This document shows positions 1 to 47,209 of a stretch of 47,209 bases of DNA, one piece after another. A program made the position numbers and the translations under genes. The DNA lies in assembly GCA_022013085.1 (NCBI GenBank), contig JAKLQX010000002.1, forward strand, positions 1 through 47,209, given 5' to 3'. This stretch comes from Candidatus Omnitrophota bacterium. GTDB lineage: Bacteria; Omnitrophota; Gorgyraeia; Gygaellales; Profunditerraquicolaceae. The number at the start of each line of letters is the position of its first letter. Positions within the stretch are counted from its first letter, which is position 1. Under the pieces are notes generated by a model that was given only the letters and a program-made list of their open reading frames with translations, did not search any database and was not told where the DNA came from.

Positions 1-584
1 ACCAAAGAATATCCATTAGAATGCAAACCGCTGGATTCAATCCCGATAACCACATCATGCGGCGCGATTTTCTTTCCATCAATAATTTCATCTTTCTCCA
101 CCACGCCCACACAAAAACCAGCAATATCATATTCACCTACTTTATACATTCCCGGCATCTGGGCAGTTTCACCGCCGATTAAAGAACACCCGGCAAGACG
201 GCAACCCTCATTTATCCCCTTAACTACATCCAGTAAAATCTCTTCCTTAGCTTTGCTAAAAGCAATATAATCTAAAAAGAATAACGGCTCAGCGCCAGTG
301 CAAAGAATATCGTTTACATTCATCGCTACCGCGTCAATACCCACAGTATCGTGCTTATTTACTATAGCAGCAATCTTTAACTTTGTTCCTACCCCATCGC
401 TTGAAGAAACCAGAACTGGATTTCTATACTTATTTTTATCCAATTTAAAAAAACTTCCAAAACCTCCGATATCCGTTAAAACCTCACTCCGGAAGGAACT
501 GCGCACCAAAGGCTTAATTTTAGATTTAAAGATACTCGCACTTTTTATATCTACCCCGGATTTCTTATAAGTAATTTTCTTCAT
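1..584 (-). CDS. purM: phosphoribosylformylglycinamidine cyclo-ligase (AIR synthetase), 5' part only; the gene runs off the window start
   Basis: Absent from the ORF track because it is open at the window edge. My reverse-strand translation from ATG 584-582 reads [48 protein letters not shown]...[13 protein letters not shown]...[25 protein letters not shown]...[16 protein letters not shown]. These are PurM-type motifs (DGVGTK, GGETA). Confidence 0.9.
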
Positions 585-619
585 ATTAATCCTTTTCTTT
601 TTTAGATATACACATAACT

Positions 620-2029
620 CTATTTTACCGCTTTTGCCGGTGATTTCCCAGTCCAGCAATACAAACAAAGCTTATTCTTAGCTAGCCCGATAGCTTTGAT
701 CATATCTTCTAGCTTCTGGAATTTTAAAGTAGTTGCGCCGATGTCCTTAGAGATCCAGGCAACCATCTTTTTATATTCCTTAGAATTTTCATCCAGATAT
801 TTGCATAAACTCTTTGGCTCTTTACCCTCAATAGCCTTAATTGCCCGGCGCGCAGCTAATTCATTAACGCTACGCGTAGAATAATTAAATTTGCAGGGAA
901 ACATTAGCGGCGGACAGGAAATGCGCAAATGAATTTCCTTGGCTCCGTGTTTTTTTAATTTTTGGATGGTATAATTTTTAAGCTGCGTACCGCGCACAAT
1001 GGAATCATCACAAAACACAATCTTCTTGCCTTTAATAATTTCAGGAATAGGAATAAGTTTCATCCTGGCAACTAAATCCCTGCGTTCCTGTGATACAGGA
1101 GTATAACTACGGTCATAACCCGGAGTATATTTTACCAGAGGCCGGCGCAAAGGTATCCCTGACTCCATACTATAACCAATAGCATGAGCAGTACCGGAAT
1201 CTGGTATTCCTGCCACCATATCCGCCTGGACATCGTCGTCTTTGGCCAGTTGCGCCCCACATCTTTCGCGCGAAGCCTCCACATTAATCCCCTCATAACT
1301 AGAAGCCGGAAAACCTGTATAAACCCAGAGAAATGAACAAATTTTATTAGTCTTAGCACCAAAACGTTTTATTTTCAATCCTGTCCGAGTGATTAAAACT
1401 ACTTCCCCCGGCTCAAGGTGCTTTATTAGCTTATATCCTAAATTAAGAAATGCAGATGACTCTGTAGAAACCGCCCAGCTATTGCCTTTTTTACCGATAA
1501 CCAAAGGAGTCAGGCCTAGCCTATCGCGACAGGCATAGATCCCCTCTTTGTTTAAAAGAAGCAACGAGCAAGACCCTTCAATTTTGGCAAAAAATCTTTC
1601 CACGCCATCAACTATATTTTTCCCGGATATAATCATTTTGGCGCAAAGCTCAGTAAAGTTAATTTTTCCTTCAGCTACTTCCACAAAGGATCCGCCTTTT
1701 TTAAATAACCCCTTGGCCAGTTTGTCCGCGTTATCAATATAACCATTAGTCACAATAGCAAAAGGGCCAAGTTTAGAATTCATTACAATCGGCTGTTCAT
1801 CTCTGGCGCTTATTACGCCAATTCCTTTATTCCCCGGCATTTCAAGGTAATCCTCGTAAAATTTGGCTTTAAACTGACTGCCCTTAATATCATGTATCTT
1901 GCGCATAAGCTCCTTGCCATAAACCGCTAAACCTGCAAACTGCGTACCTAAATGCGAATGATAATCCGTTCCGTAATATAAATCCTCACTACAGCTTTTT
2001 TTTGATACGACTCCAAAAATACCGCTCAT
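620..2029 (-). CDS. purF: amidophosphoribosyltransferase-like protein (PurF family) with Ser instead of Cys after the initiator Met
   Basis: 469-aa ORF with a strong SD (GGAGGAAAAATCAA-ATG). It has the PRTase motifs [14 protein letters not shown] and [15 protein letters not shown]. Cys residues at [15 protein letters not shown] and CLYCWTG fit the 4Fe-4S type of PurF. It sits in a pur operon. The N-terminus is MSGIFG rather than MCGI. Confidence 0.8.
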
Positions 2030-2047
2030 TTGATTTTTCCTCCGTAA

Positions 2048-2701
2048 TTAACCCCGGTAAAATTTCTTAATCGCGTTGGCTACCTCTTTAGGTTTATCTA
2101 CAACTGTAAAAATATCTAAATCTTTTTTACTGATATTGCCATGCTTAAAAACGGCCTGCTTAAGCCAACCCAACAGCCCCTTCCAATATTCACTTCCAAC
2201 CAAAATCACGGGAAATTTAGAAATCCTTTCAGTCTGGATAAGAGTAACTGCCTCAAGAAGTTCATCAAGGGTACCATAGCCTCCGGGCATAATCACAAAG
2301 GCCTTGGCATATTTTACAAACATCACCTTCCTGACGAAAAAATAGCGAAAATCTAAAAGCATGTCTACATATTGATTTGGCTTTTGGGCGTAAGGTATCT
2401 GGATATTTAAACCTATTGATTGGCCTTTGGCGCGCTTGGCGCCTCTATTTGCCGCCTCCATTAAACCCGGACCGCTTCCGGTAATCACAGAATATCCTGC
2501 TTTAGCTATATGATAGGCAACTTCTTCGGCTAATTTATAATACTTTGTCCCAGGCTTAGTTCTGGCTGAACCAAATATGGAAACTGCTTTTCCGACCTTA
2601 GAAAGCACTTCAAAGCCTTCCACAAACTCAGACATGATCCGAAAAACGCGCCAGGGGTCTTCAGTAACAAACTCCGTATCCAGATTAATATTATTCTTCA
2701 T
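2048..2701 (-). CDS. LOG / TIGR00730-family (lysine-decarboxylase-like) nucleotide phosphoribohydrolase
   Basis: Motifs GSGPGLMEAANRGA and PGGYGTLDEL. I moved the start to Met18 of the track ORF (ATG at 2701), which has AAGGAG upstream. The longer form (2752) adds an unconserved-looking MSFKESHLFSCERRFKA. Confidence 0.8.
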   Translation of the reverse strand: MKNNINLDTEFVTEDPWRVFRIMSEFVEGFEVLSKVGKAVSIFGSARTKPGTKYYKLAEEVAYHIAKAGYSVITGSGPGLMEAANRGAKRAKGQSIGLNIQIPYAQKPNQYVDMLLDFRYFFVRKVMFVKYAKAFVIMPGGYGTLDELLEAVTLIQTERISKFPVILVGSEYWKGLLGWLKQAVFKHGNISKKDLDIFTVVDKPKEVANAIKKFYRG

Positions 2702-2783
2702 CGCCTTAAATCTCCTTTCGCAAGAAAAGAGATGGCTTTCTTTAAAAGACAAGCCATCTCTTTTCCTCTTTCAAGCTTTCTTA

Positions 2784-5000
2784 TTAAAGGTAGCTTTCAA
2801 TTGCCCTGCTCCAGGCCTTGTAAAAATCATTAACCGTTTTATTGATTAACCGGTTAATAACCAGCCTATTGCCTCCGACCTTGCCGATTACGGCAAGCGG
2901 AGTTTTATTCTTCTTAGCGATTTGCAATATCTTTTTTACGTCTTTAGCTTTAGCGCTCAAGATAATCCTGGACTGAGACTCGCCGAATAAAAGCGCATCC
3001 TTCCTTATTTTCCCCGAATCCAGGTTAATTACTGCGCCTATTTTTTTAGCAGGATTGCTCATGCAGGCTTCGGCTAAGGCTACGGCTAAACCGCCTTCGG
3101 AACAATCGTGCGCAGATTTAACTAAACCTTTTTCTATAGCCTCCAGTGCCGTCTTCTGTACGCTCTTTTCCAACTTTAAATCTAAAGAAGGACAAGCACC
3201 CCTCTTTAAACCATGGACGGTTTTTAAATATTCGCTGCCGCCTAATTCTTCTTTATTTTTACCGAGCAGCAGAATTACATCCCCGCTATTTTTAAAATAC
3301 AGAGTTACGGCTTTGGATTTATCTTTCAACAATCCCACCATGCCTACAATCGGAGTAGGATCAACTGAACCCTTAGGGTTCTCGTTGTTAAAACTGACGT
3401 TGCCACTGACTACCGGCGTATTCAAGCTCCGGCAGGCCTTGCTAATACCTAAAACCACCTGCTTAAACTGCCAGAAAACTTCCGGATTCTTAGGATTACC
3501 GAAGTTTAACCCGTCGGTAATCGCTAAGGGCTTGGCGCCTGAACAGACGATATTCCTGGCTGCTTCAGCTACGCAAATCTGCCCGCCTACAAAAGGATCG
3601 AGATAGCAATAGGTAGAGTTACAATCCGTGGTAGCGGCAATCGCTTTTTTGGTTCCGGGGACAAGCGCTATTCCGGCATCAGAGCCGCCGGGTGCGACCA
3701 CTACAGCCTTGGCAACTTTGGCATCGCCATGTTTAAATACCCATCCTTTACTGGCAATGGTTGGATTGCTTAAAAGCTTAATAAGCGTGCGATTACAATC
3801 CCCGGGCTCTTTTATACTGGCTAAATTTAGCTTATTAACCTTAGCTAAATATTTCGGCCTGGAAGCTTTACGCTGATATACCGGCGTTTCAACCAAGGAA
3901 GCGGCAGGCACTTCTGCGACTACCTCTCCGTTTTCCTTAACCCGCACCATACCGTCGCCGGTAACGTGGCCGATTACATCCACAGGAACCTTCCATTTAG
4001 AAAGGATGTTTTCTACTTGTTTTAATCTTTCCTTAGTAACAATCACTAACATCCTCTCCTGTGATTCAGAAAGCATAATTTCATACGCATTCATGCCTTC
4101 TTCTTTGCGGGGAACTAAGGCAATATCAATTTCTATACCTGTATTCGCCTTATAGGAAGTCTCACAGGTGGAACATATTAACCCGGCAGCGCCCATATCC
4201 TGCATACCGACAACCAAACCCTTATGTATTAATTCCAGGCAAGCCTTTCTAAGAATCAATCCCATTTTGGGATCGCCTATAGCCACAGCTGAGCTGTTTT
4301 TATTCGCTTCTGCGCTTAATCCTGCGGAGGCAAAAGCAGCTCCCGCTACGCCGTCCCTTCCAGTTGCTCCGCCGATAATCAAGACTAAGTTGCCCACTCC
4401 ACTAGCCCGGGCTTTAACTAATTCCTTATTCTTCACTACACCTACGGTCATGGCATTAACCAGGGGATTGCCTTCAAAAGATTCGTCAAAATAAATTTCA
4501 CCGCCTAAAACAGGCATCTCTACTATATTAGCGTAATCAGTAAAACCGCGGATAATATTCTTGAATAAAAATTTGACCCGGCTGTTTTCCAACCTGCCAA
4601 GGCGCAAAGAATCCAAAAGGCCTATTGGCTTAGCACCCATGGTAAAGATATCCCTGATGCAGCCGCCGCCGCCGGTAGCTGAAGCAGCATATGGCTCGAC
4701 TGCCGAAGGATGATTATGTGATTCAACCTTAAACACTACGCCCATACCGTCGCCGATATCTACAACTCCGGCATTTTCGCCGGGCCCCTCGATTACCTGT
4801 TTGCCTTTGGTAGGAAAAAGTTTCAGTACGGGTTTTGAATTCTTATAAGAACAATGTTCGCTCCACATCGCTGAAAAAAGGCCTAATTCCGTATAGTTGA
4901 GTTCGCGGCCGAGGCGTTTTTTAATCATATTATACTCTTCCATGGTCAGGCCTTCTTTTTCGATTATCTCTTTTGTTACGATGATATCGTTACCAGACAT
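2784..5000 (-). CDS. purL: phosphoribosylformylglycinamidine synthase subunit II
   Basis: 738 aa. It has the small-PurL layout and motifs (VESHNHPSAVEPY, GGATGRDG) and lies in a pur operon. Confidence 0.95.
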   Translation of the reverse strand: MSGNDIIVTKEIIEKEGLTMEEYNMIKKRLGRELNYTELGLFSAMWSEHCSYKNSKPVLKLFPTKGKQVIEGPGENAGVVDIGDGMGVVFKVESHNHPSAVEPYAASATGGGGCIRDIFTMGAKPIGLLDSLRLGRLENSRVKFLFKNIIRGFTDYANIVEMPVLGGEIYFDESFEGNPLVNAMTVGVVKNKELVKARASGVGNLVLIIGGATGRDGVAGAAFASAGLSAEANKNSSAVAIGDPKMGLILRKACLELIHKGLVVGMQDMGAAGLICSTCETSYKANTGIEIDIALVPRKEEGMNAYEIMLSESQERMLVIVTKERLKQVENILSKWKVPVDVIGHVTGDGMVRVKENGEVVAEVPAASLVETPVYQRKASRPKYLAKVNKLNLASIKEPGDCNRTLIKLLSNPTIASKGWVFKHGDAKVAKAVVVAPGGSDAGIALVPGTKKAIAATTDCNSTYCYLDPFVGGQICVAEAARNIVCSGAKPLAITDGLNFGNPKNPEVFWQFKQVVLGISKACRSLNTPVVSGNVSFNNENPKGSVDPTPIVGMVGLLKDKSKAVTLYFKNSGDVILLLGKNKEELGGSEYLKTVHGLKRGACPSLDLKLEKSVQKTALEAIEKGLVKSAHDCSEGGLAVALAEACMSNPAKKIGAVINLDSGKIRKDALLFGESQSRIILSAKAKDVKKILQIAKKNKTPLAVIGKVGGNRLVINRLINKTVNDFYKAWSRAIESYL

Positions 5001-5237
5001 TTAAAACTCCTTTCAAAAAATAAAGCAACTTTTATTTTTATTAACCTTAATTAAACGGATTTCTACATCCTTGTAGGGAACTTTACGTTTTCTGCGCCAT
5101 TGCAGATATTCTCGGAGCGCCTGCGCGCCGCTTAATATTCACTTAGATCTTTGGAGGGGGTGATTTTACCCGATCTATAAAAGCTAACTCCTTTTTTCGC
5201 CTATTGATAAATTGCTGTGTCAAGATCCCGCTTATTG

Positions 5238-6533
5238 CTATTTCGAGAAAACGCGGGAAAAAATCTTATTTACATTGCGTAGATAAAAATCCAGATCAAA
5301 TAACTTATCCAATTCTTTCGCGCTTAAGTATTTAGCTGCCTGCTTATCAGATAAAAGATTAGCTTTAAAGTTACTAGTGCCTTGCCAAGTTTGCATCGCT
5401 GCCTTTTGAACTAAATCATACGCCTTGGTGCGGGCTAAGCCTTTATTCATTAAAGTAATTAATACCCGCTGCGAAAAAATTAATCCGCGCGTCTTGGCCA
5501 AATTAGATAGCATATTATCCGGATACACCTTCAAACCGCTGATTACTTCAATAAATTTATTCAACATATAGTCCAAAGCTAAAGTGGAATCCGGAAAAAT
5601 TATTCGCTCCACCGAAGAATGGCTGATATCACGTTCATGCCAGAGCGCCACATTCTCCAGAGCTACCTGCGCATTTGCACGCAAGAGACGCGCTAAACCG
5701 CAGATACGCTCACAGATTACCGGATTGCGTTTATGCGGCATCGCACTTGAACCCTTTTGGCCCTTAGCAAAAGGTTCTTCTGCCTCTAAAACTTCTGTTT
5801 TCTGTAAATGCCTGATCTCAGTAGCAAATTTTTCTAAAGATGCGCCAATTACTGCCAAAGTTACCATATATTGTGCATATACATCCCGTTGTATTACTTG
5901 CGTGGCGATATGCACCGGCTTAAGCCCCAGCTTTTTGCATACATAGCTCTCTACAAAAGGGTCAATATTAGAATATGTCCCCACAGCTCCGGAAAGTTTT
6001 CCTACGGAAACTGCATTTTTAGCTTGTTTTAGCCGAGCCAGATTACGCAGAGTTTCATCATACATCAACGCAATCTTTAAGCCAAATGTAGTAGGCTCAG
6101 CGTGCACCCCATGCGTGCGCCCGATACAAACCATATCTTTATAATCTATAGCCTTTTTGGCTAAAACCTTTAACAGCTCCTCTAAATCCTTAATCAATAT
6201 ATCAGAAGCAGCGTTTAATTGTACCCCTAGCGTAGTATCCAGGATATCAGAAGAAGTAAGCCCCATATGCAAATACTGAGCATCTTTTCCTATATATTGG
6301 GCTACGTTAGAAACAAAAGCCACAACATCATGTTGTGTCTTAGCTTCTATTTTAGCTATTTGGCAAAGGTTAAACTTGGCTTTTTCTTTAATACGCTTTA
6401 CTGCTTGTAGCGGGACAATTTTTTTCTGAGAGTAGGCCTCTAAAACGAGTATCTCGATAAGCAGCATAGTTTTAAACTTAAACTCTTCCTGCCAGATACT
6501 CTTCATTTGCGGTAGGCTATAACGTTCAATCAT
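5238..6533 (-). CDS. purB: adenylosuccinate lyase
   Basis: 431 aa with the fumarate-lyase superfamily signature GSSAMPHKRNP and a PurB-like N-terminus (MIERYSLPQM). Confidence 0.95.
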   Translation of the reverse strand: MIERYSLPQMKSIWQEEFKFKTMLLIEILVLEAYSQKKIVPLQAVKRIKEKAKFNLCQIAKIEAKTQHDVVAFVSNVAQYIGKDAQYLHMGLTSSDILDTTLGVQLNAASDILIKDLEELLKVLAKKAIDYKDMVCIGRTHGVHAEPTTFGLKIALMYDETLRNLARLKQAKNAVSVGKLSGAVGTYSNIDPFVESYVCKKLGLKPVHIATQVIQRDVYAQYMVTLAVIGASLEKFATEIRHLQKTEVLEAEEPFAKGQKGSSAMPHKRNPVICERICGLARLLRANAQVALENVALWHERDISHSSVERIIFPDSTLALDYMLNKFIEVISGLKVYPDNMLSNLAKTRGLIFSQRVLITLMNKGLARTKAYDLVQKAAMQTWQGTSNFKANLLSDKQAAKYLSAKELDKLFDLDFYLRNVNKIFSRVFSK

Positions 6534-6563
6534 GCGAGGCCCTCTTATCTTTCTAAGGAATTA

Positions 6564-6592
6564 ATTATACCAGAAAGTATGATTTTAAGCAA
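6564..6592 (-). promoter_or_regulatory. candidate sigma70-type promoter of purB (TTGCTT-N17-TGgTATAAT on the minus strand)
   Basis: The minus strand reads TTGCTT (6592-6587), a 17-nt spacer ending in TGG, then TATAAT (6569-6564), about 30 nt upstream of the purB ATG. Confidence 0.45.
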
Positions 6593-6606
6593 ATAAAAAT
6601 GATTGC

Positions 6607-6688
6607 GCGGGTCCTGCCTGCTTAAGCCACCTCTGCGTGCTCACTTTTCGTTGCGCGCGGCAAGAGCTTCGTCTCGGCAGTCACCCGC
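6607..6688. repeat. GC-rich imperfect 82-nt hairpin lying between two divergent promoters; contains the CCTGCCTGC motif
   Basis: Pairings seen by eye: GCGGGT(6607-6612)/ACCCGC(6683-6688); CTGCC(6614-6618)/GGCAG(6676-6680); GCC(6626-6628)/GGC(6659-6661); GCGTGC(6635-6640)/GCGCGC(6653-6658), with one G-U only if read as plus-strand RNA. Confidence 0.5.
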
Positions 6689-6707
6689 TAATAATAGAAA
6701 TCTAATG

Positions 6708-6735
6708 TTGCAATCCGAATATTTTAGAATATAAT
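6708..6735 (+). promoter_or_regulatory. candidate sigma70-type promoter (TTGCAA-N16-TATAAT) of the PpiD-like gene
   Basis: TTGCAA at 6708-6713, a 16-nt spacer, TATAAT at 6730-6735, then GGAGG and the ATG at 6761. Confidence 0.5.
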
Positions 6736-6760
6736 TAATGAATATAACGGAGGAAAAGAA

Positions 6761-7894
6761 ATGTTAAGAATATTACGCAACAAGAAAACCGCTAAAAAAA
6801 TCTGGATCGGCCTGGCCATAATCATCATCCCCGCCTTCGCCCTTTGGGGATTTGGCAGTTCAGGTAGTAGCCGCGAAGAAAATATGCCTGCCGGCAAAAT
6901 CTTCGGCAAAAACGTCTCCACCCTGGAATTTAAAAAAGCCCTGGCTGCCGCAAAAACCGCGGCTATCTTGCAGTTCGGAGATAAATTCTCTGAGGTTGAA
7001 AAATATCTAAACTTAGAGACGCAGGCCTGGGAAAGATTGATACTTCTAGAGGAAGCAAAAAGGCGTAAATTAAGCATAAACGACCGAGAGGTCGTTGACA
7101 CCATTCAAAAAGCGTCTTATTTCCAAAACAAAGGTGCCTTTGATAATAAAACATATATGGAAATCCTGCGTTATGTCTTTCGTTTGCAACCGCGCACTTT
7201 CGAAGAACAGATGCGCCAAAACCTGATTCTGGCTAAACTTTACAACCAGATTACCGAAGGCATAAAAATAGAGGATAGCCAAATCCGCCAGGAATGGCTA
7301 AAAACAAATGAGGAGTTAAGCATTTATTACATTGCCAGTTTATTTGCTGAATTTGCCAAAAAGATTAAACCGGACAATAAAAAAATCTCCGCCTATTATA
7401 ATAAAGAAAACATCATTAAAGAACCTCCAATCGTAAATAAAGAAAAGAAACCCGCTCGTGTTCCAGAATCAGCAGAAGTAAAAAACAGGATTAAAGAAAC
7501 CATCATTAAGGAAGAATCAGCCAAAACCGCCCAGGATAAAATAAATGAGTGTGCTGAAAAATTAAAAAGCAAACCGTTTGATCAGGTAGTCAAAACCAGC
7601 AAGCCTGGTTTAAAGACCGGCCAAACTAAATTTTTTAAATCTAGCGATAAAATTGACAACCTCGGTCCAGCGCAGATCTTCTGGGAAACGGCAAAGAAAT
7701 TAAAAGAAAACCAGGTAAGCGATATATTTTCTGACGCTGCAGGCTACTACATTATTAAGCTTAAAGCAACCAAGCCTGTTGATGAAGACAAATTCACTAA
7801 AGAAAAGAATGAACTTGGTGAAAATTTATTAAACCAGGAGAAAAACAAGGTTTTTGCTAAGTTTACCGAAGAGATCAAGAAAAAAGCGCAATAA
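6761..7894 (+). CDS. PpiD/SurA-like periplasmic chaperone with an N-terminal membrane anchor
   Basis: The N-terminus MLRILRNKKTAKKIWIGLAIIIIPAFALWG is typical of PpiD-like proteins (short basic head plus one TM segment). A SurA-N-like helical region follows. I did not recognise a clear parvulin signature. Confidence 0.55.
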   Translation: MLRILRNKKTAKKIWIGLAIIIIPAFALWGFGSSGSSREENMPAGKIFGKNVSTLEFKKALAAAKTAAILQFGDKFSEVEKYLNLETQAWERLILLEEAKRRKLSINDREVVDTIQKASYFQNKGAFDNKTYMEILRYVFRLQPRTFEEQMRQNLILAKLYNQITEGIKIEDSQIRQEWLKTNEELSIYYIASLFAEFAKKIKPDNKKISAYYNKENIIKEPPIVNKEKKPARVPESAEVKNRIKETIIKEESAKTAQDKINECAEKLKSKPFDQVVKTSKPGLKTGQTKFFKSSDKIDNLGPAQIFWETAKKLKENQVSDIFSDAAGYYIIKLKATKPVDEDKFTKEKNELGENLLNQEKNKVFAKFTEEIKKKAQ

Positions 7895-7909
7895 TAGATT
7901 GTAAAACAT

Positions 7910-7956
7910 GGGGACGGTTCTATTTAATTAAATAGAACCGTCCCCTTTATTTTTTT
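7910..7956. terminator. bidirectional intrinsic terminator between convergent genes
   Basis: Perfect 36-nt palindrome GGGGACGGTTCTATTTAA|TTAAATAGAACCGTCCCC (7910-7945) followed by TTTATTTTTTT on the plus strand. The minus strand has the weaker tail ATGTTTTAC. Confidence 0.8.
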
Positions 7957-7970
7957 CCCCAATTATTTTA

Positions 7971-8156
7971 TTAAGCGCTTATTTTTATTGAGTTAACCGG
8001 GCAAGAATCCGCTACTTCCTGCAGATTACAAGATGCACAAACCTGCGCCTTTACATGAGCAATACCATCACCTTGTACTTGAAAAACATCCGGACATGAC
8101 TGCTCGCATAAACCACAACCTACACATGTAGAAACATCAACTGTAATTTTTCCCAT
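7971..8156 (-). CDS. small 4Fe-4S/3Fe-4S ferredoxin
   Basis: MGKITVDVSTCVGCGLCEQSCPDVFQ...CASCNLQEVADSCP. I placed the start at the internal ATG (8156), preceded by AAGGAGAG. The 80-aa track version starts at a GTG (8213) without an SD. Confidence 0.8.
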   Translation of the reverse strand: MGKITVDVSTCVGCGLCEQSCPDVFQVQGDGIAHVKAQVCASCNLQEVADSCPVNSIKISA

Positions 8157-8262
8157 TTTACTCTCCTTGCTCACAAGGGCACACCCGCACAATTTTCGCC
8201 ACCAGGCGAACACTGGCCCAATTCCTATCGGGGCCAGATACCTTGCTTAACGCGGGGTGTTC

Positions 8263-8742
8263 TTATCTTTCCAACAAATTCTCAAACATCTCTTCGTGGC
8301 TTACTTCTTCACTCAATATATGCGTAACTAACTGATAAGTAACATTATCTTTGCCAAATGTCTTCTTAGCAATTTTGTTGTAAACCTCAATTGCCCCTGC
8401 TTCTGCCTCGGCAACAATACGTATAATCCGGTTAAGATCAGCGGTATTTTTCGGTGGCATAAGAAAAGCGGCATTAGCGCCCTTTTCTAAATCAGAAGGG
8501 TTAGCTACCGGGATATCACCCAATTTTGTAATTAAATCCGCTAATTCACCTGCATGTTCTAATTCATCTTTAGCTAATTTCTCAAGCATTTCCTGCATAT
8601 CTTCATAAGCACGGCCAGAAACTGTCTTAGCCATATACCAGTAAAGATAAAATGCCAACCATTCGTCGCAATACGCCTTATTTAAATCTTTAACTAGATC
8701 CTTTAAGCTTAAATCTACGATTGCCCTTGCCTGCTTTCCCAT
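8263..8742 (-). CDS. ferritin-like (Dps-like/bacterioferritin-like) four-helix-bundle protein
   Basis: 159 aa with paired E..H-type di-iron motifs (KDELEHAGELADLI and SEEVSHEEMFENLL). Confidence 0.65.
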   Translation of the reverse strand: MGKQARAIVDLSLKDLVKDLNKAYCDEWLAFYLYWYMAKTVSGRAYEDMQEMLEKLAKDELEHAGELADLITKLGDIPVANPSDLEKGANAAFLMPPKNTADLNRIIRIVAEAEAGAIEVYNKIAKKTFGKDNVTYQLVTHILSEEVSHEEMFENLLER

Positions 8743-8799
8743 TTCTAACCTCCCTGCGCAGCAGCGCGTACCGGCTCATCCGATAAAGCCGGGTATTTC

Positions 8800-9678
8800 T
8801 TAAGCTTCTACCTTAAGATTATACTTCTTTATGTTATTATCTGCAATCTCCTGTACCTTTTTAATCTCTTCAGGATTATTAAGCAGATGTTTAAATCTAC
8901 CCTGGCTCTTTAAATATTCCTCTACTGGCTTAGGAACAATCTGTTTACGGTTAGCTAAAACACCGAATTCATACTCAAATAAAGGATAAAGCCCGGTCTC
9001 CACTGCTAATTTTGCTACCGGTAACATCTGATTAGTCTCATGTCTCCAGCCTAATGGACAAGGAACATGTATTTGGATATATTTAGGGCCTTTAATAGAA
9101 ATGGCTTTTTTTACTTTGCGCTGTAAATCCTGCGGGAAACCCGCTGAAGCTGTAGCAACATAAGGAATGCCATGTGCTAGACAAATCTCCGGCATGGGTT
9201 TTTTAGGACAGATATTTCCTGAAGAGTTCACCCCCAGAGGGCTAGTAGTAGTATTCGTATCAAATGGAGTAAGCCCGCTTCTCTGCACTCCGGTATTCAT
9301 ATAAGCTTCGTTATCATAGCAAACATACAAAATATCATGGCCTCGCTCAAGCATACCGCTCAAAGCTTGTAAGCCAATATCAGCAGTTGAGCCATCTCCG
9401 CCTTGAGCAATAACATTAGTTACATCTTTTTTACCTAAATATATAAGTGCTGCTTCAATGCCTGATGCCACCGCAGCAGAATTCTCAAATAAAGAGTGAA
9501 TCCAGGGCACTCCCCAGGCAGTTTCAGGATATTTTGTAGAAAAAACCTCCAAACAACCAGTATTATTAGCAATAATAGTATTTGCCCCGGCTGCCTCAAT
9601 AACTAAACGCGCAGCAATGGCTTGTCCGCATCCGGCACATGCTGTATGTCCAGATTTAAATAAAGGGCTATTCTCCAT
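8800..9678 (-). CDS. porB: 2-oxoacid (pyruvate/2-ketoisovalerate):ferredoxin oxidoreductase, beta (TPP-binding) subunit
   Basis: GHTACAGCGQ near the N-terminus, the TPP motif GGDGSTADIG...YDNEAYMNTG, and operon context. Confidence 0.9.
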   Translation of the reverse strand: MENSPLFKSGHTACAGCGQAIAARLVIEAAGANTIIANNTGCLEVFSTKYPETAWGVPWIHSLFENSAAVASGIEAALIYLGKKDVTNVIAQGGDGSTADIGLQALSGMLERGHDILYVCYDNEAYMNTGVQRSGLTPFDTNTTTSPLGVNSSGNICPKKPMPEICLAHGIPYVATASAGFPQDLQRKVKKAISIKGPKYIQIHVPCPLGWRHETNQMLPVAKLAVETGLYPLFEYEFGVLANRKQIVPKPVEEYLKSQGRFKHLLNNPEEIKKVQEIADNNIKKYNLKVEA

Positions 9679-10855
9679 ATTCTTCCTTAAGCAATTCCGG
9701 TTTTAAATCCACAAAATCTGAGTTGACTTCTTTAGCACCCAATCTTCTAAATACTTCATGAATAGTTTCTAATGTGATATCTCTTCCGCCTAAACCACCA
9801 ACAAAACTACTGATTATCTTTGGCCCTTTTTTCTTGCCAAAAAACGCTGCTTTCATCTCAACAGCAACCGGGGCATAGGCACCTAAAGAAACTGCCTTAT
9901 CTAAAACTGCTACCTTGGTAACATCTTTTAAAGCTTCATAAACCCGAGCATAGGGAAATGGCCGATAAGTGATAATGCGTAAGAGCCCAACTTTTTTGCC
10001 TTTTGCGCGCTGCTCATCAATTACTTCCTTAATCGTCCCACAAACTGAACCCATAGCTACAATTACCTTTTCAGCGTCTTTAACTTGATACTCTTCAACC
10101 AGCAAATCTTTATAATCTCGGCCGAAAACTGACAAAAACTCCTTACTTATCTCAGATAAGTAAACCAATGATTCTTTCATGGTTTCCTGGATGGCAAAAC
10201 GCGTCTCCATATAATAGTCTGGATCAGCTAAAAGCCCCATGGAAATCGGTTCATTAGTATCTAATTTATATAAAGCCTGATAACTAGGCAAAAATTTATT
10301 TACTTTATCCTGCTCTGGGATATCCACTGTTTCCATGCCGTGAGTCAAAATAAACCCATCCATACAAACCATTACCGGCAACATCACCCGTTTGTCTTCA
10401 GCTAAACGGTAAGCGACAAGATGAAAATCTGCTGCCTCTTGGTTATCTTCGGCATAAATCTGAAACCATCCTGAATCACGCAATGATATAGAATCCTGCT
10501 GATCATTCCAAATATTTATCGGAGCACTTATTGCGCGATTTGCGCAAGTCATTACAACCGGTAGGCGCATTCCAGCAATATTAAAAACTACTTCCTGCAT
10601 ATAAAACAAACCTTGTGAGCTAGTCGCAGTATAAACGCGTACCCCGGTTGCCGATGCGCCCAAAACTACCGAAGCAGCTGAGTGTTCGCTTTCTACATTG
10701 ACAAATTGCGAAGTTAATTCGCCATTTGCCACCATCTGCGCCAGGCCTTCAACAATATGCGTCTGAGGTGTTATAGGATAGGCAGAGATCACTCCTGGTT
10801 TACAGGATTTGATTATTTCTGCTACCGCGCGTGATCCCTCTAGGAATTCCTTCAC
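9668..10855 (-). CDS. porA: 2-oxoacid:ferredoxin oxidoreductase, alpha subunit
   Basis: 395 aa with the AYPITPQT motif. The start is a GTG at 10855-10853 that lies partly inside the repeat arm. Confidence 0.9.
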   Translation of the reverse strand: MKEFLEGSRAVAEIIKSCKPGVISAYPITPQTHIVEGLAQMVANGELTSQFVNVESEHSAASVVLGASATGVRVYTATSSQGLFYMQEVVFNIAGMRLPVVMTCANRAISAPINIWNDQQDSISLRDSGWFQIYAEDNQEAADFHLVAYRLAEDKRVMLPVMVCMDGFILTHGMETVDIPEQDKVNKFLPSYQALYKLDTNEPISMGLLADPDYYMETRFAIQETMKESLVYLSEISKEFLSVFGRDYKDLLVEEYQVKDAEKVIVAMGSVCGTIKEVIDEQRAKGKKVGLLRIITYRPFPYARVYEALKDVTKVAVLDKAVSLGAYAPVAVEMKAAFFGKKKGPKIISSFVGGLGGRDITLETIHEVFRRLGAKEVNSDFVDLKPELLKEEYGE

Positions 10856-10928
10856 CCCGCACCTTCTTCCTTATTTAATTTATCAAACCGTATAGCCTTA
10901 ATAGTTGAATATTTAGAAGGTGCGGGGT
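10854..10928 (-). repeat. palindromic-ended intergenic cassette, copy A (porD|porA junction)
   Basis: Perfect 14-bp inverted arms ACCCCGCACCTTCT (10854-10867) and AGAAGGTGCGGGGT (10915-10928) around a 47-nt AT-rich core. The arms are identical in copy C, and one arm is identical in copy B. Confidence 0.9.
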
Positions 10929-11201
10929 TCATTTATCCTCACCTTTAGATTCTTCAGGCACCATCGCAATATCTTTTTTAGGGCAGATATCCGCGCATAC
11001 CCCGCAACCTTTACAAAAATTATAATCCGCCCAAAAAGCATTCTTTTCTTTGCCATGTACACAGCCTTCCGGACAAATCATCAAACACATCCTGCAGGCA
11101 ATGCAATCTTTATGCAGATAATGCGGACGATACTGCACTCTCCAGCTACCAGTCTTATCCCCTTTACTCTTTGATGGTTTTACAGTTAGCGGACCAAACA
11201 T
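10929..11201 (-). CDS. porD: 2-oxoacid:ferredoxin oxidoreductase, delta (2x[4Fe-4S]) subunit
   Basis: CIACRMCLMICP and CKGCGVCADICP motifs; 90 aa. Confidence 0.9.
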   Translation of the reverse strand: MFGPLTVKPSKSKGDKTGSWRVQYRPHYLHKDCIACRMCLMICPEGCVHGKEKNAFWADYNFCKGCGVCADICPKKDIAMVPEESKGEDK

Positions 11202-11202
11202 T

Positions 11203-11775
11203 TTATCCCCTGCCTGCCGGCAGGCAGGCTTTTAGCTTGTTCTTAACAATCTCAAAACCTTCTTTAACTGCTTGAATATTGCCTTCTTGGGCTTTGCCTT
11301 GAAACCTTTTCTTAATCACTTCAATAAGGTTATCCAGCTTGAGCTCTCCGGTAGCAGCAGCAAAAGCGCCAATTAAAGCAGTATTACCTAAAGGCCGGCC
11401 TATAGTTCTCATAGCAATCTCATTGGCCGCAACCACAAAAACCTTCTGCTTTGACTTTAATTTAGGTAACTCCATATCTTCTTTGCCGTTAATAATAGCG
11501 ATGCCATCCTCTTTTAAACCGGAAAAACAGTTATATCCGCGCATAAGCGTAGAATCAACGATAATTACATAATTAGGTTCATAAATCTGGCTACGTAAAC
11601 GCACTGGATCACTATCCACGCGCACAAAAGCATTCATAGGCGCACCCATTCTAGCTGCCCCAAAGTTAGGAAAGGCATAAGGGTACTTGCCCTCATTAAA
11701 ATAGCTAAACCCTATTAATGTTGCAGTAGTAATTGCGCCCTGACCTGCGCGAGCATGAATCCTAATCTCTTTCAT
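11203..11775 (-). CDS. porG: 2-oxoacid:ferredoxin oxidoreductase, gamma subunit
   Basis: MKEIRIHARAGQGAITTA... is typical of gamma subunits. I placed the start at the ATG 11775, which has AAGGA 7 nt upstream; the track start at 11799 lacks an SD. The last 8 codons are encoded by a 20-bp palindrome. Confidence 0.85.
   Translation of the reverse strand: MKEIRIHARAGQGAITTATLIGFSYFNEGKYPYAFPNFGAARMGAPMNAFVRVDSDPVRLRSQIYEPNYVIIVDSTLMRGYNCFSGLKEDGIAIINGKEDMELPKLKSKQKVFVVAANEIAMRTIGRPLGNTALIGAFAAATGELKLDNLIEVIKKRFQGKAQEGNIQAVKEGFEIVKNKLKACLPAGRG
11209..11228. repeat. perfect 20-bp palindrome CCTGCCTGCC|GGCAGGCAGG
   Basis: Read directly from the sequence. It lies inside the porG 3' end and abuts the porD SD. 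Confidence 0.9.
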
Positions 11776-11850
11776 ATTTTTCCTTAAAAAATGAAACACA
11801 AAGTTTTTTAATTATATAGCCTAAGCCTAACTTTGTCAAATAGTTTGTTT

Positions 11851-12879
11851 TTAGAGGTTTTTACGGATAAATGCTGAGGTTTGGTTGAGCAGGCTCAAAA
11901 TCCCTTCTGCCTTATGCACATCCAAGGTACCCAACCCACATGCCGGACTAATCATGAGCCTTTCCAATAGAAGCTCACGGTTGATTCCCTTTTTAACCAG
12001 AAAATCTAAACCAGATTTTATCTTTTCTGTTAACATATCCGGGGTTTGACTACCGTTATAGCCCTGAGTTGGCACAATCCCCCAACAGATAACCCCTCCC
12101 TTTTTTAAAAAACTGTTCAGGTTATCCGCATAAAGCACAAATCTCTCCTGAAAATCAAAAGCATCAAAATTGATGATATCAATACCACTATCCGTAAGCA
12201 TAGACCAATCCGTATTACCACAACAGTGTATGCCAGTAAGGCAACCTGAGGCTTTTACGGTATCGTTAAGTTCAGAGAAAAGATCGATTACCTCACTTCG
12301 GCCTACCGAGGTATAAGCAGAACCCACGCAAGCTAAGTACGGTTCATCAAAAAACATAATTATTTTTTTCCCAAATTTCTTGAATAAATCCAATTGCCAA
12401 AGTGCCTTCATAGCTAAACCCTTAGCCATCGCCTGCATTAACACTTTATCATGGAGGATAGAATTGCCATCTGAATCATTTATCCCTGCACAAAAAGTAA
12501 ATGGACCGGTAACTTGGCATTTAATAAATTCTATACTAGATAAATCCATGTCGAGAATACGCTGGTAAAACAGATGCAAACCACGCGCAAAATCCGGGCT
12601 TATTTTAAAATAAGGCAAATCATGAGCAATAAATCTTTCATAAAATAATTCCAGTTCTTTTTCTTTGTCTTGGGGAGAAAATTTTACTCCGCTCGTGCTA
12701 ACTTTAACCCCGGGTAAATTCTCAGCGAACTGTGCAATCATCCCCTCGCGCATATCGCATTTGGGCAACTGTGGCCAAAAAGGCGCAGCAGGCAGGAAGC
12801 GTAAAATCAAATCTATTGCTTTTTGTACGTTATCTAAAGGCAAACTGCCGACACCAGTTGCCAAGCCCTTAAGATTCAT
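11851..12879 (-). CDS. single-domain MetE-like (cobalamin-independent methionine synthase catalytic-domain family) protein
   Basis: 342 aa. Motifs in MetE order: GVGSLP near the N-terminus, FFDEPYL (compare IDEPAL), GIHCCGN (His/Cys Zn ligands) and ISPACGLG (compare PDCGL). Confidence 0.55.
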   Translation of the reverse strand: MNLKGLATGVGSLPLDNVQKAIDLILRFLPAAPFWPQLPKCDMREGMIAQFAENLPGVKVSTSGVKFSPQDKEKELELFYERFIAHDLPYFKISPDFARGLHLFYQRILDMDLSSIEFIKCQVTGPFTFCAGINDSDGNSILHDKVLMQAMAKGLAMKALWQLDLFKKFGKKIIMFFDEPYLACVGSAYTSVGRSEVIDLFSELNDTVKASGCLTGIHCCGNTDWSMLTDSGIDIINFDAFDFQERFVLYADNLNSFLKKGGVICWGIVPTQGYNGSQTPDMLTEKIKSGLDFLVKKGINRELLLERLMISPACGLGTLDVHKAEGILSLLNQTSAFIRKNL

Positions 12880-13340
12880 ACCTTCTCTCTCCTCAATGTT
12901 CCGCTAGGCCGAATCTCGACAACCTCTTCCACTTTTATCTTTAAAATTACAAACTGCTCTGGGCTACCTACTTCGTAAGCCTTATGTGCCTGGCCTTTGA
13001 CAACTCCATCCATAACCCTTTTAGTGGATAAATCAATCTGTTTATTCTGCAACTCTTTAAGTATGCCTTTGTATTCTGCCCCTGAGTCAATAATGTCAAC
13101 TTTACCGTTAATCTGATAACCTATAAGAGTAAAGCTATCAATAAAAGAAAGTGAGACTTTAGGATTGATTTGCAAATTCTCAAACGTCCGGCCGATAATA
13201 TAATCTACTAAATAGATATGATCCCTTTCTACCTTAAGCAAAAATTTAGGAGCTGCATTAGGCCTAGCCTCTAGATCGCAAGTTGCTACACTGATAAACT
13301 CCCTAGACTCAATAAGTTCTTTAACAATCTTATTAATCAT
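12876..13340 (-). CDS. pyridoxamine 5'-phosphate oxidase-like FMN-binding protein
   Basis: 154 aa. The N-terminal pattern ...FISVATCDLEARPNAAPKFLLKV...IYLVDY is typical of the PNPOx-like split-barrel fold. A 4-nt overlap on each side indicates an operon. Confidence 0.65.
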   Translation of the reverse strand: MINKIVKELIESREFISVATCDLEARPNAAPKFLLKVERDHIYLVDYIIGRTFENLQINPKVSLSFIDSFTLIGYQINGKVDIIDSGAEYKGILKELQNKQIDLSTKRVMDGVVKGQAHKAYEVGSPEQFVILKIKVEEVVEIRPSGTLRREKV

Positions 13341-13726
13341 GTTTTATTTTCTAATCCTTTGATCATGCTACTAGCTAAGACATTGGCAAAAACCTCTTTA
13401 AAATCATAAACTAAAGCGAAATCCGCTAAACGATCTTCTTGGGTCTTAGATAAAAGCTTCTTTTCAATCATGCTAAAGACAATATTACCAAAATCCTCCG
13501 TTTGATTTATCCCCCAATAGGTTAATACTCTATGCGCCAAAGCACCATACTGATTAATCGCGAAATCCCGCAAACCATGCGCAAGCTGGCTTCCAGAAAC
13601 ATGCGTCGTTTTCTTAAATTTCTTCTGCGTAAAAGTTAAGCCCTGCAACACAAACTCATAAGCATCGGGCTTATACCTCTCATCCTTACTACAGATCTCA
13701 TCCACTAAATCCTGAAATTTATTCAT
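13337..13726 (-). CDS. conserved hypothetical protein
   Basis: 129 aa: ...YKPDAYEFVLQGLTFTQKK...HVSGSQLAHGLRDFAINQYGALAHRVLTYWGINQTEDFGNIVFSMIEKKLLSKTQEDRLADF. From memory this resembles the small Planctomycetes/Verrucomicrobia 'Minf_1886' family. I could not verify that. Confidence 0.4.
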   Translation of the reverse strand: MNKFQDLVDEICSKDERYKPDAYEFVLQGLTFTQKKFKKTTHVSGSQLAHGLRDFAINQYGALAHRVLTYWGINQTEDFGNIVFSMIEKKLLSKTQEDRLADFALVYDFKEVFANVLASSMIKGLENKT

Positions 13727-13729
13727 TTA

Positions 13730-14356
13730 TCAAAATCCTAATTTTTCACCCACAATAACTATCTTTACCCTATCGGGATTAATCTCACTCTCAATAATTA
13801 AAATCTGACAACACATCCTTTTATAATCCGGGGAAAGGCAAATTTCTTTACGACAAACTCCTTGGGCAAGACAAGCCGCCGGCCAATTCAAACGTTTGCA
13901 ATTTAGAACAGTTGCGTATTCTCGGCTCCGTTTAAGTGCCTCTTCCAAGTTAAGGGTGATTTTATTCAAACCACAGATAACAATTACGTTTTTAGCATTA
14001 GCAATACCGCTGATGCGATGCCCGTACCCACTAAAAAAAACTAACTCGCCTTTTTCAGAAATTGCATTAACACTAGTTAAATAATAATCTGCCTGCGCTC
14101 CCAGATTGCGTTCTTCTAAACTTTTCTTAGCACTAATTCCAGGCTTATACTGGTTAAATACCTTATTTCCCCGCGCCTCTAAGCTGGCGACAATCCCCAA
14201 CTCATCCAGGGTTTTCGAGCCTGAAATACCAATACAACTATTTTTAGGTATAAAGCTTTCCGCTAATTCTTTTGCCTGAGAAATAGTTTTAGCATAAAAG
14301 CCGCTAATGTTACGCCGCTTTAAATTGCTGATAAGATTACCAACAGGATTTTCCAT
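13730..14356 (-). CDS. LUD-domain (DUF162, LutC/YkgG-like) protein
   Basis: 208 aa. It has the general LUD-domain layout with a Cys-rich C-terminal part (CKRLNWPAACLAQGVCRKEIC...CC). Confidence 0.55.
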   Translation of the reverse strand: MENPVGNLISNLKRRNISGFYAKTISQAKELAESFIPKNSCIGISGSKTLDELGIVASLEARGNKVFNQYKPGISAKKSLEERNLGAQADYYLTSVNAISEKGELVFFSGYGHRISGIANAKNVIVICGLNKITLNLEEALKRSREYATVLNCKRLNWPAACLAQGVCRKEICLSPDYKRMCCQILIIESEINPDRVKIVIVGEKLGF

Positions 14357-14359
14357 AGA

Positions 14360-14830
14360 TTACTTTAAAAGTAAATTCCTGTAATCTGCCGGTAAAGCAT
14401 TTTCACGCGCAACCCGGTGACCGGATTTATTCAATAATATATACGTGGGCACACCAATAACATCATATTGATCCGCAAGTTTGCCTTCTTTATCCAAAAG
14501 AACATTAAAGTTAAGCACGTAATCCTTAAAAAACCTCTGAACCTTATAATCTGATTCACCAATGTTAACCGCAAAAAGGGTTATCCCCTCTTTTTTCATC
14601 TCTGAATAAAGCTGATTCAAGCCTTTTATCTCTTTTCGGCAATAAGAACACCAGGTAGTCCAGAAAAAAAGTATTGCCGGCTTGTTTTTTGCGCTAGAAA
14701 GATTCACTACTTGGCCCTTTAAATCATTTAATATAATATCCTCTGCAAAAGCATTATCAAACAATCCTAAAATCATAAAAATACATACCACAAATAAATT
14801 TATCTTCAGGCCTTTTTTAAATATACACAC
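14360..14830 (-). CDS. TlpA/ResA-like periplasmic thiol:disulfide oxidoreductase
   Basis: WCSYC active site within a thioredoxin fold. I propose a GTG start at 14830 (GGAG-N6-GTG, overlapping the ccdA stop as TAGTG), which gives a signal-peptide-like N-terminus. The 185-aa track form overlaps ccdA by 88 nt. Confidence 0.75.
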   Translation of the reverse strand: MCIFKKGLKINLFVVCIFMILGLFDNAFAEDIILNDLKGQVVNLSSAKNKPAILFFWTTWCSYCRKEIKGLNQLYSEMKKEGITLFAVNIGESDYKVQRFFKDYVLNFNVLLDKEGKLADQYDVIGVPTYILLNKSGHRVARENALPADYRNLLLK

Positions 14831-15504
14831 TAAAATCTCCTTATCGCTGTAAAAATAAAATACGTGCCGGCTAAAACAATAATTGCTGCACAGATTTTTT
14901 TTATTACAATCATCCATTTCCCCGCTTTAGGCAAACCGGTAAGGCTAGTTCCAAAAGTACCGATGAGAATAAAAATTACCCCCATGCCATAAGAAAAACT
15001 AAGCAACAAGCATCCACCGTAGAATATATTTTTCGTCGTCGATAAATACGCCAAAATTGCACCCAGGATTGGCGTAAGACACGGCGAAATCATCAAGCCG
15101 GAAACCAGGCCTAATAATAACGCTCCAAAAAAATTGGGTTTCCTGTAAACCGGAGGTTTTAAATTCTTTAATCTAAAATTAAAATGGAATAAACCAAACA
15201 TAGAAAGTCCGAAGCTAAAGACAAAAACTCCGGAAATAAAATTAACTATCGGGCTGGAACTAAATTTCCCAAACATGCTACCGGTTAATACTGCCAGGAT
15301 ACCTAGAAAAGAATAGGTGATGGCCATGCCGGTAACATAAAATAAACTCAAAAATAAAGCCCGGCTTTTGGAATTTTGTGAATTGCCCACTATGTATCCA
15401 GCGCTAATCGGAATAAGCGGATACACGCAAGGAGTAAAGCTGGCTAGCAATCCTCCAAAAAAAGCAAAAATAAAATCAAGCAAGCTACCGGAGAGCTGCA
15501 TCAA
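14830..15504 (-). CDS. ccdA: cytochrome c biogenesis / disulfide-reductant transfer membrane protein (CcdA/DsbD-core family)
   Basis: 224 aa and polytopic, with the FTPCVYPLIP and SPCLTPILG motifs. Confidence 0.85.
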   Translation of the reverse strand: MMQLSGSLLDFIFAFFGGLLASFTPCVYPLIPISAGYIVGNSQNSKSRALFLSLFYVTGMAITYSFLGILAVLTGSMFGKFSSSPIVNFISGVFVFSFGLSMFGLFHFNFRLKNLKPPVYRKPNFFGALLLGLVSGLMISPCLTPILGAILAYLSTTKNIFYGGCLLLSFSYGMGVIFILIGTFGTSLTGLPKAGKWMIVIKKICAAIIVLAGTYFIFTAIRRF

Positions 15505-15796
15505 TCCACCTTAAGTATGATTTATCTCCAGCAATTATAGGGATGGCGATAATTTCCGGAACTTCATAGCTATGCAAAGATTTAACTAACTTAATGATTT
15601 TAGGTAATTTTTCTTTTCTAGACTTAATCACCAGCAGAGATTCTTTGGACTGATCAATTTTACCCGCCCAAAAAAATACAGAATCAACTTTATCAATAAT
15701 ATTAACGCAAGCAGCTAGCTTTTGCTTAATCAAACTAACGCCAATTTTTTGCGCCTCTTTTTTGCTACTTGCCGTTACAAATATAACTATATACAT
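15485..15796 (-). CDS. cutA: divalent-cation tolerance protein CutA
   Basis: 103 aa; ...EAQKIGVSLIKQKLAACVNI...SYEVPEIIAIPI is CutA1-like. It sits next to ccdA/dsbD, as in E. coli cutA1-cutA2. Confidence 0.85.
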   Translation of the reverse strand: MYIVIFVTASSKKEAQKIGVSLIKQKLAACVNIIDKVDSVFFWAGKIDQSKESLLVIKSRKEKLPKIIKLVKSLHSYEVPEIIAIPIIAGDKSYLRWIDAALR

Positions 15797-15859
15797 AAAA
15801 TAGTTTCCCCTTTAAGAGAATAATCATACCATGAATAAGTACGGCGTTCAATTATACTT

Positions 15860-16084
15860 TCATGCCACTTTAATTGATCTAATCCTGCCAAACTGTGAAC
15901 AAAGATCAAAAACTAAAGTGGGGTCCTCAGTAATCATAGTTACCTTATAATCGCAGCTTTCTCCATGCTTTTGGCAATCACCAACTACCAAATCACTGCC
16001 GAACTCCGCCAGCGCGTTCTTGATAATTTTTGAGGAGCTACCTTTGGCATGCAAAATAAACTCCAAGGCGTATTTTGTAATCAT
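15860..16084 (-). CDS. hypothetical 74-aa protein
   Basis: The ORF overlaps pgeF in an ATGA arrangement (16081-16084), which suggests translational coupling. I recognise no motif. Confidence 0.4.
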   Translation of the reverse strand: MITKYALEFILHAKGSSSKIIKNALAEFGSDLVVGDCQKHGESCDYKVTMITEDPTLVFDLCSQFGRIRSIKVA

Positions 16085-16812
16085 TTAAGCATTACCACAG
16101 AAATTAATCTTCCCGCGGTTTGGGCCTCCTTGCGAAATGAAAAGAAATCATCATTATTACAGAATGTGCAAAATGCAGGATCAAAAATATTTTCTTTTTT
16201 TACTCCACAGTCAACCAGCTGCCGCTGATTAATCAAAGCAATATCCATAAAAACACGCCCATTCTTCTTAAGCAAACCGAAAGCAAAATTGCTTTTAAAA
16301 TCCTTTTCGACTTCAAAACAACAAGAGCGAATTGACGGACCAAAACCAATTAATAACTCCTCTGGTTTACTGTTGAATCTATTCTGCATAGCCTTAATTG
16401 CTTCTGCTGAGATATTCTTCTCAGTACTGCGCCAACCAGCATGTAAAATAGCAATTGCCGGTATTAAAGAATCATAAATAAAAATCGATAGGCAGTCAGC
16501 AGTTAATACGGCAACAGGCACATTCTTCTTATCAGTAATAAAACCATCCGTATCCATGACAGAACTATCATATTCTAAAGCGCCACTGCCTTGGTTAGCT
16601 TGCGTTACATATTCAATCTTCTTGCCATGCACCTGTTTAGCACAAACTAAATTTTTGTAATCAATGCCTATGCTGGAAAGGAATTTCTTGCGGCTTGCCA
16701 AAGCATTACGCGTATCTCCAAAACACAAAGACATATTCCCATCAAGGCGGCTGCTAAATGCCGCAACTATTTTTTCTAATCCAAATTTTTCTTGCGGATT
16801 AAATATCTGCAT
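16081..16812 (-). CDS. pgeF: YfiH/PgeF family (DUF152) purine nucleoside phosphorylase / peptidoglycan editing factor
   Basis: QVHGKK, LTADCLS and ILHAGWRST motifs (His-Cys-His triad pattern). Confidence 0.85.
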   Translation of the reverse strand: MQIFNPQEKFGLEKIVAAFSSRLDGNMSLCFGDTRNALASRKKFLSSIGIDYKNLVCAKQVHGKKIEYVTQANQGSGALEYDSSVMDTDGFITDKKNVPVAVLTADCLSIFIYDSLIPAIAILHAGWRSTEKNISAEAIKAMQNRFNSKPEELLIGFGPSIRSCCFEVEKDFKSNFAFGLLKKNGRVFMDIALINQRQLVDCGVKKENIFDPAFCTFCNNDDFFSFRKEAQTAGRLISVVMLK

Positions 16813-16957
16813 CTATCGAGATCAGCTTATTGCGTGACTTATCGCCGCTTTTAATCGCTATCTTATACTTCTTTATCTTAAAATATTCGCTTAACAAATC
16901 GATAAGTTGATTGTTGGCAAGGCCATCTTGGGCTGGAGAAGTATAGCCTATTTGGAT
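16799..16957 (-). pseudogene. DUF167 (YggU-family) gene remnant: C-terminal 52 codons, with no start codon
   Basis: Frame open from the TGA at 16960-16958 to the TAA at 16801-16799: IQIGYTSPAQDGLANNQLIDLLSEYFKIKKYKIAIKSGDKSRNKLISIDADI. It aligns by eye to E. coli YggU [48 protein letters not shown]. There is no ATG/GTG/TTG in frame, and the N-terminal half is missing. Confidence 0.55.
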
Positions 16958-17880
16958 TCAAGCTGCTTGGTGTCGTGGATATCCATCAGGCGATCATTAA
17001 CCCTATCTAAGCGCTTCTGCGCATCAGTATACTTACTGTTAGCGTTAAGCAAATGTGACCCAAGTATTTCGAAATCTTCCTTAAATTTATTCGTTTCGAT
17101 AGAAAGAGCGCCTAAGCTTTTTAAAATCGCTTTAGCGTTCTCTTCCACCTTAAGCCCACGCAAGCCCAAACAAATTACCTGTAAATAAGCATAAAAGGTA
17201 TTCGGTGAAACAGGAATAACCTTCTTTTGCATACTATAAGAAAAAATGTCCTCTTTTATAATTACTTCATAATAAACATTTTCCGCCGGGATATACATAA
17301 GTGCAAAATCATAAGTATTTTCCGCGGGCAAAATATATTTTGCAGCAATCTCATTGATGCGATTTTTTACATCTTGAATGAATTTCTTGCGACTGGCCTC
17401 TTTGCTATGTTCATCAGGAGCGTCTAACATCTTTTGAAAGTTTTCTAAACTAAATTTAGCATCAACCGGAACCAACCGCTCACCCAAACAAATTACCGCA
17501 TCCACCGTATCTGTACTTTTAAAACGGTATTGCGTATGATAATGCTCTTTAGGCAAAACCTGGGAAAGTAAGTTCTCTAATAAAGTTTCCCCCATTGCCC
17601 CGCGAAACTTCGGTGCACGCAGAAGTTCCTGAAGACTTGAGATATCTTTACTGATTGCAATAATCTGCTTATTTGTCTCCTCTAGCTTTCCCAACTGTTC
17701 TTTAACATTACCGAATGCAGAATTTGCATTACCTAAATTCTGGCCGATAATCTTATTTGCTTCCTGTAGGGATTGATTCATCTGATTCAAGCGGTCATTA
17801 ACCTGAGAAGAGATCTTTAAGACCACAACTACAATAAATGCAGCGAAGATAAGAAAAAGTGAGGTAAGCAATATAAGCAT
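16948..17880 (-). CDS. rmuC: DNA recombination protein RmuC
   Basis: 310 aa with an N-terminal TM segment, a coiled-coil region, and a nuclease-like core ...VDAVICLGERLVPVDAKFSLENF...FALMYIPAENVYYE. Confidence 0.8.
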   Translation of the reverse strand: MLILLTSLFLIFAAFIVVVVLKISSQVNDRLNQMNQSLQEANKIIGQNLGNANSAFGNVKEQLGKLEETNKQIIAISKDISSLQELLRAPKFRGAMGETLLENLLSQVLPKEHYHTQYRFKSTDTVDAVICLGERLVPVDAKFSLENFQKMLDAPDEHSKEASRKKFIQDVKNRINEIAAKYILPAENTYDFALMYIPAENVYYEVIIKEDIFSYSMQKKVIPVSPNTFYAYLQVICLGLRGLKVEENAKAILKSLGALSIETNKFKEDFEILGSHLLNANSKYTDAQKRLDRVNDRLMDIHDTKQLESK

Positions 17881-17910
17881 AGGATTATTATAGCACTCTA
17901 AAGAATCTGG

Positions 17911-18630
17911 TTAAAGTAAATAATCTTTTTTTACTCTTTTTAGGGAACGAAATATGTTCTTTTTTATATCTGGACAAGTTTTTTCAAGATCTTGAATAAT
18001 GCGGCCCATTCGATTACGGTTAGAAATAATAGAGTGTGGACAAACACAAGTACCATGCCCTAATTTTACCTCTTTAGCAAAACGTTTAATCAAGCGCTCT
18101 TCTACATAAGCCATCGGCCGAATCAGCGTAATCTTACCTTTAAATAACTCCTGCTTGGGCTTCATCGTTGAAATCTCTCCCCGAAAAAACAAATTTAACA
18201 GCATAGTTTCGGCAATATCATCCATATGATGCCCCAGGGCGATCTTGTTACAACCTAATTTTTTAGCGGCCAGGAATAATTCCTTCCTTCTATTCCAAGA
18301 GCACCAAAAACAGTTAATTTTACTCTTTGCTGTTTTTTTAAGAATATCTGTTTTAATTATTTTATACTCGACATTAAGCTTTTTAAAATATTTCTCTAAT
18401 TTGGCAGAAATAGATTTAGGATAACCCATATCAATATGCACCGCAACAACATCATATTTAATCGGTACAAACTTCTGCCGATCAATTAATAACCGCAATA
18501 AAGTCAGGCTGTCTTTCCCGCCTGAAACAGCAACTGCGATTTTATCATTGGGCACGAGCATCTTATAATCCATAATCGCTCTGCCCATGCCCTTAGAGAT
18601 ATAATATTCTGTTCCCTGCAAATTCCCCAT
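17911..18630 (-). CDS. ttcA: PP-loop ATPase, TtcA-like tRNA 2-thiocytidine biosynthesis protein
   Basis: VAVSGGKDSLTLL PP-loop motif plus the CFWCSW and CVCPHS cysteine motifs. Confidence 0.75.
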   Translation of the reverse strand: MGNLQGTEYYISKGMGRAIMDYKMLVPNDKIAVAVSGGKDSLTLLRLLIDRQKFVPIKYDVVAVHIDMGYPKSISAKLEKYFKKLNVEYKIIKTDILKKTAKSKINCFWCSWNRRKELFLAAKKLGCNKIALGHHMDDIAETMLLNLFFRGEISTMKPKQELFKGKITLIRPMAYVEERLIKRFAKEVKLGHGTCVCPHSIISNRNRMGRIIQDLEKTCPDIKKNIFRSLKRVKKDYLL

Positions 18631-18674
18631 AAATTACCATCCTTATATTTAGCGGGTCCTGATGAATAAAATGA

Positions 18675-18879
18675 CTCTGGTAGTTTTCGCAGCGAATGTC
18701 GATTTTAGCCAATGGAGCTTGCTAGTTGGGGACGTCCTCTTAGGGGACACCCTTGATCAAGGGTGTCCCCTTTTGGCACGTCCCTCTTTTCCGATGGCGA
18801 GGATGTTTGTTCCGCAGCCACCGGAATGCGAAAGATCATTGGCGTTAAAAAATCGACCTGAGTGAGAAAACTAGCAGAG
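18675..18879. other. candidate structured RNA (6S-like architecture) or decayed MITE; strand unresolved
   Basis: Three stacked long-range helices: 18675-18690/18864-18879 (14 of 16 Watson-Crick), 18698-18706/18849-18857 (9 bp) and 18708-18715/18836-18843 (7 bp plus one G-U). They enclose a 12-bp perfect hairpin (18743-18770) nested in GGGACGT/ACGTCCC (18729-18735/18778-18784), plus a small TTCCG/CGGAA hairpin. Confidence 0.4.
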
Positions 18880-18931
18880 ATATTTAGAGCACATGGCGAA
18901 ATCTAACGTACTTTGAAGCGAAAACCAAGAA

Positions 18932-20737
18932 TTAAATTCTGCCAGAATCCACAATCATCTTGCGGATTTTCTTATTTATTGAATGCTTGAGCAACTCTTC
19001 AAGGCCAATTGGAAGCTTGAGCGACCAGTTTTTCGTACTAATTGTCCCCGGGACATTTACGCGATTCTGATACGGATCGCCTTTGAATATATCTGCTAAA
19101 CCTAAATAGTCCCTAACTGAATTGATGCAAAATATTGACTTTGAATCTAAAACAAACTTAATAATCCGAGATAATAAATCTGCCCCGGCATCCTGCGTAA
19201 TTAAGCCCGATAAACCTAATAATTTCCAAAGCTTTTCTTTTTCGAAATAGCTGTTTTCATAAAGCTCAATAAAATCTCTTACCTCTTCATTTTTTCTACC
19301 CAATATGCAAAGCAATTTATCTACACAATCAACCTCTTTCTTCCAACGCAGCCGGCCGTAAAACGAAAAATGCAGATCAAATAACTCAAGATTAACCTTA
19401 GCAAAATCAATTCCCCTCTCCTTGCATTTTCGTACAAACAAATCTTCATCTACTGTGCCTGCTTCATATTGCCACCAAGCTTTCCAGCTTGTCGTATCGT
19501 GCGTAGAAAGCAAAGCTACCGCAAGCTGCCGGTATTGCGCTGGTAGAAGAAAATCATGCCTTACACTCCAATCTTTTACCCAACGCTGTACATCATTACC
19601 TGGGATACCAAATTCAAGTAATGCATCAGTACAGCATTTAGGGATAACCCCTAAATCTTCAGCACAAAGCAGCATTTTGGTATTTTGCGCCATCACACTT
19701 AATATTCTTTTTCCATGCTCTGCCCAACAACGTTCATCAGGAGGATCAAAAGACCCGTTTAATCCCTGGTTCGATAACGAATCATTATAAGGAATACTCC
19801 AAATACGAAAAAGCCCAGCCACATGATCAATACGTAAAATATTATAAAACTCTTGCGCGTATTTTAATTTTTCTTTTATATAGCGATAGTTATCACAAGC
19901 AATCATTTCCCAATTATAAGTAGGCATTCCCCAACGCTGGCCCTTTGCGCAATACATATCCGGTGGAGCTCCAGCGGCAAAATCAAGTTTAAAAAATTCC
20001 GGATGTACCCAAACATCCGCGCTATCCCAAGAAACCAACACCGGCAGATCACCTTTTAGAAAAATATTATTTTTTGCGGCATATTCAGCGGCAGACTTGA
20101 ACTGCTTAAAAGTAATCCACTGCAGCCACATCTGAAAAGTTATTTTCTCAATATTATTTTGTTGGAATTCTTGCAAAGCGCAAGGCGCCCGATCCCTAAA
20201 CTTCTCTTCCCACTCATGCCAAGGCTTACCGTGATTTTGCTCTTTTAGCGTTTTAAAAAGCGCGAAATCAAGTAACCAATAAAAATTCTTCTGCTGGAAC
20301 TCTTCAAAATCTTGTCCCTCACTTAAGTCGCAAGCTAAATAAACATCAAAAAGCAACTGCAGCTTAACATTCTTTAACGCATAATCAACATGCGAACTAT
20401 CGTTATTTTTAGGCTCAAATTTTATTTTTCTTAAAGCAGGAAAGTCTTTTAAGCAGATATATGACGGCTCAAGCGCAAAAGAACTTATTGCGTCATAAGG
20501 ACAATACAGCGGGCCAACTTCATTCATCGGCAAAAGCTGAATTATGGAGTTGCCAGTTAACTTTGCCCAATCGATAACAAGCTTTAAATCCCCAAAATCA
20601 CCAATGCCAAAACTATTTTTAGAATGTACAGTAAACAGCGGGATTAAAACCCCTGCACGTTTTTTAAAGCCAATGCGCAACCAGTTGTCTTTAGCTATAC
20701 TATTAGATAGAGATTCTGGAAAAGGATTTTCCGACAT
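18932..20737 (-). CDS. malQ: 4-alpha-glucanotransferase (GH77 amylomaltase)
   Basis: 601 aa; RIDHVAGLFRIW, CAEDLGVIP and LSTHDT motifs. Confidence 0.9.
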   Translation of the reverse strand: MSENPFPESLSNSIAKDNWLRIGFKKRAGVLIPLFTVHSKNSFGIGDFGDLKLVIDWAKLTGNSIIQLLPMNEVGPLYCPYDAISSFALEPSYICLKDFPALRKIKFEPKNNDSSHVDYALKNVKLQLLFDVYLACDLSEGQDFEEFQQKNFYWLLDFALFKTLKEQNHGKPWHEWEEKFRDRAPCALQEFQQNNIEKITFQMWLQWITFKQFKSAAEYAAKNNIFLKGDLPVLVSWDSADVWVHPEFFKLDFAAGAPPDMYCAKGQRWGMPTYNWEMIACDNYRYIKEKLKYAQEFYNILRIDHVAGLFRIWSIPYNDSLSNQGLNGSFDPPDERCWAEHGKRILSVMAQNTKMLLCAEDLGVIPKCCTDALLEFGIPGNDVQRWVKDWSVRHDFLLPAQYRQLAVALLSTHDTTSWKAWWQYEAGTVDEDLFVRKCKERGIDFAKVNLELFDLHFSFYGRLRWKKEVDCVDKLLCILGRKNEEVRDFIELYENSYFEKEKLWKLLGLSGLITQDAGADLLSRIIKFVLDSKSIFCINSVRDYLGLADIFKGDPYQNRVNVPGTISTKNWSLKLPIGLEELLKHSINKKIRKMIVDSGRI

Positions 20738-20746
20738 TTTCTCTAA

Positions 20747-21559
20747 TTATTTGATAGGTAGGATTAATTGAATTATTAAATCATACCAAAATAATGATAC
20801 TAATGCTGCTAAAGATAAAAACGGTCCATATGGTATTGTATGATCTTTTTTTGTAATTAAATTAATCACTCCCACAACTATTCCTAAAAAAGGCGCCAAG
20901 AAGAAAGTTAATATTGCTCTCTGCGGCCCCATAAACGCACCGATCATTGCTAAAAGCTTAACATCCCCGCCCCCCATAGATTCAGTTTCGCCATTAATCG
21001 CTGGACGCTTAAGTAACTTAAAATAAACAAGGTCAAAAAGCACTCCTGTGAGATAAATAATTCCGCCACCAACAATAAGCCCAAGAAAAGAATGTTTCAT
21101 GGGTAAGAAGTTAAATCTTAAAGGGCTCAATGTGAATCCTGTTACTGAAACCATAATAAAACCGATAATCATCCCGCCTATTGATACCTCATCAGGAATA
21201 ATACGGTGCGGGATATCTACGAAGGTAGCGATAATTAAGCCCCAGAACATAACCATATACAGAAAAAATTCATATTTTAACCCAAAGCGAGTAAAGAGCG
21301 CAACCATTAGAAACGCAGTGATTAATTCCACTAAAGGATAACGCAAAGATATCTTTTCTTTACAGCATCGGCACCTTCCTTTCAACAAAATATAACTTAT
21401 AAAAGGAATATTATCCTTTCCTGGTATTCTTTTATTACATTTTGGGCAATGCGAGCGCGGCCAAACAACAGACTCATTTTTAGGCATACGATGAATGCAA
21501 ACATTTAAGAAACTACCCACGATAGAACCAAAAATAAAAACAGTTATTTTGGCAATCAT
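20747..21559 (-). CDS. pilD: prepilin (type IV) leader peptidase / N-methyltransferase
   Basis: CPKCNKRI...CRCC zinc-ribbon-like N-terminal region, a polytopic membrane body, and the GGGDVKLLAMIGAF aspartyl motif. Confidence 0.85.
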   Translation of the reverse strand: MIAKITVFIFGSIVGSFLNVCIHRMPKNESVVWPRSHCPKCNKRIPGKDNIPFISYILLKGRCRCCKEKISLRYPLVELITAFLMVALFTRFGLKYEFFLYMVMFWGLIIATFVDIPHRIIPDEVSIGGMIIGFIMVSVTGFTLSPLRFNFLPMKHSFLGLIVGGGIIYLTGVLFDLVYFKLLKRPAINGETESMGGGDVKLLAMIGAFMGPQRAILTFFLAPFLGIVVGVINLITKKDHTIPYGPFLSLAALVSLFWYDLIIQLILPIK

Positions 21560-22398
21560 ATTTTTTTCGCTCCTTTTAATAGTGCCTCTCTCATAATTTT
21601 AATTGGGGCTTTCTTCTTGGTAAAATACTCAAAAGCAAAAACTCCCTGATATAAAAGCATGCCTAAACCATTAGAACAATTTAAACCATATTTTTTAGCT
21701 AAACTAATTAATTTCGTTTCAGCTGGATTATAAATAAGATCATAAACAAAAAGTTCTTTATGCAACCAATTCTCATCAACTAAACAAGGGTCATTAGCAT
21801 GCATCCCGGCGGGAGTTGCATTTATCAATAAATCCTTTTCGCCAATCTTTAGGTCTTCAATCCGCGTAGCTACATCAAATCTAGTTTTCGCAAAATTAGA
21901 GTTTAACTTTTTAAAAAGACTCAAAGACTTAAACTTATCAATATCATAAATACATAACTGAGGAATCTTCATTTTTGCCAAAGCAAAACAAACTGCTTTA
22001 GATGCCCCACCTGCTCCAATTATCGCTACTCTTTTAGGCTTAACCTTTAATTCCTTAAGATGCCAAATAAACCCTAAATAATCCGTGTTAAAACCTTTTA
22101 ACTTACCAGATTTTTCTACCAGTACAGTATTAGCTGCACCAATCTCCGTAACTGCCAAATTTTTGCTGTTAAGATAATCCAGGATAACTTCTTTATATGG
22201 ATAAGTAACATTAAAACCGCAAATATTGTTCTTAACCAGAGTATTTAAAAAGTTTTTAAGCTGCTCAGGCTTTAACTCAAATAACTTGTAGTTAGCTTTT
22301 ATTTTAAGAGTTGAAAAAGCAGCATTATGTATACGGGGAGAAAGACTATGGGAAATAGGAAAACCCACTAAACCGTAGAGTTTCGGTTTTAAGGTCAT
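21556..22398 (-). CDS. aroE: shikimate 5-dehydrogenase
   Basis: GLVGFPISHSLSPRIHN and IIGAGGASKA motifs; 280 aa. Confidence 0.9.
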   Translation of the reverse strand: MTLKPKLYGLVGFPISHSLSPRIHNAAFSTLKIKANYKLFELKPEQLKNFLNTLVKNNICGFNVTYPYKEVILDYLNSKNLAVTEIGAANTVLVEKSGKLKGFNTDYLGFIWHLKELKVKPKRVAIIGAGGASKAVCFALAKMKIPQLCIYDIDKFKSLSLFKKLNSNFAKTRFDVATRIEDLKIGEKDLLINATPAGMHANDPCLVDENWLHKELFVYDLIYNPAETKLISLAKKYGLNCSNGLGMLLYQGVFAFEYFTKKKAPIKIMREALLKGAKKI

Positions 22399-23900
22399 TT
22401 AGATTTTGGTTTGTTCACAGCATCAAGGTATGCCTTGATCGCTGCTTCCACAATATCTGTGCTTGAACCGCGCCCACTTACAACAACTCCACGCGTATTT
22501 AACTTAAGACTTACCTGGCCTAAAGCATCCTTGCCAGAAGTAACTGCTTCCAAGCGAAAATCTTCAAGTTTTGCCTTAAGGTTAGTGATTTTATCCAAAG
22601 CTTTAAAACAAGCATCCACTGGCCCATCACCACTTGACTGGGCAGTTAAAAGTTTACCTTTTTTATCCAAGACTACTAAAGCCTTCGGCTTAATCTTGGT
22701 GCCGCTTGAAACTTCAAAACTCTCTAACTTCCAGACCGGATGGATTATCCGAACTTCATCTTCAACAATAATCCTTAAATCATCGTCGTAAATATCCTTC
22801 TTTTTATCCGCCATGTCCTTAAAACGCATAAACGCGGTATTAAGCTGCTTAGCATCAAGGTTAAAACCCATCTTCTTCAGCCGGTCGCTAAATGCATGCC
22901 TTCCAGAATGCTTACCCAAAACTAGCTGGCTGCTCGATATGCCAACATCATGCGGATCCATAATTTCATAGGTAGAGCGCTTCTTTAGTATGGCGTCCTG
23001 ATGAATGCCTGATTCATGGCGAAAAGCATTTTTTCCCACAATTGCTTTATTTGGAGGAACAACAAAATCCGTTAAGTTGCTAACCAATCGCGATGTGCGG
23101 TATATTTCTTTAGTATTAATCTGAGTAAAGAAATCGCCAAAAACATCTTTACGCGTTGCCAGCGCCATAACAACCTCTTCTAAAGAAGCATTGCCCGCGC
23201 GTTCACCTATGCCATTAACCGTGCAATGCACCTGCCTGGCCCCGGCTAATATAGCTGATAATGAATTAGCAGTAGATAATCCTAAATCATCATGACAATG
23301 AATGGCAATCACTGCTTTCTCAATATTGCTAACGTTGTTTCTAATATCAGTAATCAGGGAATAAATCTCCTGCGGATAGCTATAACCTACGGTATCAGGA
23401 ATATTAATTGTAGTTGCCCCTTCATTAATCGCAGTTTCGACCACCCGGTAAATAAATGCTCTATCTGAACGCGTGGCATCTTCGGGAGAAAATTCTATAT
23501 CAGCACAATGCTTGCGCGCAAGGCGAATTGCATCTTTAGCAATCCTAAGAATTTCGTCTTCTGCTTTCTTAAATTTATACTTAAGATGAATTTTCGAAGT
23601 AGCCAGAAATAAATGTATACGCGGATGCTTTGCTGCCATCAAAGCCTTATGCGCAGCTACAATATCAGGTTTTAGGCAACGCGCTAGGCCACAAATAACA
23701 GCCTTCTTAATTTTACGAGATATATCTTTAACCGCCTGGAAATCACCTGCAGAAGCGATCGGGAAACCTGCTTCAATTACATCTACGCCCAGCTTTTCCA
23801 GTTGAAAAGCAATTTCGAGCTTTTGCTGCGGATTTAAAGACGCACCAGGAGCCTGCTCGCCATCCCTTAAAGTTGTATCAAAAATTATTATCTTTTCCAC
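22395..23900 (-). CDS. leuA: 2-isopropylmalate synthase
   Basis: FDTTLRDGEQ and HCHDDLGLSTAN motifs plus a C-terminal LeuA dimerisation/regulatory domain. I propose the GTG at 23900 as the start (GAGGTGA upstream). The track ATG at 23936 lies inside a hairpin and adds MFSRGSRDRGEW. Confidence 0.9.
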   Translation of the reverse strand: MEKIIIFDTTLRDGEQAPGASLNPQQKLEIAFQLEKLGVDVIEAGFPIASAGDFQAVKDISRKIKKAVICGLARCLKPDIVAAHKALMAAKHPRIHLFLATSKIHLKYKFKKAEDEILRIAKDAIRLARKHCADIEFSPEDATRSDRAFIYRVVETAINEGATTINIPDTVGYSYPQEIYSLITDIRNNVSNIEKAVIAIHCHDDLGLSTANSLSAILAGARQVHCTVNGIGERAGNASLEEVVMALATRKDVFGDFFTQINTKEIYRTSRLVSNLTDFVVPPNKAIVGKNAFRHESGIHQDAILKKRSTYEIMDPHDVGISSSQLVLGKHSGRHAFSDRLKKMGFNLDAKQLNTAFMRFKDMADKKKDIYDDDLRIIVEDEVRIIHPVWKLESFEVSSGTKIKPKALVVLDKKGKLLTAQSSGDGPVDACFKALDKITNLKAKLEDFRLEAVTSGKDALGQVSLKLNTRGVVVSGRGSSTDIVEAAIKAYLDAVNKPKSK

Positions 23901-24014
23901 CCACTCACCTCTATCTCTGCTCCCTCGCGAAAACATCTCAAAAATATCAAAGATATTTTCGAGATACGCTCGGGATAAATTCGGTCATAAACTTACGTTC
24001 CGCAAGTTTAGGCC

Positions 24015-25004
24015 TCATTTAATCCAGGGCATCATCTCTCTTAACTGTTTGCCCACCTTCTCAATTAAGTGATCGTCACCGGCTTTTATTAAGCTATCGA
24101 AATTTTTACGCCCAGTTTCATTCTCCTTAATCCATTCCCTGGCGAATTTTCCGGTTTTAATTTCCTTAAGAATCTTTTGCATTTCTTTGCGTGTTTTTTG
24201 CGTGATAATTCTAGGGCCCCGGGTTAAATCGCCATAACAAGCAGTATTCGATACTCCTCTGCGCATCCCCGAGATACCGCGCTCCTGAATCAAATCAGTA
24301 ATCAATTTTAACTCATGTAAAACCTCAAAATAAGCAATCTCCGGCTGATACCCGGCGTCAATTAAAGTATCAAAACCAGCTTTGATCAATTCACTGACTC
24401 CACCACAAAGTACTGCTTGTTCACCAAAAAGATCCGTCTCTGTTTCTTCATCAAAAGTTGTCTCAATAACACCTGCGGTGGTAGCTTTAAGCCCTTTAGC
24501 ATAAGCTAACGCTAAATCTTTTGCCTGGCCTGTTGCATCCTGATAAATCGCGATCAATGAAGGTACGCCTTTACCCTCTTCATACATTTTTCTCACCAAG
24601 GCGCCTGGGCCCTTAGGAGCAACCATAAATACATCCACATTTTTCGGCGGTTTGATCTGTTTAAAACGGATATTAAACCCATGCGAAAAGCAAAGCGCTT
24701 TACCTTTTTTAAGATTCGGCTTAATCGCGTCCTTATAAACTTTAGCCTGCGCATGATCTTGTGTAAGAATCTGAATGATATCCCCTGCTTTTGCTGCTTC
24801 CGCGGCGCCGACAGGAGTGAACCCATCTTTTATCGCTAGTTCAAAATTAGGAGTTCCCGGCATTTCAGAAACTACCACCCTTACTCCTGAATCGCGCAAA
24901 CATAAAGACTGGCCGCGCCCCTGTATACCATAACCAATAATGGCGATTGTTTTATCCTTCAATAAATTTAAATCCGCATCCTTATCATAATAAATCTTTG
25001 CCAT
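24015..25004 (-). CDS. ilvC: ketol-acid reductoisomerase
   Basis: 329 aa; [19 protein letters not shown] is a class I KARI motif. Confidence 0.95.
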
Positions 25005-25032
25005 TTGTACCCTCCTTATGAATTTTTATTTG

Positions 25033-25506
25033 TCAATTTTGTATTACTAACTTACCTGTTCTTACTAACTCTTTTACCCCAAACTTTTCCAAAACCTCTA
25101 AAAGCGTTTTTATCTGCACCTGATCACCAACTGCCTCGATTATTGCGGTATTATCCTTAGCCTGAATAATTTTTCCCACGAATTTACCAAACAAAGCCTC
25201 AAGTTCTTGCCTGTCTTTTGCCAAACATCCAACTTTAACTAAAATTAATTCCCGGTCAAGATGGCCTTTTTTCGTAAAATCAGTTACCGTAATAACATCA
25301 ATAAGTTTATTTAGTTGTTTATTAATCTGCTCTAAGATCTTTTCATCCTGAGCATCAACTACAATAGTCATATACGAAATTGTAGGATCCAGGGTCTCAG
25401 AGACTGCTAAAGAAGCAATATTATAGCCCCGGGCGCTAAATAATCCCGCGATGCGCGCTAATACTCCAAATTTGTTCTCAACTAATACTGATATTGTATG
25501 CCTCAT
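25033..25506 (-). CDS. ilvN: acetolactate synthase small (regulatory, ACT-domain) subunit
   Basis: MRHTISVLVENKFGVLARIAGLFSARGYNI is a typical N-terminus. Confidence 0.9.
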   Translation of the reverse strand: MRHTISVLVENKFGVLARIAGLFSARGYNIASLAVSETLDPTISYMTIVVDAQDEKILEQINKQLNKLIDVITVTDFTKKGHLDRELILVKVGCLAKDRQELEALFGKFVGKIIQAKDNTAIIEAVGDQVQIKTLLEVLEKFGVKELVRTGKLVIQN

Positions 25507-27173
25507 TAGGCTAACCCTTCAATCATCTTATTTATCGCAGACCCCGTCGGAACCATTGGATAAACATTTTCTTCCGGCTCAATGCGAAAATCAACAAAAA
25601 CAGTATTATCCGTATTAATCGCTTTTTGGATTGCCTTCCTTACTTCCGTTTTCTGCGAGACACGAATACCAACAGCCCCGTAACTTTTCGCGAGTAAAAC
25701 ATAATCAGGGCTTGTAATTGGCGTAAAAGAGTAACGTTTCTTATAAAATAACTCCTGCCACTGCCTAACCATGCCTAAAAATCCATTATTAAATATCAGC
25801 ACCTTAACATTTATTTTGTTTGCAACACAAGTAGCCAATTCTTGAATATTCATTTGGATTGAGCCATCTCCGGCAATATTAAAAACTTCCTTTTTTGGAC
25901 AACCCAACTTTGCCCCTATTGCCGCGGGGAATCCAAACCCCATTGTCCCTAACCCTCCGCTTGATATAAATGTACGCGGGACTAAATATTTATACCACTG
26001 GCATGCCCACATCTGGCTCTGGCCTACTTCAGTACATATGATAGCATCACCTTTGGTCAAGTCCCAAAGTTGCTCAAGAATATACTGAGGCTTAATCACC
26101 GAACTATTATGCTTATAAGCTAACGGGTGTTTTTTCTTCCAAGCTGTAATAGTCTTAAGCCATTCTGATGTATCAGGAATTTTTTTAATCTGCTCAAGTA
26201 ATTCGCCAATAATATTTTTAGCATCTCCAACTATCGGAATATCCACCCGTACATTTTTAGCTATAGATGAAGGATCAATATCAATATGAATAACTTTTGC
26301 ATTTGGCGCAAAATTATCCAGCCTGCCTGTTACGCGGTCATCAAAACGCGCGCCCACTGCAATAATTAAATCCGATTCCATGATTGCATGATTCGCGTAG
26401 GCGGTCCCATGCATACCCAACATGCCTAAAAATAATTTGTGCGTGCCGGGAAAACCGCCCAAACCCATAAAAGTAGTAGTTACTGGAACCTGAATCTTTT
26501 CTGCCAGGGCTTTTAATACTATATGAGCGCCTGAAGTAATTATTCCACCACCAGCATAAATAATCGGCTTCTTCGCTTGCGAAATTAATTTCGCGGCTTT
26601 CTTAATTTGTCCGGGATGCCCTGAATAAGTAGGTTGATAACTACGTATTTCTATTTTCTCAGGCCAGATAAATTCTGTATCTGCGCGCTGAATATCTAAA
26701 GGGATATCCACCAGTACTGGACCGGGACGGCCGCTAGATGCAATATAAAAGGCTTCCGCAATTGTACGCGCTAAATCTTTAACATCTTTGACCAAAAAAT
26801 TATGTTTAGTTATCGGCCGCGTAATCCCCGTTACATCTGCCTCTTGAAAAGCATCGTTGCCAATGAGATGCGTTCCCACTTGGCCTGTAATTGCTATCAT
26901 AGGGATTGAATCCATATAAGCAGTAGCAATCCCAGTTACAAGATTTGTCGCACCCGGGCCGCTAGTTGCTAGGCATACCCCTACCTTGCCAGTTGCCCGA
27001 GCATAACCATCAGCAGCATGCGCAGCACCCTGCTCATGACGGGTAAGAATAAATTTAACGTCAAAATCATAAAGTTGATCAAATATAGGTAAAACTTGGC
27101 CACCCGGATAACCAAAGATTACCTCAACACCTTGCTTTTTTAATGACTCTAATAATATTCTTGCGCCAATCAT
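25506..27173 (-). CDS. ilvB: acetolactate synthase large subunit
   Basis: 555 aa; TPP motif GGLGTMGFGFPAAIGA...GDGSIQMNIQEL. Confidence 0.95.
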   Translation of the reverse strand: MIGARILLESLKKQGVEVIFGYPGGQVLPIFDQLYDFDVKFILTRHEQGAAHAADGYARATGKVGVCLATSGPGATNLVTGIATAYMDSIPMIAITGQVGTHLIGNDAFQEADVTGITRPITKHNFLVKDVKDLARTIAEAFYIASSGRPGPVLVDIPLDIQRADTEFIWPEKIEIRSYQPTYSGHPGQIKKAAKLISQAKKPIIYAGGGIITSGAHIVLKALAEKIQVPVTTTFMGLGGFPGTHKLFLGMLGMHGTAYANHAIMESDLIIAVGARFDDRVTGRLDNFAPNAKVIHIDIDPSSIAKNVRVDIPIVGDAKNIIGELLEQIKKIPDTSEWLKTITAWKKKHPLAYKHNSSVIKPQYILEQLWDLTKGDAIICTEVGQSQMWACQWYKYLVPRTFISSGGLGTMGFGFPAAIGAKLGCPKKEVFNIAGDGSIQMNIQELATCVANKINVKVLIFNNGFLGMVRQWQELFYKKRYSFTPITSPDYVLLAKSYGAVGIRVSQKTEVRKAIQKAINTDNTVFVDFRIEPEENVYPMVPTGSAINKMIEGLA

Positions 27174-27175
27174 GT

Positions 27176-28828
27176 TTAGCTTAAAATCGCTCCCTTATCT
27201 GCTGAAGTTACAAGCCTTAAATAACGGGAAAGGTAACCCGTCTTGATCTTCGGCTCAATTGATTTCCAATTTTTAAATCTTTTTTCTATTTCCGCTTTGC
27301 TTAACTTAACTTCGATTTTACGATTAGGTATATCTATATTTATTCTATCACCATCTTTAATAATTGCAATTGGCCCACCTGCAGAAGCCTCCGGAGAAAC
27401 ATGGCCGATACACGGCCCTTTAGTCCCTCCTGAAAAACGCCCATCTGTAATTAGCGCGACAGAATTTTCTAAACCCAAACCTACAATTGCCGCGGTAGGC
27501 GCTAGCATCTCACGCATACCTGGCCCACCTGCAGGGCCTTCATAACGGATAACAATACAATCCCCTTTTTTTATCTTATTACCCATAATCGCCTGCATAG
27601 CATCTTCTTCGCGATTAAACACGCGGGCTCGGCCTGTAAATTTCATCATTTTCTCAGACACCCCGGACTGTTTTACCACTGCGCCATCTGGAGCAATGTT
27701 GCCGTATAAAACCGCGATCCCGCCTTGTGAATGATACGCTTTATTTAACGGACGGATCACCTCTTCATCAAAAATATTAGCTTGATCGGCAATCTCAAAT
27801 ATTTTTTGCCCGCTTACATTCAAAGTATTATGCAATTTAGATTTTAATCTTTTTAATACCGCAGGTATTCCACCAGCATACTCAATATCTTCCATAAAAT
27901 ACTCACCTGCCGGCTCGATATTAGTAATATGCGGCACGCTTTTGCTAATTTTATCAAATGTCTTGAGATCTAAATCAACACCTGCTTCATGGGCAATACT
28001 CATTAAATGTAAAACCGTGTTGCTTGAGCCACCCAATGCCATATCCACAACAATTGCGTTTTCTAAAGATTCTTTAGTAATAATATCCCGTGGTTTAATA
28101 TTCTTTTTTACTAACTCCACAATCCGCTCGCCACTCGCCTGTGCAATCCTGCGTTTCTTAGCAGAGCCTGCCAGCGCCGTGCCACTTCCAGGAATAGACA
28201 GCCCAAGAGTTTCAGTAAGACAAGCCATAGTATTAGCAGTGTATAAACCCTGACACGAACCTTGTCCAGGGCAAGCTTCCATCTCTAAGCATGATAACTC
28301 TTCACTAGATATATCTCCAACTTTCGCCCTGGCCATTGCTTCAAAAGTATCATGCACAAAAGCTAACTTTCTTTTATTAAATCTTCCCGAAAGCATTGGC
28401 CCGGCAGTAACAACAATCGCCGGAATATTTATGCGTGCTAGCCCCATAAGCATACCTGGAGTAATCTTATCGCAATTAGTCAGGCAAATAATCCCATCTA
28501 ATTGATGCGCATTGCAAACTGTTTCGATAATATCAGCAACCAACTCGCGTAAAGCTAAAGGATAACACATGCCCAAATGCCCCATAGCGATCCCGTCGCA
28601 GATACCTGGCACGCCAAATAAAAACGGCACGCCGCCACCATAACAAATTCCACGTTCAATAAATCTTTCCAGATCACGCATCCCAACATGGCCGGGGATA
28701 AGATCAGTAAAAGATGTGGCTACCCCGATAAACGGACGCTTTAAATCATTTCTAGACAGACCAGTAGCGTGTAAAAGTGCACGGTGCGGTACCCTATCCA
28801 AACCATTTTTTATTTGATCAGATCTCAT
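27176..28828 (-). CDS. ilvD: dihydroxy-acid dehydratase
   Basis: 550 aa; [10 protein letters not shown] and PGMREML motifs. Confidence 0.95.
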
Positions 28829-28838
28829 TTAGCACCTC

Positions 28839-28871
28839 CCCTACATTCTACCTACTATATACTAACTACTG
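28839..28871 (-). repeat. TAG-rich 33-nt intercistronic spacer motif, copy 1 (aldolase|ilvD)
   Basis: The minus strand reads CAGTAGTTAGTATATAGTAGGTAGAATGTAGGG, which is 29/33 identical to 31224-31192. Confidence 0.8.
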
Positions 28872-28873
28872 AT

Positions 28874-30199
28874 TTAATCCGCGCCTTGGCCATCATGGAC
28901 TACCGCGGCAGCATCCTGGCGTTTACGCATAATCACTCTTTTTAAAACGACATATTTATCAACCAGGTTTGCATTATTTACGGCATTTAACTGCTTAAAA
29001 AGAAAATCAAACTTATTTTCAATTTCACTGGCAATCGCATCACGCGTAACTTGAGGCAAATTCATTATATCTTTTTTAAATGGGCCAAGTGCTTTTTTCC
29101 TGGTTTTATAGAAAAACTGCTCTTCAGTTTCTCCGGCCTTAGCTTCATTAGCAGCATTAACTTTAAGCCAATCATAAATCTTCTTTTTTAAATCAGCAGG
29201 AAAATGTTTAGAATCAAACACCATATTCTGAAAACCGGTAGCTAAATGCACTTCACAGGTTTGACATTCGGCGAATTTATGAAATGCCTCCTCTGGTAAA
29301 GTCGAAGCACCATGTTGCACTGCCCCACCCATACCAAACTCTTTTCGGGCTATTTCGCCTAATTTCAAAAGCGTATCAAAATCAAGTTTTACCTGGGCAA
29401 TAGAACCATCGGGCAAAACCACTCCACCGTGCGAAGTCCCCGTTTGAATAGAAATTTTGCTTATCCCAATTAACCCTTTACGTAAACGCTGTTTAAAACC
29501 TTCCATATAAGCACGCAAATCTTCGCAAGTAGAATTCTGATGGCCAACTTCGCCAATTTCTCCGCCTACTGAAACCGTTAAGCCTTTTGGTTGGATGCGA
29601 CGGATAAACTGCGTAAGTTTAGCGCATACCTCATAATTTAAGTATTGCTGATCCTTTACTTTTGGTTTGCTTAAATCTACCAAAGTTGAAGAATCAATAT
29701 CAATATTGTAAAAACCCGCTGCCACTGCTTCAGTAATTATTGCTTGAAGCGCATCAATTTCTTTTGCAGGATTTTCCTGATACTTTTTTAAATTCGCCTG
29801 AAAATGATCCCCTTGGATAAATACCGGGCCGCTAAAACCTTCCTTAATCGCTGCAGCTAAAATAACTGCAGAGTATTCTGCTGGCGTTTGCGCAGTATAA
29901 CCCATTTCAGATTTAGCAATCTCAAAAATAAAAGCCTTGGCATTATTCTTCTTTCCTACCCTAAAGATGGCTTTAGCCAAATCATAAGTTAAGGTGCGTA
30001 AATTTATTGCCGGCACAGTAGAGCCCTTAAACTCATCCCGGCCGCGCGCCATATAATAATCATGAATACTAGAAGGATAAATTCCTTTTTTATAAGCAAT
30101 ACCCCAAATCTTCTTAGCGAGTTTCTTTTTAGTCAACGTATCATCCGTTAAAACTAAATCCGTTAATATCTTATCAATATCCAGCGGCTTTCTTCCCAT
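28874..30199 (-). CDS. class II (metal-dependent) fructose/ketose-bisphosphate aldolase family protein, long form
   Basis: 441 aa. Motif order matches class II aldolases: VFIQGDHFQ, NIDIDSS, GGEIGEVG, GTSHGG, QHGAST. It sits next to pfkA. Confidence 0.65.
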   Translation of the reverse strand: MGRKPLDIDKILTDLVLTDDTLTKKKLAKKIWGIAYKKGIYPSSIHDYYMARGRDEFKGSTVPAINLRTLTYDLAKAIFRVGKKNNAKAFIFEIAKSEMGYTAQTPAEYSAVILAAAIKEGFSGPVFIQGDHFQANLKKYQENPAKEIDALQAIITEAVAAGFYNIDIDSSTLVDLSKPKVKDQQYLNYEVCAKLTQFIRRIQPKGLTVSVGGEIGEVGHQNSTCEDLRAYMEGFKQRLRKGLIGISKISIQTGTSHGGVVLPDGSIAQVKLDFDTLLKLGEIARKEFGMGGAVQHGASTLPEEAFHKFAECQTCEVHLATGFQNMVFDSKHFPADLKKKIYDWLKVNAANEAKAGETEEQFFYKTRKKALGPFKKDIMNLPQVTRDAIASEIENKFDFLFKQLNAVNNANLVDKYVVLKRVIMRKRQDAAAVVHDGQGAD

Positions 30200-30214
30200 T
30201 TTTATCGCTCTCCG

Positions 30215-31180
30215 TTATGTTAAAATTTTAATTAATTTATAGAGATTCTCAATCTTTAATTCTTTTTTCTGTATAGCAACTTCAAAAGGAACTTCAATAA
30301 TTTTACCACAAGCTAATCCTACGGCAATATCAGTTTTACCTGACACTAAGCAATCAACCGCAATTTTACCAAGATGCAAAGCAAGATCCCGGCTAAAAGC
30401 AGTTGGACTGCCGCCACGTTGCACATGGCCTAAAACTACTGCTCGCGTTTCTAATCCAGTAATATCAGTAATCTTTTTGGCAATATCCTCGGCCTTACCA
30501 GCACCTTCGGCAACTATAATAATCCAGCTCATTTTCCCGATCAAATTGCCATGGACTATATCATGGCAGATTGCATCTAGATTAATTTCTTTTTCAGGAA
30601 TAATTATATCTTCACACCCTCCGGCAAGAGCAACAGTTAAAGCAATAAATCCAGATTCTCTACCCATAACCTCAACTACAAAAATCCGCTCCATACTGGT
30701 AGCTGTATCGCGAATTTTATCAATAGCATCCAAAGCAGTATTGACTGCCGTATCTGTACCAATCGTATAATCTATACCGTTCACATCATTATCAATGGAA
30801 GCGGCAATACCCAAACAAGGAATATTGAATTTTTTATAAAAATCATGCGCTGCGGCAAAAGAACCATTACCACCAATAACGATTAAACCATCAATATTAT
30901 ATTTTTTAATCGTATCAAATGCCCGGCGTTGCCCTTCTTCGGTTCTAAACTCAGGACAACGTGCAGTCTTAAGAATAGTCCCACCCTGGCCAATAATACC
31001 AGAAACAGAGCGATGGTTTAAAGGTTTAAGCTCTTCATTAATCAAACCCCACCAGCCTCGAAATACCCCGATCACCTCTAATTTTTGGTTAATCCCGTAA
31101 CGCACTACCGAACGTATTGCCGGATTCATCCCCGGAGCATCCCCACCAGTAGTTAAAACGGCTATTTTTTTAATTGCCAT
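30215..31180 (-). CDS. pfkA: 6-phosphofructokinase
   Basis: TTGGDAPGMN, IGGNGS and VMGRESG motifs; 321 aa. Confidence 0.9.
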   Translation of the reverse strand: MAIKKIAVLTTGGDAPGMNPAIRSVVRYGINQKLEVIGVFRGWWGLINEELKPLNHRSVSGIIGQGGTILKTARCPEFRTEEGQRRAFDTIKKYNIDGLIVIGGNGSFAAAHDFYKKFNIPCLGIAASIDNDVNGIDYTIGTDTAVNTALDAIDKIRDTATSMERIFVVEVMGRESGFIALTVALAGGCEDIIIPEKEINLDAICHDIVHGNLIGKMSWIIIVAEGAGKAEDIAKKITDITGLETRAVVLGHVQRGGSPTAFSRDLALHLGKIAVDCLVSGKTDIAVGLACGKIIEVPFEVAIQKKELKIENLYKLIKILT

Positions 31181-31191
31181 AACTAATCTCT

Positions 31192-31224
31192 CCCTACATT
31201 CTATCTACTCTCTACTATCTACTG
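31192..31224 (-). repeat. TAG-rich 33-nt intercistronic spacer motif, copy 2 (ahcY|pfkA)
   Basis: The minus strand reads CAGTAGATAGTAGAGAGTAGATAGAATGTAGGG. Confidence 0.8.
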
Positions 31225-31227
31225 CTT

Positions 31228-32484
31228 TTACGTTCCCATCTCCCAGCTAGCCAGATATTTTTTCTGTTCAGGCGTTAAAACATCTATCTTAATCCCCATA
31301 GACTCAAGCTTAAGCCTGGCAATATTTTTATCAATATCTCCAGGAACCGTATAAACCTGATTTTTTAGTTTGCGATAATTTTTCGCCAAATATTGCGCAC
31401 AAAATGCCTGGTTAGCAAAAGACATATCCATAACAGAAGCCGGATGCCCTTCAGCGGCTGCTAAATTAATCAAACGGCCCTGCCCTAAAAGATAAATTTT
31501 GCGATTATTTTTTAAGGTATACTCATCCACAAAGTCGCGGGTTGGCCGTTTAGATTTTGCAATTGCCTCTAATCCCGGGATATCAATTTCGACATTAAAA
31601 TGTCCGGAATTAGCCACGATTACACCATCCTTCATTAAACTAAAATGCTCTTTCCGAATTACATTAATATCACCAGTAACCGTGACAAAAATATCTCCAA
31701 TTTTAGCTGCCTGACGAATCGGCATAACTTCAAAACCATCCATGGTTGCCTCTAAAGCTCGTAAGGGATCAACTTCAATAACCACGACTTTAGCCCCCAT
31801 ACCTTTGGCGCGCATGGCCGTACCCTTACCACACCAACCATAACCACAAACTACAAAATTAGATCCGGCGATCAATTTGTTAGTAGATCGAATAATTCCA
31901 TCTAGAGTAGATTGGCCTGTACCATAACGATTATCAAAAAGATGTTTAGTCAAAGCATCATTAACCGCGATTATAGGGTAGCGCAATTTACCTTCTAAAG
32001 CCAAGGCACGTAAACGTATTACTCCGGTGGTTGTTTCTTCTGTGCCACCAATAATATTAGCATGTACACTTGCAGGAAGCTGATGAATAGTGCTCACCAA
32101 ATCCGCGCCATCATCCATGGTAATATTCGGCTTTACTACTAACGCGGATTTCATATGCGCGTAATAAGTTTTGGTATTCTCTCCTTTAATGGCAAAGACA
32201 CCCACTTTTAAATCTTTAACCAAAGCAGCCGCCACATCATCTTGAGTAGAAAGAGGATTAGACGCGCAAATATATACATCTGCGCCGCCGGATTTTAAAC
32301 AATCACCCAGCACAGCAGTTTCAGTAGTGACATGTAAACAACAGGCGATCTTTAAACCTTTCAAAGGTTTTTCTTTAGCAAATCTCTTCTTTATCAGGCT
32401 AAGTACAGGCATATTTTTAGCTGCCCACTCAATTCGTAATCGCCCTTTTTCAGCCAATTTAATATCTTTAATATCGTAGTTCAT
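31228..32484 (-). CDS. ahcY: adenosylhomocysteinase
   Basis: 418 aa; [13 protein letters not shown]-binding motif and the HFNVEID region. Confidence 0.95.
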
Positions 32485-32536
32485 GCATTCTCCTTAGTTA
32501 AAACTTTTCTACCTTTGACTTTTAGTTTTACCTTTT

Positions 32537-32576
32537 CCTGCCTGCCGCCTGCCTGATGGCAGTCAGGGTAGGCAGG
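32537..32576. repeat. GC-rich CCTGCCTGCC-type hairpin element in the metK|ahcY spacer
   Basis: CCTGCCTGCC-G-CCTGCCTGA-TGGCAG-TCAGGGTAGGCAGG. There are alternative pairings (CCTGCC/GGCAGG, CCTGA/TCAGG). On the minus strand it is flanked by repeated AAAAGT/AAAGGT words. Confidence 0.7.
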
Positions 32577-32594
32577 TACTTTTAACTTTTGAGT

Positions 32595-33764
32595 TTATAA
32601 CTTAGCTGCTTGTTTCTTTAAAGCTTCTACCTTATCCGTCTTCTCCCAGGTAAATTCCGGTTCTGGCCTGCCGAAATGCCCATAACTAGCCGTCTTCCTG
32701 TATATAGGCCGGCGTAAATTCAAGGACTCAATAATCCCCTTAGGCGCAAGTTCAAAGTTATGCCTTACTAACTTCACCAATGCCTCCTCTGAAATCACCG
32801 AGGTACCATCGGTATCTACCATAACTGATAAAGGATCCGCCCGGCCAATAACATAAGCAAGCTGTACAAGGCATTTCTCTGATAAACGGGCAGCCACAAT
32901 ATTTTTCGCAATATAACGGCACATATAAGCTGCAGAACGATCAACCTTAGTAGGGTCTTTTCCGCTGAATGCACCGCCTCCATGAGCCACAGCACCGCCA
33001 TAAGTATCCACGATTATCTTTCTTCCAGTCATCCCCGTATCTGACTGCGGGCCACCGATAATAAATTTTCCCGTCTGATTAACAAAATATTTGGTGTTCT
33101 TATCCACCCAACCTTTTAAAATCGGACCGGCTACTTCTCTGATAATCTCACTGCGCGCTTTTTCAGTGATGCGTTTTCCGCTTTTATCTAAAATATCCTC
33201 AGTATGCTGAGAAGCTAACACAACAGAATCCACACGCACGGGTACGCCATTATCATACTCAACAGTAACTTGAGTTTTACCATCCGGGCCAAGATATTTT
33301 AAAATTTTATTCTTGCGTACATAGGCTAAGCGCATGGCAAGTTTTTGCGCAAGCATAAGAGCTAACGGCATCAACTCTTTCGTCTCTTTACAGGCATAGC
33401 CAAACATCAAACCCTGGTCCCCTGCTCCGCCGGTATCTACTCCTTGCGATATATCTGGAGATTGGGCATGAATAGCATTAAGAATAGCGCAAGTATTAAA
33501 ATCAAAACCATACTTAGGATGATCATAACCTACCTCTTCAATTATTTTCCTGCTTATTTCATGCACATCAATAAACTTACGGGTAGTTATTTCTCCGCCT
33601 ACAATCAAAAGCCCCATAGTCACATAAGTCTCGCAGGCAACACGAGAATAAATATCATTTTTTAAACAGGCATCTAATACCCCATCAGAAATCTGATCAC
33701 ATAGCTTATCTGGATGGCCTTCGGTTACTGACTCTGAAGTAAAATAATGTTTACGCACTGCCAT
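32595..33764 (-). CDS. metK: S-adenosylmethionine synthase
   Basis: [12 protein letters not shown] and [16 protein letters not shown] motifs. Confidence 0.95.
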
Positions 33765-33776
33765 GACTCCTCCCGA

Positions 33777-34517
33777 TTAGTTAGGTAAATATTTTTTTGC
33801 CGCGTTTAAATACTTATAATCCCCAATATCAAACCAAGTACCATTAAAAACATATCCATAGACATCTGTTCTTGTTTTTAACCAAGCAATATAACCACCC
33901 GTAGCATCGGTTTGCTTTTTTTTATCTTGTAAATACTCCTCGATCAAACTTAAGAAATTTTTGGGCATATAGTATAAACACATAGCCACGAGGTTAGATT
34001 GCGGGTACTTAGGTTTTTCAATAAAGCTCACAACTTTTTTCTGACTATTTAATTTAGCTACCCCATAACGACTAGCGTCTTTTTTGTACTTTAATTTGTA
34101 TAAACCTACAGTAGCTTGCGAAATATTTTTCTTAGAAAAAGCTAAAAATTCGCTTAAAGAGCCACTAAACAAATTATCCCCACCAATTATTAAAAGATCC
34201 TCTTTAACCCTTTGTTTCTTTATAGCAAAATTTATATCGCCTATAGCGCCTAATCTATCTTGATTGTTTCTAGTTAAATCATCTATTATGGTAATCTTCT
34301 TGGGCGATTTAATTGATTTTTTCCACAAACGGAAAAACTTGATAAATTTGCTATTAGTAATAAGATAAATCTCATCAATAACGGAAACCCTATCTAATTT
34401 ATCAATTATATAATCTACAATCGGCCTACCCTTAACTTCAAGCAAGGGTTTTGGATATTCCTTGGTTAGTGGATAAAGCCGAGTAGCATAACCGGCAGCT
34501 AAAATCAGCGCCTTCAC
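33777..34517 (-). CDS. sugar-1-phosphate nucleotidylyltransferase family protein
   Basis: MKALILAAGYATRLYPLT is the NTP_transferase signature. The GTG start (34517-34515) lies partly inside the repeat arm. Confidence 0.7.
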   Translation of the reverse strand: MKALILAAGYATRLYPLTKEYPKPLLEVKGRPIVDYIIDKLDRVSVIDEIYLITNSKFIKFFRLWKKSIKSPKKITIIDDLTRNNQDRLGAIGDINFAIKKQRVKEDLLIIGGDNLFSGSLSEFLAFSKKNISQATVGLYKLKYKKDASRYGVAKLNSQKKVVSFIEKPKYPQSNLVAMCLYYMPKNFLSLIEEYLQDKKKQTDATGGYIAWLKTRTDVYGYVFNGTWFDIGDYKYLNAAKKYLPN

Positions 34518-34666
34518 CCCGCACCTTCTTTCTTAATTAATTTATCCAGCACTTTCTTATTATTCATTTGTTTAAACCGTAAGTTTTTAATGCTTGAATC
34601 CTTAGAAAGTGCTGGATTTATCAAACCGCATTACTTCAATAGTTAAATATTTAGGAAACTCAGGGT
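34516..34666 (-). repeat. palindromic-ended intergenic cassette, copy B (ptsI|nucleotidyltransferase), with one decayed arm and a nested insertion
   Basis: The arm at 34516-34529 is identical to those of copies A and C. The distal arm at 34653-34666 (AGGAAACTCAGGGT) is degenerate. Once 34546-34615 is removed, the core aligns with copy A. Confidence 0.85.
34546..34615. mobile_element. nested 70-bp MITE-like sibling element with 12-bp terminal inverted repeats and an ATTTAT(C) flanking direct repeat
   Basis: CCAGCACTTTCT...AGAAAGTGCTGG, flanked by ATTTAT at 34540-34545 and 34616-34621. Copy A shows the uninterrupted site TTAATTTATCAAACCG. Confidence 0.55.
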
Positions 34667-34671
34667 TCATT

Positions 34672-36402
34672 CTATTTTAAAATCTCCGCTAATTTATTTC
34701 TGGCAAACTCTTCTATCTCTGTACCAGTTGAAAACTCCAGAGCTTTCCTGGCAATCTCCTGAGCAGCCTTAAATTCAACAGAACGAATAATATACTTTAA
34801 CTCCGGGATTACCTGTGGCGGCATACTAAACTCATCCAAACCTAATCCCAGAAGTATAAGCGCCAAAGACGGCTCACCAGCCATCTCTCCACACATAGCT
34901 ACTTTAATTTTAGCCTGATGTGCTGAATCAATAACATTCTTGATCAACCTTAATACCGCCGGATGCGCTGGCTCATAAAGATAAGCGACCTTTTCATTAC
35001 CGCGATCCACTGCCAAAGAATATTGGATCAAATCATTTGTCCCAATGCTAAAAAAATCCGCTTCCTTGGCTAAAATATCGGCAGTCATCGCTGCAGAAGG
35101 AACTTCAATCATCACCCCTACTTCGATTTTATCATTGAAATCCAAGCCTTTTTGCCTCAGCTCATCTTTTGCTTCATTCAGAAGCTTGTTCGCTTGCCAT
35201 AATTCCTCTATTCCAGAGATCATCGGATACATAAGCTTCAAGTTACCATGCGCAGAAGCCCTTAAGATTGCGCGTAATTGCAGTTTAAATATATCTGGCC
35301 GGGCCAAACAAAATCTAATCGCTCTCCAGCCTAAAAACGGCTGCATTTCCTGCGGAATTTTAAACTGTGACAAAAACTTATCCCCACCTAAATCCAAAGT
35401 ACGGATCACCACCGAATGCCCATTCATCTCTTGGGCAACATACTTGTAAGCCTGATAATGTTCTTCTTCAGTAGGAGAATCCTTACGGTTCATGTAAAAA
35501 AACTCCGTACGGTATAACCCAATTCCTTCGGTACCATGTAACTTCGCTGATGGAACTTCATCAGGAAATTCGATATTCGAATTTATCAATACTGTTCTAC
35601 CATCAATAGTAACTGCAGGAAGATCTTTAGCCGATAAGAATATATCGGTTGTGCCTTTTAATTTTATAAGTTCCTGCTCATAATTCTTAAGTGTTCCCTC
35701 ATCAGGATTAATAATTACCACGCCTGTTGTGCCGTCAACGATAAGGATATCCCCAGATGCAACTTTAGCAGTAATCCCCTCTAAGCCTACAACTGCTGGG
35801 ATCTCAAGGCTCTTAGCCATTATTGCCGTATGCGAAGTCTTACCCCCTATATCTGTAACAAAAGCAGCCACATTTCTCTTATACAACGCCACAGTATCCG
35901 ATGGAGACAGATCATGGGCTACAATAACCGCCCGCCCTTTTAAATCTGCCAAACTTTTCTTCTCTCGGCCTAAAAGATTCCTTAATATCCTTTTACCAAC
36001 ATCATTAATATCAGCAATACGCTCCTTAAGATATTCATCTTCTATTTTTGAGAAAACACTGATATATTTCTTTAAAACCTCTGAGAAAATATAGGCAACA
36101 TTAACTTGTTCTTTTTTAAGACGCGAAATCACCTCTTCGATAAGCATGCGATCTTCTAAAACCAAAAGATGCGCATCAAAGATCTGTGCCTCCTCCTGGC
36201 CCATATCTGAACTGATTCTTTTCTGCAGATCGATAATTTCGCGACGGGTTTTAATCAACGCTTCTTCAAAAAGCTGAATCTGTAAGGGGATATCTTCCCA
36301 GGTAATCGCACTAGAAACAACCATAAACTCCTCCGGCCCAAGCTTATAAACCGGCCCGATGCTTATCCCGCTTGCCGCAGCGATACCTTTTAACTGGATC
36401 AT
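34672..36402 (-). CDS. ptsI: phosphoenolpyruvate-protein phosphotransferase (PTS enzyme I)
   Basis: 576 aa; GGKTSHTAIMA (active-site His), GTNDLIQY and CGEMAG motifs. It has no GAF domain. Confidence 0.9.
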   Translation of the reverse strand: MIQLKGIAAASGISIGPVYKLGPEEFMVVSSAITWEDIPLQIQLFEEALIKTRREIIDLQKRISSDMGQEEAQIFDAHLLVLEDRMLIEEVISRLKKEQVNVAYIFSEVLKKYISVFSKIEDEYLKERIADINDVGKRILRNLLGREKKSLADLKGRAVIVAHDLSPSDTVALYKRNVAAFVTDIGGKTSHTAIMAKSLEIPAVVGLEGITAKVASGDILIVDGTTGVVIINPDEGTLKNYEQELIKLKGTTDIFLSAKDLPAVTIDGRTVLINSNIEFPDEVPSAKLHGTEGIGLYRTEFFYMNRKDSPTEEEHYQAYKYVAQEMNGHSVVIRTLDLGGDKFLSQFKIPQEMQPFLGWRAIRFCLARPDIFKLQLRAILRASAHGNLKLMYPMISGIEELWQANKLLNEAKDELRQKGLDFNDKIEVGVMIEVPSAAMTADILAKEADFFSIGTNDLIQYSLAVDRGNEKVAYLYEPAHPAVLRLIKNVIDSAHQAKIKVAMCGEMAGEPSLALILLGLGLDEFSMPPQVIPELKYIIRSVEFKAAQEIARKALEFSTGTEIEEFARNKLAEILK

Positions 36403-36668
36403 AACTCTTCCTCGCTATTAATAATCTTTTCTAACTCAGCCAAAGCCAGCTCTGCATCCTGGCCGTCTGCTTCGATAATAATAAGGCTACCATTTTCAGC
36501 ACCCAGCATAAGAATACCCATTATAGACTTGCCATTAACCTCTTCAATATCTCTGCGCACAGTAATACGCGAGTCAAATTTATTAGCTATCTGCACAAAT
36601 AAAGCAGCTGGCCGGGCATGTAAGCCTTGCTTATTCTTTACGATAAGTTCTTTTTTAATTAAAGCCAT
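36399..36668 (-). CDS. ptsH: phosphocarrier protein HPr/NPr
   Basis: 89 aa; GLHARPA (His15) and VNGKSIMGIL (Ser46). Confidence 0.85.
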   Translation of the reverse strand: MALIKKELIVKNKQGLHARPAALFVQIANKFDSRITVRRDIEEVNGKSIMGILMLGAENGSLIIIEADGQDAELALAELEKIINSEEEL

Positions 36669-36670
36669 AA

Positions 36671-37912
36671 TTAGATTTCTTCAATAAAACTTAAAATTAT
36701 TTTCGCTAGCTTTTCCGGATCATGGCGGATTACCCCGTCTTGAATCATGCTAAAATCTTCCTCAATTACGCGACAACCCATATTCTCAATCTTCTTGCGA
36801 TCATTGACTACAAAATGTGAACTCTGATTAAGATAGCGCTCTAACACTTCAGTTGGCACCTCACCATTATTTACCACACAATAATCCAATATACGCGCAC
36901 AGCTATGATTCACCAAAGCCTTGATATGGTCAGAAACAGTATAGCCATCTGTTTCTCCCGGCTGAGTCATTACATTACAAACATAAACCTTAACCGCTTC
37001 AGACTGCGCAATCGCATCAGCTATCTCTTTGACCAAGAGATTAGGTATTATACTTGTGTATAAAGAACCCGGGCCCAAAACAATAATCTGCGCTTCTCTA
37101 ATTGCCTTCAAGGCATCCGGCGTAGCTGGCGACTCTTGAGGCGTAAGTGTAACTCTACTAATCTGTTTTAGCGCCTTAGGAATCAAATCTTCTCCCACTA
37201 TCCTAGAACCGTCCTGATAATATGCTACAAGTTGCACATTATCCAAGGTAGAAGGTATTACCTGCCCACGCAAAGCCAAAACCTTACTAGTCTCTTTAAT
37301 CGCCTTTTCAAAATCACCGGTTAAGCATGTCATCACCGTAAGAAAAAGATTCCCGAAAGAGTGCCCAGAAAATTCCGAATTCTTATCAAAACGGAACTGA
37401 AAAAGATCCCGCAAAAGCTCTGGTGCATCAGCAAGGGCTACTAAACAATTGCGAATATCTCCTGGTGGCAAAACATCAAATTGTTGTCTTAAGCGCCCCG
37501 AAGACCCACCATCATCAGCTACTGTAACAACAGCTGAAATATTAGAAGAATAAACTTTTAACCCACTCAGTAGAACAGACAACCCTGTTCCCCCGCCAAC
37601 AGCAACAATACGCGGGCCGCGGCTTAATTGTTTTTTTTGATACAAGATATCGACTAACTCTGCGCCTTTAGACGCTGGCGCAAATTCAGCAATAAAAGAA
37701 CGCATCAAGCGCTTGATGCCTAAGATTAAAATTATAATTCCTGAAATTACAACCAACGTATCCAAAAACTGGATACCCCAGAATTCTTCACTACGCAGAT
37801 TAGCCGTACCTAAGATTAAAAGAACGACCCCAAAAGTGCTTAAGCCAATCCAACGCTTAATACCTATGCCCGGATAAAACCATTTTAAAATACCAATAGG
37901 AAGTTTTTTCAT
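36671..37912 (-). CDS. yvcK: YvcK/CofD-like (UPF0052) gluconeogenesis-factor family protein with a roughly 95-aa two-TM N-terminal extension
   Basis: The IVAVGGGTGLS motif and a YvcK-like body, preceded by two hydrophobic segments. Confidence 0.8.
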   Translation of the reverse strand: MKKLPIGILKWFYPGIGIKRWIGLSTFGVVLLILGTANLRSEEFWGIQFLDTLVVISGIIILILGIKRLMRSFIAEFAPASKGAELVDILYQKKQLSRGPRIVAVGGGTGLSVLLSGLKVYSSNISAVVTVADDGGSSGRLRQQFDVLPPGDIRNCLVALADAPELLRDLFQFRFDKNSEFSGHSFGNLFLTVMTCLTGDFEKAIKETSKVLALRGQVIPSTLDNVQLVAYYQDGSRIVGEDLIPKALKQISRVTLTPQESPATPDALKAIREAQIIVLGPGSLYTSIIPNLLVKEIADAIAQSEAVKVYVCNVMTQPGETDGYTVSDHIKALVNHSCARILDYCVVNNGEVPTEVLERYLNQSSHFVVNDRKKIENMGCRVIEEDFSMIQDGVIRHDPEKLAKIILSFIEEI

Positions 37913-37920
37913 TTTATCGA

Positions 37921-37987
37921 AATTACCTGTTTAAAAAAATAAAGGGGACGGTTCCTTTTTCTATCAGGTCAGGAGACGGAAAAACAG
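37921..37987 (-). terminator. intrinsic terminator downstream of ptsN
   Basis: The minus strand reads GGGGACGGTTC-(32 nt)-GAACCGTCCCC followed by TTTATTTTTTT. The stem and tail are identical to the module at 7910-7956. Confidence 0.8.
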
Positions 37988-38005
37988 AACCGTCCCCTAG
38001 ATTCT

Positions 38006-38476
38006 TTAAATCTTTTTTTCGTCTTCCTGCGTAATGATTTTGGTTACAGATTTTTCGTCGATACAGGCACGTAAGGTATCGCGAAAATACTTATCTTTTA
38101 AAAGACGCGATATTCTGGCTAAAGCCTTAAGGTGTGGGCCAGCGGAATCCTGCGGAGCCACAAGTAGAAAAAAGATATAAGCCAACTCTCCATCCAAAGA
38201 ATCAAAATCTACGCCTTTCTTTGAAAGACCAAAAGCAGCAACTAACTTATTCACACAGTCGCATTTTGCATGCGGGATGGCTATGCCTTGGCCAATTGCA
38301 GTCGAACCTAAAGCCTCTCTAGACATAAGGGCATCAATGAGTTTATTGCGGTTGCGTTTCTCAACATCTCCAGCTTCAATTAAAAGATCCACCATCTCTT
38401 TAAGCACATCTTCCTTCCTAGTGGATTTTATATCAGTAATAATAGCCTTCTTAGAAAGAAAATCCATTATCTGCAT
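38006..38476 (-). CDS. ptsN: PTS IIA(Ntr)-type regulatory protein
   Basis: 156 aa; GQGIAIPHAK is the active-site His motif of EIIA(Fru/Ntr). Confidence 0.8.
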   Translation of the reverse strand: MQIMDFLSKKAIITDIKSTRKEDVLKEMVDLLIEAGDVEKRNRNKLIDALMSREALGSTAIGQGIAIPHAKCDCVNKLVAAFGLSKKGVDFDSLDGELAYIFFLLVAPQDSAGPHLKALARISRLLKDKYFRDTLRACIDEKSVTKIITQEDEKKI

Positions 38477-38615
38477 TTGTTTCTCCTTTAAATGAGCCCC
38501 GCCGTTGGCGGGGCGAATTTATCCCGAGCGTGCGCAGATAATTTCGAAGAAATTATCAAGCGTTTACGCCAGGGATCACCATTTTCCCTAAATAAGCTCT
38601 GCTGCCGTAAAACTA

Positions 38616-38689
<74 letters not shown>

Positions 38690-38716
38690 GTTTTTTATTC
38701 TTTTCACCCTAAGAAC

Positions 38717-38801
38717 TGGTGGGCGGAAGAGGATTTGAACCTCCAAGGGTTGCCCCAATAGCTCCTAAGGCTATCGTGTCTGCCAATTTCACCATCCGCC
38801 C
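38717..38801 (-). tRNA. tRNA-Leu(UAG), type II, with encoded CCA
   Basis: Acceptor GGGCGGA/TCCGCCC, a 3-bp D stem, anticodon arm ATAGC-CTTAGGA-GCTAT, a 13-nt variable arm, T arm GGAGG-TTCAAAT-CCTCT, then ACCA. Confidence 0.9.
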
Positions 38802-38836
38802 AGAAAAGGGCCACTGCTTGATTCTTACTGAATTTA

Positions 38837-38909
38837 TGAGCCTCCCGCGACTCGAACGCGGCACAACCACATTAAAAGTGTGGTGCTCTACCGGATGAGC
38901 TAGAGGCCC
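38837..38909 (-). tRNA. tRNA-Lys(UUU)
   Basis: GGGCCTC-TA-GCTC-ATCCGGTA-GAGC-A-CCACA-CTTTTAA-TGTGG-TTGTG-CCGCG-TTCGAGT-CGCGG-GAGGCTC-A; 73 nt. Confidence 0.95.
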
Positions 38910-38913
38910 AAGC

Positions 38914-39474
38914 CTAAAACTCCAATACTTCTTTTTCCTTACCCTTTAAAAGCTCATCAATCTTAGCAATATATCTATCCACTGTTTTCTGAAGCTCATC
39001 AATACCACGAAACTTATCATCTTCAGAAATAAATTTATCCTTTTCCAGCCTTTCTACTGCTTCTTTAGCATCTCTTCTGATAGTACGCAATGAAACCCTG
39101 CCGTCTTCGGACATTTTATGAATTTGTTTAGCCAATTCAAGGCGCCTTTCTTTGGATAGCTGGGGTACAGAAAGCCGAATAATCTTACCGTCATTTGAAG
39201 GATTGAGCCCAAGATTAGATTTCGCTATTGCCTTTTCAATTTCAATAATCGCTGTAGGATCCCAAGGTTGGATGACAATCAAATGCGCATCAGGCGCAGA
39301 TATTGCCGCCAGCTGCTTTAACATAGTCGGAGTACCATAATAATCAACATGCAAGCCTTCCACTAAGCTTGGAGATGCCCTGCCAGTCCTTACTTCATGA
39401 AATTCACGATTCATCGACTCAAAAGACTTTTTCATCTTTTCTTCTGTATTATGCAATATCTCTTTGACAGTCAT
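38914..39474 (-). CDS. frr: ribosome recycling factor
   Basis: 186 aa with a typical Frr sequence (...RTGRASPSLVEGLHVDYYG...). Confidence 0.95.
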   Translation of the reverse strand: MTVKEILHNTEEKMKKSFESMNREFHEVRTGRASPSLVEGLHVDYYGTPTMLKQLAAISAPDAHLIVIQPWDPTAIIEIEKAIAKSNLGLNPSNDGKIIRLSVPQLSKERRLELAKQIHKMSEDGRVSLRTIRRDAKEAVERLEKDKFISEDDKFRGIDELQKTVDRYIAKIDELLKGKEKEVLEF

Positions 39475-39494
39475 TAAAATTCTCCTCCTCTTAC

Positions 39495-40217
39495 TTACCG
39501 GACTATTGTTCCGATCTTCTCACCTAAAACTACGCGCTTAATATTCCCCTGACGATTAAGATTAAAAACAACAATGGGTAATTTATTATCCATACACAAG
39601 CTAATTGCTGTTGCATCCATCACTTTTAAACCCTTTTTTAATACATCAATATATTTTAATTGATTGAATTTTACAGCACCTTTTACTTTCACAGGATCAG
39701 CCGAATAAACCCCATCCACCTTGGTGGCCTTAAGAATAACGTCCGCATTAATCTCCATAGCGCGTAAAGCCGCGGCTGTATCAGTAGTAAAATAAGGGTT
39801 GCCAGTCCCAGCAACAAAAATAACTACCCTCCCCTTTTCCAAATGCCGAATTGCCCTTCTTTTAATATAAGGCTCAGCTACTCTTTGCATTTCAATGGCC
39901 GTCATAACCCTAGTCGGCACACCTGCTTTTTCCAATGCATCCTGCAGAGAAAGGCCATTAATTACCGTAGCCAACATCCCCATATAATCTGCAACAGAAC
40001 GATCCATATCCAGGCCACGCGAAGCAGTGTTTTCCTGCCCACGTATAATATTACCTGCCCCTAAAACCACAGCCACATCCACAGCCATATTCCTAATTTC
40101 TTTAATCTGGCCTGATATGTCAACAAGAACCTCATGGTCAATACCATGGGATTTTTTCCCCTGGAGCGCCTCACCACTTAGTTTAAGGACAATTCTTTTG
40201 TAAACCGGTTGGTTCAT
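39495..40217 (-). CDS. pyrH: UMP kinase
   Basis: [13 protein letters not shown] and the [17 protein letters not shown] motif. Confidence 0.95.
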
Positions 40218-40742
40218 TTATTCGCCGATCTTGTAGCGGATAAACCTGCGGATAACAATCTTTTCGCCGATTTTTGCTACAATACTACCTAAATAATCCT
40301 TAATAGTTATACTCGGGTCTTTAAGAAAAGCTTGCTCAAATAAACAATTATTTTTGTAATACTCTTCATCGCTTTTATCATGTTGCAAAAGCTCCGCCGG
40401 AACATCTTCTTTTTGGATATAAACCGGGCTGGTTGCGGCAATTTGCATTGCTAAATCTTTGGTAAACCTGGCGAAATCTTCGTTCTTCGCTACAAAATCA
40501 GACTCACAGTTTGTTTCCAGTAAAACCCCGATCTTGTTGCCATGATGGATATAAGCATCAACGCGGCCTTCTTTTGCACTGCGGCCCTGTTTCTTAGCAG
40601 CAATCTCTAAACCCTGTTTACGCAATAATATCACTGCTTGTTTGATATCTCCTTTAGCCTCTTCCAAAGCCTTTTTACAATGCGCAATACTAGAGCAAGT
40701 AATATCTCTTAATTCTTTAATCGCATTCACTGAACTCTTCAC
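40218..40742 (-). CDS. tsf: elongation factor Ts (short form, 174 aa)
   Basis: VNAIKELRDIT...CKKALEEAKGDIKQAV is the UBA-like N-terminus. It lies in rpsB-tsf-pyrH-frr order. The GTG start (40742-40740) lies partly in the repeat arm. Confidence 0.85.
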   Translation of the reverse strand: MKSSVNAIKELRDITCSSIAHCKKALEEAKGDIKQAVILLRKQGLEIAAKKQGRSAKEGRVDAYIHHGNKIGVLLETNCESDFVAKNEDFARFTKDLAMQIAATSPVYIQKEDVPAELLQHDKSDEEYYKNNCLFEQAFLKDPSITIKDYLGSIVAKIGEKIVIRRFIRYKIGE

Positions 40743-40835
40743 CCCGCACCTTCTTTCTTATCTAATATTATTTTATATTTATCATCCCTTAAACCTTCAG
40801 CATGTTAAACAACGAATATTTAGAAGGTGCGGGGT
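40741..40835 (-). repeat. palindromic-ended intergenic cassette, copy C (rpsB|tsf junction)
   Basis: The arms at 40741-40754 and 40822-40835 are identical to copy A. The 67-nt AT-rich core shares its ends with copy A (CTTAT..., ...GAATATTT). Confidence 0.9.
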
Positions 40836-41728
40836 TACCCTTTCTTTCTCAATTTCGGCTTTATCTCACCGGCTGACTTTAGGCGAGCTTTCTTGGCTGC
40901 TTTTGCTTCTTCAGTAAGCGGCTGGCTATCCTCAACAATCTCTTCAATCTCTTTAATCTTGATTTCTTCTTCCGGGAGAACTTCTAAAATAATATCCTGC
41001 TTTGTTTCTTCTACCTTAACCCCTTCCTGAGAAAGATAAGACAAAAATTTCTTCCTTCCTTCAATAATTGTATCCGCGATAATTGCAGCTACTGTTCGGA
41101 TGGACTTCGTAGCATCATCATTACCAGGTATAGGGTAATCTATTAAATCAGGATTAGAATTAGTATCAATCAAACCAATTATAGGAATTCCCAGCCTGCG
41201 CGCTTCTTTCACAGCAGTTTCTTCTTTCTTCGTATCGACAATAAAAGCTGCTTTAGGCATACGTTCCATAGACACAATACCTGAAAAGTTTTTATTCAAC
41301 TTGGCTAACTCTTTTTCCAGGCGCGCTACTTCTTTTTTGGTCAACTTTTCAAATATTCCATCAATACGCATCTTCTCAATCTCTTTTAAACGATTAATAC
41401 TTTTCTTAATCGTAGTAAAATTGGTAAGCATACCACCTGGCCAACGGTCAGTAACATAGTACATGCCGCTTCTTATGGCCTCCTGCTTAATCACATCCTG
41501 AGCCTGTTTTTTGGTACCAACAAAAAGGACAAATTCGCCTTTTGAGGTTATATCCATTAAGAAATCACGAGCAGCATTAACGCACTCCTCAGTCTTCTCC
41601 AGGTCAATAATGTAAATACCGCTTCTTGAACCAAAAATAAATTTCTTCATCTTAGGATTCCAGCGTTTAGTCTGGTGCCCAAAATGTACACCTGCTTCTA
41701 ACAACTGTTTAATTAATTCTGATGGCAC
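40835..41728 (-). CDS. rpsB: 30S ribosomal protein S2 with an acidic/Lys-rich C-terminal extension
   Basis: [19 protein letters not shown] is the S2 signature. GTG start; 297 aa. Confidence 0.95.
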
Positions 41729-41820
41729 GTTTTTATTCCCCCTTCTTAGGTTTTTAATATATTTTTTACCTTCCTAACTCAAAATAAGCCGGGAAATTAA
41801 GGCAAAAAGTGAATTTTATA

Positions 41821-41848
41821 ATTATAACAAAATTTTACCTATTTGCAA
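41821..41848 (-). promoter_or_regulatory. candidate sigma70-type promoter of rpsB-tsf-pyrH-frr (TTGCAA-N16-TATAAT with TGT extended -10)
   Basis: The minus strand reads TTGCAA (41848-41843), a 16-nt spacer ending in TGT, then TATAAT (41826-41821), about 90 nt upstream of the rpsB GTG. Confidence 0.5.
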
Positions 41849-41851
41849 CTA

Positions 41852-43639
41852 TTATTGTATCTCTTGAATATCATAAAGCCGCTTATACAAACCAGCCTTT
41901 TCCAGTAGCTGGCTATGCGTGCCCTGCTCTACAATTACCCCTTTATCTAAAACTACAATCTTATCTGCATTTCTTACTGTAGAAAGCCTATGAGCAATGA
42001 CAAATACTGTGCGGCCCTGGATAAGCCGATCTAAGGCCTCCTGAACAATACGCTCTGACTCTGAATCTAACTGAGAAGTAGCTTCATCAAGAATCAAAAT
42101 AGGAGGATTCTTAAGCAAAGCACGCGCTATAGCAATTCTCTGGCGCTCTCCCCCTGATATGCGCATACCCCTATCCCCGATTATCGTATCATAACCAGCA
42201 AGCATACGCGTAATAAAATCATGGGCATTGGCCTGTGAAGCAGCCTGCTTAATCTCTGCATCACTAGCCCCAGGCTTGCCATAAGAAATATTGGCTCTTA
42301 TCGTATCATTAAAAAGTATTGTCTCCTGGGTAACAATACCAACTTGAAGGCGTAATGATTTTAATTTAACTCCTTTAATATCTACACCGTCAATCATGAT
42401 CTTGCCTTTTTTGGGGTCATAGAAACGGGGAATTAAATCTAATAATGTAGTTTTACCATTCCCACTTGGCCCGACAACAGCTAACACAGAACCACGCGGC
42501 ACATCTAAATTTACACCCTTAAGCACATGATTATCAGCATAACTAAACCAAACATCTTGAAATTCCACATTTTTTTTGAAAGCAGTAAGTTCCCCGGCAT
42601 TAGGAAACTCAACTACGGTAGGATTAGCATCCAAAACCTCATATATACGCTGGCTAGCTGCTGCTGCCTGTTGATTTAATGCCGTTACCTGGCTTAATTT
42701 CTTAAATGGCCTGATCGTCGATAAAAGCGAACCGATAAATAGCCCAAAAACTCCAAAAGAAATTTTTCCGGCGATCACTTCCTTGCCACCAAGCACAAAA
42801 ACAACCACACCCGCGATACAGCCCAGTATTTCCGTAGCCGGGCTTAAAAGCAGCATCCGCTTAATCGACTTCATGGAAACGCGATAATAATCATTATTTA
42901 TCTTATTAAATTTGTTAATTTCATATTCTTCCATACTAAAGGCTTTCACAATGCGCGCGCCAATAATATTCTCATAAAGCACAGAGTTAGCATCTGCCAT
43001 CTTCTCCTGGCTAGACCTGGAAAGTTTCCTCATCTTCTTGCCTACCGAAGAAATCAGATAACCTAAAATTGCCAATGGCGGAACAATAAAAATAACAAAC
43101 TTGGCATAAATACACAAAGTTAAAGTAAAAAATACAACCACCTGTAAACCCTGATATACCAGATCTGTTGAACCATACGAAACTGCATTCTCTACAATCC
43201 TGGCATCATTAGTAATACGCGAGATCATCTCTCCGCCCCGCTTTTGCGTAAAATAATCCAAGGAAAGCATCTGAAATTTAGCATAAAGCTTGGCTTTTAT
43301 ATCTCGCACAATGCACTGGCCTATATCTGACATAAGATAACTCTGCATAAAACCAAAGAAACCTTTTAGGATAAACAATAAAATAATCCCTATAGCCATA
43401 TAATTCAGCAAAGCTTCCGGAGTGAAGCTATTGATTTTATCCACAAAGGCAGCTAAAGATGCAGGCAATTTAACTGGAAGGATGATTTTTCTGTTAGTAA
43501 GCACTTTATCCGCCAGTGGAACCATCATCGCTAAAGTAACTCCATCAAAAACAGCGGAAAAAGCCATACAAACGGTAGCTAAAGAAAATCTACCTAGGTA
43601 TGGCTTGATAAATTTCAATAATTTAAGATAATCTTTCAT
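41852..43639 (-). CDS. msbA: ABC transporter permease/ATPase fusion, MsbA-like lipid A/lipid exporter
   Basis: 595 aa. It has six N-terminal TM segments, Walker A GPSGNGKTT, signature ISGGERQRIAIARAL and Walker B ILILDEATS. It is divergent from the lpxB locus. Confidence 0.75.
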   Translation of the reverse strand: MKDYLKLLKFIKPYLGRFSLATVCMAFSAVFDGVTLAMMVPLADKVLTNRKIILPVKLPASLAAFVDKINSFTPEALLNYMAIGIILLFILKGFFGFMQSYLMSDIGQCIVRDIKAKLYAKFQMLSLDYFTQKRGGEMISRITNDARIVENAVSYGSTDLVYQGLQVVVFFTLTLCIYAKFVIFIVPPLAILGYLISSVGKKMRKLSRSSQEKMADANSVLYENIIGARIVKAFSMEEYEINKFNKINNDYYRVSMKSIKRMLLLSPATEILGCIAGVVVFVLGGKEVIAGKISFGVFGLFIGSLLSTIRPFKKLSQVTALNQQAAAASQRIYEVLDANPTVVEFPNAGELTAFKKNVEFQDVWFSYADNHVLKGVNLDVPRGSVLAVVGPSGNGKTTLLDLIPRFYDPKKGKIMIDGVDIKGVKLKSLRLQVGIVTQETILFNDTIRANISYGKPGASDAEIKQAASQANAHDFITRMLAGYDTIIGDRGMRISGGERQRIAIARALLKNPPILILDEATSQLDSESERIVQEALDRLIQGRTVFVIAHRLSTVRNADKIVVLDKGVIVEQGTHSQLLEKAGLYKRLYDIQEIQ

Positions 43640-43730
43640 TTTTAGCCTCTCTCGTCTTTAGGAAAAAGTATTTTAGCATAACCTCAAGCGTATAGCAAAC
43701 TTTTTATTGCTTCTTTAGCCTGGCTCTGCT

Positions 43731-44660
43731 ATGATTCTAAACATGGGTAAATTAAGGATAGCAGTGATTGGTGTAGGGCATTTAGGCAGTATCCATGCTA
43801 AAATATATAAAGAAAACCCAAATGTTGACTTAGTGGGAGTCTGCGATACAGACAAAGATAGGCTTAATTCAGTCTCGCAAGAACTCCAGGTCCCCGGGCA
43901 TCTAAACCACCAAGATCTATTCTCAAAAGTTGACGCCGTAAGCGTAGCTACCCCCACAAAACTCCATTTTAAGGTTGCCGCTGACTTACTAAACCATAAC
44001 ATACACGCCTTGGTAGAAAAGCCATTTACCCCGACATTAGAAGAAGCGGACCACCTCATACAAATCGCTAAAGATCATGATTTAATTCTACAGGTCGGCC
44101 ATATCGAACGCTTTAATTCCGCTTTTTGCGCCACGCAAAAGATTATCAAGGACCCTAAATTTATTGAGTGCCATCGCCTCTCTCCTTTTCCCAATCGTTC
44201 CCTTGACATAGGTGCTGTCTTAGACATCATGATCCATGATATTGATATAATTCTTGGGCTAGTCACCTCAAAAATAGAAAGAATCGATGCCGTGGGAGTA
44301 AATGTATTAACCCGCTTTGAAGATATTGCTAACGCCCGGATCACCTTTGAAAATGGTTGTGTAGCTAACCTTACAGCCTCCCGCGTCTCAGACGAAGTAA
44401 TGCGTAAAATCCGTATTTTCCAGGAGAATACCTATATATCGCTGGATTATAAAAATGCCGAGGCATGGGTATACCGCAAAGGCCTGTTTAAGATTACAAA
44501 AGAAAGCCTGCCTATTGAAAAAGAGCAGCCACTACAAAAAGAATTAGAATCGTTTATCGCTTGTGTGACAAATCATACCACTCCGCTAGTTTCCGGAACA
44601 GTTGCCCGAGAAGCTTTAGCAGTCGCCCTGGAAATTCAAAAACAGATATGGAAAAAATAA
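43731..44660 (+). CDS. Gfo/Idh/MocA-family NAD-dependent oxidoreductase (possible UDP-GlcNAc 3-dehydrogenase GnnA-like)
   Basis: RIAVIGVGHLGSIHA Rossmann motif and the VEKP motif. The start could be 43731 or 43743 (MGKLRIAV...). The 3' end overlaps lpxB by 13 nt. Confidence 0.7.
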   Translation: MILNMGKLRIAVIGVGHLGSIHAKIYKENPNVDLVGVCDTDKDRLNSVSQELQVPGHLNHQDLFSKVDAVSVATPTKLHFKVAADLLNHNIHALVEKPFTPTLEEADHLIQIAKDHDLILQVGHIERFNSAFCATQKIIKDPKFIECHRLSPFPNRSLDIGAVLDIMIHDIDIILGLVTSKIERIDAVGVNVLTRFEDIANARITFENGCVANLTASRVSDEVMRKIRIFQENTYISLDYKNAEAWVYRKGLFKITKESLPIEKEQPLQKELESFIACVTNHTTPLVSGTVAREALAVALEIQKQIWKK

Positions 44661-45787
44661 AGAAAATTTTTATTGTTTGCGGTGAACCTTCCGGAGATTT
44701 ATTAGCCGGCGATCTCATCGCCGCAATAAATAAATTAGATCCGGCAATTAAAATTTTCGGTGTTGGAGGAGCACACTTAGCCAAAACTAAAGCTGAAATC
44801 TTTTATAACATTAAAGACCTGGCAGTAATGGGGCTCTTTGATGTCTTAAAAAAACTACCAAAATTCCTCGAATTAAAAAAAATAATCCTCAAAAAAATTA
44901 ACCTGGAAAAACCTGATTGCTTAATACTCGTGGATTTTTCTGGTTTTAACCTGCGCCTAGCTAAAGCAATTAACAAACGCATACCAACCATCTATTATGT
45001 CAGTCCGCAAATCTGGGCCTCTAGAGAAAAGAGAATAGGATATATAAGAAAGTTTGTTTCTAAAATGGTGGTGCTCTTTAAATTTGAAGAGGAATTTTAC
45101 AAACAGCGCCAGATACAAGCACTTTATGTGGGGCACCCCTTAATTGATATCGTAAAACCAACAATGCCAAAACAAGAACTTATAAATAATTTCAGATTTT
45201 CTCCTGATAAAAAGACCATTGCCTTGCTACCCGGGTCACGTAAGCGAGAAATAAAATTAATCTTACCCCTTATGCTAAAAACTGCTCAATTGATCAATAA
45301 AAAAATGCCTGATACACAATTTGTTATTGCCAAATCCCCTGCCCAAGAGGCGCAAATTTATGCCCAAGCGCTTAGGGGATTCAATTTAGATTTAAAGATT
45401 ATAGACGGCAGAACTTACGATTGCCTGGAAATTGCGGATGCATCATTAGTCTGCTCTGGCACTGCTACATTAGAAGCAGCGATCATTGGAAAACCTTTTG
45501 TTATTGTCTACAAAATGAACTTATTAAATTATTTACTTTACGCGCCTCAGGTAAAAGTGCCTTTTATCGGAATGGTCAACATTATATCCAAGAAAAAAAT
45601 AGTTCCAGAGTTTATTCAATTCCAAGCTAAGCCTAAAATGATAGCCCACGCAATTATAGATCTCCTACAAAAACCTGAGCAGAACAAACAAATGCTTGAA
45701 GATTTAGCTTACGTAAAAAATAGCCTTGGGTTACCTGGAGCAGCCCAGCGCGCAGCTAAACTCATCCTAAACTTTCTCCAAAAATAA
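44648..45787 (+). CDS. lpxB: lipid-A-disaccharide synthase
   Basis: MEKIKKIFIVCGEPSGDLLAGDLI is a typical LpxB N-terminus. I placed the start at ATG 44648. The track ORF starting at 44561 adds 29 residues that overlap the upstream gene. Confidence 0.9.
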   Translation: MEKIKKIFIVCGEPSGDLLAGDLIAAINKLDPAIKIFGVGGAHLAKTKAEIFYNIKDLAVMGLFDVLKKLPKFLELKKIILKKINLEKPDCLILVDFSGFNLRLAKAINKRIPTIYYVSPQIWASREKRIGYIRKFVSKMVVLFKFEEEFYKQRQIQALYVGHPLIDIVKPTMPKQELINNFRFSPDKKTIALLPGSRKREIKLILPLMLKTAQLINKKMPDTQFVIAKSPAQEAQIYAQALRGFNLDLKIIDGRTYDCLEIADASLVCSGTATLEAAIIGKPFVIVYKMNLLNYLLYAPQVKVPFIGMVNIISKKKIVPEFIQFQAKPKMIAHAIIDLLQKPEQNKQMLEDLAYVKNSLGLPGAAQRAAKLILNFLQK

Positions 45788-45824
45788 AAAATAATTAAGG
45801 CTTAGATAATGGGCCCTATTACAC

Positions 45825-46916
45825 TTAATATGACTTTGCTGTTTTTATCCTCTCATCAATCGGTGGGTGGTCAAAAAAGAAAAACTTAATTAGGGGATGG
45901 GGGGTTCTATCGGCAAGATTTTGTACGGCAAGTTTATCCATTAGAGAAATAAATGCCTCTTTGTTTTGAGTTGTTTTAAGCGCCAACTTATCCGCCTCTT
46001 TTTCAAACCTTCGGCTGATATATGCTTCTAAAGGCTGCGTAATAATCCCAAATAATATAAAATATAAAAAAACTAGCGGCAAACTAGCCACTTGGCTGAG
46101 GAAGCTTAATTTAAAAATTGTTAAACAATAACCACTAGTCTTAAAAATAACAAAAAACAATCCCAAAGTTACCAAAGAATTTACAAGAATCAGCTTCATA
46201 ATATGCTTTAAACGATAATGCGCAAACTCATGCGCCAGGATTACCTCAATCTCATCATAACTATACTTATCTTTTAAGGTATCTGCCAAAATCACCCGCC
46301 GAGTGCGCCCCAACCCCGTAAAAGCAGCGTTCGCCTTTAGTGTTTTCTTGCTGAGATCTATCTGGAAAACATCCATCAACTTAATCTGCATTTTACAAGC
46401 TAGATTAAAAATCCTTTGACGCAAGAACTCATCATCTAATTTCTTATATTTAAAAAATAACGGAATAATCAGCACTGGGGTTAATTTTGCTAAGATTACG
46501 CTAAAAAATATCCAAAAAATAGATATAACAAACCACCAGCAATTACTAAATCTATTCAAAATCCAGTAAAAAGCTAAAACCAGTATTAGTGAAATTACAT
46601 ATGCTAAAACACCTGACTTTAGCTGGTCTATCCACCAGTCTTTCGCCTTCTGTTTAGACAAATTGAATTTATGTTCTAAAATATAACTACTATAAAAATT
46701 AAGCGGTAAATTTAATAAATAGTATAAAAGCGAAATAACCAGAAAAAACACACTAATTAACAAACCAGCGGATAGATTTATGTTTTTAAGTAGAGTCTCT
46801 AAGAACAAAGAAAACCCTGAACCTAAAATTATTAGGAGCAGGGTTATAGTATAAAAAGTATCAATAATACTTAAACTATACTTTGTATTTGAATATTGTT
46901 TGCCTCTCGAAGCCAT
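45825..46916 (-). CDS. M48-family (Ste24/HtpX-like) zinc metallopeptidase, polytopic membrane protein
   Basis: HEFAH zinc motif with a downstream FEKEAD glutamate and multiple TM segments. Confidence 0.75.
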   Translation of the reverse strand: MASRGKQYSNTKYSLSIIDTFYTITLLLIILGSGFSLFLETLLKNINLSAGLLISVFFLVISLLYYLLNLPLNFYSSYILEHKFNLSKQKAKDWWIDQLKSGVLAYVISLILVLAFYWILNRFSNCWWFVISIFWIFFSVILAKLTPVLIIPLFFKYKKLDDEFLRQRIFNLACKMQIKLMDVFQIDLSKKTLKANAAFTGLGRTRRVILADTLKDKYSYDEIEVILAHEFAHYRLKHIMKLILVNSLVTLGLFFVIFKTSGYCLTIFKLSFLSQVASLPLVFLYFILFGIITQPLEAYISRRFEKEADKLALKTTQNKEAFISLMDKLAVQNLADRTPHPLIKFFFFDHPPIDERIKTAKSY

Positions 46917-46922
46917 CGCTTC

Positions 46923-47168
46923 TTACTTATCTTTCTTTGCTTGCGGGGCAACATTAACAAAGGTACGCACCTTACCATGGCTGGTCTTTTTACGAGTAAA
47001 ATAAACCTTACCCGAATAAGCAGCAAACAAAGTACCTAAACCCCGGACTCCTACTCCTGCTTTATAACTATCTATGCCACGTACCAATATCTCTCCGGTC
47101 TTGACCAGCTTGCCTCCGGATGATTTCATTGCCTTATCTTTCTTGGGAGTTGAAAAACCACCAATCAT
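46923..47168 (-). CDS. rpmA: ribosomal protein L27-like protein, divergent and N-terminally short
   Basis: 81 aa with a strong SD (AGGAGG-N8-ATG). GGKLVKTGEILVRG...AGVGVRGLGTLFAAYSGKVYF aligns by eye with the L27 core GGExVxAGxIIVRQRGT...GxNVGxGxDxTLFAxxxGxVxF. Confidence 0.6.
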   Translation of the reverse strand: MIGGFSTPKKDKAMKSSGGKLVKTGEILVRGIDSYKAGVGVRGLGTLFAAYSGKVYFTRKKTSHGKVRTFVNVAPQAKKDK

Positions 47169-47209
47169 TTTAATTTCCTCCTAATATCATTACGTCTCAA
47201 TTACGTCAT

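What the first reader, a model, noticed from the sequence alone, without database searches (positions are those of the whole stretch)
10854..10928. Recurrent palindromic-ended cassette that fills a stop/start junction and carries the SD and GTG start of the downstream gene (copy A, porD|porA)
Seen: the coding (minus) strand reads TGA(porD stop)-ACCCCGCACCTTCT-47 nt AT-rich-AGAAGGTGCGGGGT-G-AAG. The two 14-mers form a perfect inverted repeat with 9 G-C pairs. The 5' arm starts 0 nt after the porD stop. The 3' arm holds the only SD-like run (AAGGAAGAAGG) and the first two bases of the porA GTG start. Identical arms recur at 40741-40754/40822-40835 (rpsB|tsf), and one identical arm recurs at 34516-34529 (ptsI|nucleotidyltransferase). 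The AT-rich cores are alignable, and all three downstream genes begin GTG-AAG at the same position relative to the arm. Inference: in the mRNA the hairpin would bury the SD and start codon unless it is melted by the ribosome terminating on the upstream cistron. That would make it a portable device for obligate translational coupling. Alternatively it is a selfish element tolerated only where it rebuilds a start site. I know of no described element with this arrangement, but I cannot search.
Basis: partly seen in the sequence, partly recalled or inferred. Interest (0 to 1): 0.7.

Follow-up and report, generated by a model that had tools for sequence, protein, structure and literature searches.

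The report
Mobile mini-element that rebuilds start codons
The palindromic-ended cassette is a 73-bp piece of mobile parasitic DNA, a cut-down copy of a 0.3-kb element that encodes only a small GIY-YIG nuclease; it inserts into the TGAA of ATGAA gene starts and is tolerated because its end plus the duplicated target rebuilds a ribosome-binding site and a GTG start for the host gene.

Summary
Perfect arms lie at 10854-10928 and 40741-40835, and one arm lies at 34516-34529 (5 hits against 0.22 expected).

The unit is a 13-bp terminal inverted repeat (CCCCGCACCTTCT / AGAAGGTGCGGGG) flanked by a 4-bp target duplication, here TGAA. It is a mobile insertion:
- Strains about 98.5% identical to the window carry the empty porD|porA junction GATAAATGAAGGAATTC, the classic ATGA stop/start overlap.
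- The third copy holds a nested second element (TSD TAAA) that is absent from a sister genome.

The same ends occur in Omnitrophota and Planctomycetota MAGs. About 13 of 18 independent insertions sit exactly on a start codon. The terminal G (or A) plus the duplicated TG rebuilds GTG (or ATG), and the arm supplies an SD at normal spacing.

Short copies are deletion derivatives of 285-380-bp elements. Their only gene is an 85-106-aa GIY-YIG nuclease, often read from the host start codon to the TGA of the duplication. It is related to the Ssn nucleases, but the DNA ends differ.

In old copies (rpsB|tsf in relatives) the hairpin decays while SD and GTG persist. So the element is selfish, not a coupling device. 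Coupling by hairpin melting is a plausible side effect. I found no prior description.

The parts
10855..10927 (-). Copy A: 73-bp non-autonomous element (MITE). Left arm CCCCGCACCTTCT at 10915-10927, right arm AGAAGGTGCGGGG at 10855-10867.
   Evidence: It is absent from L103, L104, L106, L108 and L109, which carry an identical PorD protein. It is present in L105, L107 and L110.
10928..10931 (-). Left copy of the target duplication TGAA. It contains the porD stop TGA (10929-10931). Together with A at 10932 it forms the old porA ATG (10930-10932).
   Evidence: The empty allele reads GGTGAGGATAAATGAAGGAATTCC. The blastn alignment of L104 breaks at 10928/10854 with a 4-nt overlap.
10851..10854 (-). 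Right copy of the target duplication TGAA. The element's last G (10855) plus TG (10854-10853) forms the present porA start GTG.
10852..10932 (-). Mini-[29 protein letters not shown]. It opens at the old ATG, which overlaps the porD stop (ATGA). It runs through the element and ends at the TGA that overlaps the new GTG (GTGA).
   Evidence: The same MNPAPSKYS opening is the N-terminus of the GIY-YIG ORF of full-length elements.
40742..40834 (-). Copy B: 93-bp element at rpsB|tsf. This is an old insertion. Right duplication TGAA at 40738-40741, tsf GTG at 40740-40742. On the left the S2 stop TAA (40835-40837) abuts the arm, and the original spacer TTTTAAAATG has been lost.
   Evidence: Relatives with the empty junction read GGGGTAATTTTAAAATGAAGAGTTCAGTG. 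Filled junctions are shared by many relatives.
34517..34665 (-). Copy C (outer element, 149 bp = 73 + nested 72 + 4) at ptsI|nucleotidyltransferase. The left arm is degenerate (CCCTGAGTTTCCT) and the right arm is perfect. Duplications TGAA at 34666-34669 and 34513-34516. Old ATG at 34668-34670, new GTG at 34515-34517.
34545..34616 (-). Nested element D: a 72-bp MITE of a sister lineage (arms TCCAGCACTTTCT / AGAAAGTGCTGGA) inserted into copy C. Target duplication TAAA at 34617-34620 and 34541-34544.
   Evidence: It is absent from L195 (GCA_030655815.1), which reads GGTTTGATAAATTAATTAAG. It is present in L194.

Best explanation
[quoted passage not shown] It is a 73-bp internal-deletion derivative of a 285-380-bp element. 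That parent consists of two 13-bp terminal inverted repeats and one gene, a single-domain GIY-YIG nuclease of 85-106 aa.

**Shown here.**
- It inserted into the tetranucleotide TGAA of the porD/porA junction ...AAATGAAGG... and duplicated it.
- The left TGAA keeps the porD stop and the old ATG.
- On the right, the element's terminal G joins the duplicated TG to give GTG-AAG. So porA keeps its native N-terminus (MKEF...).
- The right arm (AGAAGGTG) supplies a Shine-Dalgarno match at the spacing that other genes of the window use.
- The same happened at rpsB|tsf and at ptsI|nucleotidyltransferase.

**Inferred.**
- *Why start codons dominate.* Copies persist preferentially at start codons. Insertions elsewhere in coding DNA are lethal or costly, and only here is the gene repaired. 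ATGAA(A) is also a very common gene start.
- *How the parent is expressed.* In the autonomous parent, the host's own SD and start codon translate the nuclease. Its ORF runs from the duplicated start codon through both arms (NPAPS...EGAG) to the TGA of the right duplication. That TGA overlaps the rebuilt host start (GTGA).
- *What moves it.* The GIY-YIG nuclease is the protein that mobilises both full-length and miniature copies. It probably recognises the arms, possibly as a hairpin in single-stranded DNA as the related Ssn nucleases do.
- *Effect in the mRNA.* The arms pair and hide the new SD and GTG. Ribosomes that terminate on porD, or that translate the 26-codon mini-ORF from the old ATG, open the stem. 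Downstream translation therefore stays dependent on the original initiation signals. This coupling is a by-product, not the reason the element exists.
For: **Mobility**
- PorD-identical contigs split into empty and filled alleles that differ exactly by element plus one TGAA.
- L104 is 98.5% identical to the window on both sides of the break.
- The nested element has its own empty site and a TAAA duplication.

**Family**
- The left-end 20-mer occurs in 22 loci of other MAGs. Right arms lie 49-332 bp away, and no longer partner was seen.
- Elements with identical 4-bp flanks gave TGAA 37, TTCA 10, TTGA 6, TGAG 3, TGGA 2, TCAA 2 and TTTA 2, in a list that counts some composite and re-fetched copies twice.

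**Start-site rebuilding**
- 13 of 18 independent insertions lie on a start codon followed by a long ORF. In the window, 9 of 35 non-disruptive TGAA sites are start codons, which gives p = 5e-5.
- Variants whose ends are T...A regenerate ATG instead of GTG.
- porA relatives start ATGAA, GTGAA or ATGAG.
- At rpsB|tsf in relatives, all 45 junctions with gaps of 10 nt or less start with ATG. Of 20 junctions with gaps of 35 nt or more, 17 start with GTG.
- SD spacing is typical for the window.

**Parent element**
- L013 holds a 332-bp element with the same arms and a GIY-YIG ORF (PF01541, 3e-15). It is flanked in tandem by short copies that share its subterminal sequence.
- The L016 miniature copy retains the nuclease N-terminus.
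- Of 95 homologues, 34 start xPAPS and 36 end xGAG. CPR homologues end KVRG, the same arm DNA read in another frame.
- 61 of 78 loci examined gave an inverted repeat of at least 9 bp around the gene. Roughly 50 of these begin with the CCC-type motif, at 285-380 bp spacing.
- 12 full-length copies sit on host start codons, 7 of them with the nuclease in frame.
- Four MAGs hold both miniature and full-length copies.
- The catalytic-type residues Y, Y, R, H and E are invariant.
- Arm changes are matched on both ends only in lineages that have their own nuclease.

**Hairpin**.
Against: - No experiment links the GIY-YIG protein to movement. GIY-YIG nucleases are not known to carry out strand transfer, and they usually leave 2-nt overhangs, which does not obviously give a 4-bp duplication.
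- No full-length copy lies in the 47-kb window, and the source genome could not be scanned whole.
- Enrichment at start codons could reflect target choice rather than survival. The data cannot separate the two.
- Both downstream haplotypes occur in filled and empty states. That needs recombination, precise excision or repeated insertion.
- Copy B lacks a perfect duplication (GTAA against TGAA).
- Taxon labels of MAGs may be unreliable.
Confidence: 0.85

Rival explanations
1. Selected regulatory device. The hairpin is kept by the host to enforce obligate translational coupling between neighbouring cistrons.
For: - The stem (-36 kcal/mol, z -5.2) covers the SD and the first two bases of the start codon.
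- The 5' arm begins 0 nt after the upstream stop in copies A and B.
- The pre-insertion junction was already an ATGA coupling site.
Against: - Presence or absence is polymorphic among strains about 98.5% identical.
- In the old rpsB|tsf copies the left arm decays or is deleted while SD and GTG stay.
- Uncompensated arm mutations occur in short copies.
- Copies occur at first genes, in intergenic DNA and in tandem arrays.
- Target duplications and a coding parent are not expected of a host regulatory motif.
Confidence: 0.07
2. MITE mobilised in trans by a conventional (DDE-type) transposase encoded elsewhere. The GIY-YIG gene would be only a passenger that some copies picked up.
For: - A 4-bp TNNA-like duplication and short inverted ends are typical of cut-and-paste DDE elements (from my own knowledge of IS5/IS701-like families).
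- GIY-YIG enzymes have no known strand-transfer chemistry.
Against: - Among all loci found through the element's end, the partner arm was never more than 332 bp away. The only coding version carries GIY-YIG.
- Most of the GIY-YIG relatives from several phyla are bounded by co-diverging arms at 285-380 bp, with nothing else inside.
- The nuclease ORF spans the arms and uses the duplicated start and stop.
Confidence: 0.12
3. Domesticated Ssn-like system. The arms are binding or cleavage sites of a host-serving single-strand DNA nuclease, for example one that controls transformation or recombination. The repeats would spread by recombination rather than transposition.
For: - The nuclease family is homologous to an NTS-flanked Ssn-type protein: 39% identity, hhalign probability 97.9%.
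- Chenal et al. 2025 (PMC11893778) show that such proteins cut ssDNA next to cognate hairpin repeats, and they note the IS-like layout.
Against: - Exact 4-bp duplications and clean empty sites indicate insertion, not recombination.
- The SRM search motif has 0 matches in the window and in the L013 locus, while the control locus L359 is positive.
- Each arm is not itself a hairpin.
- Copies disrupt or occupy start sites rather than flank particular gene classes.
Confidence: 0.08
4. Homing-endonuclease behaviour. The GIY-YIG enzyme cuts empty alleles, and the element is copied in by homologous repair. The flanking repeats would be part of the recognition site.
For: - The same porD|porA site is filled in two different flanking haplotypes, and both haplotypes also exist empty.
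- Several CPR copies sit at one identical site in the RNase P RNA gene.
Against: - Homing cannot account for dozens of unrelated insertion sites, variable duplicated tetranucleotides, tandem and nested insertions, or non-coding miniature copies.
- The protein lacks the DNA-binding domain of known GIY-YIG homing enzymes: it is 85-106 aa with a single Pfam domain.
Confidence: 0.1

Closest known systems
Ssn nucleases with NTS/SRM repeats (Chenal et al., Nat Commun 2025, PMC11893778)
   Same: - A roughly 94-aa single-domain GIY-YIG protein whose gene is bracketed by inverted copies of a G+C-rich CCCGC-containing repeat.
- The same repeat occurs in many extra copies in the genome.
- The authors note that the layout is 'identical to' an insertion sequence.
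- Our nuclease aligns to an NTS-flanked homologue at 39% identity.
   Different: - Each NTS/SRM is itself a 20-50-nt hairpin with an oriented flank. Here each end is a plain 13-mer, and the two ends pair with each other.
- The SRM motif is absent here.
- The paper reports no target duplications, empty sites, deletion-derived miniature copies or start-codon rebuilding.
- The paper proposes a role in transformation control.
Bacterial MITEs such as Correia/CREE elements (Neisseria), RUP, Nezha and MITEAba12
   Same: - Short, non-coding, with terminal inverted repeats and target duplication.
- Many copies, co-transcribed with neighbouring genes, and able to form mRNA hairpins.
   Different: - Known families derive from DDE-transposase insertion sequences. 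They typically supply promoters, terminators or RNase III sites (from my own knowledge and the review PMC10969869, listed).
- None that I know of, or could find, regenerates SD plus start codon or derives from a GIY-YIG gene.
Rickettsia palindromic elements (RPE)
   Same: Palindromic mobile repeats that survive inside genes because the insertion keeps the gene functional.
   Different: RPEs insert in frame within coding sequence and are translated as part of the host protein (from my own knowledge). Here the host protein is unchanged, and the element lies between the old and new start codons.
REP/BIME with RAYT, and IS200/IS605 'peel and paste' elements
   Same: Very small elements or repeats that depend on a nuclease recognising DNA hairpins, probably in single-stranded DNA.
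   Different: Those use HUH Y1 transposases, make no target duplication, and insert next to a fixed tetra- or pentanucleotide (from my own knowledge, and as cited). Here there is a 4-bp duplication and a GIY-YIG protein.
Translational coupling at ATGA overlaps, and hairpin-masked ribosome sites (e.g. the RNA phage coat/replicase paradigm; reviews PMC12548453 and PMC6728339, listed)
   Same: - The downstream SD and start are sequestered in a stem that upstream translation can open.
- The stop/start overlaps ATGA and GTGA are both present in copy A.
   Different: Here the arrangement is created by a selfish insertion, and it is not conserved once the element ages.

Membership tests
MITE (non-autonomous terminal-inverted-repeat element) | Short, non-coding, bounded by terminal inverted repeats | tested here: met
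   Elements are 49-115 bp with 13-bp perfect arms.
MITE (non-autonomous terminal-inverted-repeat element) | Target-site duplication, with empty sites in related genomes | tested here: met
   TGAA at copy A and TAAA at nested D, each with an exact empty allele. 65 element calls with matching 4-bp flanks (the list includes some composite and re-fetched copies).
MITE (non-autonomous terminal-inverted-repeat element) | Multiple dispersed copies at unrelated loci | tested here: met
   22 loci in other MAGs plus 4 copies in the window.
MITE (non-autonomous terminal-inverted-repeat element) | A longer coding element with the same ends, from which the short copy derives | tested here: met
   The L013 332-bp element shares arms and subterminal sequence with the adjacent 55-bp copy. 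The L016 copy keeps nuclease codons.
MITE (non-autonomous terminal-inverted-repeat element) | The parent's protein is a transposase | not testable with these tools
   The protein is a GIY-YIG nuclease (PF01541). No transposition chemistry is known for this fold.
Ssn / SRM system (cd10448) | Single-domain GIY-YIG protein of about 94 aa belonging to the cd10448 clade | tested here: inconclusive
   Size and single domain are met. It is homologous to an NTS-flanked protein but about equally close to UPF0213 structures 1zg2 and 1ywl. CDD is not available.
Ssn / SRM system (cd10448) | Gene and genome carry SRM repeats (HGTCWY..YYVSBRH..WNVSBRG..RNCYNB hairpins) | tested here: not met
   0 matches in the window and in the L013 locus. 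The control locus L359 gives 3.
Ssn / SRM system (cd10448) | Site-specific cleavage of single-stranded DNA next to the repeat | not testable with these tools
   Biochemical property.
IS200/IS605-type or REP/RAYT | HUH Y1 transposase, no target duplication, subterminal hairpins | tested here: not met
   A 4-bp duplication is present. The only protein is GIY-YIG.
GIY-YIG homing endonuclease | Nuclease domain plus separate DNA-binding domain. Spread only into the homologous empty allele. No inverted ends. | tested here: not met
   85-106 aa with one domain. Inverted ends and many unrelated sites.
Curated structured RNA (Rfam) | Match to a curated covariance model | tested here: not met
   The window gives only three tRNAs at gathering threshold. 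Nothing at E<=1 in 10780-11000.
Intrinsic terminator / promoter cassette | Stem followed by a T-run, or -35/-10 hexamers above chance | tested here: not met
   no terminator-like site at any copy, and promoter-like matches are not above the shuffles.

The most novel reading that the evidence does not exclude
These elements represent a previously unrecognised class of prokaryotic DNA transposon, among the smallest conceivable (about 0.3 kb). Its sole protein is a roughly 90-aa GIY-YIG nuclease. Its reading frame starts at the host gene's own start codon and ends at a stop created by the target duplication. The element thus parasitises host translation signals and pays the host back with a rebuilt SD and start codon. 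The same strategy may let relatives sit inside RNase P RNA (arms as the P3 stem) and inside prepilin leader peptides.
Probability: 0.45. Interest if true: 0.9.

Novelty: new variant of a known kind. Interest (0 to 1): 0.72.

Why it matters
- **Possible new transposon class.** GIY-YIG enzymes are known from homing endonucleases, restriction enzymes, repair proteins and Penelope retroelements, but not as the engine of a bacterial inverted-repeat element with target duplication. If the nuclease is the mobilising enzyme, this is a new class of DNA transposon. It would also give a mobile-element explanation for the thousands of unexplained small GIY-YIG genes in uncultivated phyla (18,213 cluster representatives match the profile).
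- **Open question from the Ssn paper.** The Ssn paper of 2025 asked whether those nuclease-repeat pairs are, or were, mobile. This family offers a direct test, because it has clean empty sites.
- **Host-compatible insertion.** The element lands on the start codon, borrows it, and hands back a working SD and start.
- **Annotation.** A GTG start preceded by ...AGAAGGTGCGGG is a footprint of the element. The mini-ORFs and N-terminally extended nuclease calls are predictable artefacts or products.
- **Biotechnology.** The arms and the cognate small nucleases are candidates for sequence- or structure-specific DNA tools.

Tried and rejected
- **Rfam.** Nothing at the elements, at gathering threshold over the whole window or at E<=1 locally.
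- **Terminator and promoter scans** at the three copies showed nothing above chance.
- **Full-length nuclease gene in the window.** tblastn finds only the ...EEGAG remnants at the right ends.
- **Phage carriage.**
  - The two viral-contig hits to the right end plus TGAA are chance matches with no left arm.
  - The protein profile finds one weak viral relative.
- **Conserved relay mini-ORF.** I first thought a mini-ORF ending at the TGA of the right duplication might be a conserved relay. Its stop position varies: it ends at that TGA in 8 of 34 element rows and elsewhere inside the element in most others. I therefore rejected it as a selected feature.
- **SsnA protein sequence.**
  - The paper's supplements are not held.
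  - I instead recovered NTS-flanked homologues by scanning for the NTS motif.
- **NCBIfam** gives no family above cut-off.
- **Whole-genome census.** The source genome is not in the genome collection, so this could not be done. The 20-mer scan did not return it, and its close relative GCA_030655815.1 was reached only through protein look-ups.
- **Literature.** Seven searches found no description of a start-codon-rebuilding MITE or of a bacterial GIY-YIG inverted-repeat element with target duplication. The library holds open-access papers only.
Full report
**1. The observation**

On the coding (minus) strand the window reads ...GATAAATGA-ACCCCGCACCTTCT-(47 nt, AT-rich)-AGAAGGTGCGGGGT-GAAGGAATTC. 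The 14-mer occurs five times in the window. Dinucleotide shuffles give 0.22 expected, and none of 100 reaches five. The hits are:
- both arms at 10854-10867/10915-10928;
- both arms at 40741-40754/40822-40835;
- one arm at 34516-34529.

Pfam confirms the flanking genes: 4Fe-4S ferredoxin (porD-like) | porA (POR_N, PFOR_II), ribosomal protein S2 | EF-Ts, and PEP-utilising enzyme | nucleotidyltransferase. The three downstream ORFs all start GTG-AAG, with GT inside the arm. As RNA the two complete copies fold at -36.2 and -35.1 kcal/mol (z -5.2 and -5.0). The description is therefore correct.

**2. Anatomy: inverted ends plus a 4-bp direct repeat**

Read one base further in, the element is CCCCGC...GCGGGG (13-bp arms) flanked on both sides by TGAA. 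Copy A reads AAATGAA|CCCC...GGGG|TGAAGG. Copy C reads AATGAA|CCCTGAG...GGGG|TGAAGG.

Copy C has a decayed left arm. It also contains a second 72-bp element with matching but different arms (TCCAGCACTTTCT/AGAAAGTGCTGGA), flanked by TAAA. With that element and one TAAA removed, copy C is 73 bp and 59/73 identical to copy A.

**3. It is a mobile insertion**

- *Copy A.* Contigs encoding a PorD identical to the window's fall into two classes. L103, L104, L106, L108 and L109 read GGTGAGGATAAATGAAGGAATTCC. This is the empty site, with the porD stop TGA overlapping the porA ATG. The window, L105, L107 and L110 carry the element between two TGAA. L104 (assembly GCA_030655815.1) is 98.5-98.6% identical to the window on both sides. 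The alignment breaks exactly at 10928/10854 with a 4-nt overlap.
- *Nested element.* The same assembly (L195) has copy C without the nested element and reads GGTTTGATAAATTAATTAAG.
- *Copy B.* At rpsB|tsf, metagenomic relatives with an empty junction read GGGGTAATTTTAAAATGAAGAGTTCAGTG. The native tsf start is therefore ATG-AAG-AGT, the same codon that is GTG in the window.

**4. The family**

The left-end 20-mer occurs in 22 loci of MAGs labelled Omnitrophota, Phycisphaerae, Sedimentisphaerales and Planctomycetia. Some labels may be unreliable. Every hit has a right arm 49-332 bp away, and no longer partner was seen.

Element calls with identical 4-bp flanks gave TGAA (37), TTCA (10), TTGA (6), TGAG (3), TGGA (2), TCAA (2) and TTTA (2), mostly T-N-N-A. 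That list counts some composite and re-fetched copies more than once.

After collapsing orthologous insertions, 13 of 18 events lie exactly on a start codon. The left flank is (A/G)TGAA|, the right flank is |TGAA, and a long ORF follows. One of these ORFs is the 37-aa L36. In the window, 415 TGAA sites exist on both strands: 380 are inside coding DNA, 26 are intergenic and 9 are at start codons. Even against only the non-disruptive sites (9/35), the excess is significant (p = 5e-5).

Variants whose ends are T...A give ATG instead of GTG. The arm's AGAAGGTG aligns to the SD consensus at the spacing that other genes of the window use.

**5. The parent**

In L013 a 332-bp element with the same arms lies in tandem between two short copies, at the start of an RND transporter gene. 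It encodes a 106-aa protein with a GIY-YIG domain (PF01541, 3e-15). The adjacent 55-bp copy shares its right subterminal sequence. Another short copy (L016) still encodes IYHVYLLKSRKNN, the nuclease N-terminus.

The protein has 95 homologues in the word-indexed search. Of these, 34 begin xPAPS and 36 end xGAG. These are the translations of the two arms, so the ORF runs from the start codon in the left duplication to the TGA in the right one. CPR homologues end KVRG, which is the same arm DNA read in another frame. The conserved feature is therefore DNA, not peptide.

Of 78 genomic loci encoding relatives that I examined, 61 gave an inverted repeat of at least 9 bp around the gene. Roughly 50 of these start (A/T)CCC(C/A/T)(G/C)C..., at 285-380 bp spacing. 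They come from Omnitrophota, Planctomycetota, Patescibacteria, Nitrospirae and proteobacterial MAGs.

Twelve full-length copies sit on host start codons followed by long host ORFs. In seven of them the nuclease is in frame with the host start. Four MAGs contain both short and full-length copies. Catalytic-type residues are invariant.

Arm changes are matched on both ends only in lineages that have their own nuclease. Single, unmatched changes occur in short copies. A full HMMER scan finds 18,213 cluster representatives at E<=1e-3 and 2,556 at E<=1e-10.

**6. Device or parasite?**

At rpsB|tsf, 70 relatives were compared.
- All 45 junctions with gaps of 10 nt or less start with ATG.
- Of 20 junctions with gaps of 35 nt or more, which carry the element's footprint, 17 start with GTG.
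- In many filled junctions the left arm is mutated or deleted, and other palindromes have inserted. Intergenic folding energy ranges from -49 down to -2 kcal/mol. Yet GGAAGGTG and GTG persist.

Selection therefore keeps the rebuilt ribosome site, not the hairpin. Together with the population polymorphism, this rejects a host-selected coupling device.

The physical argument remains reasonable. In copy A the old SD (GGTGAGGA) and ATG survive. They open a 26-codon ORF that covers the left arm and stops at the TGA overlapping the new GTG. In copies A and B the upstream stop abuts the arm. A translating or terminating ribosome would open the stem. This step is inferred, not shown.

**7. Comparison with what is known**

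The nearest published system is the Ssn family (PMC11893778). These are about 94-aa single-domain GIY-YIG nucleases that cut single-stranded DNA beside cognate hairpin repeats (NTS/SRM). The repeats bracket the gene in an IS-like layout.

I recovered NTS-flanked homologues (L358, L359). Our family aligns to one at 39% identity with hhalign probability 97.9%. It is about as close to the UPF0213 structures. The SRM motif itself is absent from the window and from the L013 locus, while the control locus is positive. Here each end is not itself a hairpin.

Target duplications, empty sites, deletion-derived miniature copies and start-codon rebuilding are not described in that paper. They are not in anything else my searches returned. 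Rfam has no match. There is no terminator or promoter signal. There are no genuine copies on viral contigs.

**8. Verdict**

The finding is real and is explained. It is a MITE of a so far undescribed family whose parent encodes only a small GIY-YIG nuclease. It is inserted at the ATGA junction of porD/porA, and it is tolerated because end plus duplication rebuilds SD and start.

The mobile nature and the start-site rebuilding rest on direct sequence evidence. Three steps are inferences:
- that the nuclease moves the element;
- the cause of the start-codon bias;
- hairpin-mediated coupling.

Noticed in passing
L081 ~1480-1790, L083, L054, L040, L063 (loci): In several Patescibacteria-type MAGs the full-length GIY-YIG element lies inside the RNase P RNA gene...GATCG|CCCCGCAC..ORF..GTGCGGGG|AGGAAAGTCCG. 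The arms occupy the position of the P3 stem just 5' of the P4 strand. Rfam RF00010 hits occur in four of the five loci. No obvious target duplication is present there.
   Followed up: partly
Proteins P0105, P0113, P0121-P0123, P0141, P0146, P0155 and others: 41 of the 148 best representatives not already seen are 180-655 aa. Most of those inspected are a GIY-YIG domain fused in frame to a prepilin-type N-terminus (...NGAG|FTLIE...). The right arm encodes GAG, directly before the G|FTLIE prepilin-peptidase site. This suggests insertion into pilin leader peptides, with the nuclease released on processing.
   Followed up: no
window 11212-11225: The perfect palindrome GCCTGCCGGCAGGC lies immediately upstream of the porD ATG, at the porG|porD junction. 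The same palindrome is nested in the decayed rpsB|tsf element of relatives L202, L206, L208, L218, L223 and L228. It may be a second small mobile palindrome family.
   Followed up: partly
window 7903-7952 and 37931-38010; also 18729-18784: Repeated GGGGACGGTTC/GAACCGTCCCC hairpins lie in intergenic positions: 4 hits against 0.22 expected. They look terminator-like. The same motif appears in the odd contig L111 right after a truncated copy A.
   Followed up: no
L103-L110 against window 10851-10931: Both downstream haplotypes (GGGATCACGCGCGG and GGGTTCATATGCGG) occur with and without the element. This implies recombination between strains, precise excision, or repeated insertion at the same TGAA.
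   Followed up: partly
L013 6281-6765; L006 ~4871-5087; L038 ~1450-1770; L032 ~1829: Elements occur in head-to-tail tandem, separated only by the shared TGAA. The junction GGTGCGGGG-TGAA-CCCCGCACC is a tight hairpin. The duplicated target next to an element seems to be a preferred target for the next insertion.
   Followed up: partly
They come from many phyla: Alpha-, Beta- and Gammaproteobacteria, Dehalococcoidia, Planctomycetota, Nitrospirae and others. In L359 and L358 it brackets an Ssn-type gene in inverted orientation.
   Followed up: partly
L004 3708-3755; L064 1506-1833: A sister lineage has arms CCCAGCCCCTCCT/AGGAGGGGCTGGG. Its right arm contains a perfect AGGAGG SD. Its 48-bp miniature copy also sits on a start codon (TGAA, GTG, 200-aa ORF).
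   Followed up: no
window 38616-38909: A cluster of three tRNA genes lies on the minus strand.
   Followed up: no

What the first reader, a model, noticed from the sequence alone, without database searches (positions are those of the whole stretch)
10851..10931. TGAA direct repeats around the cassettes restore abutting stop/start junctions: a transposition footprint with ATG-to-GTG start conversion
Seen: if the arms are taken as 13 bp (CCCCGCACCTTCT), copy A is bracketed on the minus strand by TGAA (10931-10928) and TGAA (10854-10851). Copy B is bracketed by TGAA at 34669-34666 and 34516-34513. Copy C has TGAA at the gene-proximal side (40741-40738) and GTAA at the distal side, a 1-nt difference. 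Removing the cassette plus one TGAA gives, for A, GAT AAA TGA AGG AAT TC. This is the porD stop overlapping ATG AAG GAA TTC, which is exactly the porA N-terminus MKEF in a classic ATGA overlap. For B the result is AAA TAG A ATG AAG GCG CTG (ptsI stop, then MKAL). For C it is AAA GGG TGA AGA GTT, with GTG overlapping TGA. Inference: these are insertions with a 4-bp target-site duplication at TGAA within stop/start junctions. The upstream TGAA copy keeps or creates the stop region. The element's terminal G plus the downstream TGAA copy rebuilds a GTG-AAG start. This explains why three unrelated genes share GTG-AAG.
Basis: inference. Interest (0 to 1): 0.75.

Follow-up and report, generated by a model that had tools for sequence, protein, structure and literature searches.

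The report
Start-codon-inserting hairpin mobile element
The three "cassettes" are copies of a small mobile hairpin element, found across many Omnitrophota genomes, that inserts into a gene's start codon, duplicates four bases (usually TGAA), and brings its own ribosome-binding site and a final G so the gene restarts from GTG.

Summary
In the window, 13-nt inverted arms (CCCCGCACCTTCT / AGAAGGTGCGGGG) bracket three inserts directly upstream of porA, an NTP-transferase gene and tsf. Contigs from near-identical strains hold the empty sites. The porD|porA empty site reads GAGGATAAATGAAGGAATTC, exactly as predicted: an ATGA overlap with an ATG start. One strain also lacks the hairpin nested inside copy B.

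A scan of 185,579 species genomes found about 100 perfect-arm copies in about 38 assemblies, nearly all Omnitrophota. Flanks are TGAA/TGAA in 69 copies, and the rare variants covary (TGAG/TGAG, TGGA/TGGA). In 81 of 97 copies a long ORF starts at the arm's last G plus TG.

Two findings are new. The right arm is a Shine-Dalgarno-like sequence that the left arm sequesters. In 34 of 76 copies an ORF runs from the old ATG to a TGA overlapping the new GTG, which suggests a translational relay.

No transposase was found. The closest known analogue is the mycobacterial MIRU. I class this as a new variant of a known kind.

The parts
10928..10932 (-). Copy A: the old start codon ATG (10932-10930) plus the left copy of the duplicated TGAA (10931-10928). 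The porD stop TGA (10931-10929) overlaps it.
   Evidence: Empty alleles read GATAAATGAAGGAATTC.
10915..10927 (-). Copy A left arm, CCCCGCACCTTCT. It is complementary to the Shine-Dalgarno-like right arm.
   Evidence: The fold gives -36.2 kcal/mol, z = -5.2.
10868..10914 (-). Copy A loop, 47 nt. It has the subterminal pair TATTCA / (T)AAATAAGGA and a weak internal copy of the right arm.
10855..10867 (-). Copy A right arm, AGAAGGTGCGGGG. It contains a Shine-Dalgarno-like AGGTG 4 nt before the start codon, and its last G is the first base of the porA GTG.
   Evidence: (ORF 9668-10855 starts with GTG).
10851..10854 (-). Copy A: the right copy of the duplicated TGAA. It supplies the TG of the new GTG start, and its TGA is the stop of the element-spanning small ORF.
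10852..10932 (-). Copy A relay ORF of 26 codons, [26 protein letters not shown]. It runs from the old ATG to a TGA that overlaps the new GTG by 4 nt.
34513..34669 (-). Copy B as a whole. An older element with a 47-nt loop carries a nested insertion. Its parts are: left TGAA 34669-34666; decayed left arm 34665-34653; intact right arm 34529-34517; right TGAA 34516-34513; GTG of the NTP-transferase gene 34517-34515.
   Evidence: L198 carries the same outer element without the nested one.
34541..34620 (-). The variant element nested inside copy B. Its arms are TCCAGCACTTTCT (34616-34604) and AGAAAGTGCTGGA (34557-34545), flanked by TAAA (34620-34617) and TAAA (34544-34541).
   Evidence: (I2). The empty site in L198 reads GGTTTGATAAATTAATTAAG.
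40738..40837 (-). Copy C. Its parts are: rpsB stop TAA 40837-40835, abutting the left arm 40834-40822; 67-nt loop; right arm 40754-40742; TGAA 40741-40738; tsf GTG 40742-40740. The old ATG and the left TGAA have been deleted.
   Evidence: Empty alleles L190, L195 and L196 read GGGTAATTTTAAAATGAAGAGTTCA.

Best explanation
The three inserts are copies of a non-autonomous, MITE-like mobile element of 73-155 bp with 13-bp terminal inverted repeats. The family is spread through the phylum Omnitrophota.

What is shown:
- The element integrates at (A/G)TGAA, which is the start codon plus the first two bases of codon 2.
- Integration duplicates the 4 bases TGAA.
- The old ATG stays on the left. On the right, the element's terminal G plus the duplicated TG forms a new GTG in the original reading frame.
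- Arm variants that end in A rebuild ATG instead.
- The right arm carries a Shine-Dalgarno-like AGAAGGTG 4 nt before that start codon.
- The left arm is its exact complement, so the transcript can fold into a hairpin of about -35 kcal/mol that buries both the Shine-Dalgarno-like sequence and the start codon.

What is inferred:
- Ribosomes still load at the old Shine-Dalgarno sequence and old ATG.
- They translate a short ORF encoded by the element (MNPAPS...NKKEGAG), which melts the hairpin.
- They terminate at a TGA that overlaps the new GTG (GTGA), and translation is handed on to the gene.
- The insertion is therefore nearly silent for expression and is tolerated at start codons.

The enzyme that moves the element was not found. 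A trans-acting transposase that makes 4-bp staggered cuts is the simplest assumption.
For: Insertion and 4-bp duplication:
- Empty and filled alleles exist in strains that encode the identical PorD, EF-Ts or NTP-transferase protein.
- Empty sites were also found in more distant porA loci, for example L107 with ATGAAAGAATTT.
- L110 is an independent insertion at the same gene, with the host-specific duplication TGAG.

Family-wide flank pattern:
- Of 105 perfect-arm copies, 69 are TGAA/TGAA, 5 TGAG/TGAG and 4 TGGA/TGGA.
- The base before the left 4-mer is A in 76 copies and G in 20.

Position at gene starts:
- In the arm-G+TG frame, 81 of 97 copies open an ORF of at least 100 codons or one that runs off the locus.
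- In each of the two other frames only 2 of 97 do so.

Relay ORF:
- Loop length modulo 3 is distributed 45/17/14 (p = 1e-5).
- 34 of the 45 in-frame copies are open from the old ATG to the overlapping TGA. Shuffled loops give 5-11.
- The other two frames are open in 0 and 2 of 76 copies.

The right arm is kept while the left arm decays:
- This is seen in window copy B and in solo right arms at gene starts in L016, L038, L079 and L091.

Other supporting results:
- The hairpin folds at -36.2, -33.7 and -35.1 kcal/mol, with z between -3.8 and -5.5.
- Mobility continues. There are nested and tandem copies. Loops are more alike within a genome (39-45 of 47 positions) than at the same site across genomes (32-33 of 47).
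- Other arm families have the same architecture and the same target.
Against: - No autonomous copy or transposase with matching ends was found. I searched 1.4 Mb of fetched Omnitrophota DNA, the window's own genes, and the viral contig collection.
- The relay ORF is intact in fewer than half of the copies, and copy C has lost the old ATG altogether. Coupling through a small ORF therefore cannot be obligatory.
- Translation and folding are predictions. No expression data were available.
- The perfect conservation of the arms is partly built into the search pattern.
- Copies sit at start codons far more often than a bare TGAA preference explains. The window has 33 intergenic TGAA sites against about 10 gene starts of the form xTGAA. 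I cannot tell whether this reflects target choice or differential survival.
- The empty alleles could be ancestral sites or precise excisions.
Confidence: 0.8

Rival explanations
1. The element is a single-strand hairpin element of the REP/REPIN-RAYT or IS200/IS605 type. It would insert 3' of a TGAA tetranucleotide with no true duplication, and the right-hand TGAA would be the element's own cleavage motif.
For: - The element is one strong hairpin bracketed by a fixed tetranucleotide.
- Several arm families with different sequences share the same architecture and target. That fits recognition of a structure better than recognition of one inverted-repeat sequence.
- No DDE-type partner was found.
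Against: - Left and right 4-mers covary among copies with identical arms: TGAG/TGAG, TGGA/TGGA, TTAA/TTAA, TAAA/TAAA.
- The 4-mers follow the host's own start sequence, as with ATGAG at porA in L110 and its relatives.
- From recollection, REP elements carry a 5' GTAG and lie outside genes without duplications. IS200/IS605 ends are two different subterminal hairpins rather than terminal inverted repeats.
Confidence: 0.1
2. The hairpin is mainly a host cis-regulatory RNA, such as a translational switch, thermosensor or processing site, in which an anti-Shine-Dalgarno arm masks the ribosome-binding site. Under this view mobility is incidental or ancient.
For: - The arms are identical in about 38 species while the loops diverge.
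- 55 of 97 loops contain a degenerate internal copy of the right arm (at least 9 of 13 positions, against about 4% of shuffled loops). This copy could pair with the left arm as an alternative and free the Shine-Dalgarno-like sequence.
- The same genes (porA, NTP-transferase, an rpmJ-like gene) carry the element in several species.
Against: - Presence and absence vary between strains at all the window sites.
- The genes involved are unrelated in function.
- The duplicated flanks mark insertion events.
- Left arms decay freely once inserted (copy B, L101, L102).
- No Rfam family matches.
- Later co-option for regulation is not excluded.
Confidence: 0.07
3. The hairpin is removed from the mRNA by cleavage at the base of the stem followed by ligation, like a bulge-helix-bulge intron. 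That would restore AUGAAG at the RNA level.
For: - Removing the element plus one TGAA from the transcript would recreate the original start.
- The same 13-nt arms directly bracket tRNA genes in three Patescibacteria MAGs, which looks like a processing stem.
Against: - Nothing in the data requires splicing.
- Several features argue that the unspliced RNA is what gets translated: the start codon is rebuilt (G or A plus TG), the right arm carries a Shine-Dalgarno-like sequence, the through-reading ORF is kept in frame, and solo right arms survive at gene starts.
- Copy C lacks the left TGAA and the old ATG, so splicing there could not restore a start.
Confidence: 0.02

Closest known systems
Mycobacterial interspersed repetitive units (MIRUs; Supply et al. 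1997, as summarised in PMC12548453 and PMC3184786)
   Same: - Both are short repeats of 40-100 bp found inside operons.
- Both are described as inserting at start codons.
- Both have tetranucleotide direct repeats on each side, and empty and filled sites in relatives.
- Both contain an internal ORF whose end overlaps the downstream start with -4 nt spacing. This is interpreted as making the insertion nearly neutral for expression.
   Different: - The phylum is different, and no sequence relationship was tested.
- MIRUs are mainly known as tandem direct repeats with only imperfect inverted repeats.
- The element here is a single strong hairpin with perfect 13-bp terminal inverted repeats.
- One of its arms is a Shine-Dalgarno-like sequence masked by the other arm.
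- Its last base rebuilds the start codon, usually turning ATG into GTG.
Bacterial MITEs such as Correia, Nezha, RUP and MITEAba12 (review PMC3184786)
   Same: All share terminal inverted repeats, a target-site duplication, a small size with no transposase gene, many copies, RNA-level stem-loops, and empty and filled sites in relatives.
   Different: - From the review and from recollection, known MITEs mostly lie in intergenic DNA and have TA or AT-rich targets.
- I found no description of a MITE that lands on the start codon in one orientation in about 90% of copies, or one that carries an outward-facing ribosome-binding site and start-codon base.
- No parent insertion sequence is known here.
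Neisseria REP2 and Borrelia IR repeats (PMC3184786)
   Same: [quoted passage not shown]
   Different: According to the review, those repeats have no terminal inverted repeats and also carry a promoter. No duplication of the host start codon is described for them.
Translationally coupled gene pairs with a masked downstream ribosome-binding site (RNA-unfolding and reinitiation models; PMC12548453)
   Same: - Both have a 4-nt stop/start overlap (GTGA or ATGA).
- In both, inhibitory structure covers the downstream ribosome-binding site and would be opened by the upstream ribosome.
   Different: Here the upstream partner is a short ORF brought in by a mobile element, not a gene.

Membership tests
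MITE (miniature inverted-repeat transposable element) | Terminal inverted repeats | tested here: met
   The arms are perfect over 13 bp, CCCCGCACCTTCT / AGAAGGTGCGGGG.
MITE (miniature inverted-repeat transposable element) | A target-site duplication of host sequence, shown by empty versus filled sites | tested here: met
   - The duplication is 4 bp.
- Empty alleles were found for copy A, copy C and the element nested in B.
- L110 has the host-specific duplication TGAG.
- Flank 4-mers covary across the family.
MITE (miniature inverted-repeat transposable element) | Small size, no transposase gene, many copies | tested here: met
   - Elements are 73-155 bp.
- The only ORF is a peptide of about 26-44 codons with a variable middle.
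- At least 13 loci in one MAG (JAPLLV01) and about 100 in all have perfect arms.
MITE (miniature inverted-repeat transposable element) | An autonomous insertion sequence with the same ends in the same genomes | tested here: inconclusive
   None was found in the window, in about 1.4 Mb of fetched loci, or in the viral contigs. Whole genomes could not be searched.
MIRU | Insertion at start codons, with an internal ORF coupled to the downstream gene at -4 nt and tetranucleotide direct repeats | tested here: met
   The MIRU properties are taken from PMC12548453 and PMC3184786.
MIRU | Sequence homology to mycobacterial MIRU consensus units, and occurrence in Mycobacterium | not tested
   No MIRU sequence was at hand. 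The hosts here are Omnitrophota, so the resemblance is one of function, not of family membership.
REP/REPIN-RAYT or IS200/IS605-derived hairpin elements | No target-site duplication; a conserved tetranucleotide that belongs to the element or target on one side only | tested here: not met
   Both flanks covary and are host sequence.
REP/REPIN-RAYT or IS200/IS605-derived hairpin elements | An associated Y1 (HUH) transposase gene flanked by the repeats | not testable with these tools
   This needs whole-genome searches of the host MAGs.
Any Rfam RNA family | A score at or above the family's gathering threshold | tested here: not met
   Only three tRNAs in the window reach threshold. Across the element there are only hairpin-like microRNA hits at noise level, with E of at least 0.9.

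The most novel reading that the evidence does not exclude
The element, together with its sister arm families, could be a phylum-wide class of mobile DNA whose machinery actively selects translation start sites. On this reading the bias toward start codons is not explained by a bare TGAA preference alone. The element would also carry a portable "start-site repair kit": a Shine-Dalgarno-like sequence, a start-codon base, and a relay ORF.

A related possibility is that the 13-nt stem is recognised by a conserved nucleic-acid-binding factor that also acts on the identical stems flanking tRNA genes in Patescibacteria. That would give the copies a shared regulatory or processing role.
Probability: 0.2. 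Interest if true: 0.8.

Novelty: new variant of a known kind. Interest (0 to 1): 0.66.

Why it matters
- **A way for mobile DNA to occupy a start codon.** The start codon is one of the most sensitive positions in a gene. The element appears to replace what it disrupts: ribosome-binding site, start codon and reading-frame hand-over.
- **Annotation.** It explains recurrent GTG-AAG starts and odd "intergenic" hairpins in Omnitrophota MAGs. It also explains why short-read assemblies break there. Gene callers should expect these features.
- **Strain markers.** Presence or absence of the insert differs between strains, which gives markers for uncultured populations.
- **A natural test case.** Matched filled and empty alleles allow a direct test of the RNA-unfolding and reinitiation models of translational coupling.
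- **An open enzymology question.** The mobilising enzyme and the basis of the start-site preference are unknown. Both are tractable targets.

Tried and rejected
- **Rfam.** Neither the gathering-threshold search nor the permissive search found a family for the element.
- **A conserved protein-coding reading.** Only the arm-encoded ends of the peptide (MNPAPS...EGAG) are constant and the middle is free. The open frame looks selected, not the peptide itself.
- **Autonomous element.** I looked for unpaired arms and for arm pairs 0.3-4 kb apart. I also looked for repeated segments of at least 300 bp between loci and ran Pfam on the ten least operon-like window ORFs. I then scanned the viral contigs. 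None of these found anything.
- **L189.** Its odd continuation looked like a possible longer element. It is a junction into another repeat family (GGGGACGGTTCT), most likely a chimeric short contig.
- **Resemblance to the IS5 end.** I recalled the IS5 end as GGAAGGTGCG... The shared motif points outward here and inward in IS5, so I did not pursue it. This rests on memory and was not tested.
- **piggyBac/IS1380-type ends.** I recalled these as CC(C)... termini with a 4-bp TTAA-like duplication. I keep this only as a lead for the transposase search. It was not tested.
It is also contradicted by the syntenic relative L079, which has a 36-nt spacer.
- **A 6-bp duplication (ATAAAT) for the nested element** is equally compatible with the sequence. 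I prefer 4 bp (TAAA) with 13-nt T...A arms, by analogy with the rest of the family.
- **Literature.** Six searches found no description of these elements in Omnitrophota.
Full report
**1. The observation**

- Five arms occur in the window against 0.65 expected by chance.
- Copy A lies between porD and porA and is flanked by TGAA on both sides.
- Copy B lies between ptsI and an NTP-transferase gene and has TGAA on both sides. Its left arm is decayed (7 of 13 positions match) and a second hairpin sits inside it.
- Copy C lies between rpsB and tsf. It has TGAA on the right only, and the rpsB stop TAA abuts the left arm.
- In all three the downstream ORF starts with the last G of the right arm plus TG.
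- Each insert folds into a strong hairpin as RNA: -36.2, -33.7 and -35.1 kcal/mol, with z between -3.8 and -5.5.
- No Rfam family matches.

**2. Empty sites**

Looking up contigs that encode exactly the same PorD, EF-Ts and NTP-transferase proteins gave both filled and empty alleles from independent assemblies.

| Site | Empty allele | Filled allele |
|---|---|---|
| porD\|porA (copy A) | L181, L182 (GCA_030655815.1), L184, L186 and L187 read GAGGATAAATGAAGGAATTCCTAGAGGG | The window, L183, L185 and L188 carry the element and a second TGAA |
| rpsB\|tsf (copy C) | L190, L195 and L196 read AAAGGGTAATTTTAAAATGAAGAGTTCAGTG | The window and L191-L194 read GGGTAA[element]TGAAGAGTTCAGTG |
| Nested element in copy B | L198 has the outer element only (GGTTTGATAAATTAATTAAG) | The window and L197 carry the nested hairpin |

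- *Copy C.* The element entered at ATGAA and changed ATG to GTG. Twelve bases (TTTTAAAATGAA) were also lost on the left.
- *Nested element.* It has arms TCCAGCACTTTCT / AGAAAGTGCTGGA and is flanked by TAAA on both sides. It is a separate and recent insertion.
- *Outer element of B.* No empty allele was found. The same junction is also filled in the relatives L025 and L079.

**3. The family**

One scan of 185,579 species-representative genomes for both arms 45-75 nt apart returned 99 loci. They came from about 38 assemblies, nearly all labelled Omnitrophota.

- *Flanks.* Among 105 perfect-arm copies the flank pairs are TGAA/TGAA in 69, TGAG/TGAG in 5, TGGA/TGGA in 4, TTAA/TTAA in 1 and TCAA/TCAA in 1. 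The base before the left 4-mer is A in 76 and G in 20. The rare 4-mers covary between the two sides (Fisher p = 1e-6 and 4e-5).
- *porA relatives.* Among 80 porA loci fetched from metagenomes, most have no element and start directly with ATGAA, ATGAG or GTGAA. L110 is an independent insertion flanked by ATGAG...TGAG in a lineage whose relatives start with ATGAG. L101 and L102 hold decayed copies. The duplicated 4-mer is therefore host sequence.
- *Position.* In 81 of 97 copies the frame that starts at the arm's G plus TG opens an ORF of at least 100 codons or one that runs off the locus. Only 2 of 97 do so in each control frame.
- *Comparison with a bare TGAA preference.* The window has 33 intergenic TGAA sites against about 10 gene starts of the form xTGAA. 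The near-exclusive location at start codons needs either extra target specificity or strong differential survival. I cannot say which.

**4. Anatomy beyond the arms**

- *Inverted repeat.* It continues after a small bubble (TATTCA / TGAATA).
- *Right arm.* It contains AGGTG 4 nt before the start codon, which by standard knowledge of bacterial initiation is a well-placed Shine-Dalgarno sequence. The left arm is its complement.
- *Through-reading ORF.* Loop lengths are biased to one residue class modulo 3 (45/17/14, p = 1e-5). In 34 of those 45 copies an ORF runs unbroken from the old ATG to a TGA that overlaps the new GTG. Shuffled loops give 5-11. The other two frames are open in 0 and 2 of 76 copies. 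Nine different loop lengths keep this frame, so the frame looks selected, while the middle of the peptide is not conserved.
- *Stops near the right arm.* The conserved TGAATAAGAA before the right arm supplies stops in the other two frames, close to the start.
- *Asymmetric decay.* Where copies decay, the left arm goes and the right arm stays. This is seen in window copy B and in solo right arms at gene starts in L016, L038, L079 and L091.
- *Internal arm copy.* 55 of 97 loops hold a degenerate copy of the right arm, against about 4% of shuffled loops. Its role is unclear.

**5. Mechanism**

Shown:
- The element is a discrete insertion with a 4-bp duplication at the start codon.
- The start codon is rebuilt as GTG, or as ATG in arm variants that end in A.
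- The element has been active recently. Alleles differ between strains. Nested and tandem copies exist. Loops are more alike within a genome (39-45 of 47 positions) than at the same site across genomes (32-33 of 47).

Inferred:
- Ribosomes that start at the old ATG unwind the hairpin and terminate at GTGA.
- Translation then restarts at the GTG. This combines the RNA-unfolding and reinitiation routes described for coupled genes (PMC12548453).
- In copy A this forms a two-step relay: porD stop/ATG overlap, then the small ORF, then the GTGA overlap into porA.
- In copy C, the ribosome terminating on rpsB would itself reach the left arm.

The mobilising enzyme is unknown. No autonomous copy was found.

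**6. Comparison with known elements**

- The element meets the structural definition of a MITE, except that no parent insertion sequence is known.
- In function the closest match is the mycobacterial MIRU. MIRUs are described as inserting at start codons with tetranucleotide direct repeats and an internal ORF coupled at -4 nt.
- This family differs in four ways: its phylum, its perfect hairpin arms, the masked Shine-Dalgarno-like arm, and the start-codon base supplied by the element.
- REP/RAYT-type and IS200/IS605-type elements are excluded as families by the true duplication.
- I found no paper describing these elements.

**7. Verdict**

It is of moderate to high interest because of three things: the start-site specificity, the built-in translational relay, and clean natural allele pairs for testing.

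Noticed in passing
L017 6-106, L036 1013-1112, L042 3906-4006: In three Patescibacteria MAGs the identical 13-nt arms directly bracket tRNA genes (Ala-TGC, Thr-GGT, Arg-TCT). They extend the acceptor stem, and there is no matching 4-bp flank repeat. This is far too specific to be chance. Its relation to the Omnitrophota element is unexplained.
   Followed up: partly
L020, L021, L031, L041, L043, L064, L077 (arms (T/C)CCCGTTAGA...TCTAACGGG(A/G)); L011 3707-3790 (arms CCCAGCCCCTCC/GGAGGGGCTGGG): Other hairpin families with different arms have the same architecture and target. Their flanks are ATGAG/TGAG, ATGAA/TGAA or TAAA/TAAA. Arms that end in A rebuild an ATG start.
   Followed up: partly
window 7903-7952 and 37931-38010; also L010, L015, L016, L091, L092, L120: This is a second repeated palindrome family, GGGGACGGTTCT / AGAACCGTCCCC, found at gene ends. 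It looks like a terminator and recurs in related genomes.
   Followed up: no
loops of 55 of 97 family copies; for example L070, L063, L045: A degenerate internal copy of the right arm (AGAAGGYRYGGGG) lies about 23 nt after the left arm and about 20 nt before the true right arm. In the shortest copies TGAA follows it directly. It could be a relic of a tandem right end, or an alternative pairing partner for the left arm.
   Followed up: partly
L079 1500-1545: In a syntenic relative, the rpsB|tsf spacer holds a different perfect palindrome (TCTGCCTGCCGGCAGGCAGA). It is followed by AAGGTGTGAAGTGAAG, with a GTG start for tsf and no full element.
   Followed up: no
L103, L104, L106, L109, L111, L122, L137 (porD|porA junctions): Several relatives that lack the element already start porA with GTG in a GTGA overlap. 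GTG at this gene is therefore not always a footprint of the element.
   Followed up: no
L001, L185, L188 (contig ends); L189 520-587: Short-read assemblies of the same strain break at or just inside the element's left arm. One contig continues from the loop into an unrelated repeat, which is probably a chimeric join.
   Followed up: yes
L044 1468-1568; L034 3564-3635: A Phycisphaerae-labelled contig holds a nested copy flanked by TCAA/TCAA. An Omnitrophica WOR_2 contig holds a copy flanked by GTTGAC/GTTGAC. These suggest other target sequences or other duplication lengths in outlying lineages.
   Followed up: no
window 38616-38909: A cluster of three tRNA genes lies on the minus strand.
   Followed up: no

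Follow-up and report, generated by a model that had tools for sequence, protein, structure and literature searches.

Bacterial MITEs include Correia/NEMIS elements of Neisseria, ERIC/IRU, RUP and MITEAba12, and the target duplication is TA for Correia elements and 9 bp for MITEAba12. To our knowledge, a parent IS can be identified for the known MITEs, which are not placed systematically on start codons. RPEs (Rickettsia palindromic elements) land in frame within genes, and the protein contains their translated sequence.

In PMC12548453 and PMC3184786 (both citing Supply et al. 1997), mycobacterial interspersed repetitive units (MIRUs) are described as repeats of 40-100 bp that lie inside operons and apparently insert at start codons. 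The same papers report that the stop of the internal ORF overlaps the gene start by -4 nt, that tetranucleotide direct repeats form the flanks with both filled and empty sites known, and that MIRUs have imperfect inverted repeats, often form tandem arrays and have no known transposase (PMC12548453; PMC3184786). In the REP2 repeats of Neisseria and related upstream repeats in Borrelia, the downstream ORF is fused to a start codon within the repeat, which also provides the ribosome-binding site (PMC3184786).

The elements described below form a MITE-like, MIRU-like family of repeats that insert at start codons. The family is apparently undescribed, and a literature search on the arm sequence and on MITEs of Omnitrophota or Planctomycetes found no description of it.

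Copies in the window and the unit nested in copy C

The window is the whole stretch of DNA analysed, 47,209 nt (47 kb), and contains three host copies, designated A, B and C, and a nested unit within copy C; nhmmer found no further family members in these 47 kb. For the 17-mer arm, 5 occurrences were counted in the window where 0.09 would be expected. All three host copies sit at a gene start and are co-oriented with the gene. Three hairpins are predicted, at -31.7 (copy A, z = -5.6), -33.8 and -22.9 kcal/mol (nested unit, z = -6.7), with z of about -5.5 to -6.7. The features are as follows.

10855-10927, minus strand: copy A, 73 nt, arms intact, between the ferredoxin gene (10929-11201) and porA (9668-10855)
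34513-34516, no strand: proximal target duplication of copy C, TTCA on the plus strand, TGAA in gene sense
34517-34665, minus strand: host copy C, 149 nt, or 73 nt when the nested unit is left out
34517-34529, minus strand: proximal arm of copy C, intact, 13 bp, CCCCGCACCTTCT on the plus strand and AGAAGGTGCGGGG in mRNA sense
34541-34544, no strand: first TTTA (plus strand; TAAA in gene sense) of the target duplication around the nested unit
34545-34616, minus strand: nested sibling element, 72 bp, perfect 13-bp arms TCCAGCACTTTCT and AGAAAGTGCTGGA, in the orientation of its host
34602-34670, minus strand: short frame starting at the old ATG, MNPEFPKYLTIEVMRFDKSSTF and a stop, shortened by the nested insertion in this strain
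34617-34620, no strand: second TTTA of the target duplication around the nested unit
34653-34665, minus strand: distal arm of copy C, decayed, AGGAAACTCAGGG
34666-34669, no strand: distal target duplication of copy C, which together with T34670 gives the stranded old ATG (CAT at 34668-34670)
40742-40834, minus strand: copy B, 93 nt, arms intact, between rpsB (40835-41728) and tsf (40218-40742)

Copy C is an old, half-decayed, hairpin-forming mobile repeat of ~73 bp that lies exactly on the start codon of an NTP-transferase gene (33777-34517), with ptsI (34672-36402) on its other side. With the nested unit removed it is 84% identical to copy A. The proximal arm, which a sequence-only reading of this DNA had given as 14 intact bases (ACCCCGCACCTTCT, 34516-34529), is indeed intact, and includes the Shine-Dalgarno-like AAGAAAGAAGGTG. 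It also contributes the G of the new GTG start (CAC at 34515-34517), which begins the 246-aa NTP_transferase ORF of this sugar-nucleotidyltransferase gene. The distal arm, taken as 14 bp (AGGAAACTCAGGGT, 34653-34666), shares 8 of its 14 bases with the intact AGAAGGTGCGGGGT, the count given by that reading. The copy at the same position in L073, a syntenic outgroup species, still has the distal arm ACCTCGCACCTTCT, with 1 mismatch.

Empty alleles were found for both copy C and copy A, in strains of ~90-95% identity that have a single TGAA at those sites. For copy C, the allele in metagenome runs X3 and X4 is ...TAGAATGAAGGCGCTG, and the contigs are without the whole copy and one TTCA (joint 34512->34666, 153 nt skipped, 4 ambiguous letters). 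Copy A is flanked by TTCA at 10851-10854 and 10928-10931, and its empty allele in X3 and X6 is ...GATAAGTGAAGGAATTCC, also given as ...AAGTGAAGGAATTCC (joint 10855->10933, 77 nt skipped). Counting the nested unit, filled and empty states are paired at three sites, and each pair differs by the element plus 4 bp. The claim that the family has been mobile more than once is thereby borne out.

Copy B has TTCA at its proximal end, but its distal flank, TTA, is formed by the stop codon of rpsB (TAA), and a perfect duplication is absent. Contigs of X3 and X6 also have joints at copy B, with undefined sequence in between.

The segments TTAATTTAT and CAAACCG are unbroken in copy A (10875-10890) and are split in copy C by 34546-34615, as had been noticed from the sequence. 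The ends of this insert, CCAGCACTTTCT (34546-34557) and AGAAAGTGCTGG (34604-34615), form a perfect 12-bp inverted pair, which extends to 13 bp with T34545 and A34616. The flanking ATTTAT(C) is present on both sides. However, the 6-7 bp duplication deduced from it, and contrasted with the 4-bp TGAA of the host copies, is a boundary effect that arose because the arms were drawn as 12 bp instead of the 13 bp of the family. With 13-bp arms, the unit measures 72 bp and its duplication, TAAA, 4 bp, and the sum of 76 nt is exactly what L001 lacks at its empty site. Compared end to end, the nested unit and copy A (72 versus 73 nt) have 73% identity, and their arms differ by two compensated pairs.

L001 is a public genome of the same species (97.5-99.8% identity) and has the exact empty site, ...GGTTTGATAAATTAATTAAG..., with TAAA once. 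In run X5 the nested unit is likewise absent and the empty site present. The filled site is spanned by contigs of X1, X2, X4, X6 and X7/X8, with zero differences across the nested unit, and is also present in L002 (100% identity over 6,235 bp) and in the JGI metagenome contig L089. As at least five independent metagenome assemblies span it, the filled site is not an assembly artefact. The host copy in L073 has no insert, and the empty state is therefore ancestral, which goes against the possibility, raised in the sequence-only reading, that the insert came first. The nested arms are perfect while the distal arm of the host is decayed, which makes the nested unit younger than its host. A diverged sibling jumped into the older, decaying copy C, as that reading had proposed, and this insertion is still polymorphic among strains within one species.

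At ≥80% identity, four metagenomes, the JGI contigs and the GTDB species genomes yielded no further copy of the nested unit, and hence no donor was found in the material searched. When the 72-nt unit was compared with the four runs at 80% likeness, one contig per run was returned. A metagenome scan with the exact nested arms gave 17 stretches, and the loop matches in just one of them, L089, which is this same locus; the remainder are different palindromes having the 12-mer in common. Absence of another copy combined with unsupported junctions had been named as the outcome that would overturn the nested insertion; the unit was found at this one locus, and its junctions are well supported.

Anatomy of the family and its position at gene starts

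A scan of 185,579 species genomes found ~90 copies, nearly all in Omnitrophota and Planctomycetota, although the taxon labels of metagenome-assembled genomes may be imprecise. Both arms were required, and decayed copies are consequently under-sampled. The elements are non-coding and 59-127 bp long, mostly 70-95 bp, and the only ORFs inside them are stop-limited frames of 8-44 codons. Their ends are 13-bp terminal inverted repeats, YCCCGCACCTTCT...AGAAGGTGCGGGR, perfect in most copies, in which the outermost pair is C-G or T-A and compensated changes on both sides occur at four positions. Further in lies a weaker pair of subterminal inverted repeats, TATTCA and TGAATA. The arms are almost invariant across the two phyla, but the loops are not conserved, and 23 of 88 copies contain an internal decoy copy of the 3' arm.

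Identical 4-nt flanks are present in 67/88 copies and a perfect duplication is missing in the other 21. The two flanks co-vary, with TGGA/TGGA in five copies, TGAG/TGAG in three, and further TTAA, TGTA and TTGA pairs. Contigs are 6- to 25-fold deeper over the arms than over the flanks, and there are several loci per metagenome-assembled genome. Tandem arrays were seen in L038, L058, L059 and L074, and solo proximal arms are retained at gene starts in L022 and L029. The family is a 4-bp-duplicating, MITE-like repeat that has been mobile repeatedly. In common with MITEs, it is short (under about 500 bp) and dispersed (4 copies in 47 kb), has 13-bp terminal inverted repeats and a fixed 4-bp duplication shown by the filled and empty sites, and includes no transposase gene. 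Nested and polymorphic insertions are also shared with bacterial MITEs, as, presumably, are co-transcription with neighbours and folding into RNA hairpins. What sets it apart from the known MITEs is that 85% of the copies lie on a start codon in one orientation and that it has no known parent IS. The window and ~600 kb of related loci gave neither a transposase nor a full-length partner with the family ends, the Pfam scan of 10 window ORFs matched no transposase family, and no long-range arm pairs were found. The nhmmer end profiles run over all loci returned only short elements and solo proximal arms.

At the 75 of 88 copies that occupy a gene start, the start codon at the junction is GTG in 59, ATG in 15 and TTG in one, and the genes opened there include rpmJ, prs, porA, tsaE, gatB and topA, the first four of which carry copies in several lineages. 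Ordinary intergenic sites account for ~10% of the copies. The new start consists of the last arm base (G or A) and the duplicated TGAA, with the rebuilt GTG or ATG directly behind a purine-rich Shine-Dalgarno sequence borne by the element. The old ATG is stranded upstream of the element and is still found at position -5 in 56/88 copies. The sequence-only reading had called the elements cassettes, which captured the unit but overlooked its location on start codons and the rebuilding of those codons. That copies are seen almost only at ATGAA translation starts and in a single orientation reflects either insertion there or survival there, and either targeting or selection could produce the bias.

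A frame running from the old start to an NTGA overlap with the gene was found in 29/65 copies. Of the 75 start-site copies, 43 have a length of 1 mod 3, and the old-start frame is stop-free in 32/75, compared with 1/75 and 10/75 for the other two frames. Shuffling the loops left 8.9 +/- 2.8 stop-free, and 32 was reached in 0 of 2,000 shuffles. In the L001 empty allele, the short frame of copy C, read by eye from the sequence, has 26 codons and extends to a GTGA overlap at the gene start. A conserved peptide gene was considered and rejected, because loops and frame lengths vary and the only constant residues are the arm-encoded MNPAPS and KEGAG.

The start-codon location and co-orientation, the 4-nt flanking direct repeats and the tandem arrays are all MIRU-like, and the NTGA-overlapping frame, which lacks stops far more often than in the shuffle control, is a further likeness. 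However, the ends of the present elements are perfect 13-bp inverted repeats that themselves constitute a Shine-Dalgarno/anti-Shine-Dalgarno pair, and the last base of the element itself completes the rebuilt start codon. The sequences are unrelated as far as can be judged from descriptions of MIRUs rather than from a MIRU consensus. As the AT-rich loops and the hosts, Omnitrophota and Planctomycetota rather than Actinomycetota, also differ, common descent is not claimed. The supply of a ribosome-binding site and start codon is shared with REP2 and the Borrelia repeats, but REP2 has a promoter and 5'-UTR, lacks terminal inverted repeats with a target duplication, and leaves neither a stranded old start nor a coupled short ORF. 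RPEs (mentioned briefly in PMC3184786) are likewise palindromic mobile repeats tolerated in or at coding sequence through preserved expression; the elements described here differ in staying outside the protein, with the short frame ending at NTGA.

Mobile DNA or host structure

It is quite unlikely that the hairpins are cis-regulatory RNA of the host, evolved in place or spread by gene conversion, with Shine-Dalgarno-sequestering stems that serve translational coupling, thermosensing or protein binding. Near-invariant arms in two phyla, a ribosome-binding site and start codon within the proximal arm, the high predicted stability of the hairpins, and the recurrence at rpmJ, prs, porA and tsaE would all suit such a role, and the decoy 3' arm would permit alternative pairing. 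Against this, the presence/absence alleles in close strains amount to exactly the element plus 4 bp at three sites, the flanking 4-mers co-vary, nested and tandem copies exist, and copies also occur at intergenic sites that are not starts. The loops are unconserved, the downstream genes are functionally unrelated, and there are zero Rfam family matches (an Rfam 15 scan of the window at the gathering threshold returned three tRNAs only). Exaptation after insertion is compatible with the mobile repeat.

For the nested site, the filled state at 34545-34616 could instead be ancestral, L001 and X5 being derivatives formed by precise excision or slippage, that is, by loss. Hairpins between short direct repeats tend to be lost by precise deletion, as in transposon excision, and the nested unit is a singleton for which the search gave no donor. 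The insert-free host copy in L073 and the perfect nested arms within a host whose distal arm has decayed make this history very unlikely, and in either case the original arrival was an insertion with a 4-bp duplication. Another class of palindrome, whether REP/BIME with RAYT, an IS200/IS605-type palindrome-associated element or an integron attC cassette, is suggested by the short palindrome in intergenic DNA and by the fixed tetranucleotide that adjoins the ends in most copies, but is scarcely credible. HUH-type single-strand transposition yields no true site-varying target duplication, whereas a site-dependent duplication is present here, as flank co-variation and empty sites show. The GTAG head is absent, and there is no RAYT nearby and no transposase among the 10 ORFs scanned with Pfam. 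Membership among integron gene cassettes fails because the RYYYAAC...GTTRRRY cores are absent and the flanks are housekeeping genes in conserved synteny.

The reading preferred here, that a groundwater Omnitrophota bacterium carries a mobile repeat family at start codons, with a nested insertion in copy C and expression largely kept, is probably correct. In the mRNA, the arms would pair and hide the new ribosome-binding site. Ribosomes starting at the old ATG would read the short frame, MNPAPSK...KEGAG and a stop, through the hairpin, and termination at the NTGA overlap would open the real gene or allow re-initiation on it. Expression of the target gene would thus be largely preserved, and the insertion tolerated. 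In copy C, the distal arm may have decayed once it was no longer needed, while the proximal arm would have been kept as the ribosome-binding site and start of the gene. The diverged sibling, 72 bp with two compensated arm changes, entered the loop later, at TAAA. This would break the NTGA coupling, which is presumably tolerated because the decayed arm would no longer strongly sequester the ribosome-binding site.

A stronger joint reading, in which the element is a translation-start cassette that homes to start codons, gates initiation through a hairpin coupled to a uORF and switches through its decoy arm, is unlikely. If true, it would involve dedicated homing without a linked transposase and a self-propagating unit beyond a tolerated parasite. 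Genes would be converted to obligatory uORF-coupled, hairpin-gated initiation, the decoy arm would act as an alternative-pairing switch, and the family would be a mobile translational control module spanning Omnitrophota and Planctomycetota.

As a tolerated mobile repeat, the family would be a second, independent case of the MIRU strategy, combining insertion at a start codon, retention of the old start as a coupled short ORF and a rebuilt ribosome-binding site. This convergence points to a general survival route for mobile DNA in gene-dense genomes. Filled and empty alleles at three sites, one of them nested, are clear evidence, at population level, that a small repeat continues to move in streamlined, uncultured bacteria. 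The perfect Shine-Dalgarno/anti-Shine-Dalgarno arms offer a natural system in which to set RNA-unfolding against re-initiation models of translational coupling. For annotation, many GTG starts after GGTGCGGGG in metagenome-assembled genomes of Omnitrophota and Planctomycetota are rebuilt starts, and ORFs of 25-45 codons beginning MNPAPSK are by-products of the element.

Copy C and the host copies in the window

According to profile searches, the only members in the window of a family of short mobile repeats, with 13-bp terminal inverted arms and a 4-bp target duplication (mostly TGAA in gene sense), are three host copies (A, B and C) and a sibling element nested in copy C. For the arm 17-mer, the window holds 5 occurrences where 0.09 would be expected. 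The genes around copy C are all on the minus strand.

Host copies (profile search; neighbours by Pfam) and genes around copy C (Pfam)
10855-10927, copy A, between a ferredoxin gene and porA
34517-34665, copy C, between ptsI and the NTP-transferase gene
40742-40834, copy B, between rpsB and tsf
36399-36668, minus strand, HPr
34672-36402, minus strand, ptsI
33777-34517, minus strand, NTP-transferase gene
32595-33764, minus strand, metK

In gene sense, the 154-nt spacer between ptsI and the transferase gene has six parts, namely the ptsI stop TAG plus A, ATGAA, the decayed distal arm CCCTGAGTTTCCT, the loop, the intact proximal (gene-side) arm AGAAGGTGCGGGG, and TGAAGGCGCTG..., in which G + TG forms the transferase start GTG. 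A sequence-only reading, where the copies were called cassettes, had described an intact arm at 34516-34529, a distal arm AGGAAACTCAGGGT (34653-34666) matching at 8 of 14 positions, TTAATTTAT and CAAACCG contiguous in copy A, and a 70-bp block (34546-34615) with perfect 12-bp inverted ends and ATTTAT(C) on either side. All are present as described.

Empty alleles were found for two host copies. In contigs of more divergent strains from metagenome runs X3 and X4, 34512 is joined to 34666, skipping 153 nt of copy C with four ambiguous letters, and the junction in gene sense (...TAGAATGAAGGCGCTG) has an ATG start and a single TGAA. For copy A, 10855 is joined to 10933 in X3 and X6 contigs, skipping 77 nt (73 + 4), with the junction ...GATAAGTGAAGGAATTCC. 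At each of these two sites, adding the element and a second TGAA to the empty allele gives the filled one. The distal flank of copy B (40835-40837) is TAA, the rpsB stop, in place of TGAA; a perfect duplication is absent, as would be expected had 1 nt been lost once the copy was in place, and the original ATG is gone there. A cluster of three tRNA genes (38616-38909, minus strand) lies between a PTS EIIA-like gene and the frr/pyrH/tsf block.

Filled and empty sites of the nested unit

The nested unit is a real insertion and is polymorphic. Related loci were sought in public assemblies using the transferase protein. A Logan contig (L002) matches the window at 100% over 6,235 bp, insert included, and contigs from X1, X2, X4, X6 and X7/X8 (groundwater, subsurface and freshwater metagenomes from several studies), as well as JGI contig L089, span the filled site with zero differences across the unit. 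A genome of the same species (L001, GCA_030655815.1; 97.5% identity over 7.6 kb, 99.8% over 1.3 kb) breaks from the window precisely at 34546/34616, and its sequence ...AATGCGGTTTGATAAATTAATTAAGAAAGAAGG... contains the host copy, decayed arm included, but not the 76 nt. Likewise, X5 depth is zero over 34552-34614, and an X5 contig enters 34616 from TCTTAATTA, the empty site. A syntenic Omnitrophota species (L073, 77-81% nucleotide identity) also has a family copy sitting on its transferase start at the equivalent position, with the insert absent. The ancestral state is therefore the empty one, and the insert is genuine rather than an artefact.

The arms of the family are 13 bp, with an outermost pair of C-G in 64 copies and T-A in 18. 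With 13-bp arms, the nested unit reads T-CCAGCACTTTCT...AGAAAGTGCTGG-A (34545-34616, 72 bp) and is flanked by TTTA at 34541-34544 and 34617-34620, which the empty site has once. As 72 + 4 gives 76 nt, the exact length difference from L001, the nested unit obeys the same arm and duplication rule as its hosts. The sequence-only reading thus holds in that a sibling entered an older copy and in that the family has moved more than once, given the empty alleles of copies C and A together with the nested unit. Its duplication of 6-7 bp, unlike that of the hosts, is a boundary effect. The junctions over 34540-34622 are spanned by independent metagenome contigs, which excludes the assembly artefact that this reading had considered.

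The nested unit is 73% identical to copy A overall, and 70% in the loops alone versus 58 +/- 5% in shuffles; the arms differ by two compensated pairs. It belongs to a 73-nt 'A-type' subfamily seen too in L007, L038, L050 and L074. A second copy was not found in four metagenomes (at least 80% identity), JGI contigs or GTDB species genomes. Palindromic elements of 60-95 nt with the exact 12-mer arms CCAGCACTTTCT/AGAAAGTGCTGG and unrelated loops occur in L080, L084, L090 and L094-L096 (JGI metagenome contigs), L081 and L026, and L087 and L035, the last two flanked by TAAA/TAAA. Some of these contigs are labelled Kaiserbacteria or Deltaproteobacteria, and the palindromes could be either distantly related or the product of convergence.

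The family outside the window

A scan of 185,579 species-representative genomes, with a pattern that fixed only arm parts, recovered 76 loci with 88 arm pairs, nearly all in metagenome-assembled genomes of Candidatus Omnitrophota or Planctomycetota (Phycisphaerae, Planctomycetia); matches in Ferroplasma, Melainabacteria and Saccharibacteria look like chance. Because flanks were left unconstrained, their counts are unbiased. Identical 4-nt flanks bound 67 of the 88 pairs (TGAA in 51), and the co-variation of the others (TGGA/TGGA five times, TGAG/TGAG three times, and TTAA, TGTA and TTGA pairs) is the signature of target duplication, not of an element-borne motif.

The duplicated TGAA strands the old ATG upstream, and the last arm base plus TGAA makes a new start, preceded by a long purine-rich Shine-Dalgarno sequence formed by the proximal arm and the neighbouring AAGAAAG. 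A start codon lies at the junction in 75/88 pairs (GTG 59, ATG 15, TTG 1), and an ATG is kept five bases upstream of the element in 56/88. Genes opened there include rpmJ (4), prs (3), porA (3), tsaE (3), gatB, tsaB, nifS, pgsA, topA and radA. About 10% of copies are found in ordinary intergenic DNA, flanked by other duplications of the T..A type, and the target of the nested unit is TAAA; a start codon is thus not a strict requirement for insertion. In head-to-tail arrays (L038 5660-5810; L058 2176-2410; L059 1140-1439; L074 ~7820-7911), two or three elements share a 4-nt junction, GTGAA or GTGAG, and each new copy seems to have entered the start codon that the preceding one had rebuilt. The same genes are hit in distant lineages (rpmJ in L013, L023, L024 and L049; prs in L005, L072 and L075; porA in window copy A, L019 and L054; tsaE in L025, L027 and L053). 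Loops on the same housekeeping start codon are unrelated. The pattern suggests that insertion has recurred at the same sites, rather than inheritance.

The family is a MIRU-like MITE. No transposase or long element with family ends was found in the window (10 ORFs against Pfam) or in ~600 kb of related loci. Four of the five structural features of MITEs are present; for the fifth, a parent IS, none was seen in the loci searched. REP/RAYT elements, IS200-type elements and integron attC sites were ruled out by the site-dependent duplication and genomic context. Literature searches turned up no description of this sequence, nor of MITEs in Omnitrophota/Planctomycetota. Judged by published descriptions, the mycobacterial MIRU comes closest. 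MIRUs appear to insert at start codons and contain an ORF that overlaps the gene start by 4 nt (Supply et al. 1997, summarised in PMC12548453 and PMC3184786); Delihas (PMC3184786) notes that their direct repeats are tetranucleotides, that sites occur both filled and empty, and that their inverted repeats are imperfect. The family behaves like a MIRU but differs in its host phyla, in perfect 13-bp ends that form a Shine-Dalgarno/anti-Shine-Dalgarno pair, and in using its own terminal base to rebuild the start codon. It matters for its wide spread in poorly known phyla, its continuing activity and, as proposed below, a neat mechanism.

Leader frame and proposed translational coupling

The arms are computed to fold into very stable hairpins, at -31.7, -33.8 and -22.9 kcal/mol (z between about -5.5 and -6.7), which would enclose the Shine-Dalgarno sequence and start. 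Element length is 1 mod 3 in 43/75 copies, and the old-start frame reaches an NTGA overlap without a stop in 29/65. That frame is stop-free in 32/75 versus 1/75 and 10/75 for the other two; loop shuffles give 8.9 +/- 2.8, with 0/2,000 reaching 32. These length and frame counts are statistical evidence that a leader may be translated from the old ATG. Ribosomes starting there would melt the hairpin and terminate at NTGA, with re-initiation, or exposure of the new ribosome-binding site, to follow; translational coupling is classically modelled in these two ways, as re-initiation or as hairpin opening (PMC12548453). Through such coupling, we infer, insertion would be nearly neutral.

Copy C fits this model, in that the proximal arm, which would now supply the ribosome-binding site and start of the transferase gene, is intact, and the distal arm, which would be dispensable, has decayed. 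The same asymmetry is seen in L022 (~4637-4670) and L029 (~7582-7620), where a proximal arm (AGAAGGTGCGGG + ATG) stands alone directly at a gene start and a distal arm cannot be recognised. In L027 (2563-2600) the proximal arm is duplicated. Such arms look like fully domesticated remnants. The leader of the empty allele (L001, read by eye) has 26 codons, MNPEFPKYLTIEVMRFDKLIKKEGAG and a stop, ending at GTGA. The nested insertion cuts it to 22 codons, so that it ends 85 nt upstream of the transferase start, a truncation that is presumably tolerated, as the decayed arm would sequester the ribosome-binding site less strongly. A 36-codon TTG-initiated frame (34514-34624, minus strand) crosses the nested unit in the codon phase usual for the family (xNPALSK...) and reaches the same GTGA overlap; the unit thus retains the stop-free frame, though the old leader frame is broken.

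An imperfect internal copy of the 3'-arm (AAGGTGYGGGG) is present in 23/88 pairs, including L004, L025, L027, L033, L034, L045, L046, L060 and L071. It lies in the loop ~20-25 nt past the distal arm, usually followed by (A)TGAATAAGAAAG, and an internal 5'-arm-like motif accompanies it in 0/23. The distal arm could therefore pair with either of two partners, and the internal arm could be a tandem-dimer relic or an alternative-pairing switch. L071 also has a degenerate and very short variant, ATGAACCCCGCCCTTCCTAAGAAGGAGCGGGAGCAGAAAGGAAGAGCGGGGTGAA, whose loop is nearly absent; it occupies a gene start at ~7040-7110.
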